Below are positions 1 through 64,000 of a stretch of DNA of 64,000 nt, piece by piece. Origin of the DNA: Squalus acanthias (Eukaryota); the NCBI GenBank assembly GCA_030390025.1, contig CM059432.1, positions 12,772,001-12,836,000 of the forward strand, written 5' to 3'. How positions within the stretch are numbered: position 1 is the first letter of the stretch; every line of letters starts with the position of its first letter. The translations under genes and the position numbers were made by a program. A model generated the notes under the pieces. It saw only the letters and a program-made list of their open reading frames with translations, was not told the DNA's origin and searched no databases.

Positions 1-530
1 GGTGCAGAGAAGATTTTTACAAGGATGATACCAGAAATGCGAGGGTATACATATCAGGAAAGGATGAACAGGCTGGGTCTATTTTCTCTTGAAAAAAGAA
101 GGCTGAGGGGTGACCTAATAGAGGTCTTTAAAATTATGAAAGGTTTTGATAGAGTGGATACGGAGAGAATGTTTCCACTTGTGGGGAAGAGCATAACTAG
201 AGGCCATCAATATAAGATAGTCACCAAGAAATCCAATAGGGAATTCAGAAGAAACTTCTTTACCCAAAGGCTCCTATTTCTTATGTGCTAAGTTATGTAG
301 TGGTGAGAATGTGGAACTCGCTACCACAGGGAGTGGTTGAAGCGAAAAGTATAGAAGCAGTTAAGGGGAGGTTGGACAAGCATATGAGGGAGAAGGGAAT
401 AGAGGGTTATGCTGATAGATTTAGATGAGGAAAGACGGGAGGAGGCTCGTGTGGAGCATAAACGCCTGCATGGACTGGTTGGGCCAAATGGCCTGTTTCT
501 GGGCCGTATATTCTATGTAATCCTATGTAA
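1..530 (+). mobile_element. CR1 (HER1-like) LINE 3' end, ORF2 C-terminus and 3' UTR
   Basis: ORF 25-291 LGLFSLEKRRLRGDLIEVFKIMKGFD...RNFFTQR; (ctatgtaat)-type tail near 512-530. Confidence 0.92.
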
Positions 531-589
531 TCTTTTTGAAATGTTACAGTCAAACCTTCGTAAAATATTAAATAATGCTTGCATTTATA

Positions 590-945
590 TAGAATTACAT
601 AGAATTTACAGCACAGAAACAGGCCATTGGCTCAACTGGTGTTTATGCTCCACATGAGCCTCTTCTAACCCAATTCATCTAACCTATCAGTATATCCTTC
701 TATTCCTTGCTTCCTCATGTACTTATCCAGCTTCCCCTTAAAGCATCTATGCTGTTCACCTCAACCACTCCCTGTGGTAGCGAGTTCCACATTCCAACCA
801 CTCTCTGGGCAAAGAGGTTTCTCCTGAATTCCCTATTGGATTTATTAGTGACTATCTTATATTTATGGCCCCTAGTTTTGATCTCCCCCCCACAAGTGGA
901 AACATCTTCTCTACATCTACCTTATCGAACCCCTTCATAATTTTA
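590..945 (-). mobile_element. CR1 LINE 3' fragment
   Basis: Reverse complement of the same CR1 3' end (gagttccacatt, aggccatt, tacagcacagaa). Confidence 0.85.
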
Positions 946-1939
946 AAAGAGCCATCTCTCAGGTCACCTCAGTTTTCACCGCAACCTGTTCACTCTTTAG
1001 CACTTTTATCAAATCAAAATGTGTCAAAGTGTTTCGCACAATGTACTTCCAATGGAATTCAGTGACAGTTGTTACGTAGCTAAAAACTGAACTTGAAATC
1101 AAAAGCCTTCTAACACTACTATGGTATTTTTTGTACGGCTTGTGTTCCCGACACAGAGCCTTACTTAATGGGAGTATGGGTCGGAGAATCAAATGACTAA
1201 ACAATCAGGAGCACTGTGAATTGGGTGAGCTGCGATTGCAAAATGATTCTCCAATCTGTGGTCTCCATTGGGAACGGATCCTCACTTTGCAAAATTCATC
1301 CTTATATTTTTCACTTTTTTGCCATTTCACTGCAGGGCTGTTCTAATGGGAGGCACAACATTGACTTGTAAGCGGAAGTCAATCTGTTACCGTTACTGAG
1401 ATTCCTTTTGAACTTAAAAGATTGGTTCCTCTTAAAAGGAATACATCTGTTATGTTGAGAGAAACAGAAATGTTTGAAATGCACAGCCTTTCAATCAGCA
1501 ACTGACGGAAAAATTGTGGCTCTTGTTTGGGGTGTGATCGCTCAACAGGACTTGCCAAATACCCTGCTCGTGGAAAACCGCTAAGGACTTACGAAAGCAA
1601 ACAATGCTGAATCACCTGTCAGGAGAATCTGCCAATAAAAAAAACGTAAAGTGATCAAATCAATGGAAATGCATTTGAATAGAAAAATTCCCATTTCTCT
1701 TTCCATTAGTGGGAGGGATAATTACAGCATGACCAGTTTAGAAAGGCAGTTCCCATTATAAATGCAGACATAGGGATCTATCATGGCAAAGTTGACACAG
1801 GAAGTGTAAGATATTTAATATATTACTAGTCTATGTCCCCCGTGGTGTTGCACACAGCAATTTGGAGAATATGGTCTCTCTTACCTATCTCTGCTGTCTT
1901 CATGTTGCTGTTCCTCTGTCACTCTTCTGCTTCTGTCTC

Positions 1940-2588
1940 TCTCTTCCGTAACATCGCCTGTCTCTGCCCTTGCCTCAGCTCATCTGCTGCTGAAAACCTC
2001 ATCCATGCCTTTGTTACCTCTAGACTTGACTATTCCAACGCACTCCTGGCTGGCCTCCCACATTCCACCCTACGTAAACTTGAGTAATTCCAAAACTCGG
2101 GCTACCCATGTCCTAACTCACACCAAGTCCCGTTCACCCATCACCCCTGTGCTCGCTGACCTACATTGGCTCCCGGTTAAGCAACACCTCGATTTCAAAA
2201 TTCTCATCCTTGCTTTCAAATCCCTCCTTGGCCTTGCCCCCTCCCTATCTCTGTAATCTCCTTCAGCCCCCCACCCACCCCGAGATCTCTGCGCTCCTCT
2301 AATTCTGCGCTCTTGAGCATCCCTGATTATAATCGCTCAACCATTGGTGGCCGTGCCTTCTGTTGCCTGTTGCTCCATGCTCTGGAATTCCCTGCCTAAA
2401 TCTCTCCACCTCTCTACCTCTCTTTCCTCCTTTAAGATGCTCCTTAAAACCTACCCCTTTGACCAAGCTTTTGGTCACCTGTCCTAATTTCTCCTTATAT
2501 GGCGCAGTGTCAAATTTTTTGTCTTATAACACTCCTGTGAAGTGCCTTGGGATGTTAAAGGCGCTATATAAATACTTGTTGTTGTTGT
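1940..2588 (+). mobile_element. L2 LINE 3' end
   Basis: LIHAFVTSRLDYSNALLAGLP and SPITPVLADLHWLPV..DFKILIL; ends aaaggcgctatataaatac(ttg)n. Confidence 0.92.
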
Positions 2589-2609
2589 ATGAGGAAAGAC
2601 TGGAGAGAG

Positions 2610-3121
2610 CCTTAGGCCTTTCAGCCCCCACCCCCACCTCTCCCCGCCAACGATGTTGATGAGGCCAGCCACGATCCTCCGGTGGACAGCCCCGATCCTC
2701 TCTTTCACACCCCCCCCCCAACCGATCCGCTCCCCCAACCCCTCCCACTCCCACTCCTGATCCCCAACCCCGGCCGATTGCCGATTTCCCCCTCAGCCCA
2801 CCCTGATCCCCGACCCCGGCCGATCATCTCCCACCCCGCCCCCCCCCCGCCAATCCCCAACCCCTGCCGATTGCCGACTTCCCTCCTGCCACCCCGCACC
2901 CCCCCCCCCCCCCCGATCCCTGCCGATTGCCGACCCCCCCTCCCGCGATCCCTCCCCCAGACCGGCCACTCGCTTCTGAGGCCTCTCAATCTGGCTGGCT
3001 GCGGGCGGGAATCCAAGGCCTCGCATTCAAATCAGGCCCAGCTGGCAGGGCCTGCGGCCATCCGCTTCGGAGGCCCCCCCCCCCCCGCCCCCAATCCACC
3101 TCCCTTGAGAAAATTCCGACC
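2610..3121. repeat. GC-rich low-complexity element (C-runs with ccgat units), probably a MITE arm
   Basis: Repeated ccgatc/ccgatt units between C-runs; ends in TIR-like gaaaattccgacc. Confidence 0.4.
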
Positions 3122-3289
3122 AGGGATTCAGGTCTAGGACGGGGGAACCTTGGGGTCAAATGGGGGCATGGGGAAGGGGTGATGCAGCAGAGGCAGCTGA
3201 ACAGATGGTCTCCATCTTTGTGACAAAGACGTCCGTGGGCTCCTCGCACTTGTCGTTGGAGGTGAGGGTGGCGGGGGCTGGGGAGAGGG

Positions 3290-3500
3290 TGGCGCAAGGA
3301 GGTGGTTGGTAGTGGAGATAAAAACCAAGCTTACCTTTACATTCCAGAATGATCCTGGAGTAGTGATCCAGAGGAGAGCAGGACCCAATAGTGCTTGATG
3401 TGGTCCAGCCAGACCTGCCGATGAATGGCTAAACCTGGTGTGCGCCAGGTATGTTGCAGTCTGCGTGCCTTGGACTTGAAGTACCAGGGGAATGGCCAAA
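3290..3500 (-). mobile_element. L2 ORF2 internal fragment
   Basis: Minus-strand translation KSKARRLQHTWRTPGLAIHRQVWLDHIKHYWVLLSS..HYSRIILECK, typical of the L2 region between endonuclease and RT. Confidence 0.7.
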
Positions 3501-3679
3501 AGACATAAAAGACAAATAAATTGATAAATTTAATTATGTTTATATGAAATATGTAATTTTGTTGAATTTCTTACTGTGGTTAAACCCTTATTTTTGACAT
3601 TAGAAATTTTAGTTACTGAGGGGGAATAAATTATTTTGAAACCAGTTTACAGGAAAAACTGGGGAAACTTGGGTTTTTC

Positions 3680-4290
3680 AACCTCGTAAAGAGGTGATTT
3701 TATGGAGAAATATAAGATTGTGAACAGTGTGGAAAAGATAAATCCGGAAAATTTCGTTAAATTAAACTGGGAGTTGGATGTGTGGCCGCAGGTTTAAACG
3801 AATCAAAGGTAATTTTTTCTTCACACGCAGAGATTATTGCATTGCATGGATTGAGTAGTGGAGGTGAAAACCCTGGAATCACTTAAGAACCAATTGATGA
3901 TGTAATGGCGGGGGGTTGGGGGGGGGGGAGGGGATGGAAGGACTTTAAGATTATTTCGGATGAATGACCTAAAATGAGCTGAATGGCCTTCCTCATCTGT
4001 GATTATCTTGGTAAATATATAATACATTAATTGAATTAAAACTGTATTAATCAACAATATAGTTGTTGTGATCTGGAATACATCGCCTGAAAGGGCAGTG
4101 GAAGCAGATTCAATTGTAACTTTCAAAAGGGAATTGGGTTTATATTTGAAAAAGGAAAAAAAAATTGCAGGGCTATGGGGGAAAGAGCAGGGGAGTGGGA
4201 CTAATTGGATAGCTCTTTCAAAGAGCCGGCACAGGCACGATGAATCAAATAGTCTCCTTCTGTGCTGTATCATTCTATGATTCTATGATC
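3680..4290 (+). mobile_element. Two CR1 3' fragments (old 3680-4010; younger 4068-4290)
   Basis: IWNTSPERAVEADSIVTFKRELG; (ttctatga)n tail at about 4273-4290. Confidence 0.75.
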
Positions 4291-4829
4291 AAACAATACT
4301 GAAATAGTCAACATTGCTCGTTGCATTTTCTCTAACTGCAGCAGGCTGAAGTAGCCCAGGGCTAGTACTTATTTTTCCTAACAGTTGGAATTATTTGCAC
4401 TTGTAATCAAACGAAATGCCCCTTGTGCGCATTTTCCTTGTGTAATTCAAAGAAAGTAATCTTGTACAGCCGGTAAATGTTTCTGAGCGAGTTACATTGA
4501 GATGACATAATTCAATTAAGGGAATATAAATATTCATGTTTTTGTAACACAATAATTTTAATGGAATGAATTATAATAGTTAAAAGGAAATTTGCCTGCT
4601 AAGGTAATGCAGTTACAAAGACCTGAGCTTTCCTGGGGCACAGGCTTATTTTACATCATTTAGATCTTTTCAAGAATAATGTTCAAATTATTCCCTTGGT
4701 GTCGTTCCAAGTTGAAGTGAGAGGTAGAAGAGGAATGAGTGGCCACAGCAATAAGCCCTAGTTCTGGATTATAGAAGAATGAGTTGCAGTAACACAATAG
4801 ATTTTCCTTATCCTTTTTTGTTGTTGTTT

Positions 4830-5990
4830 TACTTCCTCCATCCCAATTTTTGGTTTCCTCTTGAAGGGCAGACACATGGTGAGATAATGGGCTGGAATTA
4901 GCGGTAAGTAATAACGGCGAACTAACAGCGTTTGCTGTTATTACCCCTTTGAAACTGACCGCAATTTCAGGATGTGGCGCCTGCGCATCGAAACGCAGAA
5001 ATCCTGAAGTTGCGGTCAGTCATTCATTGTTCCACTGTGGCCCCTCCGACCCACCACCCTCCCCTCCCCATAGCCGGCAATCAATGAAATCAGTGAAACT
5101 GAAGAAAACTTGGGTTTTTCTGTGGTAATATTGCTATTAAATACCCCATTAAAAGCTAGCCCTTGTTGGATTAGGTGTAACTTAGGTGCAACTGGGCTTT
5201 TAACAGCATATTGACTGCTAGCAAACGTTATGGCCCTGAAAAACTAATTTAAATTTTGTGTCAAATTTCTCCATTATAATCAAAATTACAATTTTTAAGA
5301 AACTTTTAGAAAAAATGTTTTTATATGTTTTAAAAGTTTGTTCATATTTATTTCAGCTTTTACCTTTTCCCCATCTGAGAGCCCCAATCTTTGTTTTGCT
5401 CTCTGTAACATTTTTTAAAAAGTCAGGATAAAAGCAGGTTCTCATTTCCTGCTTCCCTGTCTGTGAGAATTCTGCATTGTGATTGGCTGTTCAGACAGCT
5501 TGTTGACGTCACAGCAGATCGCGGTAGGGATTCCCCATTATAGAGTGCTGCAACCTCTTACGCGTTGAAAAAGGGCAAACTTCTCGCCAAAGAGATCGCG
5601 AGATCTTTGTGGGCGGCTTTCTTTGGGGCCAACGGCGAGCGCCTTTGCTTCGCCACTGACCGCAAACTCCGGGACACAGTGCCACAAGTGCCAGGAGCCC
5701 CTCTGCTACCTTACCTAGGTCACTACTCTTCGCATATGAGTCAGGACAGTGAGAGTTAGTGACCTATTTGACCCTGAGCGACATCACAGCCAATTCGAAC
5801 CACGCCCTCACCGAACGTCCACATTCATGCACTTCCTGACAGGTGACACTGGAAGGTTATCAGCTACAGAAACCCTGGGTGAGTTCCCAGCCCTTCCGCC
5901 CCCGAGCCCAAGGTGCTGAAGCTAATTTTAGCATCTCAACTGCAGCCCCAACTGAGATCAACTAACTCAGCACAGGCTGGAGATCTAGTC
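4830..5990 (-). mobile_element. Ancient SINE, AmnSINE2-like, split by the MITE at 4889-5675
   Basis: Minus strand ctgtgctgagttagttgatctcag...aattagcttcagcacc...tggacgttcggtgagg resembles the recalled AmnSINE2 body; second remnant at about 42125-42230. Confidence 0.5.
4889..5675. mobile_element. Harbinger-type MITE, family B
   Basis: Left end gggctggaattagcgg, right end ccgcaaactccgggac; AT-rich centre; similar to 9557-10290; right TSD not preserved. Confidence 0.65.
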
Positions 5991-6929
5991 GTCAGCGGTT
6001 TTCTCATTCTTAAACTACTTTGGCCCAAAGAGTTTTTCTGGTATTCATTTTCACATTTGCATGCTCCACATGAAAGTGAATTCCAGAAACCACTTCTAAA
6101 ATTCGTACATTTGTCCCACTGGATTAAGATATATAAAGATAGCACAGACACCTGGCTATCCGTTTGGTGTTGCCAAAGTAAAAATCGGGTGACTGTTAAT
6201 GTCCACAAAAGACTTTTGCCAAAGAAAGCTCAAATGAATTGAAACTTTTTTTTTTCAGCTTTACGGCGGTTTTTAAAATTCTTGTACGTATTGCACTGAC
6301 TTTTTTTTCCCCCCATATGAATCCAAAGAGTAAAGTAAACATTAACAGACACTTAATGGCAATAGTGTGTGTGAAAGTTTGAGATCAGAGTGATTTTTGA
6401 AATGTAATAATGTAGTAACATGCCCAGCTCTGAAGCCAGGACCAGGCGGTTACATTTTTGCTGTTGTTCGAATTGTGAAGCTGTCGGTTCAGATGCACTC
6501 ATCCCCTTTCTGTGCCTGAAACCTGAGCCCAAAGTGTTCAACCTGCTGTTGTCTTCAGTATGTTTCCTTGATTGCATCAATTGCACATGTCAAGTCTGTA
6601 GCAGCGTTAGACAGAATCCAGGCTATGCTGAAGCCTCTTATATTTTTTTTCCCTCTCTTAATTTTCTCCCTTCTTCTCTGGAAGCGCTATTCCCGGGTTT
6701 TAAATTTACGAACATGAATTGGATAGGCCTAAATCAGAAGAGTGGGAAGAGAGCCGTTAGGCCAGGTTTCCACCTATTTTGTGCATCACACTCATTTCCA
6801 GAGTGGGAGCTTCACTTTAATATTAATCTGTGGGTATGGATACCCAGCACCAAGTCCCGTTCACCCGTCACCCCCGGTGCTCCAATGGTGGAGCGATGAA
6901 AATTGGGGATGTGCAAGAGGTCAGAATTG

Positions 6930-7292
6930 AGACGTGAGTTCAAATCCCACCACAGCAGCTGGGGAATTTAAATTCAGTTAATTAAATAAATCTGGAATAA
7001 AAAGCTAGTATCAGTAATGGTGACAATGAAACTACCGGATTGTCGTAAAAATCCATCTGGTTTGCTAATGTCCTTTAGGGAAGGAAATCTGCCGTCCTTA
7101 CCCGGTCCGACCTATATGTGACTCCAGACCCACAGCAATGTGGTTGACTCTTAACTGCCCCTCTGAAATGGCCTAGCAAGCCACTCAGTTGTATAAGGTG
7201 GCTCACCACCACCTTCTCGAGGGCAATTCGGGATGGGCAATAAATGTTGGCCTTGCCAGTGACGCCCACATCCCAGGAACGAATTTTAAAAA
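6930..7292 (+). mobile_element. tRNA-derived SINE sharing its 3' tail with the LINE at 49955/62910
   Basis: B-box gagttcaaatcc; tail gctcaccaccaccttctc...gggcaataaatgttggccttgccagtgacgcccacatccc. Confidence 0.8.
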
Positions 7293-7295
7293 AAT

Positions 7296-7998
7296 TTGGA
7301 GGAGAACAGAGATCTTGGAGGGTAGTAGGGCTGGAGGAGGTCACAGAGATAGGGAGGGGCGAGGCAATGGAGGGATTTGAAAAGAAGGATGAGATTTTTA
7401 AAAGCAAGTCGTTGCCGGACCGGGAGACAATGTAGGTCAGCGAGCACAGGGGTGATGGGTGAACGGGACATGGTGCGAGTTTGGATACGGGCAGCAGAAT
7501 TTTGGATGAGCTCAAGTTTATGGAGGGTGTGACATGAATCTTGTCATTCATGACTTATGACATAATACTGGGCGGCCTGCTGGTGGCGCTGTCCAGGGAG
7601 AGTATAAATACTCGGGCATGGGCCCAGCTTGCTCAGGACATTCTTTAACAGGAACTAGTCAAGGACACAACTAGACCTCCATGTTGAAAAACAGTTGATT
7701 AAAGCTTTGTTTAACGCTTAGACCAAGTGCCTAGTAGTTTTCTTACGTCAGGGTGGATAATGGGAGGCTGGCCAGGAGAGCGTTGGAATAGTCAAGTCTG
7801 GAGATAACAAAGGCATGGATGAGAGTTCCAGCAGCAAGATGAGCTGAGACAAGGGTTGGAGACGGGCGATGTTACAGAGGTGGAAGTAGGCGGTTTTGGC
7901 GATGGAGCGGATATGTTGTCGGATGCTCATCTCAGGGTCAAATAGGATGGCAAGGTTGCGAATGGTCTGGTTCAGCCTCAGACAGTGGCCAGGGAGAG
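7296..7998 (-). mobile_element. L2 LINE fragment interrupted by a solo LTR
   Basis: SRSPITPVLADLHCLPVRQRL and IRQHIRSIAKTAYFHLCNIARL; collinear across 7530-7750. Confidence 0.88.
7530..7750 (+). mobile_element. Solo LTR (221 bp) of an LTR retrotransposon
   Basis: TGAC...GTCA ends, perfect 5-bp TSD gggtg (7525-7529/7751-7755), TATAAAT near 7604, ATTAAA near 7698. Confidence 0.85.
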
Positions 7999-8571
7999 TT
8001 TTTCATGATCATGGCCAGCTAAGTGCACAAAAGCCTACAAAAATGGCTAGTGGCATCTTGACAGGTGCGACCAATCAGGCTACACGGGCTGTTAATCACC
8101 CGGGCTTGCCTTTGTTAATGCAGTGCCACTGAATGCGTGATTGGGATGCTTCCGAGGAAGTATCTAACATTGCCATCAGCCAATACATCACGTATTTTAG
8201 TAGTGCCACTGAGTCTGCTGGCCAGCGTCCTTTGGGAATAGGAGCCTACACCTTCCTTGAGCGACTCCAAAGCCAGTTATGTTCACCTTTGTCTGCTGGC
8301 GTGTGGGTACCAATGAGTGGGCAGAGAGCACCTTTAATTCAACCCGACCTGCCTAGCATTCCTCCGTAGGTCCTCCTCATCTTTCAAACACCTCAGATAG
8401 GGGGTTCCAATTGGGCAATCTATTGATGCCAGCAATAATGCTGGACGCTAAAATAAATAAGCTGCAACAATTAACGCAAAGCTTCATAAGAACCTATGCC
8501 AGCAGGGGGGAAAAAATGAAAGAAGAAATAGGTTAAGAAATTACTGGAATATACTTAACTGAACATTACCG

Positions 8572-9070
8572 CCTGTCACTTTAATTCTCCGCTCCAGTCC
8601 CACTCTGACCTCGGCCTCTTGCACTGTTCCAACGAAACTCAACGTAAGCGCGAGGAACAGCACCTCATCTTTCGATTCGGCACTTTACAACCCTCTGGAC
8701 TCAACATCGAGTACAGCAATTTCAGACCATAACCTCTGCCCCTATTTTTTCAGATGGCAGCTGTTGATGATTCTGCTATACCCATTTACACCTCTTCTAT
8801 ACCCATCTTTTGTTTCTTTACCTGTCCCATTACCATCTCCTTTTGTCAGTTAATCACTCCTGCCTTCCACCCTATCACAGACCTTCCCTTTTGTGCTTTC
8901 CTCCCCTCCCCACCTTTCCCTGCCACATGCACTTGCTTAAAATCTGTTACATCTCTAACATTTTCCAGTTCTGACGAAAGGGCATCGACCTGAAACGTTA
9001 ACTCTTGTTTCTCTCTCCACAGATGCTACCTGGCCTGCTGAGTATTTCCAGCACTTTCTGTTTTTATTTT
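8572..9070 (+). mobile_element. Penelope-like element 3' end (GIY-YIG C-terminus plus pLTR)
   Basis: RKREEQHLIFRFGTLQPSGLNIEYSNFRP*; 10-bp TSD aacattaccg (8562-8571/9071-9080). Confidence 0.88.
8967..9003 (+). ncRNA. Minimal type I hammerhead ribozyme motif (Penelope-associated)
   Basis: agtt-CTGACGA-a-agggc.atc.gacct-GAAA-cg-TT-aact; one mismatch in stem II. Confidence 0.75.
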
Positions 9071-9179
9071 AACATTACCGTGTCCTTTCCACGACCTCCC
9101 GAATAAATACCACCATCTAACACTGGACATCCATTTCACACTGGCATCGTTACTGTCTGATGTCCTGCACTCCTGAATG

Positions 9180-10378
9180 AAAGAATGTGCATTTATATAG
9201 CGCCTTTCGTATCCTCAGGATGTCCCAAATTGCTTCACAGCCACTGAAGGACGTTTGAAGCATAGTCACTGTTGTTATGTAGGCAAATGCAGCAGTCAAT
9301 TTGTGGAGAGCAAAGTCCCACAAACAGTAATGAGTTAACTGACCAGATACTTTGTTTTTGGTGGTGTTGGTTTAAGGATAAATATTGGCCAGGACAAAGG
9401 GGAGCGCCCTTGCTCTTCTTCAAATGGTCCCATGGGATATATTACATCCAACTGAGAGGGCAGATGGGGCCTTGGCTTAATTTCTCATCCGAAAGATGGC
9501 ACCACCAACAGTGCAGCACTCCCTTAGTACTGCACTGAAGTATCAGCTTAGATAATGGCCCGGATTTTGCTGTAATAATAACGGCCAAGCTATCAGCGCT
9601 CACCGTTATTACAGGGTAAATATGACAGCAACTTCTGGCGTCCACACATGCGCAGTTAAATACGGAAATCCAGAATTTGCTCCTTCGCAGACCTCACCGA
9701 TAAGACACGGCACTGAAATCACTGTAATGGCGCGAACTTAGGGTACTTACCCACTAGTTCCGCACTAAAAACGGCTGAAAATGTTAGGGCTCATGCATTT
9801 AGGAGTAAGTAAGTTTTTAACGGTGTAATAAGTGATAATTACTGCTGAACAACCTCTCTGGCCCTGAAAAATTCAATCTTACAAGTGTGGAGTCTCATTC
9901 CCTCAGAAGAAATTAATGATGCAGATTTAAATAAAAATAAAAATTAAAATATTTTTTTTTACTTTTTCTGTTTGTCTCTTTTATCTCTCTCCCTTAATCC
10001 CATCTGTATTTCCCAATCTTTTATTTTGCTTCCTGTACAATTATTTAAATGTAATTCATATTTCCTGTTTTTTTCTTCCTGGTTTGGACTCAATGTGCCT
10101 CTGTGAGGATACTTCAATCTGATTGATTAAAGAGCCTCGCTGTTGCTTTCCCTGTTCACAGACACCACAGATCCCCCGTTGAGGGTGCCACACTGAAACA
10201 GATGCCGGATTAGTAGAAATCTCCGCTGACAAGCCTGTGAAAATCTGTGGGCAAGGTAAATGGCGAAAGCTGAGAGCAAAAATCCGGGCCTATGTGAGTA
10301 AGTCTATGGAAGTGGGGGTTAGCCCCAGAACCTTCTAACTCAAAGATGAGGGTGCTACCACTGAGCCTAGACCGACAC
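9180..10378 (-). mobile_element. SacSINE1-like Deu-SINE split by a MITE
   Basis: Degenerate match to the copies at 12922 and 46487; tRNA head at 10291-10378. Confidence 0.8.
9557..10290. mobile_element. Harbinger-type MITE, family B (734 bp)
   Basis: TIR ggcccggattttgc / gcaaaaatccgggcc; flanks aat/tat; inserted in a SINE. Confidence 0.85.
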
Positions 10379-11624
10379 CTAATTGGGAACCAAGGACTCA
10401 TTTTCCTCATGAATATAAATGATAAAAATCATGCCTAAAATATGAGCCAAGCCCCAGGAAAGTATTTTGTGTTTGCTAATTCACAATGAACAAGCTACGT
10501 TTTATTTTATTAGTGTAAATGTGGATATTGGGTAACCTTATAGTCAAAGAGCCTGCCAACACTCACTGCCGGGGCTCACACATGAAGAACTGACGTATAG
10601 ATGAGGCACTGGATGGTGGCTGTTGCTCATGGAACTGTATCCTACCTTCAGGAAAGATGGAAAGAACGTTGGGAGGGAGAAAAATATATCTTCAAAAAAG
10701 TTGGCACAGCTATTATTCTTAGGGCGAGTAAATTGTTGTGACAAGTGACTTGTTATTGCTCAGATCCGCTTAAAAATTGGAATCTTTATGACCTCTGGAA
10801 CTTTATATGCAAAAGAAGTGGTCCTGAGGGAGTAAAATGTGCTAAATGCTGTAAGCGCAAAACTTTGACTGATAGGTCACAGGATGTAATGTCATGTCAA
10901 ATCATTTGCCCTAATATTCTAGGTGTGGAAATTACCATCAGTGATGTTATCATACAAAGGCTTAGGACACTCGTGTCAAATTACTCTCGCTGCTATTTTA
11001 ACAGAGGTATTAACCCATTTACTTTGTAAAAAATAATGTGGTTCTGCACATTGCTTTATATTAATATAAAAAATATCCTAATTTAGAACCTTCACCACTG
11101 CCTCTGACTATGTCCAACTCAAACACATTCTGTCAGTTTTCCCCTCTCTGAGATGGAGTGAAAGTTGGCCATTCAGAGCGGTCTTTTTGAAACAGGAGTC
11201 GAGACTGGATTTAGATTTGTAAGTCTCTGGGTTTGGATTTCTGGAGTCCCAATACTTTGCCAATATAACCATATGCTGCCTATATAAATGATGTGTTGTG
11301 TGTCTGGAGATGTACCTCAAATAATTCACACCGGGTCCAATTAAGGAATATGTTGGGGGTCACCTGATTAATCATCACTTTGAATTATTTCACAACAGAA
11401 AAAAAACAGTTTATCCTCGAGGCTGATGAACGTAAAATGACATTTTCCTGAAATGGGGTATTGACACCGATTCTTTGTCACCCATTCAGCTTCAGAAGTT
11501 GCCGTTAGCCTCCAGATAGCAGCACATGTGACCTTTTAAACAAGCAAGTTAAGCAATCATTGATAAGGAAAATGCCCTCCTGCTTCTGCTACCTTTAACC
11601 ATGCATTGCTCTACACAGTTGATA

Positions 11625-12040
11625 CTTCTCTGGAGAAGAGAAGGCTCAGAGGTGACCCAATAGAGGTCTCTGAAATTATGAAGGGGTTTGCTAAGGCAGA
11701 CGTAGAGAAAACGTTTCTGCTTTTGGGGAATCCAAAACTAGAGATCATAAATATAAGATAGTCACTAATAAATCTAATAAACAATTCAGGAGAACATTCT
11801 TTACCCAGAGAGTGGCGAGACTGTGGAACTCGCTACCATGTGGAGTACTTGAGGCGAATAGCATAGATTCATTTAAGGGGAAGTTAGATCAGTACATGAG
11901 GGAAAAAGGAATGGAAGGCTATGCAGATGGGATTAGATGAAGTCGGGTGGGAGAAGGCTTGTGTGGAGCATTAAAAACCAACATAGACCAGTTGGGCCGA
12001 ATGGCCTGTTTCTTTGCTGTAAATTCAATGTAATCTAAGT
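11625..12040 (+). mobile_element. CR1 3' fragment
   Basis: ctggagaagagaaggctcagaggtgacc...ttctttacccagagagtgg...tggaactcgctacc. Confidence 0.85.
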
Positions 12041-12921
12041 CTTACCGCCTTGATGTTCTTTTACCACAGCGCTTGTGTACTTTGGATACTGGGAGACCAC
12101 CAGCTCCACTCACCGGCTCACCGTGCATTTACATTGCTAACTGTGGCTCCCTGATGTCAATGGCAGGATCGGAGAGCCAGGTTACTGTTGTTGTGCACCT
12201 TCTAGAAGCAGGATTCACATTAGCTGTGGTGAGCGCCTGGGTGAAAGGTCATCTGCCTGCCCACCCCCCCCTCCCCCCACCCCCACCCCCACCCCAACTC
12301 AGGTAATGATAGGTGCTGCAGGGAGACCTGTGAATGGGATAGAGAGAAAATACTTGAAAAAGAGAACAATTGCATAAAAAAAGTATAATCCAGGGGACAA
12401 AATTGACAAGGCAAAAGATGAATTACTGCCATCTGGCTGAATTACTCACGATAATTCAGATCAGGCAAGAGTGGGCCATTCCTAAAGCATCAAGGCAAAT
12501 AGTTTTGCTGCCAATTTTGAGGTTCCTGCTGTAATGTTCCCAATATTAATGTAGCAAAATTAAATACTGCCCATCTGTACGTGCAGTATAAAGGCAGCCT
12601 TCTGTGTACATCATATTCATGCTCACAGTGACGTTTTTCTGCTTTTTTAAAAAAGTTTGATTGAAACTGAAGCTTTATGTTTTCTAAAAAATGTTTATAT
12701 CTATTTCCCTTTTGGTTTTCTGTCAAAATGGATCAAAATAATATATGCTATATGGTATTATTTTCACCTCTTTTCATAGATTTTCAACAAAAAAAAATCC
12801 AATACCTAAATATGTTTACAGCACACAGAATTCACCCTCACGAATATGGTTTAGATAATCCAGACTACCGATTTGACTGTATATTTTGCTTAGCTGTGAA
12901 GTGGTTTTACTGCTGGAAATG

Positions 12922-13380
12922 ACCTCAGCCGTGGGCAGCACTCTCACCCTGAGTCAGGTCAGTGGGTTCAAGTCCCCACTCCAGAGACTTGAGCACACAA
13001 TCTAGGCTGACACTCCAGTGCAGTACTGAGGGGGCGCTGCATCTGTCGTCGCTCGGATGAGACGTTAAAGCGAGGCCCTGTCTGCCCTCTCAGGTGGGCG
13101 TAAACAATCCCACGGCCACTATTCAAGGAAGAGCAGGGGAGGAGTTCTCCCCGGTGTCTAGGCCAGTATTTATCCCTCAATCAACATCACTAAAAACAGA
13201 TGATCTGGTCATTATCAAATTGCTGTTTGTGGGAGCTTGCTGTGCGCAAATTGGTTGCCATGTTCCCTACATTACAGCAGTGACTACACTTCAAAAAGTA
13301 CTTCATTGGCTGTAAAACACTTTGGGACATCTCGAGGCTGTGAAAGGTGCTATACAAATGCAAGTTCCTTCTTTCTTCTT
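12922..13380 (+). mobile_element. SacSINE1-like Deu-SINE
   Basis: tRNA head (gggttcaagtcccc), Deu-like core gtaaacaatcccacggccactatt.aaggaagagcagggga, L2-like tail. Confidence 0.85.
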
Positions 13381-13397
13381 TCAGCCAAAGTGACATC

Positions 13398-14141
13398 GGC
13401 CCAGAAATTGATCTCGCTCTGTTCCCGCGGGGGTAAGGCTTCCCCGCGATCTCTCACTCCGCGTGTGCTTTTTCAGATCCAGCTCGCACGAACTTGATGT
13501 TCCAGACATCAGCTGGGCAGTGCTTGCGTATCCCACCGGCGTAGTGAATTCGTGCGAGCTGTGGGATCACGTGACTCAGTTAGAGCCAATGACAGCACAC
13601 CATCTTCCATTCATAAGTTTCACATACATGCTGTGAAATCTATGAATCTTACACACCCCCAAAATAACAGCTAAACCTCAATTAAATTTAAAAAAAAAAC
13701 CATCACATTAATAAAATAAGTATAGTTAAATAAATTAACCATTTTAAATAAAAAATTAAATTTTTGAAAAACTTTAAAATCTTTTAAAAAGTTATAAAAA
13801 TAAACTTACCTGTCTTTAAAGTCTCTAAAAAAGATATACCTGTTAAAAAAAATTCAAAAAAATACTTAATTCACTACTTACCTTGTTAAAAGTGGGTCTT
13901 ACTCCTCCTTTTTCCATTTCTAAAATCTTCCGTACTTACCTGCGCGTCCAAAGCACTAAGTGCACAGCGTGCGCGCAGCCTGTAGCGCGCACGCGATGCA
14001 CCGAGGAACCGCCCCCTTTTCAAAAGACCAAGTGCCGGTTTTCAGCGCATGCGCAGTGCATGCAGAAAACCGGCAATTGGAGAGAGAATACGCGAGAGTA
14101 TGCAGTGCGTACTCTCGCGTCGCGGGATGAATTTTTGACCC
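13398..14141 (+). mobile_element. Harbinger-type MITE, family A copy 1 (744 bp)
   Basis: TIR ggcccagaaattgatctcgc / gcgggatgaatttttgaccc; TSD atc; near-identical to 43536 and 56643. Confidence 0.92.
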
Positions 14142-14189
14142 ATCAGCTGAGTACCTTGCATCAGGTGTAATACTGCCCTGACGAGCTAG

Positions 14190-14360
14190 TCACAGAATCA
14201 CAGAATCCCCACAGTGCAGATAGAGGCCATTTCGGCCCATCGAGCCTGCACCGACACATATCCCACCCTATCCCCGTAACCCCACGTATTTAATCCCCCC
14301 TAACACTAAGGGTCAATTTATCATAGCCAAATCAACCTAACCCGCACATCTTTGGACTGT
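14190..14360 (-). mobile_element. HE1 (V-SINE) 3' part
   Basis: Matches the tail half of 29830-30126. Confidence 0.8.
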
Positions 14361-14624
14361 GCTGTTTCTATAAACTTTTAAAACTTTAAATTTAATGTTT
14401 AAAAAGAGCGCACTCACCTGCTTGCTTTACCTCAAATTTAAAGTTCACAGCTATTACTAATATTCAACCGATGTGTGGGCAGATTAATTTTTCAGATTTA
14501 AGACAAGTTCAATGGTCCTCACTAGCAGTTGGTCATCTCAAAACTCCTGGCATTGAAAGTGTGAGACAAATCTAGCACGCACCTGTGTTCTGTTTGGAGT
14601 GAAGTAATATGCTTCTTTTCGATT

Positions 14625-15037
14625 CGCCCATCACCCCTGTGCTCGCTGACCATTGGCTCCCGGTCCGGCAACGCCTCAAATTTAAAATTCTATCCTCGTG
14701 TTCAAATCCCTCCATGGCCTCGCCCCCTCCCTATCTCTGTAATCTCCTCCAGCCCTACAACCCTCCGAGAACTCTGCGTTCCTCCGATCTTGGCCTCTTG
14801 TCCATCCCCAAATTCCTTTGCCCCACCATTGACAAGCCATGCCTTCGGACATCTAGGCCCTAAGCTCTAGAATTCCCCCAATATCTCTCTGCCTCTCTCT
14901 CTCTCTCTCTCTCCTCCTTTTAAGACGCTCCTTAAAACCTACCTCTTTGACCACCTTTTTTGGTCAGCTGTCCTAATATCGCCTTATGGGGCTCTGTGCC
15001 AAATTTTGTCTGATAACACTCCTGGGGCATTTTACTA
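14625..15037 (+). mobile_element. L2 3' fragment
   Basis: SPITPVLADHWLPVRQRLKFKIL; PPYLCNLLQPYNPPRTLRSS. Confidence 0.85.
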
Positions 15038-15435
15038 AAAGAAAGACTTGCATTTCTACAACGCCGTTCACGACCACCGGACGGCTCAAAGCGCTTTACA
15101 GCCAATGAAGTACTTTTTTGAAGTGGAGTCACTGTTGTAATGTGGTAAACGCGGCAGCCGATTTGCGCACAGCAAGCTCCCACAAACAGCAATGTGATAA
15201 TGACCAGATAATCTGTTTTTGTTATGTTGGTTGAGGGATAAATATTGGCCAGGACACCGGGGATAACTCCCCTACTCTTCTCCGAAATAGTGCCACGGGA
15301 TCTTTTACGTCCACCTGAAATAGCAGATGGGGCCTCAGTTTAACGTCTCATTAGAAAGACGGCACCTCCGACAGTGCAGCGCTCCCTCAGCACTGCACTG
15401 GGAGTGTCAGCCTAGCTTTATGTGCTCAAGTCCTA
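15038..15435 (-). mobile_element. SacSINE1-like Deu-SINE (5'-truncated)
   Basis: Reverse complement of the SINE core and tail. Confidence 0.85.
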
Positions 15436-16312
15436 CATTAAAAGGAGCTACATAAGTGCAAGTGGCTGGTTTTGAAAACCCTTGCAAGCCCTGTTCTGAT
15501 GGTCTTTGTGTGAGTTTCAGTACAAATGTGCAGAACAGGGCTTCCTTGACGAGGCATCGGTGTGAGCGGAAGCACATGACTCCGTGCTGTCTGCTCACAG
15601 GACTCTTAAGAACCGTAGCAATGTCAAACCGTAGTGCAGCCTGTATTTAAACCCCAAACCTTCCATTCATCTTGATGGTGGGCTGCGGGGATTATTTGCC
15701 CTGCCCACTAATCTCTTCTGTCAGATGAGCAACAAAGCCCGTTCCGACTTCAATGGGGCATTCTGATTGATGCACGTGACCCTGTTCGCTTGTCGCCTGC
15801 AGGATTGTGTTCAACAGCAAGGAAAACAAAGCAACCGACCGTAGCTGATGGCGATTGGCCTGAACTCATTTTTTTCCCCCTGACTAAGCAACCTGCGCAC
15901 AATTAAGTCTAACATCAAATACAAAGCTAATCCTGTTCAGGGAAAATCCCAGCTCACAATAACCCGTCAATTCTGAATGAGCAACAATTTCACTCTTTAA
16001 TTAATGCCCTGAATAGACAGGGAGGAACAGGATTAGGAGGAAGTGAGACTTTGCTGTTAAGGCATTCCTCCCCCTGAGGTAAAAGAACAAAAAGTCTTCC
16101 CCAACCTGTCGTCAAAAAAACCCCCATAAACCGAGAGTAACCAACAGTAGGGATTGTAGAACAGGTGGAAACAAAGTGTATTGTGCCTAAAATCATGGGA
16201 TCCGACTGGGAACTTGTCCTTTTGCAGAGAATAACATTCTTGACTGATTTCAAAATTACTTGTAGATCTTCTATAGGGTTGTTCACAGTTAGTTCAGGAC
16301 CTGGAGAGTGGA

Positions 16313-17855
16313 TTGTGCTCGCTGACTTACATTGGCTCCCGGTCTGGCAACGCCTTGATTTTAAAATTCTTAAAATCCTTGTTTTCAAATCCCTCCATTG
16401 CCTCGCCCCTCCCTATCTCTTTAACCTCCTCCGGCCCCACAACCCTCCGAGATCTCCACGCTCCTCCAATTCTGGCCTCTTGCGCATCCCCGATTTTCAG
16501 CGCTCCACCACTGGCAGCCCTGCCTTCAGCTGCCTGGGACCTAAGCTCTGGAATTCCCTCCCGAAACCTCTCCGCCTCTCTAACTCTCTATCCTCCTTTA
16601 AGATGCTCCTTTAAATAAGAACATAAGAAATAGGAGCAGGAATAGGCCACTTGGCCCCTCGAGCCTGCTCCGCCATTCAATAAGATCATGGCTGATCTTG
16701 GGCTCAAAGCCACTTCCCAGCCCGCTCCCCATAACCCTTCACTTCCTTATCTTGCAAAAATTTGTCTATCTCCACCTTAAATGTATTTAATGACCCAGCC
16801 TCCACAGCTTTCTGGGGCAGAGAATTCCACAGATTTACAACCCTCTGAGAGAAGAAATTTCTCCTCATCTCAGTTCTAAAAGGACGACCCTTTATTCTAA
16901 AACTGTGCCCCCGCGTTCTAGATTTCCCCACGAGGGGAAACATCCTCTCTGCATCTACCTTGTCGTGCCCCCTCAGTATCTTATATGTTTCAATAAGATC
17001 ACCTCTCATTCTTCTAAATTCAATGAGTATAGGCCCAGCCTGCTCAACCTTTCCTCATAAGTCAACCCCCTCATCTCTGGAATTAACCTAGTGAATCGTC
17101 TCTGAACTGCCTCCAATGCAAGTATATCCTTCCTTAAATAAGGAGACCAAAACTGTACGCAGTATTCAAGGTGTGGTCTCACCAATACCCTGTACAGTTG
17201 TAGCAGGACTTCCCTGCTTTTACACTCCAACCCCTTTGAAATAAAGGCCAACATTCCATTTGCCTTTTTGATTACTTGCTGTACCTGCATTTGTGTTTCA
17301 TGCACAAGGACCCCCAGGTCCCTCTGAACTGTAGCATTTTGTAATCTCTCTCCATTTAAATAATAACTTGCTTTTTTATTTTTCCTGCCAAAGTGCATAA
17401 CCTCGCACTTTCCCACATTATACTCCATCTGCCAAATGTTTGCCCACTCACTTAGCCTGTCTATATCCCTTTGCAGGTTCTTTGAGTCCTCTGCACAACT
17501 TGCTTTCCCACCCATCTTTGTATCATCTGCAAACTTGGCTACATTACACTCGGTCCCTTCATCCAAGTCATTAATGTAGATTGTAAATAGTTGAGGCCCC
17601 AGCACAGATCCCTGTGGCACCCCACTAGTTACCGTTTGCCAACCGGAAAATGACCCATTTATTCTGACTCTCTGCTATCTGTTAGTTAGCCAATTCTCTA
17701 TCCACGCTAATATACTCCTTTGACCTGTCTTAATATCTGCTTATGTGGCTCGGTGTCAAATTTTGTTTGATAAAGGTTCCTGTGAATCGCCTTGGAGTGT
17801 TTTACTACATGAAAGGCACTATGTAAATGCAAGTTGTTCTTGTTGTTGTTGTTTA
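16313..17855 (+). mobile_element. L2 3' end split by a CR1 insertion
   Basis: LADLHWLPVWQRLDFKIL...GPKLWNSLP at 16313-16612; tail with (ttg)n resumes at 17716-17855. Confidence 0.8.
16613..17715 (-). mobile_element. CR1 LINE, RT domain to 3' end
   Basis: PQGSVLGPQLFTIYINDL...KFADDTK; RPHLEYCVQFWSP; frameshift near 17010. Confidence 0.95.
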
Positions 17856-18164
17856 CGGGTCCTGCTGCAACCTAAACACACGCTTCTCCCATTGCTGTAT
17901 TGCAACAAATTTACTCAAGCAGTATCTCACATATTCAAGGTAAAAGTATTACATACGTTACTGGCACTGAAAGATGCAGGCCTCACAGATATAACATTTG
18001 GATTGCCATTCACCTATTACTTCACAAATTGCTTCAGATGCAAGTAACTTTGCTTATTCTTCCCTCCCCAAAACTTTGTAATTCCAGTTATTTACATTAT
18101 AAAATAGATTTTTCTCTATCTTTTTCGGGTCGACTTGCAATATCTGCTTCAAAATATTTTTTTA

Positions 18165-18440
18165 AATTAGAGCTCAGCCATTCAGGGGTGATGTCAGGAA
18201 GCACTTCTTCACACAAAGGGCAGTGGAAATCTGGAACTCTCTTTCCCGAAAAAGTTTTGAGTTTAGGTCAATTGAAAAATTCAAAATTGAGATTGATAGA
18301 TTTTTTTTTTTAGGCAATGGTATTAAGGGTTACGGAACAAAGGTGGTTAGATGGAGTTAAAATACATATCAGCCACGGTCTAATTGAATGGCGGAGCAGG
18401 CTAAAGTGGCTAAATGGCCTACTCCTGTTTCTATGTATGG
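18165..18440 (+). mobile_element. CR1 3' fragment
   Basis: aggaagcacttcttcacacaaagggcagtggaaatctggaactc...gaatggcggagcagg. Confidence 0.8.
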
Positions 18441-18488
18441 AATTAAATTTGTATGTTTATTCTTCCCTCCTCCGTTCTCGAAACCTTG

Positions 18489-19340
18489 TGGGGGATTTTA
18501 ACCACCAATGGGTTTCTGATGGGAGCGCGATGGTTTCAGTTAGATTCCCGCCTGCCCACGGCAGAATGAGGCCAGGGTCATTTTAACCGCCGTGCCTCAT
18601 TAGCATGCTACCAGCTGACATCCCACCAGAACCAGCGGGAAGTGGAAATTTGGGCTGCCTTTGGCCACCCGTCGAAACACAGATTAATGTGGGGAGCTGA
18701 ATACCGGGAGGGTCTCGTGGTAGGGTAGGGTGGGGGTGGGGGTAGGGGGAGTCCAGGTCAAGGGAGGCTATACTTTTCTTGTCGTAGAGTCGTAGAGTCA
18801 TAACGGCACAGAAGGAGGCCATTCGGCCCATCGAGTCCGTGCCGGCTCTCTGTAGAGCAATCCAGTCAGTCCCATTTCCCCGCTCTATCCCCGTAGCCTT
18901 GCAAGTTTATTTCCCTCAAGTGCCTATCCAGTCTCCCCTTGAAAAGACTGAGTGTCTCCGCTTCCACCACTTCCGTCGGCAGCGAGTTCCAGGTCCTCAC
19001 CACTCACTGCGTAAAAAAGTTTTTCCTCACGTCCCCCCCTGTATCTCTTGCCCAAAACCTTAAATCCGTGTCCCCTAGTCCTTGTACCATCAATTAGTGG
19101 GAACAGCCTTTCCCCGTCTAGCCTATCCAAACCCATCATAATCTTGTACACCTCGATCAAATCACCCCTTAAAGAAGGACCCCACCGGCTTTAGGTGGGT
19201 GCCCTTGCCGCCTGCTCAGAGGAGCAGGTTAAAATGGAAGGAGGCCGGATCTAGGAGGGACCTCGACGGGTAAGTCACCCAGTTGATTTTAACTGCCTAC
19301 CTGTGAGTTTTTGCTGGTAAGGCAAGGTTAAATTTGTCTC
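18489..19340. mobile_element. Degenerate GC-rich MITE carrying a CR1 3' fragment (18785-19170, minus)
   Basis: Left end ggggattttaac, right end ggttaaatttgtctc; nested IEVYKIMMGLDRLDGERLFPL. Confidence 0.55.
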
Positions 19341-19559
19341 ATTGGTTTCCCATAATTAGTATTTAGGTTTAGTAGGTCCTACTGAAGCTATTGTTTAATT
19401 AGCACTGCCCAGGAAGGGTTGTCCCATTACCAAGTGCCTCATAAATATCCCCCTCTGGCTTGAGCATAAACGCCAGCCACCCCCCCAACCCTCCCCTCAG
19501 CAACACAAAAATAATCACATCCCAAGCACCATTAACTAAGAATTTTTATCTGATAGCTC

Positions 19560-19905
19560 AAAGAACTTGCATTTATATAGTGCCTTGCATGTCCTCAGGG
19601 CATCGCAAACCGCTTTACAATCAATGAATTACCTCCTGAAGTTTAGTAACTGTTGTTTTGTAGGTTAATGCAGCAGCCAGTTTGTCCACAGCAAGGGCCT
19701 GCAAATAGCAGTGAGATGAATGAGCGGTTAATCTATTTTCATTGTTGTTGACTGAGGGGTGAAAGTGGGCCAGGACAACTCTCTCCTCTTCCGCAAAAAA
19801 GTGCCATGGGATCTTTGACATTCAGCTGAACAGACAGAGAGGGCCTCGGCTTGATGTCCCATCTGAAAGATAGTACCTCTGGCAATGTAGCACATCTTCG
19901 GTAGC
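19560..19905 (-). mobile_element. Degenerate SacSINE1-like SINE
   Basis: cttgcatttatatagtgcc...gtgccatgggatcttt. Confidence 0.75.
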
Positions 19906-20255
19906 ACATGGGGTACGGTAGCATGGTGGTTATATTACTGGTCTTGTAATCCTAGAGGTCTGGACTAATGATTCGTAGAGACATGAGTTCAAACCACCGT
20001 GGCAGCTAAATTCAATTAAATAAATCTGGAATTTAAAAAAACTAGTATCAGTAATGGTGACCATGAAACTACCGGATTGTCGTAAAACCCCATCTAGTTC
20101 ACTAATGTCCTTCAGGGAAGGAAATCTGCCGTCCTTACCTGGTCTGGCCTATATGTGACTCCAGACACACAGCAATGCGGTTGACTCTTAACTGCCCTCT
20201 GAAATGGCCTAGCAAGCCACTTATTCAAGAAGGCGGCTCACCACCACCAAATAGG

Positions 20256-21724
20256 GACATAGAAACATAGAAGATAGGAGCAGGAGTAGGCCATTCGACC
20301 CCTCAAGCCTGCTCCGCCATTTAATGAGATCATGGCTGATCATCCAAATTCAGTACCCTGTCCCTGCTTTCTCCCCAAATCCCTTGATCCCTTTAGCCTT
20401 AAGAAATATATCTAACTCCTTCTTGAATATATTTAATGAATTGGCCTCAACTGCCTTCTGTGGTAGAGAATTCCACAGGTTCACCACTCTCTGGGTGAAG
20501 AAATTCCTCCTCATCTCAGTCCTAAACGGCTTACCCCTTATCCTTAGACTGTGACTCCTGGTTCTGGACTCCCCCGCCATCGGGAACATCCTTCCTGCAT
20601 CTAGTCTGTCTAGTCCTGTTAGAATTTTATAAGTTTCAATGAAATCCCCTCTCATTCTTCTAAACTCTAGCGAATACAGGCCCAATCGTCCCAATCTCTC
20701 TTCATACGTCATTCCTGCCATCCCAGGTATCAGTCTGGTGAATCTTCGCTGCACTCCCTCCATGGCAAGAACATCCTTCCTCAGATAAGGCGACCAAAAC
20801 TGCACACAATACTCAAGGTGTGGTCTCACCAAGGCCCTGTACAACTGCAGCAAGACATCCTTGCTCCTGTACTCGAATCCTCTCGCTATGAAGGCCAACA
20901 TACCATTTGCCTTCTTAACCGCCTGCTACACCTGCATGCTTACCTTCAACAACTGGTGCACAAGGACACCCAGGTCTCGTTGCACTTCCCCTTTTCCCAA
21001 TCTATTGCCGTTCAGATAATAATCTGCCTTCCTTTTTTTGCCACCAACGTGGATAACCTCGCATTTATCCACATTATACTGCATCTGCCATGCATCTGCC
21101 CAATCACCCAACTTGTCCAAATCATACTGGAGTTTCTCGGCATCCTCCTCACAGCACACACGCCCACCCAGTTTTGTGTCATAGAAACATAGAAACATAG
21201 AATCTAGGAGCAGGAGTAGGCCATTCGGCCCGTCGAGCCTGCTCCGCCATTCAATACGATCATGGCTGATCATCCAAATCCAGTACCCTGTCCCTGCTTT
21301 AATCCCCACAGTACACATATCCCACCCTACCCCCGTAACCCCACGTATTTAATTGCCCCCAACATATCCCATCCTATCCCCATAACCCCACATATTTAAT
21401 CCCCCCTAACACTAAGGGTCAATTTATCATAGCCAAATCAACCTAACCCACACATTTTTGGACTGTGGGAGGAAACCGGAGCACCCGGAGGAAACCCACG
21501 CAGACACAGGGAGAATGTGCAAACTCCACACAGACAGTCACCCGAGGTCAGATTCGAACCCGGGTCTCTGGCGCTGTGAGGCACCAGTGCTAACCACTAT
21601 GCCACCGTGTTGCCCGTGTCGTCTGCAAATTTGGAAATATTACATCTAGTTCCCTCATCTAGATCATTAATATATATATTGTGAATAACTGGGGTCCTAG
21701 CACCAATCCCTGCGGTACCCCACT
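20256..21724 (-). mobile_element. Young CR1 (RT to 3' end), split by a HE1 chimera
   Basis: ORF 20350-20901 nearly identical to the C-terminal part of ORF 33029-34030; RT resumes at 21616 after TSD gtgtc. Confidence 0.92.
21181..21615 (-). mobile_element. HE1 V-SINE with a swapped CR1 3' tail
   Basis: tRNA head and V-domain gtgtggagtttgcacattctccctgtgtctgcgtgggtttcc; CR1 tail 21181-21300; TSD gtgtc. Confidence 0.8.
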
Positions 21725-21799
21725 GCGGGACGGGCAATAAATGCCGGCCTTGCCAGCGACGCCCACATCCCGTGAATGAATTTTAAAAATCTTCAGTGA

Positions 21800-22095
21800 A
21801 GTAGAATCATACAGCATAGAAGGAGGCCATTCAGCCCACTGTGCCTGTGCTGGCTCTTTGAAAGAGCTGTCCAATTAGTCCCATTCTCCTGCTCTTTCCC
21901 CATAGCCCTGCAATTTTTTCCTTTTTAAGTAGAGATCCAATTCCCTTTTGAAAGTGACTGTGGAATCTGCTTCCACTTCCTTTTCAGGCAATGCATTCCA
22001 GATCATCATAACTCACTGAGTAAAACATTTCTCATCATCTCACTCCTGGCCTTTTTGCCGATCACCTTAAATCTGTATCCTCTGGTTATCAACCC
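21800..22095 (-). mobile_element. CR1 3' fragment
   Basis: Antisense of the 4068-4290 type tail. Confidence 0.8.
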
Positions 22096-22189
22096 GATCC
22101 AGGCCATGACTCTGGTCTCACCAGGCATACCTCTACCAATGCTATGCTGGGTCACCTTGTGCCAAGCAGTGTACTGAAGATGATAGATC

Positions 22190-22556
22190 GGATGAGCAAA
22201 GCCAGGAAAAAGGGAGGCAGGGAGAGAACAAAAGGGAGAGGTCTGTGGTAGGGTGGAGGGCAGGAGTGATTAAATGACAAAAGGGGTGATGGTGTAAGGC
22301 AAAAAGGGGGTGGTAATCAGACAAGTAAAGAAACAAAAGATGGGTCTAGCAGAGCTGTAAATGGTTACAGAATGCCCAGAGAAAATGGGAGCGGTGGTTA
22401 AGATCTAAAGTTGTTAAACTGGATGCTAAGGCCGGAAGGCTGTAAAGTGCCTAGTAGAAAGATGAGGTGCTGTTCCTCAAGCTTGTGTTGAGCTTCGTTG
22501 GAAGAGTGTAGGAGACCGAGGACAGAGAGGTCAGAGTGGGAGTTGGGATGGAGAAT
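22190..22556 (-). mobile_element. Penelope-like fragment
   Basis: EAQHKLEEQHLIFLLGTLQPSGLSIQFNNFRS*. Confidence 0.85.
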
Positions 22557-24720
22557 TGAAGTGGAAGAGTTTCTACAAGTATGTAAAAAGGAACAGAGTA
22601 GCAAAAGTAAACGTTGGTCCCTTAGAGGCTGAGACAGGAGAAATTATTATGGGAAATAAGGAAATGGCAGAAACGTTAAACAAATATTTTGTATCTGTCT
22701 TCACAGTAGAAGACACAAAAAGCATACCAAAAATGGTGGGGAACCAAGGGTCTAATGAAGGTGAGGAACTTAACGTAATTAATACAAGTAGAGAAAAAGT
22801 ACTCGAGAAACTAATGGGACTTAAAGCTGACAAATCCCTGAACTTGACGCCTACATCCTAGGGTTCTAAAAGAGGTGGCTAAAATTCCCTAGATTCTGGA
22901 GAGGTCCCAGCGGATTGGAAGGTCGCAAATGTAACACCGCTATTCAAGAAAGGAGGGAGAGAGAAAACAGGGAACTACAGGCCAGTTAGCCTGACATCAG
23001 TCGTCGGAAAAATGCTGGAATCCATTGTTAAGGAAGTGATATCAAGTCACTTAGAAAATCATAACACGATTAGGCAGAGTCAACATGGTTTTATGAAAGG
23101 GAAATCATGTTTGACAAATTTATTAGAGTTTTTTGAGGATGTAACTAGCAGGGTAAATAACGGGGAACCAGTGGATGTAATATATTTGGATTTCCAAAAG
23201 ACATTCGATAAGGTGCCACATAAAAGATTATTACACAAGATTAGGGCTCATGGGGTTGGGGGTAATACAGTAGCACGGATAGAGGATTGGTTAACGGACA
23301 GAAAACAGAGAGTAGGGATAAACGGATCTTTTTCAGGTTGGCAGGCTGTAACTAGTGGGGTGCCGCAAGGATCAGTGTTGGGGCCTCAGCTATTTATAAT
23401 CTATATTAATGACCTAGATGAAGGGACCGAGTGTAATGTATCCAAGTTTGCTGATGATATAAAGCTAGGTGGGACAGTAAGCTGTGAGGAGAACACAAAG
23501 AGTCTGCAAAGGGATATAGATAGACTAAGTGAATGGGCAGTAAAGTGGCAGATAGAGTATAATGTCGGGAAATGTGAGGTTATTCACTTTGGTAGGAAGA
23601 ATAGAAAAACAGAGTATTTTTTAAATGGTGAGTAACTTTCAAATGTTGGTGTTCAGAGAGATTTGGGTGTCCTCGTGCAAGAAACACAGAAAGCTAGCAT
23701 GCAGGTACAGCAAGCAATAAGGAAGGCAAATGGCATGTTGGCCTTTATTGCAAGGGGGTTGGAGTATAAGAGTAAGGAAGTCTTGCTACAATTGTACAGG
23801 GCCTTGGTGAGACCACACCTGGAGTACTGTGCACAGTTCTGGTCTCCTTATCTAAGGAAGGATATACTTGCCTTGGAGGTGGTGCAACGAAGGCTCACTA
23901 GATTGATTCCTGGGATGAGAGGGTTGTCCTATGATGAAAGATTGTGTAGAATGGGCCTATACTCTCTGGAGTTTAGAAGAATGAGAGGTGATCTCATTGA
24001 AACATACAAGATTCTGAAGGGAATGGACAGGGTAGATGCTGAGAGGTTGTTTCCCCTGGCTGGAGTGTCTAGAACTAGGGGGCATAGTCTCAGGATAAGG
24101 GGTCGGCCATTTAAGACGGAGATGAGGAGGAATTTCTTCACTCAGAGGGTTGTGAATCTTTGGAATTCTCTGCCCCAGAGGGCTGTGAATGCTGAGTCTT
24201 TGGGCTGGATTTTCTTTGACCCGTGGAGGTGGGTTTGGAGGCGTGTGGGGGGTTAAAATTGCGAAAACTGGCGGGCGGGCACAAGCCCGCCTCCATGCAA
24301 TTTTCATTAAATCGTGTCTGCTGGTCCCGACTCCGTCCCGCCTCCAAGAGGTGGGATAGGCCGTTAAGGCCCTTAACAAGCACTAAATTGCCTCTATAAT
24401 GTCATTTTGAAAGGCCTTTGTGATTTTAACCCTTTTTCCACATGAAGCACGCCTGTTCTGAACCACGAATGTGAAACCAGACGGTAGCACATTTGGATTG
24501 CTGACTATCAGCTGCAGCTCAACCATGAAATAGGAGATGTGATCAGCCATCATTTGCAGTTGGCAGGACTTTGTTGTCTGAGGTCTGGGGGAACTTTTAT
24601 ATGGCATAACCACAGCTGTGGAAGTTTGGAGCCTGACACCCATCTCCAGTGTGACCTCCTGGGAAACCCCTCTCGCCACCTTGACTGAGTGCTTCCTCAA
24701 CTGAGGCATTTACCAGAAGC

Positions 24721-24942
24721 ATGGGAACCATTTGTTTCCTTTCCTCCTGGAGATCAGATTCGGACGAAGACCAGCCGTGGCAGCAGCAGAACCCTGAACA
24801 ACAGCACCACCAGCAGCAGCAGCATCAACAGGAGTGCCAAGCTGCTCCTCACCCACCTGAAGCTGCACAGGCCAGAAGGCGCCAGCGCACGACCACATTG
24901 CTGCCCGAGATGCAAGGGACGCACTTGACCAGATTTGCTTAG
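24721..24942 (+). pseudogene. Harbinger transposase remnant (putative N-terminus fused to C-terminus; DDE core absent)
   Basis: MG...SDSDEDQ..Q-rich..ARRRQR then (shifted frame) HIAARDARDAL and TRFA*; sits where a convergent transposase is expected; no catalytic motifs seen. Confidence 0.5.
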
Positions 24943-25197
24943 CCTGCACAATCAAACACTTTTGCCTCGCACCTTCTTATCAAACCATCGACAATGGCCA
25001 GGAACCTATGGATTCCTATTACTCTGACCACCATACTGACAATTGCAAGTCATCCTAAGCCCTCAATGTGGAAGTCCCATTTGCGAAATTACAGACGCCA
25101 CAACTTCAGCAGTTTGCCAGCAGAATTTTTAATTACACCAAGCAAGTGCTGGCATTTCAAGATTAAACACATTACACCCAAGTGACTACCCTTGTGA

Positions 25198-27163
25198 CTA
25201 CTTGTGCATTATTTTTCTTTTACGCATGCTCCTACGTGGTGCTTCCCCTGTGGCTTCAGCAGATGTGGAGGCCCCTTGCTCACTTTCTTGCTGCTCCTGC
25301 CTCGACACCATTGGCGGGCGTCCTCTGGGGTTGCGAACCTGTGAGGGCTCGGCAACAGTCTGCTGCTCCTGCAGCTGTGCAGGGGTTGAGACAGCGATTT
25401 CAGTTGGGTGAGGACTCTGGTGGGGCTCTGACCGAGGGCTTTGCAGTGGCTTGGTCGTGTGAGCGCTTGGAGAGGAGCCCCCACTTCCTTGTTGTCTGCC
25501 GCCAACATCCCTCTCATGGGTCAGCCCCACTTCAGCGCTTGCAAGTGGATTGAGAGCACCTTGCTGCACATCAGGGGGGCCATGGGGACCCGTATCTGCA
25601 CTGGAAGTCCTACTCAGAAGGACTTCCATGAAGGTCTGGTGTCTGTGTTCAATAGATGACCATCGCTCCTCAAGAGATGCCAGTCTATTCTGAACAATGA
25701 CCATGTTTTCTACACTCTGGCGACTTATCTCCTCCATAGCCGTAGCCATCTTCCCCTCTACTGTAGCTATCCTTTCCACGGAGGATGCCATCCTTTCCGT
25801 GGTGATGCGTTCATGTGCCAATGACTCCACAAAGGCTCTGCTCATGTTCGCTATGGACTCCTCCATTCGCTCCACACTCGCAGCGACCCTGGAGACAAAA
25901 CCTGCCAGAGACTCCTGCATCTGTTCCTGGAGTTCCAGCACCGCTGATCTTATGGATGGACCCAGAGGCAGAGGGTCGACATGCAGCTGAGCCGAGCTAG
26001 GAGAGTCCTGTGCCCTCCGACTAGGACTCTCCACTGCTGTCCCTGTCTCCACTATCTGCTGATGCTCACTTGTGAGCTGTGATACACCAGGTGACAACAC
26101 TACTCTCTCTTGCGATGTTCCCTCCGAGGTGTAAGTGTCTGCGCTGGTGCTGGGTGCGCTGAATTCTGCTGACGCGGCGACCTCAGAGGTTGCAGCTTCC
26201 TCTGAGGAGTTGTGAGGCTCATGCTCTTCCTCCTGGACGGTGGGGACGGGGGCTTTCGATGGTCCTGGGGGGAAGTAAATTAAAGAGTCAGAGATGTGAG
26301 TCCAAGGTTACATGCACATTGCATATTGCAGATGATCATAAGTCAGTCTGCTGGAGCATCAGAATCATTATCAGTGACTCATGCAATGTCAATGAGAGAG
26401 ATGATAAACTATTCTGTCACCAGCTTGCTCTGATGCACCCATCTGTCCGTCCCCCACTTGCACATCCTCCTCCACTCCCATGATCTCCAGGACCGCCTCC
26501 TCCCAGGGGGTGAGCTGGGCTACTGAGGGTGGCCCTCCTCCTGTCCTCGCTCTTTCCCTCTTATTGTGAGCTCTCTTTTCCTGCAATGAGGGAGACAAGT
26601 GGAGTTTGAGTGAGAATGAAGGAGTGAGTGTAGAGAATCTATATCATTGATGGTTAGAAGGAGACAAATTCGGAGTGAGGTGGCAAGACCATGGGCCCTC
26701 CCTGTGTGTTGTAAGTTGTTTTCATAGCATCACAGCGATAGGGAGTGTGAGGGCTGAATAGTCGAATAGTTAGGTGAATGTGACCATACAGAGAGAGGGA
26801 ATGGGTAGGGGTGCAGGGATGTCAGTGTCAAGTGGGATGTGGAGGAAGAGGTTGTCAAAGCTGAGTGCTGGTGAGGAGAGGCAATGGGGATCAGAATGAG
26901 GATGATGGGAAATTCATACTCACTTTTCCAGTGCGCAGCAGGTCATGAAACCTCTTCCTGCACTGAAGCCAGGTTCTGCGGGTTATGGACAACGAGTTGA
27001 CCTCCTCTGCCACCTGGATCCACACAGCCTTGGTTTGATGGGAAGGTTTCTTTCTCCCTGAAGAAGGGAAGAGCACCTCCTTATTAGCTCTGGCTCCCTC
27101 AATTAAAGCTTGCAGGGCGACGTCATCAAATCGAGGTGCAGACCTAGGTCTCTGGCTGGCCAT
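25198..27163 (-). CDS. Harbinger Myb/SANT-like (trihelix) DNA-binding protein, about 488 aa; exons 27163-26924, 26580-26421, 26264-25198
   Basis: RSAPRFDDVALQALIEG..LF..WIQVAEEVNS..RTWLQCRKRFHDL then KRAHNKRERARTGGGPP; GT-AG introns with compatible phases (0, 1); no stops; C-terminal RRSMRKRK; second donor is weak and an upstream ATG at 27187 is possible. Confidence 0.85.
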
Positions 27164-27614
27164 TCTTCCTGCAGGTGCCTCTAACATGCAACGGTTGAAG
27201 CTTGGCATTCTGCAGAGGAAGCAAGGCTTGTTGCAGACCTTAAATGCTGCAGCAATGATGACGTCATCGGAAGCGACTTTCAGACTGGAAAATCTCACTG
27301 GGGATGGGTTCCCACACGTTGGAACTCAATTGGCCAATTATGTTAAAATCGCATCAATCTCCCACATCGATTTAGATTCGGGTGGCTAACACGAAATGCG
27401 GATTACACGACCCTAGCCCGCCCCTGAATAAAAATCCAGCCCTTTGAGTATATTTAAGGCTGAGATAGGTAGATCTTTGGACTCTAGGGGAATCAAGGGA
27501 TATGGAGATTGGGCGGGAAAGTGGAGTTGAGGTCGATGATCAGCCATGATCTTATTGAATGGCTCGAGGGGCCATATGGCCTACTCCTGCTCTTATTTCT
27601 TATGTTTTTCTGTT

Positions 27615-28255
27615 CGTAAAGCGAACGAAAGCTCAGGGTCACACTTGTGGACTGAACGGAGGTGTTCATCAAAGTGATTACCCAATCTGTATTTGGTCTC
27701 CTCATTGTAGAGCAGTCCGCATTGTGAGCAGCGAATACAGTAGACTAACTTGGAAGAAGTACAAGTAAATAGCTGTTTCACATGGCTGGAGTGTTTGGGG
27801 CCCTGAACGGTGGGAAGGGAGGTGGTGAAAGGGCAGGTGTTGCATCTCCTATGTTTGCACGGGAAGGTGCTGTGGGATGGGGAGCGGGTATTGGGGGTGA
27901 TGGAAGAGTGGACCAGGGTGTCACGGAGGGAACGGTCCCTTCGGAATGCTGAAAGGCGAGGGGAAGATGTGTTTGATGGTGACATTGTGCTGGAGATGGC
28001 AGAGGACAGTCCATTGAATATGACAGTTGATGGGGTGGAAGGTGAAGGCAACGGGGACCCTATCATGCATCTAGGTGGGAGGGGAAAGGGTGAGGGTGGA
28101 AGTGCGGTAAATGGGACGGTCTCAGTCGGGCGCCCTGCCAACCACGGTGGAGGGGAATCCTCAGCTGAGGAAACAGGAAGGCATTCCAGCACTGGTGTGG
28201 AAGGTGGCTTCAACGGAACACATGCGACGGAGATGGAGAAACTTGGAAAATGGAA
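27615..28255 (-). mobile_element. Penelope-like GIY-YIG region fragment
   Basis: AFRRDRSLRDTLVHS...PCKHRRCNTCP...FTCTSSKLVYCIRCSQCGLLY..ETKYRLGNHFDEHLRSV. Confidence 0.88.
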
Positions 28256-28579
28256 TGCGTGAGAAGTTGGAATTGTCATGATCACATGCAATAATACTCA
28301 AGTATCAGCATGCAGCCCACAATGGGTGCGATGACATGTACCTATATACCCTGCAGCTACATTAGAGGGAGATTATTTTAGGCTAAATGCTTGTAAGGAC
28401 GTGAGTGAGTGAAGACTGAAGGGTGGGGCTACAAGGCGCACCCTGTTGCATAATGTAGATGCATGCTAAAGCTTGAACGTACTTTAAAATCATCTGAGGG
28501 GAAGGAATTGTAAATGTCATACATGCATGCATTGTATTAACAGAAGGTAGTGGTGGGTTTTCATACCTTGGCTGTCCTA

Positions 28580-29015
28580 TGAACATAAGAAATAGGAACA
28601 GGAGTCGGCCATACGGCCCTTCGAGCCTGCTCCGTCATTCAATAAGATCATGGCTGATCTTCGACCTCAACTCCACTTTCCCCCCAATCCCCATATCCAT
28701 TGATTCCCTTAGAGTCCAAAATCTATCGATCTCAGCCTTGAATATACTCAACAACTGAGCAGCCACAGCCCTCTGGAGTAGAGAATTCCAAAGATTCACC
28801 ACCCTCTGGGTGAAGACATTTCTCTTCATCTCAGTCCTAAATGGCCGACCCCTTATCCTGAGACTATGACCCTAGTTCTAGTCTCTCCAGCCAGGGGAAA
28901 CAGCCTCTCAGCATCTACCCTGTCAAGCCCTCTCAGAATCTTATATGTTTCAATGAGATCACCTCTCATTCTTATAAACTCTAGCAAGTATAGGCCCAAT
29001 CTACTCAATCTCTCC
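28580..29015 (-). mobile_element. CR1 3' fragment
   Basis: RNVFTQRVVNLWNSLLQRAV. Confidence 0.9.
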
Positions 29016-29624
29016 TGGTGTGGTTATTAAACTTCTGACACTGCTTTCAGGTGTGCTGTACAGGGGAGACGACATTCACACTAGTAGTCACCCCTGCCCA
29101 TTCTCTCTGTGCTTTCCGTCTTGGGTCCTGTACTGCTCAGTGCCGAAGAGGTGTAGAGGTGGACAATAGTTGCCCCTTTAAGCATGCTGCGAGCCTTTAA
29201 ATTCTGCAGCAGCGCCAGATTTCTGCCTGCCAACAGGCAAACCCCCAATCACAGGCACTTTCAACAAGTGATAGGCACGCATTTTTTAACTGCAGAGAGG
29301 TTAGTAGAGAATGGGTAGCAATACCGAGGAGGCAAATAGGAGATGTACTATATAGCACTCAGGAAAGCACGATCAAGGGTTTGAAATATATTGGGAAACT
29401 GCATAAATGAACCCCATGTGCATTTCCTGCCTCTTGTATTGTTCTGTCCATACCAGAACATCCATAGAAAAGGTGGCTGCAGCAAGGTATACACAAGATC
29501 ATCTACAGAGCCATATAATATACACTATTTTGATATTTTTGAGATTTACTCAAAAGAAAATGTTGTAGCTAAGCCATAAACTGAAATTGGCTTACATAGG
29601 AAGAACATGGGACTAGCAGTAAGC

Positions 29625-30170
29625 TATAGGCTGACACTCTGGGAGTGCTGCACTGTCAGAGGTGCTGTCTTTTGGAGGAGACGTTAAAACGAAGACCAGT
29701 CTGCCCTCTCAGGTGGATGTAAAAGATCCCATGGCACTGTTTAGAGAGCAGGGGAGTTCTCCCTGGTCTCCTGGCCAATATTTATCCCTCATCCAACGCC
29801 TAAAAACAGATGATCTGGTCATTATCACAGAATCACAGAATCCCCACAGTGCAGATAGAGGCCATTTCAGGCCCATCGAGCCTGCACCGACACATATCCC
29901 ACCCTATCCCTGTAACCCCACGTATTTAATCCCCCTAACACTAAGGGTCAATTTATCATAGCCAAATCAACCTAACCTGCACATCTTTGGACTGTGGGAG
30001 GAAACCGGAGCACCCGGAGGAAACCCACGCAGACACGGGGAGAATGTGCAAACTCCACACAGACAGTCACCCGAGGCCGGATTCGAACCCGGGTCCCTGT
30101 CGCTGTGAGGCAACAGTGCTAACCACTATCACATTGCTGTTTGTGGGACCTTGCTGTGCACACATTGGCC
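29625..30170 (+). mobile_element. SacSINE1-like SINE with nested HE1
   Basis: Core gtggatgtaaaagatcccatggcact; resumes tatcacattgctgtttgtggg at 30127. Confidence 0.8.
29830..30126 (-). mobile_element. HE1 V-SINE
   Basis: tRNA head, V-domain, (gattctgt)n tail; TSD tatcaca. Confidence 0.88.
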
Positions 30171-30633
30171 GCCGCCTCTCCCGATCTCCCACTCCCTCCC
30201 TCCTGCGATAGCCACTCTCCCCCCGCCCCCCCAAGCCCCAATCTCTCGCTCTCTCCACCCCTCTCCCGATTGCGGGAGACCGTCCCCTAGGGTCCCCAGC
30301 TGCAGCCTCCTGCCGCTGGCTAGGGTGTCAATTTGGCCGGCTGCCGGGCAGAAAGTAAGAAAAAAAAATTAGAATGGGGTCCTGCCGTTAAACTTGGCAG
30401 GACCTCCCGTCCCCGGCCTTGCCGGGTTTTTCCTGCGCTGCCTTGCTCCCCCACACCCTCTCTGCCTCCCTGTAAATATCGTGGCCATTGTTCCAGACAC
30501 TGTCCTGAATACATACTAGAAATTAATTGCCTTTGTTACTTGAGCTATTTTTCTCCTCCCAGTCGATGTGAAAATTAAAGACTCTCATTGTAACCATATT
30601 GTTTCTGCAGCATCTTTCCCTAATCTTTAACAG

Positions 30634-31025
30634 GGACTTGAGCACATAAAGCTAGGCTGACACTCCAGTGCAGTACTGAGGGAGTGCTGCACTGTCGGAG
30701 GTGCCGTCTTTCAGATGAGGCGTTAAACCGAGGCCTCAGTCTGCTCTCTCAGGTGGATGTAAAAGATCCCACGGCACTATTTTGAAGAAGAGTTGGGGAG
30801 ATATCCCCGGTGTCCTGGACAATCAATCCCTCAATCAACGTACCAAAAAAGCAGATTATCTGGTCATTATCACATTGCTGTTTGTGGGAGCTTGCTGTGC
30901 GCAAATTGGCTGCCATGTTTCCTACATTACAACAGTGACTACACTCAAAAAGTACTTCATTGGCTGTAAAGCGCTTTGAGACGTCCGCTGGTCGTGAAAG
31001 GCGCTATATAAAGGCAAGTCTTTTT
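30634..31025 (+). mobile_element. SacSINE1-like SINE
   Basis: Core and tail match the other copies. Confidence 0.88.
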
Positions 31026-31309
31026 TTAATATTTATACATCTCCCCACTACATCACTACCGTCTGGATCCCTGTAGACAACACCTACCAGAGTCTTGCCA
31101 TTTTAATGTTCTGATAGTTATTAATGATACTGTTTTGTATGACATCTTTAAAATAATTACATAGAATTTTACAGCACAGAAACAGGCCATTCGGCCCAAA
31201 CGGTCTATGCTGGTGTTTATGCTCCTAACGAGCCTCGTATTCCTAACTTCACAGGGGCAGAAAATTTAAAAGAAAGTTGTAATTTCTAACATAAGGGAAA
31301 GAGGGAGAT

Positions 31310-31695
31310 GACATTTACATAGCGCCTGATCATCTCCTCAGGACCTTTCAAAGCACTGGCGAACACTGGATTATTTTTGAAGTGTAGCAGTTATTGTTGT
31401 CATTTGGCCAAATGCAGCAGCCAATTTGCACAAAGCAAGGTTCCACAACCAACAAATAAAGCGAATGACCAGTTAGTCTGTTTTTTGCTGGTGTTATTGA
31501 GGGAGAAATGTTAGCCCAGGACACTGGGAGAACTGGCTGTTCTTTGAATAGTATCGTGGGGCTTGTTACATCAGCTGAGCAGACAGACACCACTTCGGTT
31601 TAACATCTCATCCAAAAGACGGCCCCTCTGACAATGAGCACTCCTTCAGTACTGCATAGAAATGACAGTCTGGGTTGTATGTGCCCAAGTCCTGG
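31310..31695 (-). mobile_element. Degenerate SacSINE1-like SINE
   Basis: gcagcagccaatttgcaca...ggtttaacatctcatccaaaagacggc. Confidence 0.75.
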
Positions 31696-31719
31696 CATGT
31701 ACAACATAGGGTCAACAAA

Positions 31720-32150
31720 CTTAAAAGGCAGTTTTTACAACCTTTACCTGTTGCCATATTCAATTTGAAAATATTCTTTGCTATTCTGATGCCTTTTTAT
31801 AATCCTGGCATGCCTTTTGGCATTGAATCCACCTTAATTCTGTGCCATTTTCCTTCACGGCCTTAAATGCCATTTTTATCGTCTTTATGAGTTGCTTGGT
31901 ATTCCCGTTCAACCAGGCAGGAGTGCCTTTAAGCCTGGTAACTTTGCTTTGCAAAGGTACACATTGGCCCATTGTGTTCAGAATCACCTCACTGAAGTAA
32001 CTCTATAGTTCCTCCACTCCCCAAGCCCACTCTGACAAGACTTCTAAAGTACATAAACTTAATCCTCTTAAAATTTGCCAATTTTGTTTGGGTTTTTATC
32101 ACCTCACTAATCCTTGTAATGGCACATTGTGATCACATTGTGATCACTGG
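31720..32150 (-). mobile_element. Old CR1 ORF2 fragment (post-endonuclease region)
   Basis: DHNV..ANF motifs and TPAWLNGNTKQLIK. Confidence 0.55.
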
Positions 32151-32280
32151 TACTTCAAGCCTCACCCACCTTTGTGTTGGAGCTGTGATGTCAGCCATGG
32201 CTCAGTGGGTAGCATACTTGCCTCTCTGAGTCAGAAGGTTGTGCGTTCGAATCCCACTCCATGAGACTTGAGCACATAAA

Positions 32281-32407
32281 ACTTCACCTGACGAAGGAGC
32301 AGCGCTCCGAAAGCTTGTGATTTCAAATAAAACTGTTGGGACTATAACCTGGTGTTGTGCGACTTCTCACATTTGTCCACCCCAGTCCAACACCGGCATC
32401 TCCACAT
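32281..32407 (+). mobile_element. 127-bp Penelope-related non-coding insertion
   Basis: TSD cacataaa (32273-32280/32408-32415); hammerhead at 5' end; aataaa. Confidence 0.75.
32284..32320 (+). ncRNA. Minimal hammerhead ribozyme motif
   Basis: tcac-CTGACGA-a-ggagc.agc.gctcc-GAAA-gc-TT-gtga; palindromic AAGCTT. Confidence 0.8.
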
Positions 32408-33030
32408 CACATAAATCTAGGCTGACACTCCAGTGCAGTACTGAGGGAGCGCTGCACTGTCGAGGATGCTGTCTTTTGGATGAGACGTTAAACCGAGGCC
32501 CCTTCTGCTTTCTCAGGTGGACGTAAAAGATCCTATAGCACTATTTTGAAGTAGAGCAGGGGAGTTATCCCTCAATCAACATCACTAAAACAGATTATCT
32601 GGTCTTCACCACATTGCTGTTTGTGGGAGCTTGCTGTGCGCAGATTGGCTGCTGTGTTTCCTACATTACAACAGTGACTACACTTCAAAAAGTACTTCAT
32701 TGGCTGTAAAGCGCTTTGGGACATCCAGTGGTTGTGAAAGGCGCTATAGAAATGCAAGTCTTTCTTTTATTACTCATAATCAAATCCAAGATGTTTTCTC
32801 CCCTTGTCGGCTCTTGTCATAAAAATCTACAACTACTACAGTCGGTCCCTTACTAGTCATCTTCGGTGGGGGAGTCCAGAACAAGAGGGCATAACCTTAA
32901 AATTAGAGCTAGGCCATTCAGGGTGATGTCAGGATGCATTTTTTCATCCAAAGGGTAGTGGAAATCTGGAACTCTCTCCCAAAAAGCTGGTGAGGCTGGG
33001 GGTCAATTGAAAATTTCAAAAGCTGAGATT

Positions 33031-34275
33031 GGAATTTTTTGAGGATGTAACTGGTAGAATAGATAAGGGAGAACCAGTGGATGTGGTGTATTTGGACTTT
33101 CAGAAGGCTTTCGATAAGGTCCCGCATAAGAGATTAGCGTGCAAAGTTAAAGCACATGGGATTGGGGGTAAGGTACTGACTTGGATAGAGAACTGGTTGG
33201 CAGACAGGAAGCAAAGAGTTGGAATAAACAGGTCTTTTTCCGAGTGGCAGGCAGTGACTAGTGGGGTACCGCAGGGATCGGTGCTAGGACCCCAGTTAGT
33301 CACAATATATATTAATGATCTAAACGAGGGAACTAGATGTAATATCTCCAAGTTTGCAGACGACACAAAGCTGGGTGGGCGTGTGTGCTGTGAGGAGGAT
33401 GCAGAGGAACTCCAGTATGATTTGGACAGGTTGGGTGTTTGGGCAGATGCCTGGCAGATGCAGTATAATGTGGATCAATGCGAGGTTATCCACGTTGGTG
33501 GCAAAAGCAGGAAGGCAGATTATTATCTGAACGGCACTAGATTGGGAAAAGTGGAAGTGCAACGAGACCTGGGTGTCCTTGTGCACCAGTCGCTGAAGGT
33601 AAGCATGCAGGTGCAGCAGGCGGTTAAGAAGGCAAATGGTATGTTGGCCTTCATAGCGAGAGGATTCGAGTACAGGAGCAAGGATGTCTTGCTGCAGTTG
33701 TACAGGGCCTTGGTGAGACCACACCTTGAGTATTGTGTGCAGTTTTGGTCGCCTTATCTGAGGAAGGATGTTCTTGCCATGGAGGGAGTGCAGCGAAGAT
33801 TCACCAGACTGATACCTGGGATGGCAGGAATGACGTATGAAGAGAGATTGGGTCGATTGGGCTTGTATTCGCTAGAGTTTAGAAGAATGAGAGGGGATCT
33901 CATTGAAACTTATAAAATTCTAACAGGACTAGACAGACTAGATGCAGGAAGGATGTTCCCGATGGCAGGGGAGTCCAGAACCAGGGGTCACAGTCTAAGG
34001 ATAAGGGGTAAGCCATTAGGACTGAGATGAGGAGGAATTTCTTCACCCAGAGAGTGGTGAACCTGTGGAATTCTCTACCACAGAAGACAGTTAAGGCCAA
34101 TTCATTAAATATATTCAAGAAGGAGTTAGATATATTTCTTAAGGCTAAAGGGATCAAGGGATATGGGGAGAAAGCAGGGACAGGGTACTGAATTTGGATG
34201 ATCAGCCATGATCTCATTGAATGGCGGAGCAGGCTCGAGAGGCCGAATCCTGCTCCTATCTTCTATGTTTCTATG
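33031..34275 (+). mobile_element. Young CR1 (RT to 3' end) inserted in an older CR1 tail (32865-33030)
   Basis: 333-aa ORF with YLDFQKAFDKVPH, PQGSVLGP, KFADDTK; frameshift near 34015; (ttctatgt)n tail. Confidence 0.95.
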
Positions 34276-34354
34276 ATAGGTTTTTAATTAGATGGCAGAG
34301 CTCGATTTCACAGTCACCTGATTTGAAACAGTTCTGTTGTTCTGTTCAGCGAGT

Positions 34355-34520
34355 TATGATCTGGAATGCGCTGCCTGAAAGGGTGCTGGGAGCAGATTCA
34401 AGAGTAGCTTTCAAAAGGAAATTGGATAAATACTTAAAAAGGAAAAATTTGCAGAGCTATGGGGTAAGAGCAAGGGGAGTGGGACTAATTGGTAGCTCTT
34501 TGAAAGAGCCGGGACAGGCT
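34355..34520 (+). mobile_element. CR1 3' fragment
   Basis: IWNALPERVLGADSRVAFKRKLDKYL. Confidence 0.8.
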
Positions 34521-37298
34521 CTCCTCGGAAATACTGTTCACCATCATATGTCACAGCAGTACCTGGTCGTAGTATACTGCCGATACTGAATAAGGGAACA
34601 TTATCACACTCTTAATTCATGAATGGCAGCGCTTCCGAATATTTGTACGGTTAAGCTTAATCTTCAGTGACCAACCATGCGCAAAGAACCTATGTGACCT
34701 CTTCCAGTGCAGGTGATGAATAGACTGCACCTACAGCAACAGCACGAGCCCCCTTCCTGCAGTCCCATCCTATCCACTCTAATCACCACAGCTGAAGGGA
34801 TCCATAGCTGACCACGGAACAGACAGATCCCAGCCCCCTACCAGCCACTTCATTTACAAAAGGTACCTTACACTGTAGGCTAACAACACCATTCCCAATC
34901 TCAGTGCTCAAAATTACCCCAGCCTGTCCTTCCCTCCCTTTCCCCATCTTTTTGCATCCTGGACATCCTGACGAGGAATCCCCCTTGGCTCCACCAACTA
35001 ATAATCCCACCCAAGTACGAAGAGCTGCATAGGATCTTCAATATATAAGCAGCCTTGGGACGTTTTACTACATTAAAGGCGCTATATAAATGCAAGCTGC
35101 TGTTGTTGGACGTACCATGCAACCTGCAAGGCAGCTTGTACTCCGTTATTCTGTATTGGAGCATGACTTGGTAAAATTCTTGCACAAGTCAACGATTTTC
35201 CAAAAATTACGGCCTCCCGATAAATGTCCCACTTTAAAGTGCCTTTTTGTACTAATGTCTAAAAAAAGTCATTGAATGTATTCAAGGCGGAGATTGACAG
35301 ACATTTGAACTACAGGGGAGTCAAGGGGTATGGGGGAAGAGAGCGGGAAAGTGGTGTCGAGGCCAAGATCAGATCAGCCATGATCTCATTGAATGGCGGA
35401 GCAGGCTCGAGGGGCCGACTGGCCGACTCCTGCTCTCGTTTCTGATGTTCTTAAAAGCTATTTTTCTTCACAAAAAGTGTTGCTTGGGTTAAAGTTTAAA
35501 AAACGAGGTCTGGATTGCGTGCATCTGTTATAAATAGCATTTTTCTAGTGCAACACATTTTACTCCTATTAAATATATACTTGAGGTAAAGTGCATAAAA
35601 ACAACCTGAGAAATCAGTTATGCACTTAACAGGAGTGCACTGCACGAACATTAAATCATCCAGTGTAGATAGCAGTTGACACTAACCTTTCACGAGCACA
35701 CTTTGTGTGTGGCCATTGATCTGTATGATGTATTCCCCATTCCCCAGCTGAGTTACTTTTTTTTCCTTTGGTTTTACTCGGTAAGTTGTTTGGGGGGGGG
35801 GGGGGGGTGCAAATTATTCAATCGTTTTAACTGCTCGCAGAACCGCAGGGCCAGATGAAAGAGTGACCTCCACAACCCTCGGGGAGTTGTCGGAGCTTTT
35901 TGAGGAAGGAAAACAATTACATTTATTTTCGGCGAAGGTTAGAGGGGCTCTTTGAAATCGAAAACCGGTCGAGCAGCAGCTGCGGTGAGTTGTGTGACAT
36001 TGTCCTGTCACAATTGCACTGATGTGCGAAATATTAAATCTCCTCTATTGGGAATTGTTCTGGCTCGGCTGCTGCTCTTTTCCATGTTTTTTCCTGTAAG
36101 CTCCCGTACCCACCCCCCCCCCCATCTCATTTCTGACATCTCCTGCGCCAAGCCCCAAGTCACGCAGGTCACGCAAATAGACAAGCATTCCTTAATCCCC
36201 TCAGGTCACCATGAAAGAGAGAAGTGTTATTAACCAGGCTATCAGCCATTTCCAAAAAAGTTCAGGTTTCCGAGAATCCCCTTTTGCACCCTCACCAAAA
36301 AAATGCTGGAGAAAAGACTCCAGCAACCTGTGTGGTTCGAGGCTGCCGGAGAGAGCAACACGGTTTCTTTTTTTGGTTAAGTCGTTTTGCTTTCGACATG
36401 TTTACACCATACTCATGTGTCTTGCATGCTTCATCCTCTCTCCCCTCCCACTCCACCATCAGGAACCCAGACTTGACAACCCAGGGCCCCAGAGCTGTGC
36501 CAGTGAGTTGTCACTGTTGCTAGGTGCTCGACCGTGTGGGAGAGATTTCCCTTGTGTGCTAGGTATGGCAAAATGGTAAAAGCATTCTTTATAGACAGGT
36601 TTACGATTTTTTGCTACACCTAAGGACATCTTCCCACCCTGCAGGGAATCATCTGCACCTTATCACTCTACGGATGACAAATACATCCAATAGCACCTTT
36701 ATTACTACAATATACAATTAGAACTTTTACCCCTTAATCCCTCCTTTCGTTTGCTGTTGGTTTCAGAGTGCACAGAATTAAAGGCAGAATTCCATTCTTT
36801 TTGCAACACCGCAGGCCCAATTATGTGTGCCGCAACAGGTGCTTAACTTTTGCTTCAGTGGTAACAGAAAGAACACACACTGGCTCCAAAAATTCCCCAG
36901 AGGTCCCCTCAGTCTCCTACTCTGACTCTGGCAGGAGCTCCCAGAGGAACAGCGCAGGTGGCCGTTTCCAGCTGTTTACACCGTGGAGGCGGGGGGCAGG
37001 GAATCCGAGACTGGGAGAACCGCCGAGGAATTTCAGGGCTATCAATTTTATGGAGGATAATTCTCAACTGCAACCACCTGGGCAGGAAGATAGAACAGCG
37101 CTCTGATGTTCAGTGGTATGAAAAAAATCAGACATGCCCAACTTCAGTGCAAAATATTATGACTACAATTTATTTTCCTCGTTATTTTATTTTTAATTCT
37201 ATCCTCGCCGATTCCGAAAGTTCTCCGGCTCATCTTATTTTCTTCGAAATGTTTTAGTCAGACAGCTTGTCATCACAGACTCCAGGTCAAAGCTTTTA

Positions 37299-37995
37299 TG
37301 GGCGACTTTAACTCGGAAGAATTGGGAGGCATAAGTGGGCGACCAACCGTCCGAACCCTGGGGGGGCGATTTTGCCAGCCCTGGGGAGGCGGGAATGCAG
37401 GTGGGACTGCCGGGAAAATGGCAGAATCTGGGGTCAGGTGCCCAGCCCGCCCCCAACCCGCCTCCATGCCATCATCCCAGGAGGCGGGTAGCCGTCCCGC
37501 GCCGGGTCCCGTCTCCTTGGAGGCGGGAAGGGATTAAAGCCTATTAACTGCCTGTTAACCCGACAAGTGGGATTCCCGCCTCCAAAAGCTCCCCATTAGC
37601 AAAATCACCCCCTTGGTGTATAAGATTTTAACTCCCGGGCCTCATTTGCAAGCACTGACTCTGATTCCCGCCTGAAGCTGGTTGGAATTACTTCACCATA
37701 GGCAGGCAGTGGTTAGAATTTAGCGAGGGTGGGGGGCGGTAGATCAGACCACTGCAGGGACCCATGGAAATGGTTCCCGGCAAGGTATGTACAGATTGGG
37801 CAGGGGGGAGGGGCGACAAGTCTGCAATAGTGGGAGGGAGGTAAGCCCGGGGCATAGGAGGTCCAAGGTATCCTTGTTCTGCCAAGTGGAGAACTCCTGC
37901 TCCGTCTGATCCACAAGGAATCTTTTAAGTTTTTTTTTAAAGATCACTTACCTGGGTCTGGATCCTTGCTGCTGGCAGCTTTAATTGGCTGGCCG
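37299..37995. mobile_element. Nested GC-rich MITEs (inner about 37362-37612)
   Basis: Inner TIR gggggcgattttgc / gcaaaatcaccccc; outer starts gggcgactttaac; no clean TSD. Confidence 0.55.
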
Positions 37996-40900
37996 AAGAC
38001 TCAAAGGTTGTAATCTCTGGATTACTCCCGGAGCCACGTGCTAGTGAGTATAGGAATAGGAGGATAGAGCAGATGAATGCGTGGCTAAAGAGTTGGTGCA
38101 GGAGGGAGGGCTTTAGTTTCCTGGATCACTAGGTCTGCTTCTGGGGAAGGTGGGACCTGTACAAGTTGGACAGGTTGCACCTGAACCGGAACGGGACCAA
38201 CATCCTTGCGGGGAGGTTTGCTAGTACTGTTGGGGGGGGGTTTAAACTAACTTGGCAGGGGGATGGGATATGGAGTGGAGCTATAGTAGGGGGTGATGCA
38301 CAGCCAAATACAGAGGAAAAAACAAGTCAGCCTGGAAGGCAGAGCAAATATGTAATGGCACAAGGGAGTATGGCAAGGCTGGATGGCATTTATTTTAATG
38401 CAAGGAGTCTTGCGAGTAAGGCAGATGAATTGAAGGTGTTGATGAACATATGGGAGTATGATATTGTTGCTATCACAGAGACATGGTTGAGGGAAGGGCA
38501 GGACTGGCAGCTTAATATTCCGGGGTATATAATCTTCAGGCGAGACAGAGTGTAAAAGAGGAGGGGGTGTCGCAATATTAATCAAGGAGTCAATTACTGC
38601 TGTAAGGAGGGATGATATCTTAGCAGGTTCCTCTAATGAGGCCATATGGGTAGAACTTAAAAACAAAAAGGGGGCAAGCACTTTGCTGGGAGTGTACTAT
38701 AGGCCCCCAAACAGTCAGGGGGAGATAGAGGAACAGATATGTAGGCAAATCTCAGAGAAGCGTAGAAATAATAGGGTAATAATAGTAGGGGATTTCAACT
38801 TCCCCAATATTAACTGGGATAGTCAGAGTGTGAAAGGCTTAGAGGGTGCGGAATTCTTAAAGTGCATCCAGGAGAGCTTTTTGAGCCAGCATGTAGAAAG
38901 TCCTACAAGAGAGGGGGCGGTACTGGACCTAATTCTAGGGAATGTAGCCGGGCAAGTGGTAGAAGTGTTAGTAGGAGAGCATTTTGGTGACAGTGACCAT
39001 AATTCGGTGAGATTTAAGGTAGTCATGGAAAAGGACAAAGATGGACCGGAAATAAAGGTTCTAAATTGGGGGAAGGCCGATTTTAATATGATAAGGCAGG
39101 ATAAGGCAGGATAAGGCCAAAGTGGACTGGGATCAGCTACTTGTAGGAAAATCCACAGCAGAGCAGTGGGAGTCTTTCAGAAAGGAAATAGAGAGAGTAC
39201 AACGGCAACATGTTCCCATAAAGGTCAAGGGTGGGACCAACAAGCCCAGGGAACCCTGGATGTCAAGGGATATACGAGAATGGATTAGGAAAAAAAGGGA
39301 GGCTTTTGGCAGATACAAAGGACTAAAAACAGTGGAAGCCCTAGAGGAGTATAGAAAGTGCAGGGGGGTACTTAAAAAAGAAATTAGGAGAGCGAAGAGA
39401 CGGCATGAAAAAACACTGGCAGGCAAAATAAAGGAAAATCCCAAGGTGTTTTATAAGTATATTAAGGGCAAGAGGATAACCAGGGAAAGAGTAGGGCCCA
39501 TTAGGGACCAAAGTGGTCATCTGTGTGTAGAGGCAGAAGATGTAGGTGAGGTTTTAAATGAATATTTTGCATCTGTGTTCACTATGGAGAAGGACGATGT
39601 AGGCATAGAAATCAGGCAGGGGGATTGTGATATACTTGAAAAAAATTAGTATTGAGAGGGAGGAGGTACTAACGGTTTTAGCGGGCTTACAAGTGGATAA
39701 ATCCCCAGGCCCAGGCGAGATGTATCCCAGGCTGCTGTGTGAGGCAAGGGAGGAGATTGCAGGGGCTCTGACACAAATTTTCAGAACCTCTCTGGCAACA
39801 GGGGAGGTGCCAGAGGACTGGAGAACAGCTAACGTAGTACCATTATTCAAGAAGGCTAGTAGGGATAAACCAGGGAATTACAGGCCAGTGAGCCTAACAT
39901 CAGTGGTAGGGAAATTATTGGAAAAAATTCTGAGGGACAAAATTAGTCTCCACTTGGAGAGGCAAGCATTAATCAAGGATAGTCAACATGGCTTTGTCAG
40001 GGGGAGATCATGTCTGACCAATTTGATTGAATTTTTCGAGGGGTTGACTAGGTGTGTGGATGAGGGTAGTGCAGTTGATGTGGTCTACATGGACTTCAGT
40101 AAGGCTTTTGACAAAGTCCCACATGGGAGACTGGTCAAGAAGGTAAGAGCCCATGGGATCCAGGGCAACTTGGCACATTGGATCCAAAATTGGCTTAGTG
40201 GCAGGAGGCAGAGGGTTGTTTTTGTGACTGGAAGCCTGTGTCCAGTGGTGTACCGCAGGGATCGGTGCTGGGTCCTTTGCTGTTTGTAGTGTACATTAAT
40301 GATTTAGATATGAATGTAGGAGGTATGATCAGTAAGTTCGCAGATGACACGAAAATTGGTGGGGTGGTAAATAGCGAGGAGGGAAGCCTCAGGCTACAGG
40401 ACGATATAGACGGGTTGGTCAGATGGGCAGAACAGTGGCATATGGAATTTAACCCTGAAAAGTGTGAGGTGATGCATTTTGGGAGGACTAACAAGGCAAG
40501 GGAATACACAATGAATGGTAGGACCCTAGGAAGGACAAAGGATCAGAGGGACCTTGGTGTGCATGTACATAGATCCCTGAAGGCAGCAGGACAGGTAGAT
40601 AAGGTGGTTAAAAAGGCATATGGGATACTTGCCTTCATTAGCCGAGGCATAGAATATAAGAGCAGGGAGGTTATGATGGAGCTGTACAAAATGTTAGTTA
40701 GGCCACAGCTGGAATACTGTGTGCAGTTCTGGTCGCCACACTATAGGAAGGATGTAATTGCATTGGAGAGGGTGCAGAGGAGATTCACCAGGATGTTACC
40801 TGGGCTGCAGCGCTTCAGCTATGAAGAGAGACTGGACAGGCTAGGGGTTGTTTTCCTTAGAGCAGAGAAGGCTGAGGGGGGACCTGATTGAGGTGTACAA

Positions 40901-41255
40901 AATTATGAGGGGCATAGATAGGGTAGATAGAAAGGAACTTTTCCCCTTAGTAGAGGGGTCAATAACCAAGGGGCATAGTTTCAAGGTAAGGGGCAGGAGG
41001 TTTAGAGGGGATTTGAGGAAAAACTTTTTCACCCAGAGGGTGGTTGGAATCTGGAACTCACTGCCTGAAAGGGTGGTAGAGGCAGGAACCCTCACAACAT
41101 TCAAGAAGCATTTAGATGAGCACTTGAAACGCCATAGCATACAAGGCTACGGACCAAGTGCTGGAAAATTGGATTAGAATAGAAAGGGCTGGATGGCCGG
41201 CGCAGACACGATGGGCCGAAGGGCCTCGTTCTGTGCTGTATAACTCTATGACGCT
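37996..41255 (+). mobile_element. Long CR1 LINE: ORF1 esterase C-terminus plus ORF2 (APE endonuclease, RT), frameshifted
   Basis: KVVISGLLP..DRLHLNRNGTNILA; YFNARSL, AITETWL, GVYYRPP, VGDFNFP, SDHN, QHGF, FADD; (ggataaggca) duplication near 39090. Confidence 0.95.
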
Positions 41256-42967
41256 ATGACTGTGCAAGCCATATTTGGGCATGTGGTTAAAATGGTGTGC
41301 ACGTCCCAATGACATCATTGGGACGCGACACCGCCATTTAAATTAGGTCCCGCTCTTCTGGGGCAGCCGGCCTTTCCAGGCCTGAATTCCGGCAAGAAAA
41401 AATGGTGGTGGAGGGGTGCGGAAATGGTGCCAACGTCCCTGTCATTTACCCTCCCCCATGTGCACCATTCCCGCTGGGCAAGGGTTGGGTTAAAATCGGC
41501 CCTTTCGATTGGAAAATTACACTTTAATAAGTCCGACCGAAGCAGTAACATTTGAACAATTGTCTGCTAACTTCAAATGGCGGCCAAACACACACAAATC
41601 ACACAGCATGCTTCTATTCGAATTGAGTGACTTGGCTTGCTCCTATTCAAGCAAGCTGGCCCGCAACCAATTGCACAACAGTTGGTAACATTGCATTGAG
41701 CTAAACTGGGGACATGAGACTCTTCCACGGTGGTGCACTCTGGAAGCAGCCGCTTGCCAGCACTGCTCATGGCCAAAGAATTGGGTGATTAGGTCTCAGT
41801 GACTCAGCGCTGAACTCCCGTTTTCATTGAAACAAAAGCTTTGTAAATTTTTTTGAGTTAGCGCAGTGTGCATGGGCTGGCCCCTACAAAGTTATGTAAA
41901 TTATTTCCGATTTCCCTCTTGCAAGCCTACCCAGATGTTGGGGCAGCACAGCTGTATTTTCACCTGACTGTGGAACGAGCCCAGTGGCTGCTGGTTTTTA
42001 ACACCCCCCCCCCCCCCACCTCGCCACCCTCTCACACCCCCACTTGCGTATCGTGACAGAAACAAAGAAATCAATGCCAAACTAAATCCTGAATCTTAGG
42101 CAAATAATGCTTCATTTTTGTCACGGCCTCTACAGCTGCCCAGCCGAGTTCAACTGAGTTAGCATCAGACCGGGGTCAAATGTGAGCCTTCCTGGCCGAT
42201 ATGTTTTAATGAGAACAGCCTGAGCTATTACCATAAGAATCCAGTAATACAGGACTCTGCAATTGTCTCCGCTCTAAGTAGCATTTTTGGAATGCTTCAA
42301 GCATACAGTGCTCGTATGCATTCCTTTTTGTGAGGCCCGAGCGTCACATTCTCTTCAGAGACTCGAATAATATTAAAGACTGCCGGGGTCTTGCATATCT
42401 CCATCATCACATTCGATGTGATCAATGCCCCCCTTTGTTTACAAACAAGAATTTCTGTTTTTGTGAAGCACGAACCCCTGAGCACATGGGAGCGCTAACG
42501 TGCAGTTTTAAACTGCTCCATAGTCAAGCGGCAAGGAAACAATTTTATTTTGCAATACTGACACAAATTAAAAACATACCCCAATCAGATTCCGGTATTA
42601 TAAAAATATGTATTTTTTTTTTTAAAAACTGATTACTTCTGTCATCTCCAATATTTCACTTATTTAATCTTCAATAACGGACTGAAAGCAGAGCACTGAC
42701 AACCATGTCATCCTTAGATTTTGAACAGATGTGCACTGACCCATATTTCTCTTTTTTTTTTAACACAAAAGGGATTGAACTTGTTATGTTTTTTTAAAAA
42801 TATAAGATTCTGAGCAGGTGACATGTTGCATTTACAGATAGAATTGTTGGAAAAAGCTGGATTGTGTTTGGATAGCTTCCTAATCTGGCTCTGATTTAGG
42901 ATCCATTGCAACAAATCTTTCTAAGAGACAATGTAGAATGTGTATGTGATTGTGTCTAGTATCTAGT

Positions 42968-43290
42968 GTCAGCTGTGGCTCAGTTGGTAGCACACTTGCC
43001 TCTGAGTCAGAAGGTTGTGGGTTCAAATCCCACTCCAGGGATTTGGGCACATTCTCTTCTCTTCTTCTTAGGCAGTTCCTCAGAACCAAGGATGACTTGC
43101 TTCCACGCTAAAAATTCAGTTCTCAGGTGACTGATGAGTCTAATGCGGGACCTACAGTTTGAGCAGACAGTTGATTGAAGGGGCAGGTGGGTGGGGTGCT
43201 TGGGTTGACGTGCGCTCCTTGAGCACATAAAGCTATGGTTGACACTGCATTGCTGAGGGAGTGCTGCACTGTCGGAGATGCCATCTTTGA
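42968..43290 (+). mobile_element. SacSINE1-like 5' part with nested RTE 3' end (about 43051-43215, minus)
   Basis: tRNA head; nested CRSRIRLISHLRT with (aag)n tail. Confidence 0.7.
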
Positions 43291-45905
43291 TATTAGGAAA
43301 GCAAAGAGAGAGCATGAAAAATTCTTGGCAAGGAAAACCCAAAGATGTTTTATAAATATATTAAGAGTAAGAGGATAATTAAAGAAAGGGTAGGGCCTAT
43401 TAAAGATCATGGGGGTAATCTGTGTGTGGAGGCGGGAGACGTCGGTAGGGTTCTTAATGAATACTTTGTGTCTGTTTTCACAAAGGAGAGGGGTGAAGCA
43501 GACATTGCTATTGGGGGGGAGGAGTGTGAAATATTGGCCCAGAAATTGATCTCGCTCTGTTCCCGCGGGGGTAAGCCTTCCCCGCGATGTCTCACCTCGC
43601 TTATGCTTTTTCAGAGCCAGCTCGCACGAACTTGATGTTCCAGACATCAGCTGTGCTGGGCTTGCGTATCCCAGCGGCGTAGTGAATTCGTGCGAGCTGT
43701 GGGATCACGTGACTCAGTTAGAGCCAATGGCAGCACACCATCTTCCATTCATAAGTCTCACAGCATGGCTGTGAAATCTATGAATCTTACACCCCCCCAA
43801 AATAACAGCTAAACCTCAATTAAATTTAAAAAAAAACCATCACATTAATAAAATAAGTATAGTTAATTAAATTAACCATTTTAAATAAAAAATTAAATTT
43901 TTGAAAACATTTAAAATCTTTTAAAAAGTTATAAAAATAAACTTACCTGTCTTTAAAGTCTCTAAAAAAGATATACCTGTAAAAAAAAATTCAAAAAAAT
44001 ACTTAATTCACTACTTACCTTCTTAAAAGCGGGTCTTACTCCTCCTTTTTACATTTCCAAAATCTTCCCTACTTACCTGCGCGTCCAAAGCATGAAGTGC
44101 ACAGCGTGCGCGCAGCCTGTAGCGCGCACGCGATGCACCCAGGCCCCGCCCCCTTTTCAGAAGAGCAATTGCCGGTTTTCAGCGCATGCGCAGGGCATGC
44201 AGAAAACCGGCAATTGGAGTGGGAATACGCGAGAGTACGCAGTGCGTACTCTCGCGTCCCGGGATCAAGTTTCGGCCCAATAGATGACATAAACATAGTG
44301 AGAGAGTAAGTATTAAGGGGTTTAGCAGCTTTAAAAGTGGATAAATCCCCAGGCCCGGATGAAATGTATCCCAGGCTGTTAAGCGGAGGAAATGGCAGAG
44401 GCACTGACCATCATTTTCCAATCCTCCCTGGCTTCAGGTGTGGTGCCGGAGGACTGCTAATGTGGTACTCTTGTTTAAAAAGGGAGAAAAGGATAGACTG
44501 AGTAATTACAGGCCAGTCAGCCTAACCTTGGTGGTGGGAAAATTATTGGAAAGAATTCTGAAGGACAGGATAAATCTTCATTTAGAAAGACACGGATTAA
44601 TCAAGGATAGTCAGCATGGATTGTTAACGGAAGGTCGTGTCTGACAAACTTGATTGAATTTTTTGGGGAGGTAACGAGGAGGGTAGATGAGGGTAGTGCA
44701 TTTGATGTAGTGCATATGGACTTTAGCAAGGTTTTTGATAAGGTTCCACATGGTCGACTGGTCACGAAGTTAAAAGCCCATGGGATCCAGGGCAAAGTGT
44801 CAAGTTGGATTCAAAACTGGCTCAGAGACAGGAAGCAGAGGGTAATGGTTGATGGGTGTTTTTGTGACTGGAAGGCTGTTTCCAGTGGGGTTCCGCAGGG
44901 CTCAGTACTAGGCCCCTTGCTTTTTGTGGTATATATCAACGATCTTGACTTGAATATAGGGGGTATGATTAAGAAGTTTGCAGATGATACTAAAATCAGC
45001 TGTGTGGTTGATACTGAAGAAGGAAGCTGTAGACTGCAGGAAGATATCAATAAATTGGTCAGGTGGGCAGAACAGTGGCAAATGGAATTCAATCTGGAGA
45101 AGTGTGAGGTAATGCATTTGGGGAGGGCTAACAAGGAAAGGGAATACACATTAAATGGTAGGACACTGAGTAATGTAGAGGAACAAAGGGACCTTGGAGT
45201 GCATGTCCACAGATTCCTGAAGGTAGCAGGCCAAGTAGATAAGGTGGTTAAGAAGGCATACGGAATGCTTGCCTTTATTAGCCGTGGCATAGAATACAAG
45301 AGCAGGGGGGTTATGCTTCAACTGTATAAAATACTAGTTAGGCCTCAGCTAGAGTACTGCATGCAGTTCTGGTCACCACATTACAGGAAAGATGTGATTG
45401 CACTAGAGAGGGTACAGAGGAGATTTACAAGGATGTTGCCGGGAGTAGAGAATCTTAGCTATGGGGAAAGACTGGATAGGCTGGGTCTGTTTTCCTTGGA
45501 ACAGAGGAGGCTGAGGGGAGACCTTATTGAGGTGTATAAAATTATGAGGGACATAGAAAAATTGGATAGAAAGGACCTATTTCCCTTAGCAGAGAGGTCA
45601 AAAACCAGTGGGCACAGATTTAAAGTAATTGGTGCAAGGTTTAGAGGAGATTTGAGGGGAAATTTCTTCACCCAGAGGGTTGTGGAGGTCTGGAACTCAC
45701 TGCCTGAAAGGGTGGTAGAGGCAGGAACCCTAACCACATTTAAAAAGTACTTGGATGTGCACTTGGGATGCTCTAACCTGCAGGGCTACGGGCCAAGAGC
45801 TGGGAAGTGGGATTAGGCTGGATAGCTCTTTGTTGACCGGCGCGGACACGATGGTCTGAAATGGCCTCCTTCTGTGCTGTAACTTTCTATCATTCTATGA
45901 TTCTA
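43291..45905 (+). mobile_element. CR1 ORF2 (5'-truncated) split by MITE A copy 2
   Basis: FYKYIKSKR..; 388-aa RT ORF 44650-45816; (ttctatga)n tail. Confidence 0.95.
43536..44278 (+). mobile_element. Harbinger-type MITE, family A copy 2 (743 bp)
   Basis: Same TIRs; TSD att/aat; removal restores CR1 ECEILDDINIVRE. Confidence 0.92.
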
Positions 45906-45959
45906 TGCTACGGTAGGTTTTACTGGTCGGAGCATCCATGCAGGATGGTCCAACGGTAG

Positions 45960-46420
45960 ACCATTAAAATCTTCTAACTTCTCCCTTCCTTTTTCTAGTG
46001 ATTTATCCTGAGTCTATGACCTTTTGTTACCAATCTGTCAAGTGGAAACAATCTTTCACTATTTACCTTTTCAAAACTCTTGCTAATTTTGAAAACCTCT
46101 ATTATCCTTTTAACCTACTCTGTTCCAGTGAAGAATGCTCCAACTTTTCAAACCTTTCTTCATAGCTATAACCTTTCATTCCCAGTATCATTTCAACAAA
46201 TCTTCACTGTACCTTTTCCATCGCTCTAATATCCTTCTTCCAATGGGGATTCTGGAACTGCATGCAACTGTGGCCTAACCAATGGCTTTTACAAATTCAA
46301 CATAATTTTCCTGTTTTTGAATATTCCTATGTATGAAATCCATATTTCCATTTATCTTTTTAATGGGCTTTTCTATTAGCACTCACTTTAAAGGTCAATG
46401 TATCTGCACCCAGATTTCTC
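45960..46420 (-). mobile_element. Old CR1 3' fragment
   Basis: ttttgaaaacctctatt...aaatcttcactgtacc...tggcctaacc. Confidence 0.65.
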
Positions 46421-46486
46421 TTTCTTCCATTTTGTTAAAAATCTTATCATTTAGGTTATCATTTTCTTTCCCTGTTGTTCTCCCAT

Positions 46487-46920
46487 GTCAGCCGTGGCTC
46501 AGTGGGTAGCACTCTCACCTACTGAGTTAGAAGGTTGGTGGGTTCAAGTCCCACTCCAAGAGACTTGAGCACAAAAACCTGAGCTGACACTCCAGTGCAG
46601 TATTGAGGGAGTGCTGCACTGTCAGAGATGGCGTCTTTCGGATGAGATGATAAACCAAGGCCCCGTCTGCTCTCTCAGGCAGATGTAAAAGATCCCATGG
46701 CACTATTTCGAAGAAGAGCAGGAGAATTATCCCTGGTGTCCTGGCCAATATTTATTCCTCAACCTACACCTAAACCGATTATCACATTGCTGTTTGTGGG
46801 ACCTTGCTGTGCACAAGTTGGCTGCTGCATTTTCTACATTACAACAGTACTTCATTGGCTGTAAAGCACTTTGGGACGTCTGGTGGTCGTGAAAGGCGCT
46901 ATAGAAATGCAAGTTCTTTC
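46487..46920 (+). mobile_element. SacSINE1-like Deu-SINE
   Basis: Near-complete head, core and tail. Confidence 0.9.
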
Positions 46921-47419
46921 TTGAACATTTTCTAGGTTAGAAAGGTGATAGAGCCAACTGCAGATTAGAAATTGCAATTTAATCTTTGAATCAGCCCACC
47001 GAAAATTGCAGCTAGCAAAATATATATATTTAGTTCCATACTGGACTAAAAGTGTGAAACAGTCAGATAGCAATCAAGAATACTACTGTAGCGATGTTTT
47101 ATTAATTTATAAAATCTTAGCCTGCGATTATATAATTTTTTTCTATTCATAGATCCATAAACGTGTTGGCAACCTTTAGGAGAGCTTAGCACTGGCAGGA
47201 TCCTCTGGATAGGGATCTGAGGCCACATCAACCACAGCAAAAATGAACGTTGGCCTCCGAACTGCTGCAGAAAGGCCTCCTGGGAAATCAGGGAAACAAT
47301 TTTGTGAAAACGTCCTGGGGCAGAGTGCAAGATGAACACTGGTTTCAGTTCAGAGTGGTGGGCAAATAGATCAGGCAGCCAATTGGCTCCAATAACTGTG
47401 CCCAGAATCATTGTATAAT

Positions 47420-48245
47420 ATTACATAGAAAATACAACACAGGAGCAAACCGTTTGGCTCATCCAGTCTGTGTTGGTGTTTATCCTCCACATTTCACATT
47501 CCCACCCTTTATCCCACTTTCCTCAACCACTTATCTAACCTATTCTTAAATGTTGACATGATTTCTGCTTCAATCACTAACTGCAGTGTTATATTCCACT
47601 GTCTCACAACACTCTGTGTAAAAAAAACATTTCGCCTGCTCTCTATCCTAAATCTCATACATTTAATTTTATATTAAACTCATTTCACTAGAATCATGCA
47701 GCACAGAAGGAGGCCATTCGACTAATTCATGCCTGTGCCGGCTTTTTGAAAGAGTTATCCAATTGGTCCCTCTCCCCTGCTCTTTCTCCACAGTCGTGCA
47801 AATTTTTCCCCTTCAAGTGTTTATCCAGTTACCTTTTAAAAGTTATTATTGAATCTGCTTCCACCACCCATTCAGGAAGTGCATTCCAGATCACAACAAC
47901 TCGCTATGTAAAAACATTTCTCCTCATCTCACCTCTGGATCTTTTTGCCAATTACCCCTTAAATCTGTGTCCTCTGGTTACCAACCCTTCTGCCACTGGT
48001 AACGGTTTCTCCTGATTTACTCTATCAAAACTCCTCATAAGTTTGAAAACCTCCTTTAAATCTCCCCTTAGCCTTCGCTGCTCTAAGAAGAACAACCCCA
48101 GCTTCTCTAGTTTTATTCTAGACTCCTCAAGCAGGAAACAGTTCTATCTATCCTGTCCCATTCCTTCATAATTTTAAACACCTTTATACAATTACCCCAT
48201 AATCTCCTCTGTTCTAATGGAAGCAGTTCCAATTTATCAAGTTTT
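47420..48245 (-). mobile_element. Nested CR1 3' fragments
   Basis: Younger 47690-48110 inside an older tail. Confidence 0.75.
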
Positions 48246-49952
48246 GATGCGCGTCTGAGTGTTTCCATTCCACACACTTGCTGCCCTCACTTGGTCAGAC
48301 CTTTGCCGACCATACCAAACTAGGAGGGTTAGTGGAATTGAAGGACGCAGCTCAGAAATTACAGCGTGTAGCATGGACTAAATGGAGGGAATTTTAACCC
48401 CCAAGAACGTGTGGGTTGGGAATGGGTGGGATGGGGTAAAAAATGTTGAATTTTAGAGCGGGAGCGCAACACGTCCACTTCCGGTTTAACGGAGGCGCGT
48501 TTGGATGCAGGCGAGACACTGCTCGCCGAAGTCGGGTATTCCCTAATTGGATGTGGGCGGGTACTTATTGGCACAATTAACGTCCTTCGGAGACGTTAAT
48601 GAGGTATTTTAAATTGTTTTTAACTTTTGGCTCCAAATTTTACTTGAGTAGCATGGGTTTCCCGGGGCTCGGGAAACTGACCAGGGAAACAGAGGCGAGT
48701 TTGAGCAGCAGTTCAGGTGGGTATTTCAACTTGTCATTGTCCCCTCTGAATAAAACCTCAATTGTTGCCGGGAAACAAGGGAAACATTCAACGCAGGGAA
48801 GAGCCACGAGGTTGATCCCTAGTGTCAAATGTCCAAGTTTTTTGATTGAGTTGCACTGCAGCAGAGCAGAAACATTTCTACTCCTTGTGGAGGGGTTCGG
48901 AGTATTATGATCATTTTTGTAACTCAACAGTCGTCTATGTGCATTATTTATCCAGATGTGGAGACTGCGACTATTTCCTGGACTCCGCTCAGCCCTCAGA
49001 ACTATCTTAGTCAACAGCTCAAAAAAAGCATATTTTAATAATTTATTACAGGGCTAATCTAAATTTCTATCGCCATGACTCACTGGCACTATAAACACAA
49101 ATATATTTCAAAAATGCCAGTTCAGGAAGGAATTGAAGTGGGGAATGCGCCAGGCAGCAAACACATATCCTGTTGGCAGAGCCAGAAGCAACACTGGCTT
49201 TCAGAGCTGGCGGGGAATCAGTGACCCATTTACCTATCTTCAATACTGAAGGAGGTTACATGCACACACGTTCCTATAATGAGCAAATGTTAAATGAAGC
49301 AGAGAGTGAAACAGGAGATGGATTTAAAAGAAAAGTCAAAGCTTTTTTACTCTGCCTTCTCGAGGAACATGTATTCCACCATCTCAGTTGTAGTCCAATT
49401 TTTGTTATAACTTCTGTCATTCCCAGTTCCCCATTAAATTCACGGGGCCCTGCGGGCTACCGCTCGACCCCGTAGACTCTCCTTACGACCTCGGTGCCTC
49501 CCAGGTCCAGCGAGCTTCCTCTAGGGCCCCGACTGGCCACATCAACTGTAATAAAGAAGTGAGGCCTACAGACCAATCGCCCCTGATCCTGCCACTGGCC
49601 TCTTTAGAGTCTACAATCGCTTCAGGAACGATCCAATTTCTAGGCCAGTGCCTCTCTCTGAACTGGGGTCCAGAGAGGGTCGAACTGGGGAACACAGTTG
49701 GATCTGCGGGAGGGAATGTTCAGCTAACTTTTGGGGAAGAGTTAGCCAGCTTGGTCTGTTAGAGAAGTTGAGTTACTAACAGCTGCTAATCTGCAAAAGA
49801 TTTCACTCAATAAATAGCCTTTAATTGACCACAGGATGTACTAATTAGACCAGTTCCCCAGGGAGAGCAGTGGCTTTAAAGGGAGAGAACAACTTAAACA
49901 CAGATTCACCTCAGCAGCTAAACATCATGACCGTATTAAAATATGCTTACTA

Positions 49953-50395
49953 AGCAGCCCGCTTGATTGGCACCCCATCCACCACCTTAAACATTCACTC
50001 CCTCCACCACCGCCGCACCGTGGCTACAGTGTGCACCATCTACAAGATGCACTGCAGCAACTCGCCAAGGCTTCTACGACAGCACCTCCCAAACCCGCGA
50101 CCTCTTCCACCTAGAAGGACAAGGGCAGCAGGCGCATGGGAACACCACCACCTCCAAGCTCCCCTCCAAGTCACACACCATCCTGACTTGGAAGTGTATC
50201 GCCGATCCTTCATCGCCGCTGGGTCAAAATCCTGGAACTCCCTCCCTAACAGCACTGTGGGAGCACCTTCACCACACGGACTGCAGCGGTTCAAGAAGGC
50301 GGCTCACCACCACCTTCTCAAGGGCAAATAGGGATGGGCAATAAATGCTGGCCTTGCCAGGGACGCCCACATCCCATAAAAACGAATTTTAAAAA
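49953..50395 (+). mobile_element. CR1/L2-group LINE 3' end (SINE partner)
   Basis: AARLIGTPSTTLNIHSLHHRR...SWNSLP...RFKKAAHHHLLKG*. Confidence 0.88.
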
Positions 50396-52376
50396 ACAAC
50401 AAAACTCCAAACCCCAGCCTGGTCTCAAGCAACACCACGGGAGCTCAATTAGTACATCATTATTTTACAACTGAGACATTGAATATATTCAACTACAGGG
50501 GAGTCAAGGGTTATGGGGAGCGGGCAGAAAAGTGGTGTTGCGGCCAAGATCAGATCAGCCATGATCTTATTGAATGGCGGAGCAGGCTCGAGGGGCCGAA
50601 TGGCCGACTCCTGCTCCTATTTCTTACGTTCTTATGTTCAATGTAAACATTGGCGCATAAAATACGCTGAAACGTTACCAAGCATTACAGTGCCGGAAAT
50701 CTCACCAACCATTCGCACATGGCCTGAAAAGTCTAAACGCAAAATTCAACTTTTTAAATGCGGGGCAATCTGGAAACTTTGCTGAAAAGTCGATGGCATT
50801 GAGGAGGAGTTGTAAAGAAATGAAGTTGTGACTAGTTTATAGTGCATCAGTTGGCTCCGTATTTACCATAATTTACATATAAAATTTCGATTGGAAAAAA
50901 TCCCCGTGATTTTTTTTCCGACATTCTCGGAATGACGCTAACAGTCCTATTTTGCTTTGCTCTCATGCAATTTTAGAGGCAGTGTTTTCATTTTTCAGGG
51001 TTCTCAGCAAGTCCTGGCCTATCCTGCCTGCAAGGTCTGGCCTCCAGCAGTGGCAGAAATATAAGAAAGCAGATGTTCCCAAGATTAATAACAATGTTTT
51101 CCTTGTGTGGGAAAACGAACTGCTGGGTAATTTAGATACATATGGCTCTGTAGCCTAGATCTTTGCAGTGAAGAATTTGGCAGTTTTCCGATGAACCAAA
51201 ATTATAGCATCATAATAACAAGATCTTCTGGAGGCGGGTGACGGGGTTGGGGGAGGGGGGAAAACCAGTACAGAAATTAGATATAAGTGAAAAAAGAAAA
51301 TTCTGCTCTCGCTGAAAGGATGTTGATTCAAAAGTGTTCGTGTTCTCTAAGGACACAGGAAACTCCCGCACAAGTCCGGCACCCAACAGATCTGGGTCCC
51401 AAAGGAGATTGCAGTGATTCTGGTGAACTCCTGATGGAGTTACATCAAGAGAGCCCTGGGGCGGCCCCGCTAACTGTTGACGAGGTGAATTGATCGATTG
51501 AAAAGTAAAAAAAGGTTGACCAACCGTTCTGAGAATGGGATAAAGATAAATAATTTTTGAAAAAATAATAGGGCACAAGTCGTTACGGTCTGGAATGCCC
51601 TGCCTGAATGGGTGGTGGAAGCCGATTCACTGGTATCTTTCAAAAGGGTATTGGCTATCTACTTGAAAAGGAGAAATTTGCAGGGCTATGAGGAAGAGTT
51701 CAATGAAGAGAGAATTGGAGAAATTGAGCCTGGAGGTATCAATGAGGGCTTCAGGAGTGGTGGGTGTGAAATAGGGACAGAGACTGACAACATTGCAGGG
51801 GTGGAAATAGGCAGTGTCTGTGATTGAGTGAAAGCAGCCAGAGAGAGGGATGAAATCAAGGGCTAGGATGCGGAATTTCTAACTGAACATTATCCTTCTG
51901 AACAAATAGTATGTTATTAATTTGCCACTGCTGCTTTAATAGAACAAGTTATACATTTAGAAACTTATTAGGTATTAATTTCTTCTGAAGCTAGAGGCCG
52001 AGGGTACCGAACTGCTAAAATGAAAGTTTCTTTAGCCTGCCAGCTACAATGCTACATAAAAAGAGTATTATCATTTTCAACTCGTGTTCTAGTGGGTGTG
52101 TACCCGTAACGCTAAATTGTCTACAAATTGGAATTAATTGGCATTAGATTGGCAATCTTACCAAGAAAAACTACAAGGATGATTGCTGTTTGAAGTATGA
52201 AAGAAATGGCATCGGTGCAGTGGGCGTTACAGTTCTGAGGTTTGAATGAAGGTGCATGTCTGGGGTAGAGTGAGCTTTGCTCTGCATTTGGCCGTGTTGT
52301 AACTGCTGAGGGAATACTTGGGGGTGGGAGAGATAAAATTCCTACCATTATTGGAAAAAAGCTAATGAAAAGCCTT

Positions 52377-52717
52377 AAATAAAAACAGAAAATGCTGGAA
52401 ATACTCAGCAGGTCAGGCAGCATCTGTGGAGAGAGAGAAACAGAGTTAACGTTTCAGGTCGATGACCCTTCGTCAGAACTGGAAAAAGTTGGAGCTGGAA
52501 CAGGTTTTTAAGCAAGTGCAGGGGCAGGGAAAGGGGGGAGGGGAGGAAAGAACAAAAGGGAAGGTCTGTGATAGGATGGAAGGCAGGAGAGATTAAGAGA
52601 CAAAAGGGATGATGGTGCATGGCAAAAGAGATGGTAATGGGACAAGTTAAGAAACAAAAGATGACTCTCGATGAAGTGTAAATGGGAATGGCAGAATCAT
52701 CAACAGCTGCCATCTGA
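52377..52717 (-). mobile_element. Penelope pLTR/3' UTR
   Basis: Matches about 8746-9070; TSD aaaagcctt (52368-52376/52718-52726). Confidence 0.88.
52444..52480 (-). ncRNA. Minimal hammerhead ribozyme motif
   Basis: agtt-CTGACGA-a-gggtc.atc.gacct-GAAA-cg-TT-aact. Confidence 0.82.
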
Positions 52718-53071
52718 AAAAGCCTTGTTTGGTACTTATGCCAACTATTTTGTTAAAATTATTGGCAGGAGGAATTCCCTTTGTTTTTGACACATTTGGA
52801 TATGGAATTTCCCGGTGATGGGGGGAGTGGGGGTGGTGTGGTGGGGTGGGGGGGGCGGGGGTGGTCGGCTATCCCGATCTCCTGCCGTACCTTCAGCAGA
52901 AGGTAGACAGAAATCCCAGATAAATGGCATTGTCGCCAAGCTCCCATCAATGGAGAGATTGGGAGATCCTCCACAGAAGTTTCAAAATGTGAAATTAAAT
53001 GTATTACCTTGACAGGCACAAAGTTAACCAAACCTAATAAAACTATCTCAAAAACAAAAGAACAAGTATTC

Positions 53072-53210
53072 ATTGATGAAAGGTCATCGACCTGAAACCT
53101 TAACTCTCTTTCTCTCTCTCTCCACGGATGCTGCCTGGCCTGCTGAGTATTTCCATCATTTTCTGGTTTCATTTCAGATTGCCAGCATCCGCAGCATTCT
53201 GCTTTTGTAC
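53072..53210 (+). mobile_element. Penelope 3' fragment with degenerate hammerhead
   Basis: ttgatgaaaggtcatcgacctgaaaccttaac (core mutated). Confidence 0.75.
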
Positions 53211-54990
53211 TAATTTCCTTCTATGTTGGACATTAGCCACTGATCAAGCCAATCGGGTTCTTCCTCCATGTCTTTTCCTCTGAAGTCCACATTCTAAGGT
53301 TAGGCAGGACAAGCACTCTTACATTACAAATATTCCCCCCGGATGCTTACTGCTTTCAAATGTCTCTCCAATTATTAATGATTCTTGAACCCTTCAGATG
53401 TGCTGTTTGCCACTTTCTAACCCCTGATTTCAATCTGGCAGGCTACATCTGGCAGGCTGTGGAGGCTCAGTCGTTGAGTATATTCAAAACAGAGATCGAT
53501 AGATTTTTGGATATTAAGGGAATCAAGGGATATGGGGATAGTGCAGGATAGTGGAGATGAGGTAAATGATCAGCCATGATCTTATTGAATGGCTCGAAGG
53601 GCCAAATGGCTTACTCCTGCTCCTAATTCTTATATTCTTGTATTACATTGCCAGATGGCACTGTTTTACAGCAATGTATTTGCTATACTAATATTCCAGG
53701 ATTTTCATGGGTCAAAGTTTTTATTGAAATGTGTTAATTTTAATATTATTGCTAGAATTTCCATTAATTCTGCAATATTGAGTTTTTACGCAGCATTGTA
53801 TTAATATTTATTTTTGTATTACATCAGAGTACTGCCATGTTTACAGCTATTTAAGTCTATCAAGAGATTTTTGTCTCTTTTAACAGAGTGTTGTGTTATC
53901 GCAAATAAAAACTAAATCCAATTTTGACAAACATCGCCCCTCTTTTTTTCCCTCTGATACTAATGGACTTGATGTGTACTTCCAGCAATTTCTGTCTCTG
54001 TGTCAGACTGCCAGCATTTACTGTTTTCGACTTCCCATTCATTCTGGTATATCAGACTAGGGTGATAGGCAGCCTTCCCATACGGAGAGAGGCGAATAAA
54101 AGCATTCCAATGCTCAACAAAGTTTATATTTAACGAAAAGCACAATTCTGGCCTTCCTGCCAGCGATCTTCCTGTTGCTGTTAACATCTCCTTTTAAAAA
54201 ATGGGATTTGCTACTTTTAGCGACAGTTTTAAAAGAAGAAGCTCTGAGCCCAGCTGCTGGATTAGCATAATGGGTTCACAGCCCAGCTTTAAAAGCTTTC
54301 ATTGCCGCTGGGATTTGTGGTTAGCGCTGCAGGGGATGATTCTATCATTGTTTCCTCTCAGCCCTCAAAGAAGAACGGTATTGTTTCTCGAGCAATGGAT
54401 GGAGAGCTGGAATAGGAGGCCTTTGTTTTGTTTTTAAAATGAAAATTAAAAATGTGTTCACAAATCCATACATCACGTTGCCAGAAATAAGTTATGCTAC
54501 AAAGAGCTGGTGAACAACACACGGTGGCCTTGATAATTCACTGCATCCTCAGTGTTTGGTTTCTTGGCAACTGTAGCCTAGCATCAACCGGGTATTCTGG
54601 GATGACTATTTACCAATTATTGTCATACATGTCTCATTTGCAAACAGTGCTACTTCCATAGGAGGAACGAGAAAATATAAAACAGGCACACCACACTGCT
54701 CTTTCTGTAGTCCTCACAATGCGTTTGCTCATTTCCAGCACATGCTAACTCTCCATTATGACGCTGCTGATCATAACCTAAAATAAACCTCAAAAAGATT
54801 AGGATCTTTTTCTAATAAAAAGGATCTTCCAAGACACATACATCATGATTTGACGAAGGCAGTGAGGTGAGAACACACTCTTCAATCAGTTCCAATGCAC
54901 CGGTGTTATCTCATTCCATCCAGTAACGGTTGTTGCCTGTTTAGAAACCATCAGAAGGCAAAACAGAAAAACCGCTGGAAATACACAATG

Positions 54991-55420
54991 GCCTGGAGTT
55001 TCCGCTCGGTTGCGCTGGTTTTTTCAGCGCAACTCGCCCATAATCGGCCAAACCAGCGTGAAGGACCGAGGAGTTTCAAGCGCAAGTTACGTCCAGCGGG
55101 TTTCCGCGATCTCTTGCGCTGGTTTAAAAAAAAAATCATGCTGGAAGCCGGCCCCGCCCACAAGATTGGCCACGCCCCCCCCCCCCCCCCCCAGATTGAA
55201 TTAATCACCATGGCGAGTTTCCGCTAACTGCGCCTGTTTGCGGTCCTTCGACAAGGTTCTTAAAATTAAGCTGGTTTTATTAGGCGCAAGGGCATCTTTC
55301 AGAAGCTTTTAGATATTAAAAATATTTAATTTACTAAGAAACTGACTACTGTACACCAATGAAACTAGTAAATAGTTTTTTTTAAGTCATTTTCAATTAT
55401 TTAAAATCAGGTTGCCCACA
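54991..55420. mobile_element. Truncated Harbinger-type MITE
   Basis: aat|ggcctggagtttccgc end, GC-rich arm then AT-rich segment. Confidence 0.5.
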
Positions 55421-55441
55421 GGTGATGGACTTGACACTCTT

Positions 55442-55915
55442 GACAGCTGTGGCTCAGTGGGCAGCACTCTCACCTCTGAGTCAGAAGGTTGTAGGATTCA
55501 AGTCCCACTCCGGAGACTTGAGCACAAAAATCTAGGCTGACACTCCCATGCAGTACTGAGGGAGTGCTGCCCTGTCAAGAGGTGCCGTTTTTCAAATGTA
55601 GATGTTAAACCAAGGGACCTGACTGCTCTCTCAGATGGATGTAAACGATCTCATGTCACTATTTTGAAGAAGAACAGGGGAGTTATCCCCAGTGTCCTGG
55701 TCAATATTTATCCCTCAATCAACATCACAAAAACAGATTATCTGCTCATTATCACATTGCTGTCTGTGGGAGCTTGCTGTGCACAAATTAGCTGCCGCGT
55801 TTCCTACATTACAACAGTGACTGCACTTCAATAATATTTCATTGGCTGTAAAGCGCTTTGTGACATCCTGAGGTTGTGAAAGATGCTATATAAATGCAAA
55901 TCTTTATTCTTTTAT
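55442..55915 (+). mobile_element. SacSINE1-like SINE, full length
   Basis: Head, core and tail. Confidence 0.9.
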
Positions 55916-56642
55916 TTTTCTTATTAAAAATGCTTATCAGCACCTGAAAAAACCCTGCAGATTCTGATGATAGGTCCTATCTGAAATGCTATCCTCTCTT
56001 CCTCTTTCAGGAGCTGGCTGACCTGCTCTGCATCCTCAGAGTTTTTGGATATTATTTCAGATTTTCAGGATTCGTGGTCTTTTTAATCTCCGTTTTTTTT
56101 TAAACTCCAGTTTGCTGTTCAATGCAAACGGGGATCAGGATACAGGAAAAGGCGTATTTGCCCCATTTCACAGAACGAATGCGTTCCTCATAAAAATAAG
56201 AAAGCTGTGTCTTTTTTCTCAAACTAACAAGAATGCTCTAAATGCTTTTCAGCCAATCTCGGAACCATTGAGCTAAGTAGGTGAGAGGAAAAGCCCATTC
56301 CTTTGAACCTGAATCTGTGTTTATTAGGAGAGAGAGAGAGCGATAAACTAATTATGCTGGAAACCTGGAAAAACAACGCACAAGACATTGAAAATGCACA
56401 GCAGGTTAATCAGGATCTGAAAGAGAAAGATTAATGGTTGGATACTTTATCAGAACTTTATTTATTGATCTGAAGAAAAATTAAGTTGGATGAAGACATC
56501 ACCAGGCAATTTATTAATTGAGCATAGGCACGTACTGTGAGTAGAGGAAGATGGCGACAGTTGCCAGACAAGCAGGCCAAGTGCAGTTGTGGAATATTTA
56601 AGAAGGACCTTTGCATGTGTGCCTGGGACTTTACAATACAAT

Positions 56643-57386
56643 GGGCCAAAAATTGATCCCGCTGCGCGAGAGTACGCACTGCGTACTCTCGCGTATTCTC
56701 TCTCCAATTGCCGGTTTTCTGCATGCCCTGCGCATGCGCTGAAAACCGGCACTTGGTCTTTTGAAAAGGGGGCGGTTCCTCGGTGCATCGCGTGCGCGCT
56801 ACAGGCTGCGCGCACGCTGTGCACTTCGTGCTTTGGACGCGCAGGTAAGGACGGAAGATTTTAGAAATGGAAAAAGGAGGAGTAAGACCCACTTTTAACA
56901 AGGTAAGTAGTGAATTAAGTATTTTTTTGAATTTTTTTTAACAGGTATATCTTTTTTAGAGACTTTAAAGACAGGTAAGTTTATTTTTATAACTTTTTAA
57001 AAGATTTTAAATTTTTTCAAAAATTTAATTTTTTATTTAAAATGGTTAATTTATTTAACTATACTTATTTTATTAATGTGATGGTTTTTTTTTTTAATTT
57101 AATTGAGGTTTAGCTGTTATTTTGGGGGGGTGTAAGATTCATAGATTTCACAGCACGTATGTGAAACTTATGAATGGAAGATGGTGTGCTGCCATTGGCT
57201 CTAACTGAGTCACGTGATCCCACAGCTCGCACGAATTCACTACGCCGGTGGGATACGCAAGCACTGCCCAGCTGATGTCTAGAACATCAAGTTCGTGCGA
57301 GCTGGATCTGAAAAAGCCAACGCGGAGTGAGAGATCGCGGGGAAGCCTTACCCCCGCGGGAACAGAGCGAGATCAATTTCTGGGCC
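56643..57386 (-). mobile_element. Harbinger-type MITE, family A copy 3 (744 bp)
   Basis: Reverse complement of 13398-14141; perfect TSD aat. Confidence 0.92.
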
Positions 57387-57414
57387 AATATTGAGAAAGC
57401 TGATTAAGGTGAAT

Positions 57415-57803
57415 GTTATAAAGAAAGACTTGCATTTACATAGCAGCAGCCAATTTGCGCACAGCAAGCTCCCACAAACAGCAATGTGACAATGACCAGA
57501 TAATCTGTTTTTTTAGTGATGTTGATTGAGGGATAAATATTGGCCCCAGGACACCAGGAATGACTCCACTGCTCTTCTTCGAAATAGTGCCATGGATCTT
57601 TTATGTCCACCTGGGAGAGCAGACAGGGGCTCGGTTTAACATCTCATCCGAAAGACGGTACCTCCAACAGTGTAGCACTCCCTCAGCGCTGCACTGAAGT
57701 GTCAGCCTAGATTTTTGTGTTCAAGTCTCTGGAGTGGGACTGTGAACCCACAACCTTCTGACTCAGAGGCAAGAGTGCTGCCCACTGAGCCACTGGCTGA
57801 CAC
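57415..57803 (-). mobile_element. SacSINE1-like SINE
   Basis: Head at about 57740-57803; internal deletion near the tail. Confidence 0.88.
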
Positions 57804-57992
57804 TGTATGCAGTACATTTCATCTGCTTTTACTATATTAGGATATTGTTTCAAAAGTTCTGCATTTCAAACTTATCAGAACCTGGGGATTTATTTCCACA
57901 ACTATTCGTTTAGGTGTCTCGGGCTTCTTAAGTTTCTTTGGACCATTGAGAATTGAACACAACAGTCTTTGTTGCCACACTGTGGAGATTAT

Positions 57993-58717
57993 GGCCCGGC
58001 TTTTCCGGGGCCTATGACCGCGTACGCGGCCGTAAGTGCCCGGCAACTTCTAGGTTTCCGTGTGCGCTGCGCATGCGCGAAAACCCGGACCTTGCCACCT
58101 GTCAAGTTTCAGCTTGACAGATCCTCCGTATCCCCGGGTAATGGACATTCGCGGGTGGAGAGTTGGGCTATTTGCCCAACTCCTGACCAGCGAAAGCCTG
58201 TGAAACTGTTACGCCTGGTAAAGGCAGGTGTAGGGCCTTCTTTTACCAGCGTAAGAGTTTAAATAAATATTTATATATAATTTAAAAAATGACTTAAACA
58301 TAAAAAAGCTTTAAAATTAGTTATATGTTATTTTTAGCCCCTTTAAAACGTTTAAATTTCTTTTTCAAAAAATTAAATTTTTGTTTTAAATGTTTAATTT
58401 AATTGTATTTTAATTAATTTTGAACATGTAATGATTTATTTTCATTTAACTGGTGTGTAATTGTGTTTTTATGGGGTTCCTATTCATGCTTATGGGGACT
58501 CCGCACGTAAATAGAATCCCCATAAGCATAATGGTTGGGCCAGCCCATGTGATCCCAGGGACGCTTGTGAACCGCGGCACCCCTGGGATACGAGAACCTT
58601 TACCCAGGCCCAGGAGCGCGAGTCTACGAACCTCCGGGACCATCAGGCGGGTTTGTACTTTTCTTGCGGTTCGGAGGCATTCGCCCACGAGAAGCCTCCG
58701 ACTGCAAATTCAGGTGC
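57993..58717. mobile_element. Harbinger-type MITE, family C (about 725 bp)
   Basis: tat|ggcccggcttttcc ... gcaaattcaggtgc|aat; GC arms, AT-rich centre. Confidence 0.65.
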
Positions 58718-58809
58718 AATATTTTATATTTTCTGCAATATTGTGGTGCTTATTGAATTTTGCACATATTAGTAACTTTTTTTTAGAGATAATTGCCAAT
58801 ACATTTCCT

Positions 58810-59165
58810 AGAATCTTAGAATCATACAACACAGAAGGAGGCCATCTGCCTCTGCCGGCATTTAAAAGAGCAATTCAATTAGTCCCACTCCCCTGCTCTT
58901 TCCCCACAGCCCTGTAAATTTTTCCTTTTTTAAATATATATCTACTTCCCTTTTGAAATTTACTATTGAATCCGCTTCCACCACCCTTTCAGGCAGGGCA
59001 CTCCAGATCACAACAAGTCGTTGAGTAAAGAAAATTCTCCTCATCGCCCTCTGGTTCTTTTGCCAATTATCTTAAATCTGTGTCCTCTGGTCACCGACCC
59101 TCCTGCCACTGGAAACAATTTCTCCCGATCTGCTCTGTCAAAACCCCTCATAATTTTGAACACCA
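58810..59165 (-). mobile_element. CR1 3' fragment
   Basis: FKIMRGFDRADREKLFP; RIFFTQRLVVIWSALPERVVEA. Confidence 0.88.
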
Positions 59166-59294
59166 AATTTCTTTGCACTTCTGAAGTTGTCAACATGGGT
59201 TTCAGCCCAAAGAACAGATCTTTGAATTTTATGAACTTTGATAAGATTTTGATTCTGTAGAATATGATTATTTTTAACATCCTCAATCCATACG

Positions 59295-59900
59295 AAGCGG
59301 TGGAAGTTATGTTACAGTTTATATAAAGCTCTGGTCAGACCGCATTTAGAGCACTGCACTCAGTTCTGGGCACCGCACCTCAGGAAGGATATATTGGCCT
59401 TGGAGAGGATGCAACGCAGATTCACCAGAATGATACTGGGGCTAAAAGGGTTCAATTATGGGGACAGAGTGCATAGAATAGGCTTGTATTCCCTTGAGTA
59501 TAGACGATTAAGGGGTGAGCTAATTGAGATGTTTAATATGATTAAAGGATATGATTGGGTAGATAGAGAGAAACTATTTCCTCTGGTAGGGGAGTCCAGA
59601 ACAAGGGGGCATAACCTTAAAATTAGAGCTAGGCCGTTCAGGGGTGATGGCAGGAAGCACTTCTTCACACAAAAGGTGGTGGAAATCGGAAACTCTATCT
59701 CCCAAAAAGCTGTTGAGGCTGGGGGGTCAATTGAAAATTTAAAAACTGAGATTGATAGCTTTTTGTTAGACAAGGGTATTAAGGGTTACGGAACCAAGGC
59801 GGGTAGATGGAGTTAAGATACAGATCAGATCAACCTTGATCTAATTGAATGGTGGAACAGACTCGAGGGGCTGAGTGGCCTACCCCTGTTCCTATGTTCC
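59295..59900 (+). mobile_element. CR1 3' fragment
   Basis: ALERMQRRFTRMI..YSLEYRRLRGELIE. Confidence 0.92.
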
Positions 59901-60895
59901 CGTAAATTGGCATGGTAGCGTACCCGCAAGGGGAAGGAGCCAAGTCGTTTCGGTTGCAACTGGCTGTTGGATGCGCCAGCCTTCACTGCATGGTAATAAC
60001 AGGTGTTCTTGAAGCCCATGGCACTGTTCTGCATCTCACTTACTGGTGCCCTGGACCCTGTGAAGAGAGTGCCTTCAAATATAAACTGTATCCAAAATGT
60101 GTTACTTCATTCCTTGGTTTGACTTTATCTGACAGACAAAATGACAGTGTGTTGCATTTTTTTTTACCAGGTGATAAAAAATGAAACAAAAGGTTCTTCT
60201 TCTTTGGGTCGAGTGCCCTTGAGCATTAGATTAAAAATTATGAACAGTGCAGTTTATGACTGAAGCATTGTTCAAAAATTGTGTAAGGGATCTAACATGA
60301 TTCTCTTATCCGCATAGCACAGTATTTCACTAATTCCCATAAACAGATAGCTACAATTTTCAAAAATATGTGCTTAAATGACACTTTAGAAAGGGTTGTG
60401 TATCACTAACAGTATATTTGATTAGTTAAGTCAACTAACTTAAGATCCACTTCAGGACAATTTAAGGTATTTAAGATTAGGTTCAGTCTGAGATCTAGTT
60501 CAGTTGATGTTCAGTCTGTCCTCTATAGGGTCAGTCGCTCGGTAACTCTGTATCTCCGTAGCTCCATTGATATAAAGTTATGGTGGTGGCAAAGGATAGC
60601 TTCCTTTAAGGCTAAGTCCAGCCCTTCTGCTGTTCTAACATGTCTGTTCTGTATTTTTTGATTGTCAATCTGAGTACAGAAAAGACCTTGGATGCTAAGT
60701 GTTGGTAGTATAAGATTTAAACACTAAGAGAAGCATTGTACAACCTTAGCTCAGTGGTAGCTCTCTTACCTGTGAGTCATGAGGTTGTTGGTCCAGAGAC
60801 TTGAGCACATAATCCTAGGCTGACACCCCAGTACAGCACTAAAGGAGTGCTGTCGGAGTTGCCGTCTTTCAGATGAGATGTTAAACCGAGACGAG

Positions 60896-61777
60896 TTAGG
60901 ACACGGGCAGCCGAGTTTTGGATGACTTCAGGTTTACATAGGGTAGAATGTGGGAGGCCAGCCAGGAGTGCATTGGGTAGGCATGGATGAGGGTTTCAGC
61001 AGCGGATGAGCTGAGGCAAGGGCGGAGACGGGTGATGTTAGGGAGGTGGAAATAGGCGGTCTTAGTTATGCTGTGGATATGTGGTCGGAAGCTAATTTCA
61101 GGGTCAAATATGACACCAAGGTTGAGAACAGTGTGGTTTAGCATCAGACAGATGTTAGGGAGAGGGATGGAGTCAGTGGCTAGGGAACGGAGTTTGTGGC
61201 GGGGACTGAAAACAATGGCTTTGGTCTTTAATTGGAGAAAATTTCTGCTCATCCAGAACTGGATGTCAGAGAAGCAGTCTGACAATTTAGAGACCATGGA
61301 GGGGTCGAGAGAGTGGTGGTGAGGTAGAGCTGGGTGTCGTCACCGTAAATGTGGAAACTGACGCTGTGTTTTCGGATGATGTCGCCAAGGGGCAGCATGC
61401 AGATGAGAAATAGGAGGGGGCCAAGGATAGATCCTTGGGGGACACCAGAGGTAACGGTGCGAGAGCGGGAAGAGAAGCCGTTGCAGGTGATTCTCTGGCT
61501 ACGATTAAATAGATAAGAATGGAACCAGGCAAGTGCAGTCCCACCCAGCTGGATGACGGTGGAGAGGTGTTGGAGAAGAATGGAGTGGTCAACCGTGTCA
61601 AAGGCTGCAGACAATCCAAGAAGGATGAGGAGGGATAGTTTACCTTTATCACAGTCACAAAGGATGTCATTTGTGACTTTGATGAGAGCTGTTTCAGTAC
61701 TGTGGCAGGAGCGGAAACCTGATTGGAGGGATTCAAACATGGAGTTGCGGGAAAGATGGACACGGATTTGGGAGGCG
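60896..61777 (-). mobile_element. L2 RT fragment
   Basis: QSGFRSCHSTETALIKVTNDIL..LSAAFDTVDH..GVPQGSILGP..YGDDTQLY. Confidence 0.93.
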
Positions 61778-61848
61778 AATAGCAGGGGAGTTCTCCCTGG
61801 TGGTCCTGGTCAATATTTATCCCTTAACCAACTTCACTAAAACAGATT

Positions 61849-62592
61849 GGCCTAAAAATTCGGTTGCTTTGCGCCTCCCGTTAGCGCCCTCTCTAACGGG
61901 GGGCGCAAAGCAACTAGCGCCCAGGCGCGGCGCCGCCAACGCCTCCCGCGAAATTCAGCGGGAGGTTAGCTGGCAGCGATAACCGTTAGCGCCCCGTGGC
62001 GCTGCACTGCTGGCAATGGTGTCTTCGCCGTGCGCAGCGCCCCGCTTGCGCACTGGCCGAGATCTTCGGTAGCGCCTCCTGACTTACTGGCAGACGCTGT
62101 ATCCGACGGGGTCAGGGGGGCCTACCAGCGGCCGGGGCGGCGCTAATTAAAGGCGAGGTGCCGGGTGGCCATTTTTGTTGCTGGCTGCCTGCCAGCACCT
62201 GCCCCCGTTGCCGTCCCCGGCCTCCTGACCCACAGCACCCCCCCCCCCCCCGACCCCGTGGAGTGCCGCCTGCGCTCCGTGAGCCCGGCACTTCTCCTGA
62301 GTGCCAGACTCTTTTGCCGGCACGCTGATCCCTGGTGGCCCTGCTGGGCCCCAGGTCGCGCTGCGCAAGGCCCCTCCCCTTTAAGAAGGGGAGGAAGGCC
62401 TGCAGTACTGCAGCGCGACGTGCTGCAGCGGTAGCACCGCGATATTCCCTCGCAGCGCCCCAAGAGGGAGGCGGGGCGCTTCCAGTAGCGCCCCGCTTCC
62501 CTCTTGGGGCGTTACCGATGAATTTCCGCTGCGAGGGTGCTAAATTTTTCGGGGCACTATGCCCCAAAGGGGTGCGACTCAATCTTTCCCCC
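61849..62592. mobile_element. Harbinger-type MITE, family D (744 bp, GC-rich)
   Basis: Perfect TSD att inside SINE aaacag-att-atct; imperfect TIR ggcctaaaaattcggttgc / gcgactcaatctttccccc. Confidence 0.75.
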
Positions 62593-62909
62593 ATTATCTC
62601 GACTGCTTCTGGGATCTTGCTGTGGGCTAATTGGCTGTTGTGTGTCCCTGTGCTACAACAGTGGTTACACTTCAAAAGTACTTAATTGGCTGTAAAGCGC
62701 TTTAGGACGTCCTGAGATCGTAAAAGGCGCTATAGAAATGTAAATTCTTTCTTCTTTTCGCATGTCAGAACTTCAGGAAGTGGTGTGCAGGATGTCCCTG
62801 CACTCAAATTAATATTTCAATGAAGCTTGTTTTAGGCGAGTGATTCTACCTCTGGCATTTCTTGCCCACAGTTAATACCACACGGGAACGGTAGCATTGT
62901 GGTAATGTC

Positions 62910-63387
62910 GCTCAAGAAGCCCGACACCATCCAGGACAAAGCAGCCCGCTTGATTGGCACCCCATCCACCACCTTAAACATTCACTCCCTCCACCACCAG
63001 CGTACCGTGGTTGCAGTGTGTACCATCTACAAGATGCACTGCAGCAACTCGCCAAGGCTTCTTCGGCAGCACCTCCCAAACCCACGACCTCTTCCACCTA
63101 GAAGGACAAGGGCAGCAGGCACATGGGAGCACCAACAGCTGCAGCTTCCCCTCCAAATCACACACCATCCTGACTTAGAAGTATATTGCCGATCCTTCAT
63201 CGTCGCTGGGTCAAAATCCTGGAACTTCCTCCCTAACAGCACTGTGGGAGTACCTTCACCACATGGACTGCAGCGGTTCAAGAAGGCGGCTCACCACCAC
63301 CTTCTCAAGGGCAATTAGAGATGGGCAATAAATGCTGGCCTTGCCAGCGATGCCCACATCCTATTAAAAAACGAATTTAAAAAAAAA
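62910..63387 (+). mobile_element. CR1/L2-group LINE 3' end (family of 49953)
   Basis: DTIQDKAARLIGTPSTTLNIHSLHH...RFKKAAHHHLLKGN*. Confidence 0.88.
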
Positions 63388-64000
63388 ACAAGTGGCACAA
63401 AGTGGACGAATATTTTTAGTGGCGGAATTCTACCCAATTTTCCAATCGAGTCCACCCAATTTACACCCACAATCGGAAAATCCAGGCTTGGGTGCCTTAA
63501 CTTCACGGTAAGTTGACATGCTGTTTATTGGGATTTGTAATGTTGAGTAATAGAGTTGATCTACTAAATCATCCCTTTAAATGGCTTCCTTCTGTGCTGT
63601 AAGATTCTATGCTTCTGCATGAAGTGTTTGTAAGCTAATAGCGCACAGCCCCATTTCGAAGTATATTGAAACATGCAGTGAACTTTTGTGCTGCGTTGCA
63701 AATGTTTGTTAGTTTAACGAGCAGCCTTACAGTTTGTTTAAAAAAAAGAAGGAAAGTAGGATCTGAGGAAAACAAAACACATCTGTGCATCATTTATTTC
63801 TTGATTTCGAATGAGCTGAAGAGTGGGCTGAAAAAACATGGAGCGATCAATGCTATCACCCAATCAGTTTAATAGAGTGGGCATTGATTCATCAGAGACA
63901 GTAAATCAGATTACAGAGTCAAAGAATACAATGGAAATGGAAATAAATTTAACAGACTGACTGAGCTCAGACATTTGACGGCACAATGGGCTAAGAATAC

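Follow-up and report, generated by a model that had tools for sequence, protein, structure and literature searches.

Target site and ends of the element

Within the window, the whole 64-kb stretch of DNA analysed here, a Harbinger-type element occupies positions 24202-27442 (3,241 bp). Its ends form a perfect 12-bp terminal inverted repeat (TIR), recovered by a repeat search of the window (24202-24213 on the plus strand; 27431-27442 on the minus strand), and are flanked by target site duplications (TSDs) of the sequence TTT at 24199-24201 and 27443-27445. The host is a LINE that we take to be CR1, of which the end of ORF2 lies upstream at 22883-24198 on the plus strand (RVT_1 E-value 5e-33, and a stop map), and the remainder of the 3' end follows at 27446-27600 on the same strand. 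Removal of the element together with one TTT yields a CR1 3' end to which four other CR1 copies in the window align gap-free for more than 400 nt, at 75-87% identity (four of 12 matches listed, two of the 12 being self-hits). The 12-bp TIR falls exactly at the break in CR1, and contigs joining about 24197-24199 to about 27444 occurred in all four sequencing runs examined; the TIRs, the TTT duplication and the insertion into a CR1 3' end, all proposed in an earlier note on this DNA, were thus confirmed by the perfect repeat and by the continuity of the empty site with four CR1 copies. The host frame carries a single in-frame stop, at 23633, and no frameshifts (stop map, 1,319 nt). Neither the element nor its Myb gene was found a second time in the 64-kb window.

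Inside the left TIR, a subterminal region at 24214-24720 (plus strand) gave no Pfam match and, judged by its position, presumably held the promoter and 5' UTR of a lost transposase gene. The right subterminal region (27164-27430, minus strand) is the putative Myb promoter, and the CpG observed/expected ratio over 27164-27442 was 0.73, compared with 0.46 for the window.

An intact Myb/SANT gene and the transposase position

On the minus strand, three exons joined by two GT-AG introns encode a protein of 488 aa, the sole stop being the terminal one. Exon 1 (26924-27163, 240 nt) starts with the ATG at 27163 and encodes a Myb/SANT trihelix domain; intron 1 (26581-26923, 343 nt), exon 2 (26421-26580, 160 nt), intron 2 (26265-26420, 156 nt) and exon 3 (25198-26264, 1067 nt) follow. 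Exon 1 matched Myb_DNA-bind_5 (PF13873; E-value 1.3e-9; 38.3 bits, the cutoff being 21.7), reached PF13873 clusters in the ESM Atlas at 0.90-0.91 and showed 50-51% identity with two shark proteins across 80 aa. Exon 2 is collinear with the shark proteins XP_067827223.1 and XP_067830712.1, and exon 3 encodes a Ser/Thr/Pro/Glu-rich linker, a more hydrophobic stretch (aa 236-350) and a basic C-terminus; HMMER found 11 relatives of exon 3 at E≤0.001, and all ten that were looked up are shark proteins by name. The alignment of the complete 488-aa protein with a shark protein runs from one end to the other (40% identity; E-value 2e-95). Exons 1 and 3 had no matches in a protein word-index search, a weak test given that HMMER matched exon 3. 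The earlier description of a spliceable, stop-free Myb/SANT gene therefore stands on its three exons, its GT-AG introns and the Pfam match.

Twelve donor/acceptor pairs were tried for intron 2, four of which were in frame; the pair first proposed scored best against XP_067827223.1 and second, by five points, against XP_067830712.1. An in-frame ATG 5' of 27163 was rejected as the start, both full-length relatives beginning at the 27163 Met. None of the listed runs containing the element is recorded as RNA. In two runs guessed to be RNA (X16 and X17), contigs span the Myb introns as well as the exons, and neither splice joint (26580/26924 or 26264/26421) occurred among the best 15 of 184 joints, a comparison in which contigs cannot show absence.

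The convergent position, where a transposase gene would lie, looks very different. DDE_Tnp_4 matched none of the 97 stop-to-stop frames of at least 22 aa within the element, and the 984 bp between the left TIR and the Myb stop are too short to house a transposase; these two results together show the DDE transposase to be absent, as the earlier note had claimed for its core. Left at this position is a 222-nt reading frame on the plus strand (24721-24942, from ATG at 24721 to TAG at 24942), which starts Gln-rich, continues Arg-rich and has a short Ala/Arg-rich end. By its position, its orientation and a resemblance seen by eye, it is presumed to represent the fused N- and C-termini of the transposase, with the deletion junction presumably near 24890. 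The size and place of such a remnant, put at about 220 bp in the earlier note, hold; its identity found no corroboration in the protein word search, in Pfam or in a usable ESM Atlas match, the word-index blanks being weak because exon 3 was also blank there yet had 11 relatives by HMMER. Contigs of all four runs have 5 nt after 24923 that are missing from the copy under study. Between the convergent stops, a spacer without strand assignment (24943-25197) differs among copies and contains ATTAAA at 25162 (plus) and 25133 (minus). A transposase of the element's own family was not recovered from JGI metagenomes (237 pattern matches, none confirmed; a 21-nt pattern, no exact matches), the ESM Atlas or the word search; the published fish Harbinger transposase sequences, in the part of the PMC9179366 supplement available, are trimmed to the core.

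The Myb frame and the constraint upon it were evaluated from differences among copies. The 17 coding differences listed, which are the best-supported of 884 rows and all fall in low-complexity exon 3, comprise five synonymous and 12 nonsynonymous changes (omega 0.89; 95% range 0.29-3.2). Strong purifying selection is not seen in this 17-row subset, in which an omega of 0.2 is rejected (P=0.003), and moderate constraint (omega 0.3-0.5) may be compatible with it. From the CR1 rate of one stop in 1,319 nt, the chance that a frame of the Myb length is free of lesions is about 0.33. Since the older host CR1 frame has acquired only one stop and the differences look neutral, the open Myb ORF needs no selection; the frame is probably open mainly because the copy is young, with neutral drift since insertion.

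These data bear on two readings in which the Myb gene has a purpose of its own. The first, which we consider quite unlikely, is a division of labour: a Myb-only lineage in which selection at the level of the transposon keeps the Myb gene working as the source of DNA-binding protein for scarce transposase donors and for MITEs. The full-length open frame, collinear with its shark relatives, would fit such a lineage, as would a short derivative carrying both ends in one X16 contig and the fact that none of the 12 indel rows listed falls in a Myb exon, though these form only about three clusters; a precedent exists in Caenorhabditis inopinata, where, according to the available sections of the report, 19 loci are MADF-only, 14 of them intact and several expressed (PMC13668399). 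The ratio of five synonymous to 12 nonsynonymous changes (omega about 0.9) argues the other way, as do the out-of-frame deletions within Myb exons seen in some contigs (skips of 112, 86 and 68 nt). Moreover, for DNA transposons a protein acting in trans gives the copy that encodes it little advantage.

The second reading, which we regard as highly improbable, is co-option by the host as an early MSANTD/NAIF1-like gene, or action as a dominant repressor on the TIRs. Harbinger Myb genes have been domesticated repeatedly in jawed vertebrates, as stated in the accessible part of PMC9392472, and the intact Myb frame would suit either role; however, the element retains its TIRs and TSD intact and belongs to a very large family, its insertion postdates the barely decayed CR1 around it, and the strong constraint expected of a host gene was not seen. 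For a repressor, the protein is full length, with no truncation or change hinting at a dominant negative. Domestication and repression, both raised in the earlier note, are thus unsupported, the element retaining its ends within CR1, in very many copies and with neutral-looking differences.

Family abundance and reach of the deletion

The abundance of the family was assessed in public sequencing runs. Sampled words of the element were found at a share of 0.33-0.65 in 19 of the 20 listed runs (eight labelled organisms, nine studies); the remaining run (X20, word share 0.15) was left out of the analysis. Contigs matching the element numbered 30,009 in X1 and 117,702 in X10, both DNA-type runs, and were mostly 90-99% alike, and all 30 bins of the element were covered in each of the four runs examined (X1, X10, X16 and X17); summed contig depth does not equal copy number and was taken only to mean very abundant. 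Four X17 records run from the left TIR into other flanks, and in two X16 contigs the element's 5' end is matched at all but four of 171 and four of 196 letters. The contig counts and the additional left-TIR flanks identify a dispersed multi-copy family, and the element belongs to an abundant, multi-species shark Harbinger family. The presence of Harbinger elements in sharks is not new, the grey reef shark genome paper having reported Tourist/Harbinger as the commonest DNA transposons; the available passages of the fish survey that gives TIRs of 25-50 bp report no Harbinger in the elephant shark and suggest other cartilaginous fish for testing.

Whether the deletion is common to many copies was judged from depth and loose contig ends. 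The bin that contains the junction (24822-24933) was no shallower than its neighbours (X1, 515k versus 470k and 473k; X10, 286k versus 220k and 173k), a comparison in which the Gln-codon repeat beside the junction could also raise the depth. No loose contig ends lay near 24890 among the best 24 of 3,377 (six per run), the loose ends listed at other places where the copy under study departs from the majority lying at 24325, 24517, 24617, 25750 and 25945. Both observations give a weak hint that the junction is common to the family. No contig bridging 24890 was found among the best 32 of 151,385 pieces. The two pieces of the remnant would have equal coverage even if most copies were complete.

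The same observations are relevant to a simpler history, in which what inserted here, or a few generations of copies before, was a complete two-gene Harbinger whose transposase core was deleted afterwards, the family at large being ordinary and two-gened; we regard this one-off loss as rather unlikely. It is favoured by the lack of a junction-crossing contig among those best pieces, by the private 5-nt loss after 24923, which indicates that this copy decays by deletion, by further low-depth deletion forms (24883 to 25537 in X10; 24554 to 27231 in X16) and by the neutral-looking coding differences. A complete majority would nevertheless predict strong loose ends flanking about 24890, and their absence among the best six per run, together with the lack of a depth dip in X1 and X10, weighs weakly against it.

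Origin of the element and comparison with known systems

The reading that we favour, by a narrow balance of probability, is that the element derives by internal deletion from a two-gene shark Harbinger, is non-autonomous and was mobilised in trans. In an ancestor, a deletion would have removed the DDE core from the transposase gene but spared the two ends as well as the convergent Myb/SANT gene with its three exons; the resulting shorter element would then have spread by cut-and-paste using transposase from intact relatives, with the Myb protein supplied by the element itself or by its siblings. One jump would have placed it in the TTT of a young CR1, after which the copy would have drifted neutrally, its Myb frame still open because the copy is young. 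We infer that the deletion predates this jump and is carried by many copies, that mobilisation occurred in trans and that some Myb protein would be made. Without a transposase core, movement is possible only with transposase supplied in trans, and the earlier proposal to this effect is upheld by the intact Myb gene beside the missing core. Two properties of the ends count against this explanation: the TSD is TTT and not TWA as in the C. inopinata family, and the TIR of 12 bp is below the 25-50 bp usual in fish.

Taken alone, a single copy of this kind is unremarkable as a deletion derivative. Should the whole family share the junction, the split between DDE and Myb genes would extend to vertebrates, and a large set of copies would become available for asking what led to retention of the DNA-binding gene rather than the transposase. 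More tentatively, and as something possible rather than probable, most members of a very large Harbinger family in at least eight shark species may carry the transposase deletion. In that event a Myb-only 3.2-kb element would have become more numerous than its two-gene parent by orders of magnitude, the split known from C. inopinata would have its first vertebrate example, on a far larger scale, and shark genomes would be filled with Myb/SANT genes as raw material for domestication of the NAIF1/MSANTD type. No description of a vertebrate Myb-only Harbinger family was found in searches of open-access literature, and the passages on Pleurodeles at hand describe Myb-bearing Harbingers that are expanded and expressed and do not report a transposase-less lineage.

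The DDE/Myb split with supply in trans has a published precedent in Harbinger-1M_cIno of C. inopinata, a split that the authors (2026) describe, in the sections available, as previously unreported in the superfamily (PMC13668399). That element likewise has termini, a 3-bp TSD and an intact, intron-containing Myb/MADF gene without a DDE ORF, and the shark element shares this Myb-only layout of intact Myb gene, missing DDE and intact ends. Harbinger-1M_cIno arose by internal deletion, its transposase is presumably supplied in trans, and its MADF-only copies have expanded; it is, however, a nematode element of about 1.6 kb with 19 MADF-only among 258 copies and a TWA duplication, for which the authors showed that it has newly inserted, that it is expressed and that a DDE locus survives (PMC13668399), whereas the shark element is 3.2 kb long, with a PF13873-type domain, a 488-aa protein, a TTT duplication and a far more abundant family.

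Autonomous vertebrate Harbingers (Harbinger3_DR and those of fish and coelacanth) share TIRs, a 3-bp TSD and a Myb/SANT trihelix ORF, as far as the accessible text describes them; the shark element differs in having no DDE gene and in its 12-bp TIR, compared with the usual 25-50 bp (PMC9179366). Two Heptranchias perlo gene models, XP_067827223.1 and XP_067830712.1, encode Myb proteins of 465-466 aa that are collinear with the present one over their full length (40% and 31% identical). They belong to other subfamilies or species and carry the annotations MYPOP-like or uncharacterized. In the mPing/Ping/Pong system of rice, as described in the available part of PMC10288884, mPing is likewise a non-autonomous deletion derivative, moved by ORF1 and transposase, both of which are needed and can act on it in trans, and excision is more frequent for smaller elements; unlike the shark element, which keeps an entire DNA-binding gene, mPing is a non-coding MITE of 430 bp. 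Finally, NAIF1 and MSANTD1-4 trace back to a Harbinger Myb-like gene of the same type but are ancient, syntenic host genes in the sections of PMC9392472 available, whereas the shark element, with its TIRs and TSD intact, is no single-copy host gene without mobile ends but a young member of a large repeat family.

Borders and insertion site of the main element

The 3,241-bp Harbinger DNA transposon copy at 24202-27442 (the main element) is genuine and its borders are exact. Its ends form a perfect 12-bp inverted repeat (24202-24213 and 27431-27442) and TTT flanks it at both sides, as the earlier note had claimed; a 12-bp inverted repeat and a 3-bp duplication would occur together at fixed ends by chance with a computed probability of ~1e-9. 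The claimed insertion into a LINE 3' end was likewise borne out: after removal of the element and one TTT, the empty site was continuous with four other LINE copies of the window, which cross the join ungapped over >400 nt at 75-87% identity, and was present in contigs of all four sequencing runs compared. The host LINE carries an RVT_1 domain and is presumably a CR1.

The window is repeat-dense, with RVT_1 in 6 of the 27 long frames scanned (besides the host LINE's own), an endonuclease domain in one and a host gene domain in none. Directly right of the host LINE, a minus-strand frame (27593-28297, 234 aa) had no Pfam match at E<=1; by eye it resembles the closing part of a GIY-YIG endonuclease of Penelope type. 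A 734-bp non-coding element at 9557-10290, flanked by AAT and TAT, has a perfect 12-bp TIR sharing 10 of 12 letters with that of the main element. It probably represents a different family of Harbinger-type MITEs; internally it shows no similarity to the main element (best blastn E 1.0). The first 40 bases of a 274-bp element at 4889-5162 resemble those of the 9557-10290 element, and its imperfect TIR-like ends, enclosing an internal hairpin, are of the same type.

Myb gene and presumed transposase remnant

Three predicted minus-strand exons (exon 1, 27163-26924; exon 2, 26580-26421; exon 3, 26264-25198), separated by GT-AG introns of 343 and 156 nt, together give 488 codons and no stop but the terminal one, confirming the proposed stop-free gene, and the N-terminal trihelix domain was recovered as a Myb_DNA-bind_5 match in exon 1 (E 1.3e-9). 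An unfiltered HMMER scan gave 11 relatives of exon 3, and all 10 looked up were shark gene models, which points to a shark as host; the sharks represented are Heptranchias perlo, Pristiophorus japonicus and Heterodontus francisci. The spliced product aligned with XP_067827223.1 over residues 1-483 (40%, E 2e-95) and with XP_067830712.1 up to residue 481 (31%); because both alignments run unbroken through both splice points, the predicted exon model is independently supported. In XP_067843925.1 (P0008), a Heptranchias CDK2-like isoform model, the C-terminal ~100 residues resemble those encoded at the end of exon 3 (46%); a kinase gene may have exonised a family copy, or the gene model may be an artefact of annotation.

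In its ends, target site and Myb gene the main element agrees with the superfamily, but it is not an autonomous Harbinger. The transposase core is lacking, as had been read from the sequence: DDE_Tnp_4 matched none of its 97 stop-free frames of at least 22 aa, and the left TIR lies only 984 bp from the Myb stop. The ~220 bp noted in the convergent transposase position corresponds to a plus-strand ATG-to-TAG stretch of 222 nt (24721-24942), Gln-rich, then Arg-rich, with a short Ala/Arg-rich end in another frame. Its convergent position would suit the two ends of a transposase gene joined together; a protein word search and ESM Atlas gave no match for the stretch, and the fish Harbinger transposases in the available part of one published supplement are trimmed to the core (PMC9179366). 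After 24923, the contigs of all four runs contain 5 letters that are absent from the window copy, which therefore has its own small deletion there.

Family copies, the presumed deletion junction and possible constraint

Between 0.33 and 0.65 of the element's sampled words were contained in 19 of the 20 listed sequencing runs, which comprise eight organism labels and one unlabelled run. Contigs were compared with region 24150-27500 at an 85% likeness threshold, and 30,009 and 117,702 were placed from two DNA-type runs (X1 and X10, respectively), counts that include pieces of host-LINE flank; they were mostly 90-99% alike and covered all bins. From summed depths over the element of mostly 1e5-1e6 (single long contigs, ~10-90), which do not equal copy number and support 'very abundant' only, we infer that the family is very abundant. 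At 26950-27285 (exon 1 with the Myb domain, and the promoter/5' end) and ~25130-25165 (3' spacer), depth is lower by a factor of several or more and reaches zero at places in X1; here the window copy departs from most of the family, as though it were of a distinct subfamily or a recombinant. In X16, a run guessed to be RNA, two contigs align to the element's 5' end with 4 mismatches each, over 171 and 196 letters. The data suggest that the window copy is a member of a younger subfamily.

Depth in the bin of the presumed deletion junction (near 24890) was not below that of neighbouring bins in X1 and X10, although a Gln-codon repeat beside the junction may draw unrelated contigs and inflate it; no loose end near 24890 was found among the best-supported 24 of 3,377, and five other difference places were listed for X1. 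Together these observations lean towards a junction common to family copies and speak against a one-off deletion of the transposase core, a less probable explanation to which the absence of junction-bridging contigs among the 32 of 151,385 pieces listed (15 of 184 joints shown) nevertheless lends support. That the junction is family-wide across shark species is a tentative proposition, more doubtful than credible; if true, it would make the finding of greater interest than a single copy. Low-depth joints with sides of only 28-30 letters suggest further deletion derivatives, one from 24879/24883 to 25537 (X10), its left break within ~10 nt of the presumed junction, and one from 24554 to 27231 (X16), a two-end form of ~570 bp.

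Myb coding differences numbered 17 among the best 40 of 884 rows, all in exon 3; 5 were synonymous and 12 nonsynonymous, with a neutral expectation of 25-28% synonymous. Omega was 0.89 (95% range 0.29-3.2), a value of 0.2 being rejected (P=0.003) and 0.5 not (17 rows). The host LINE is necessarily older than the insertion within it, and because its frame carries just one stop, with no frameshift, in 1,319 nt, a Myb-length frame has roughly a one-in-three chance of carrying no lesion. A selected division of labour, in which the Myb gene is under constraint, would accord with the freedom of the Myb exons from indels among the 12 indel rows listed (about three clusters), but several joints record out-of-frame losses of Myb exon parts in other copies, and we consider it improbable; host co-option or repression is more improbable still.

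Proposed mobilisation in trans and comparison with known Harbingers

Harbinger transposition requires both proteins, the Myb-like protein binding the ends and importing and recruiting the transposase (PMC9392472, citing Sinzelle 2008), both are able to act in trans, and excision is more frequent for shorter elements (PMC10288884); for these reasons movement of a deletion derivative in trans is the simplest account. We cautiously favour this reading, in which the main element would have been mobilised by the transposase of a donor element, would have carried its Myb gene along and would have decayed neutrally once landed. The main element works like a non-autonomous Harbinger.

The observation is genuine and correctly described, and the kind of element is already known. 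Harbingers have been recorded in sharks (grey reef shark genome paper) and are reported as expanded in a newt (Pleurodeles). No vertebrate Myb-only Harbinger family was found in searches of open-access literature. Among published elements, Harbinger-1M of C. inopinata comes nearest; its authors report 258 elements, 19 of them MADF-only (14 intact), and one intact DDE locus, with trans supply of transposase still hypothetical (PMC13668399).
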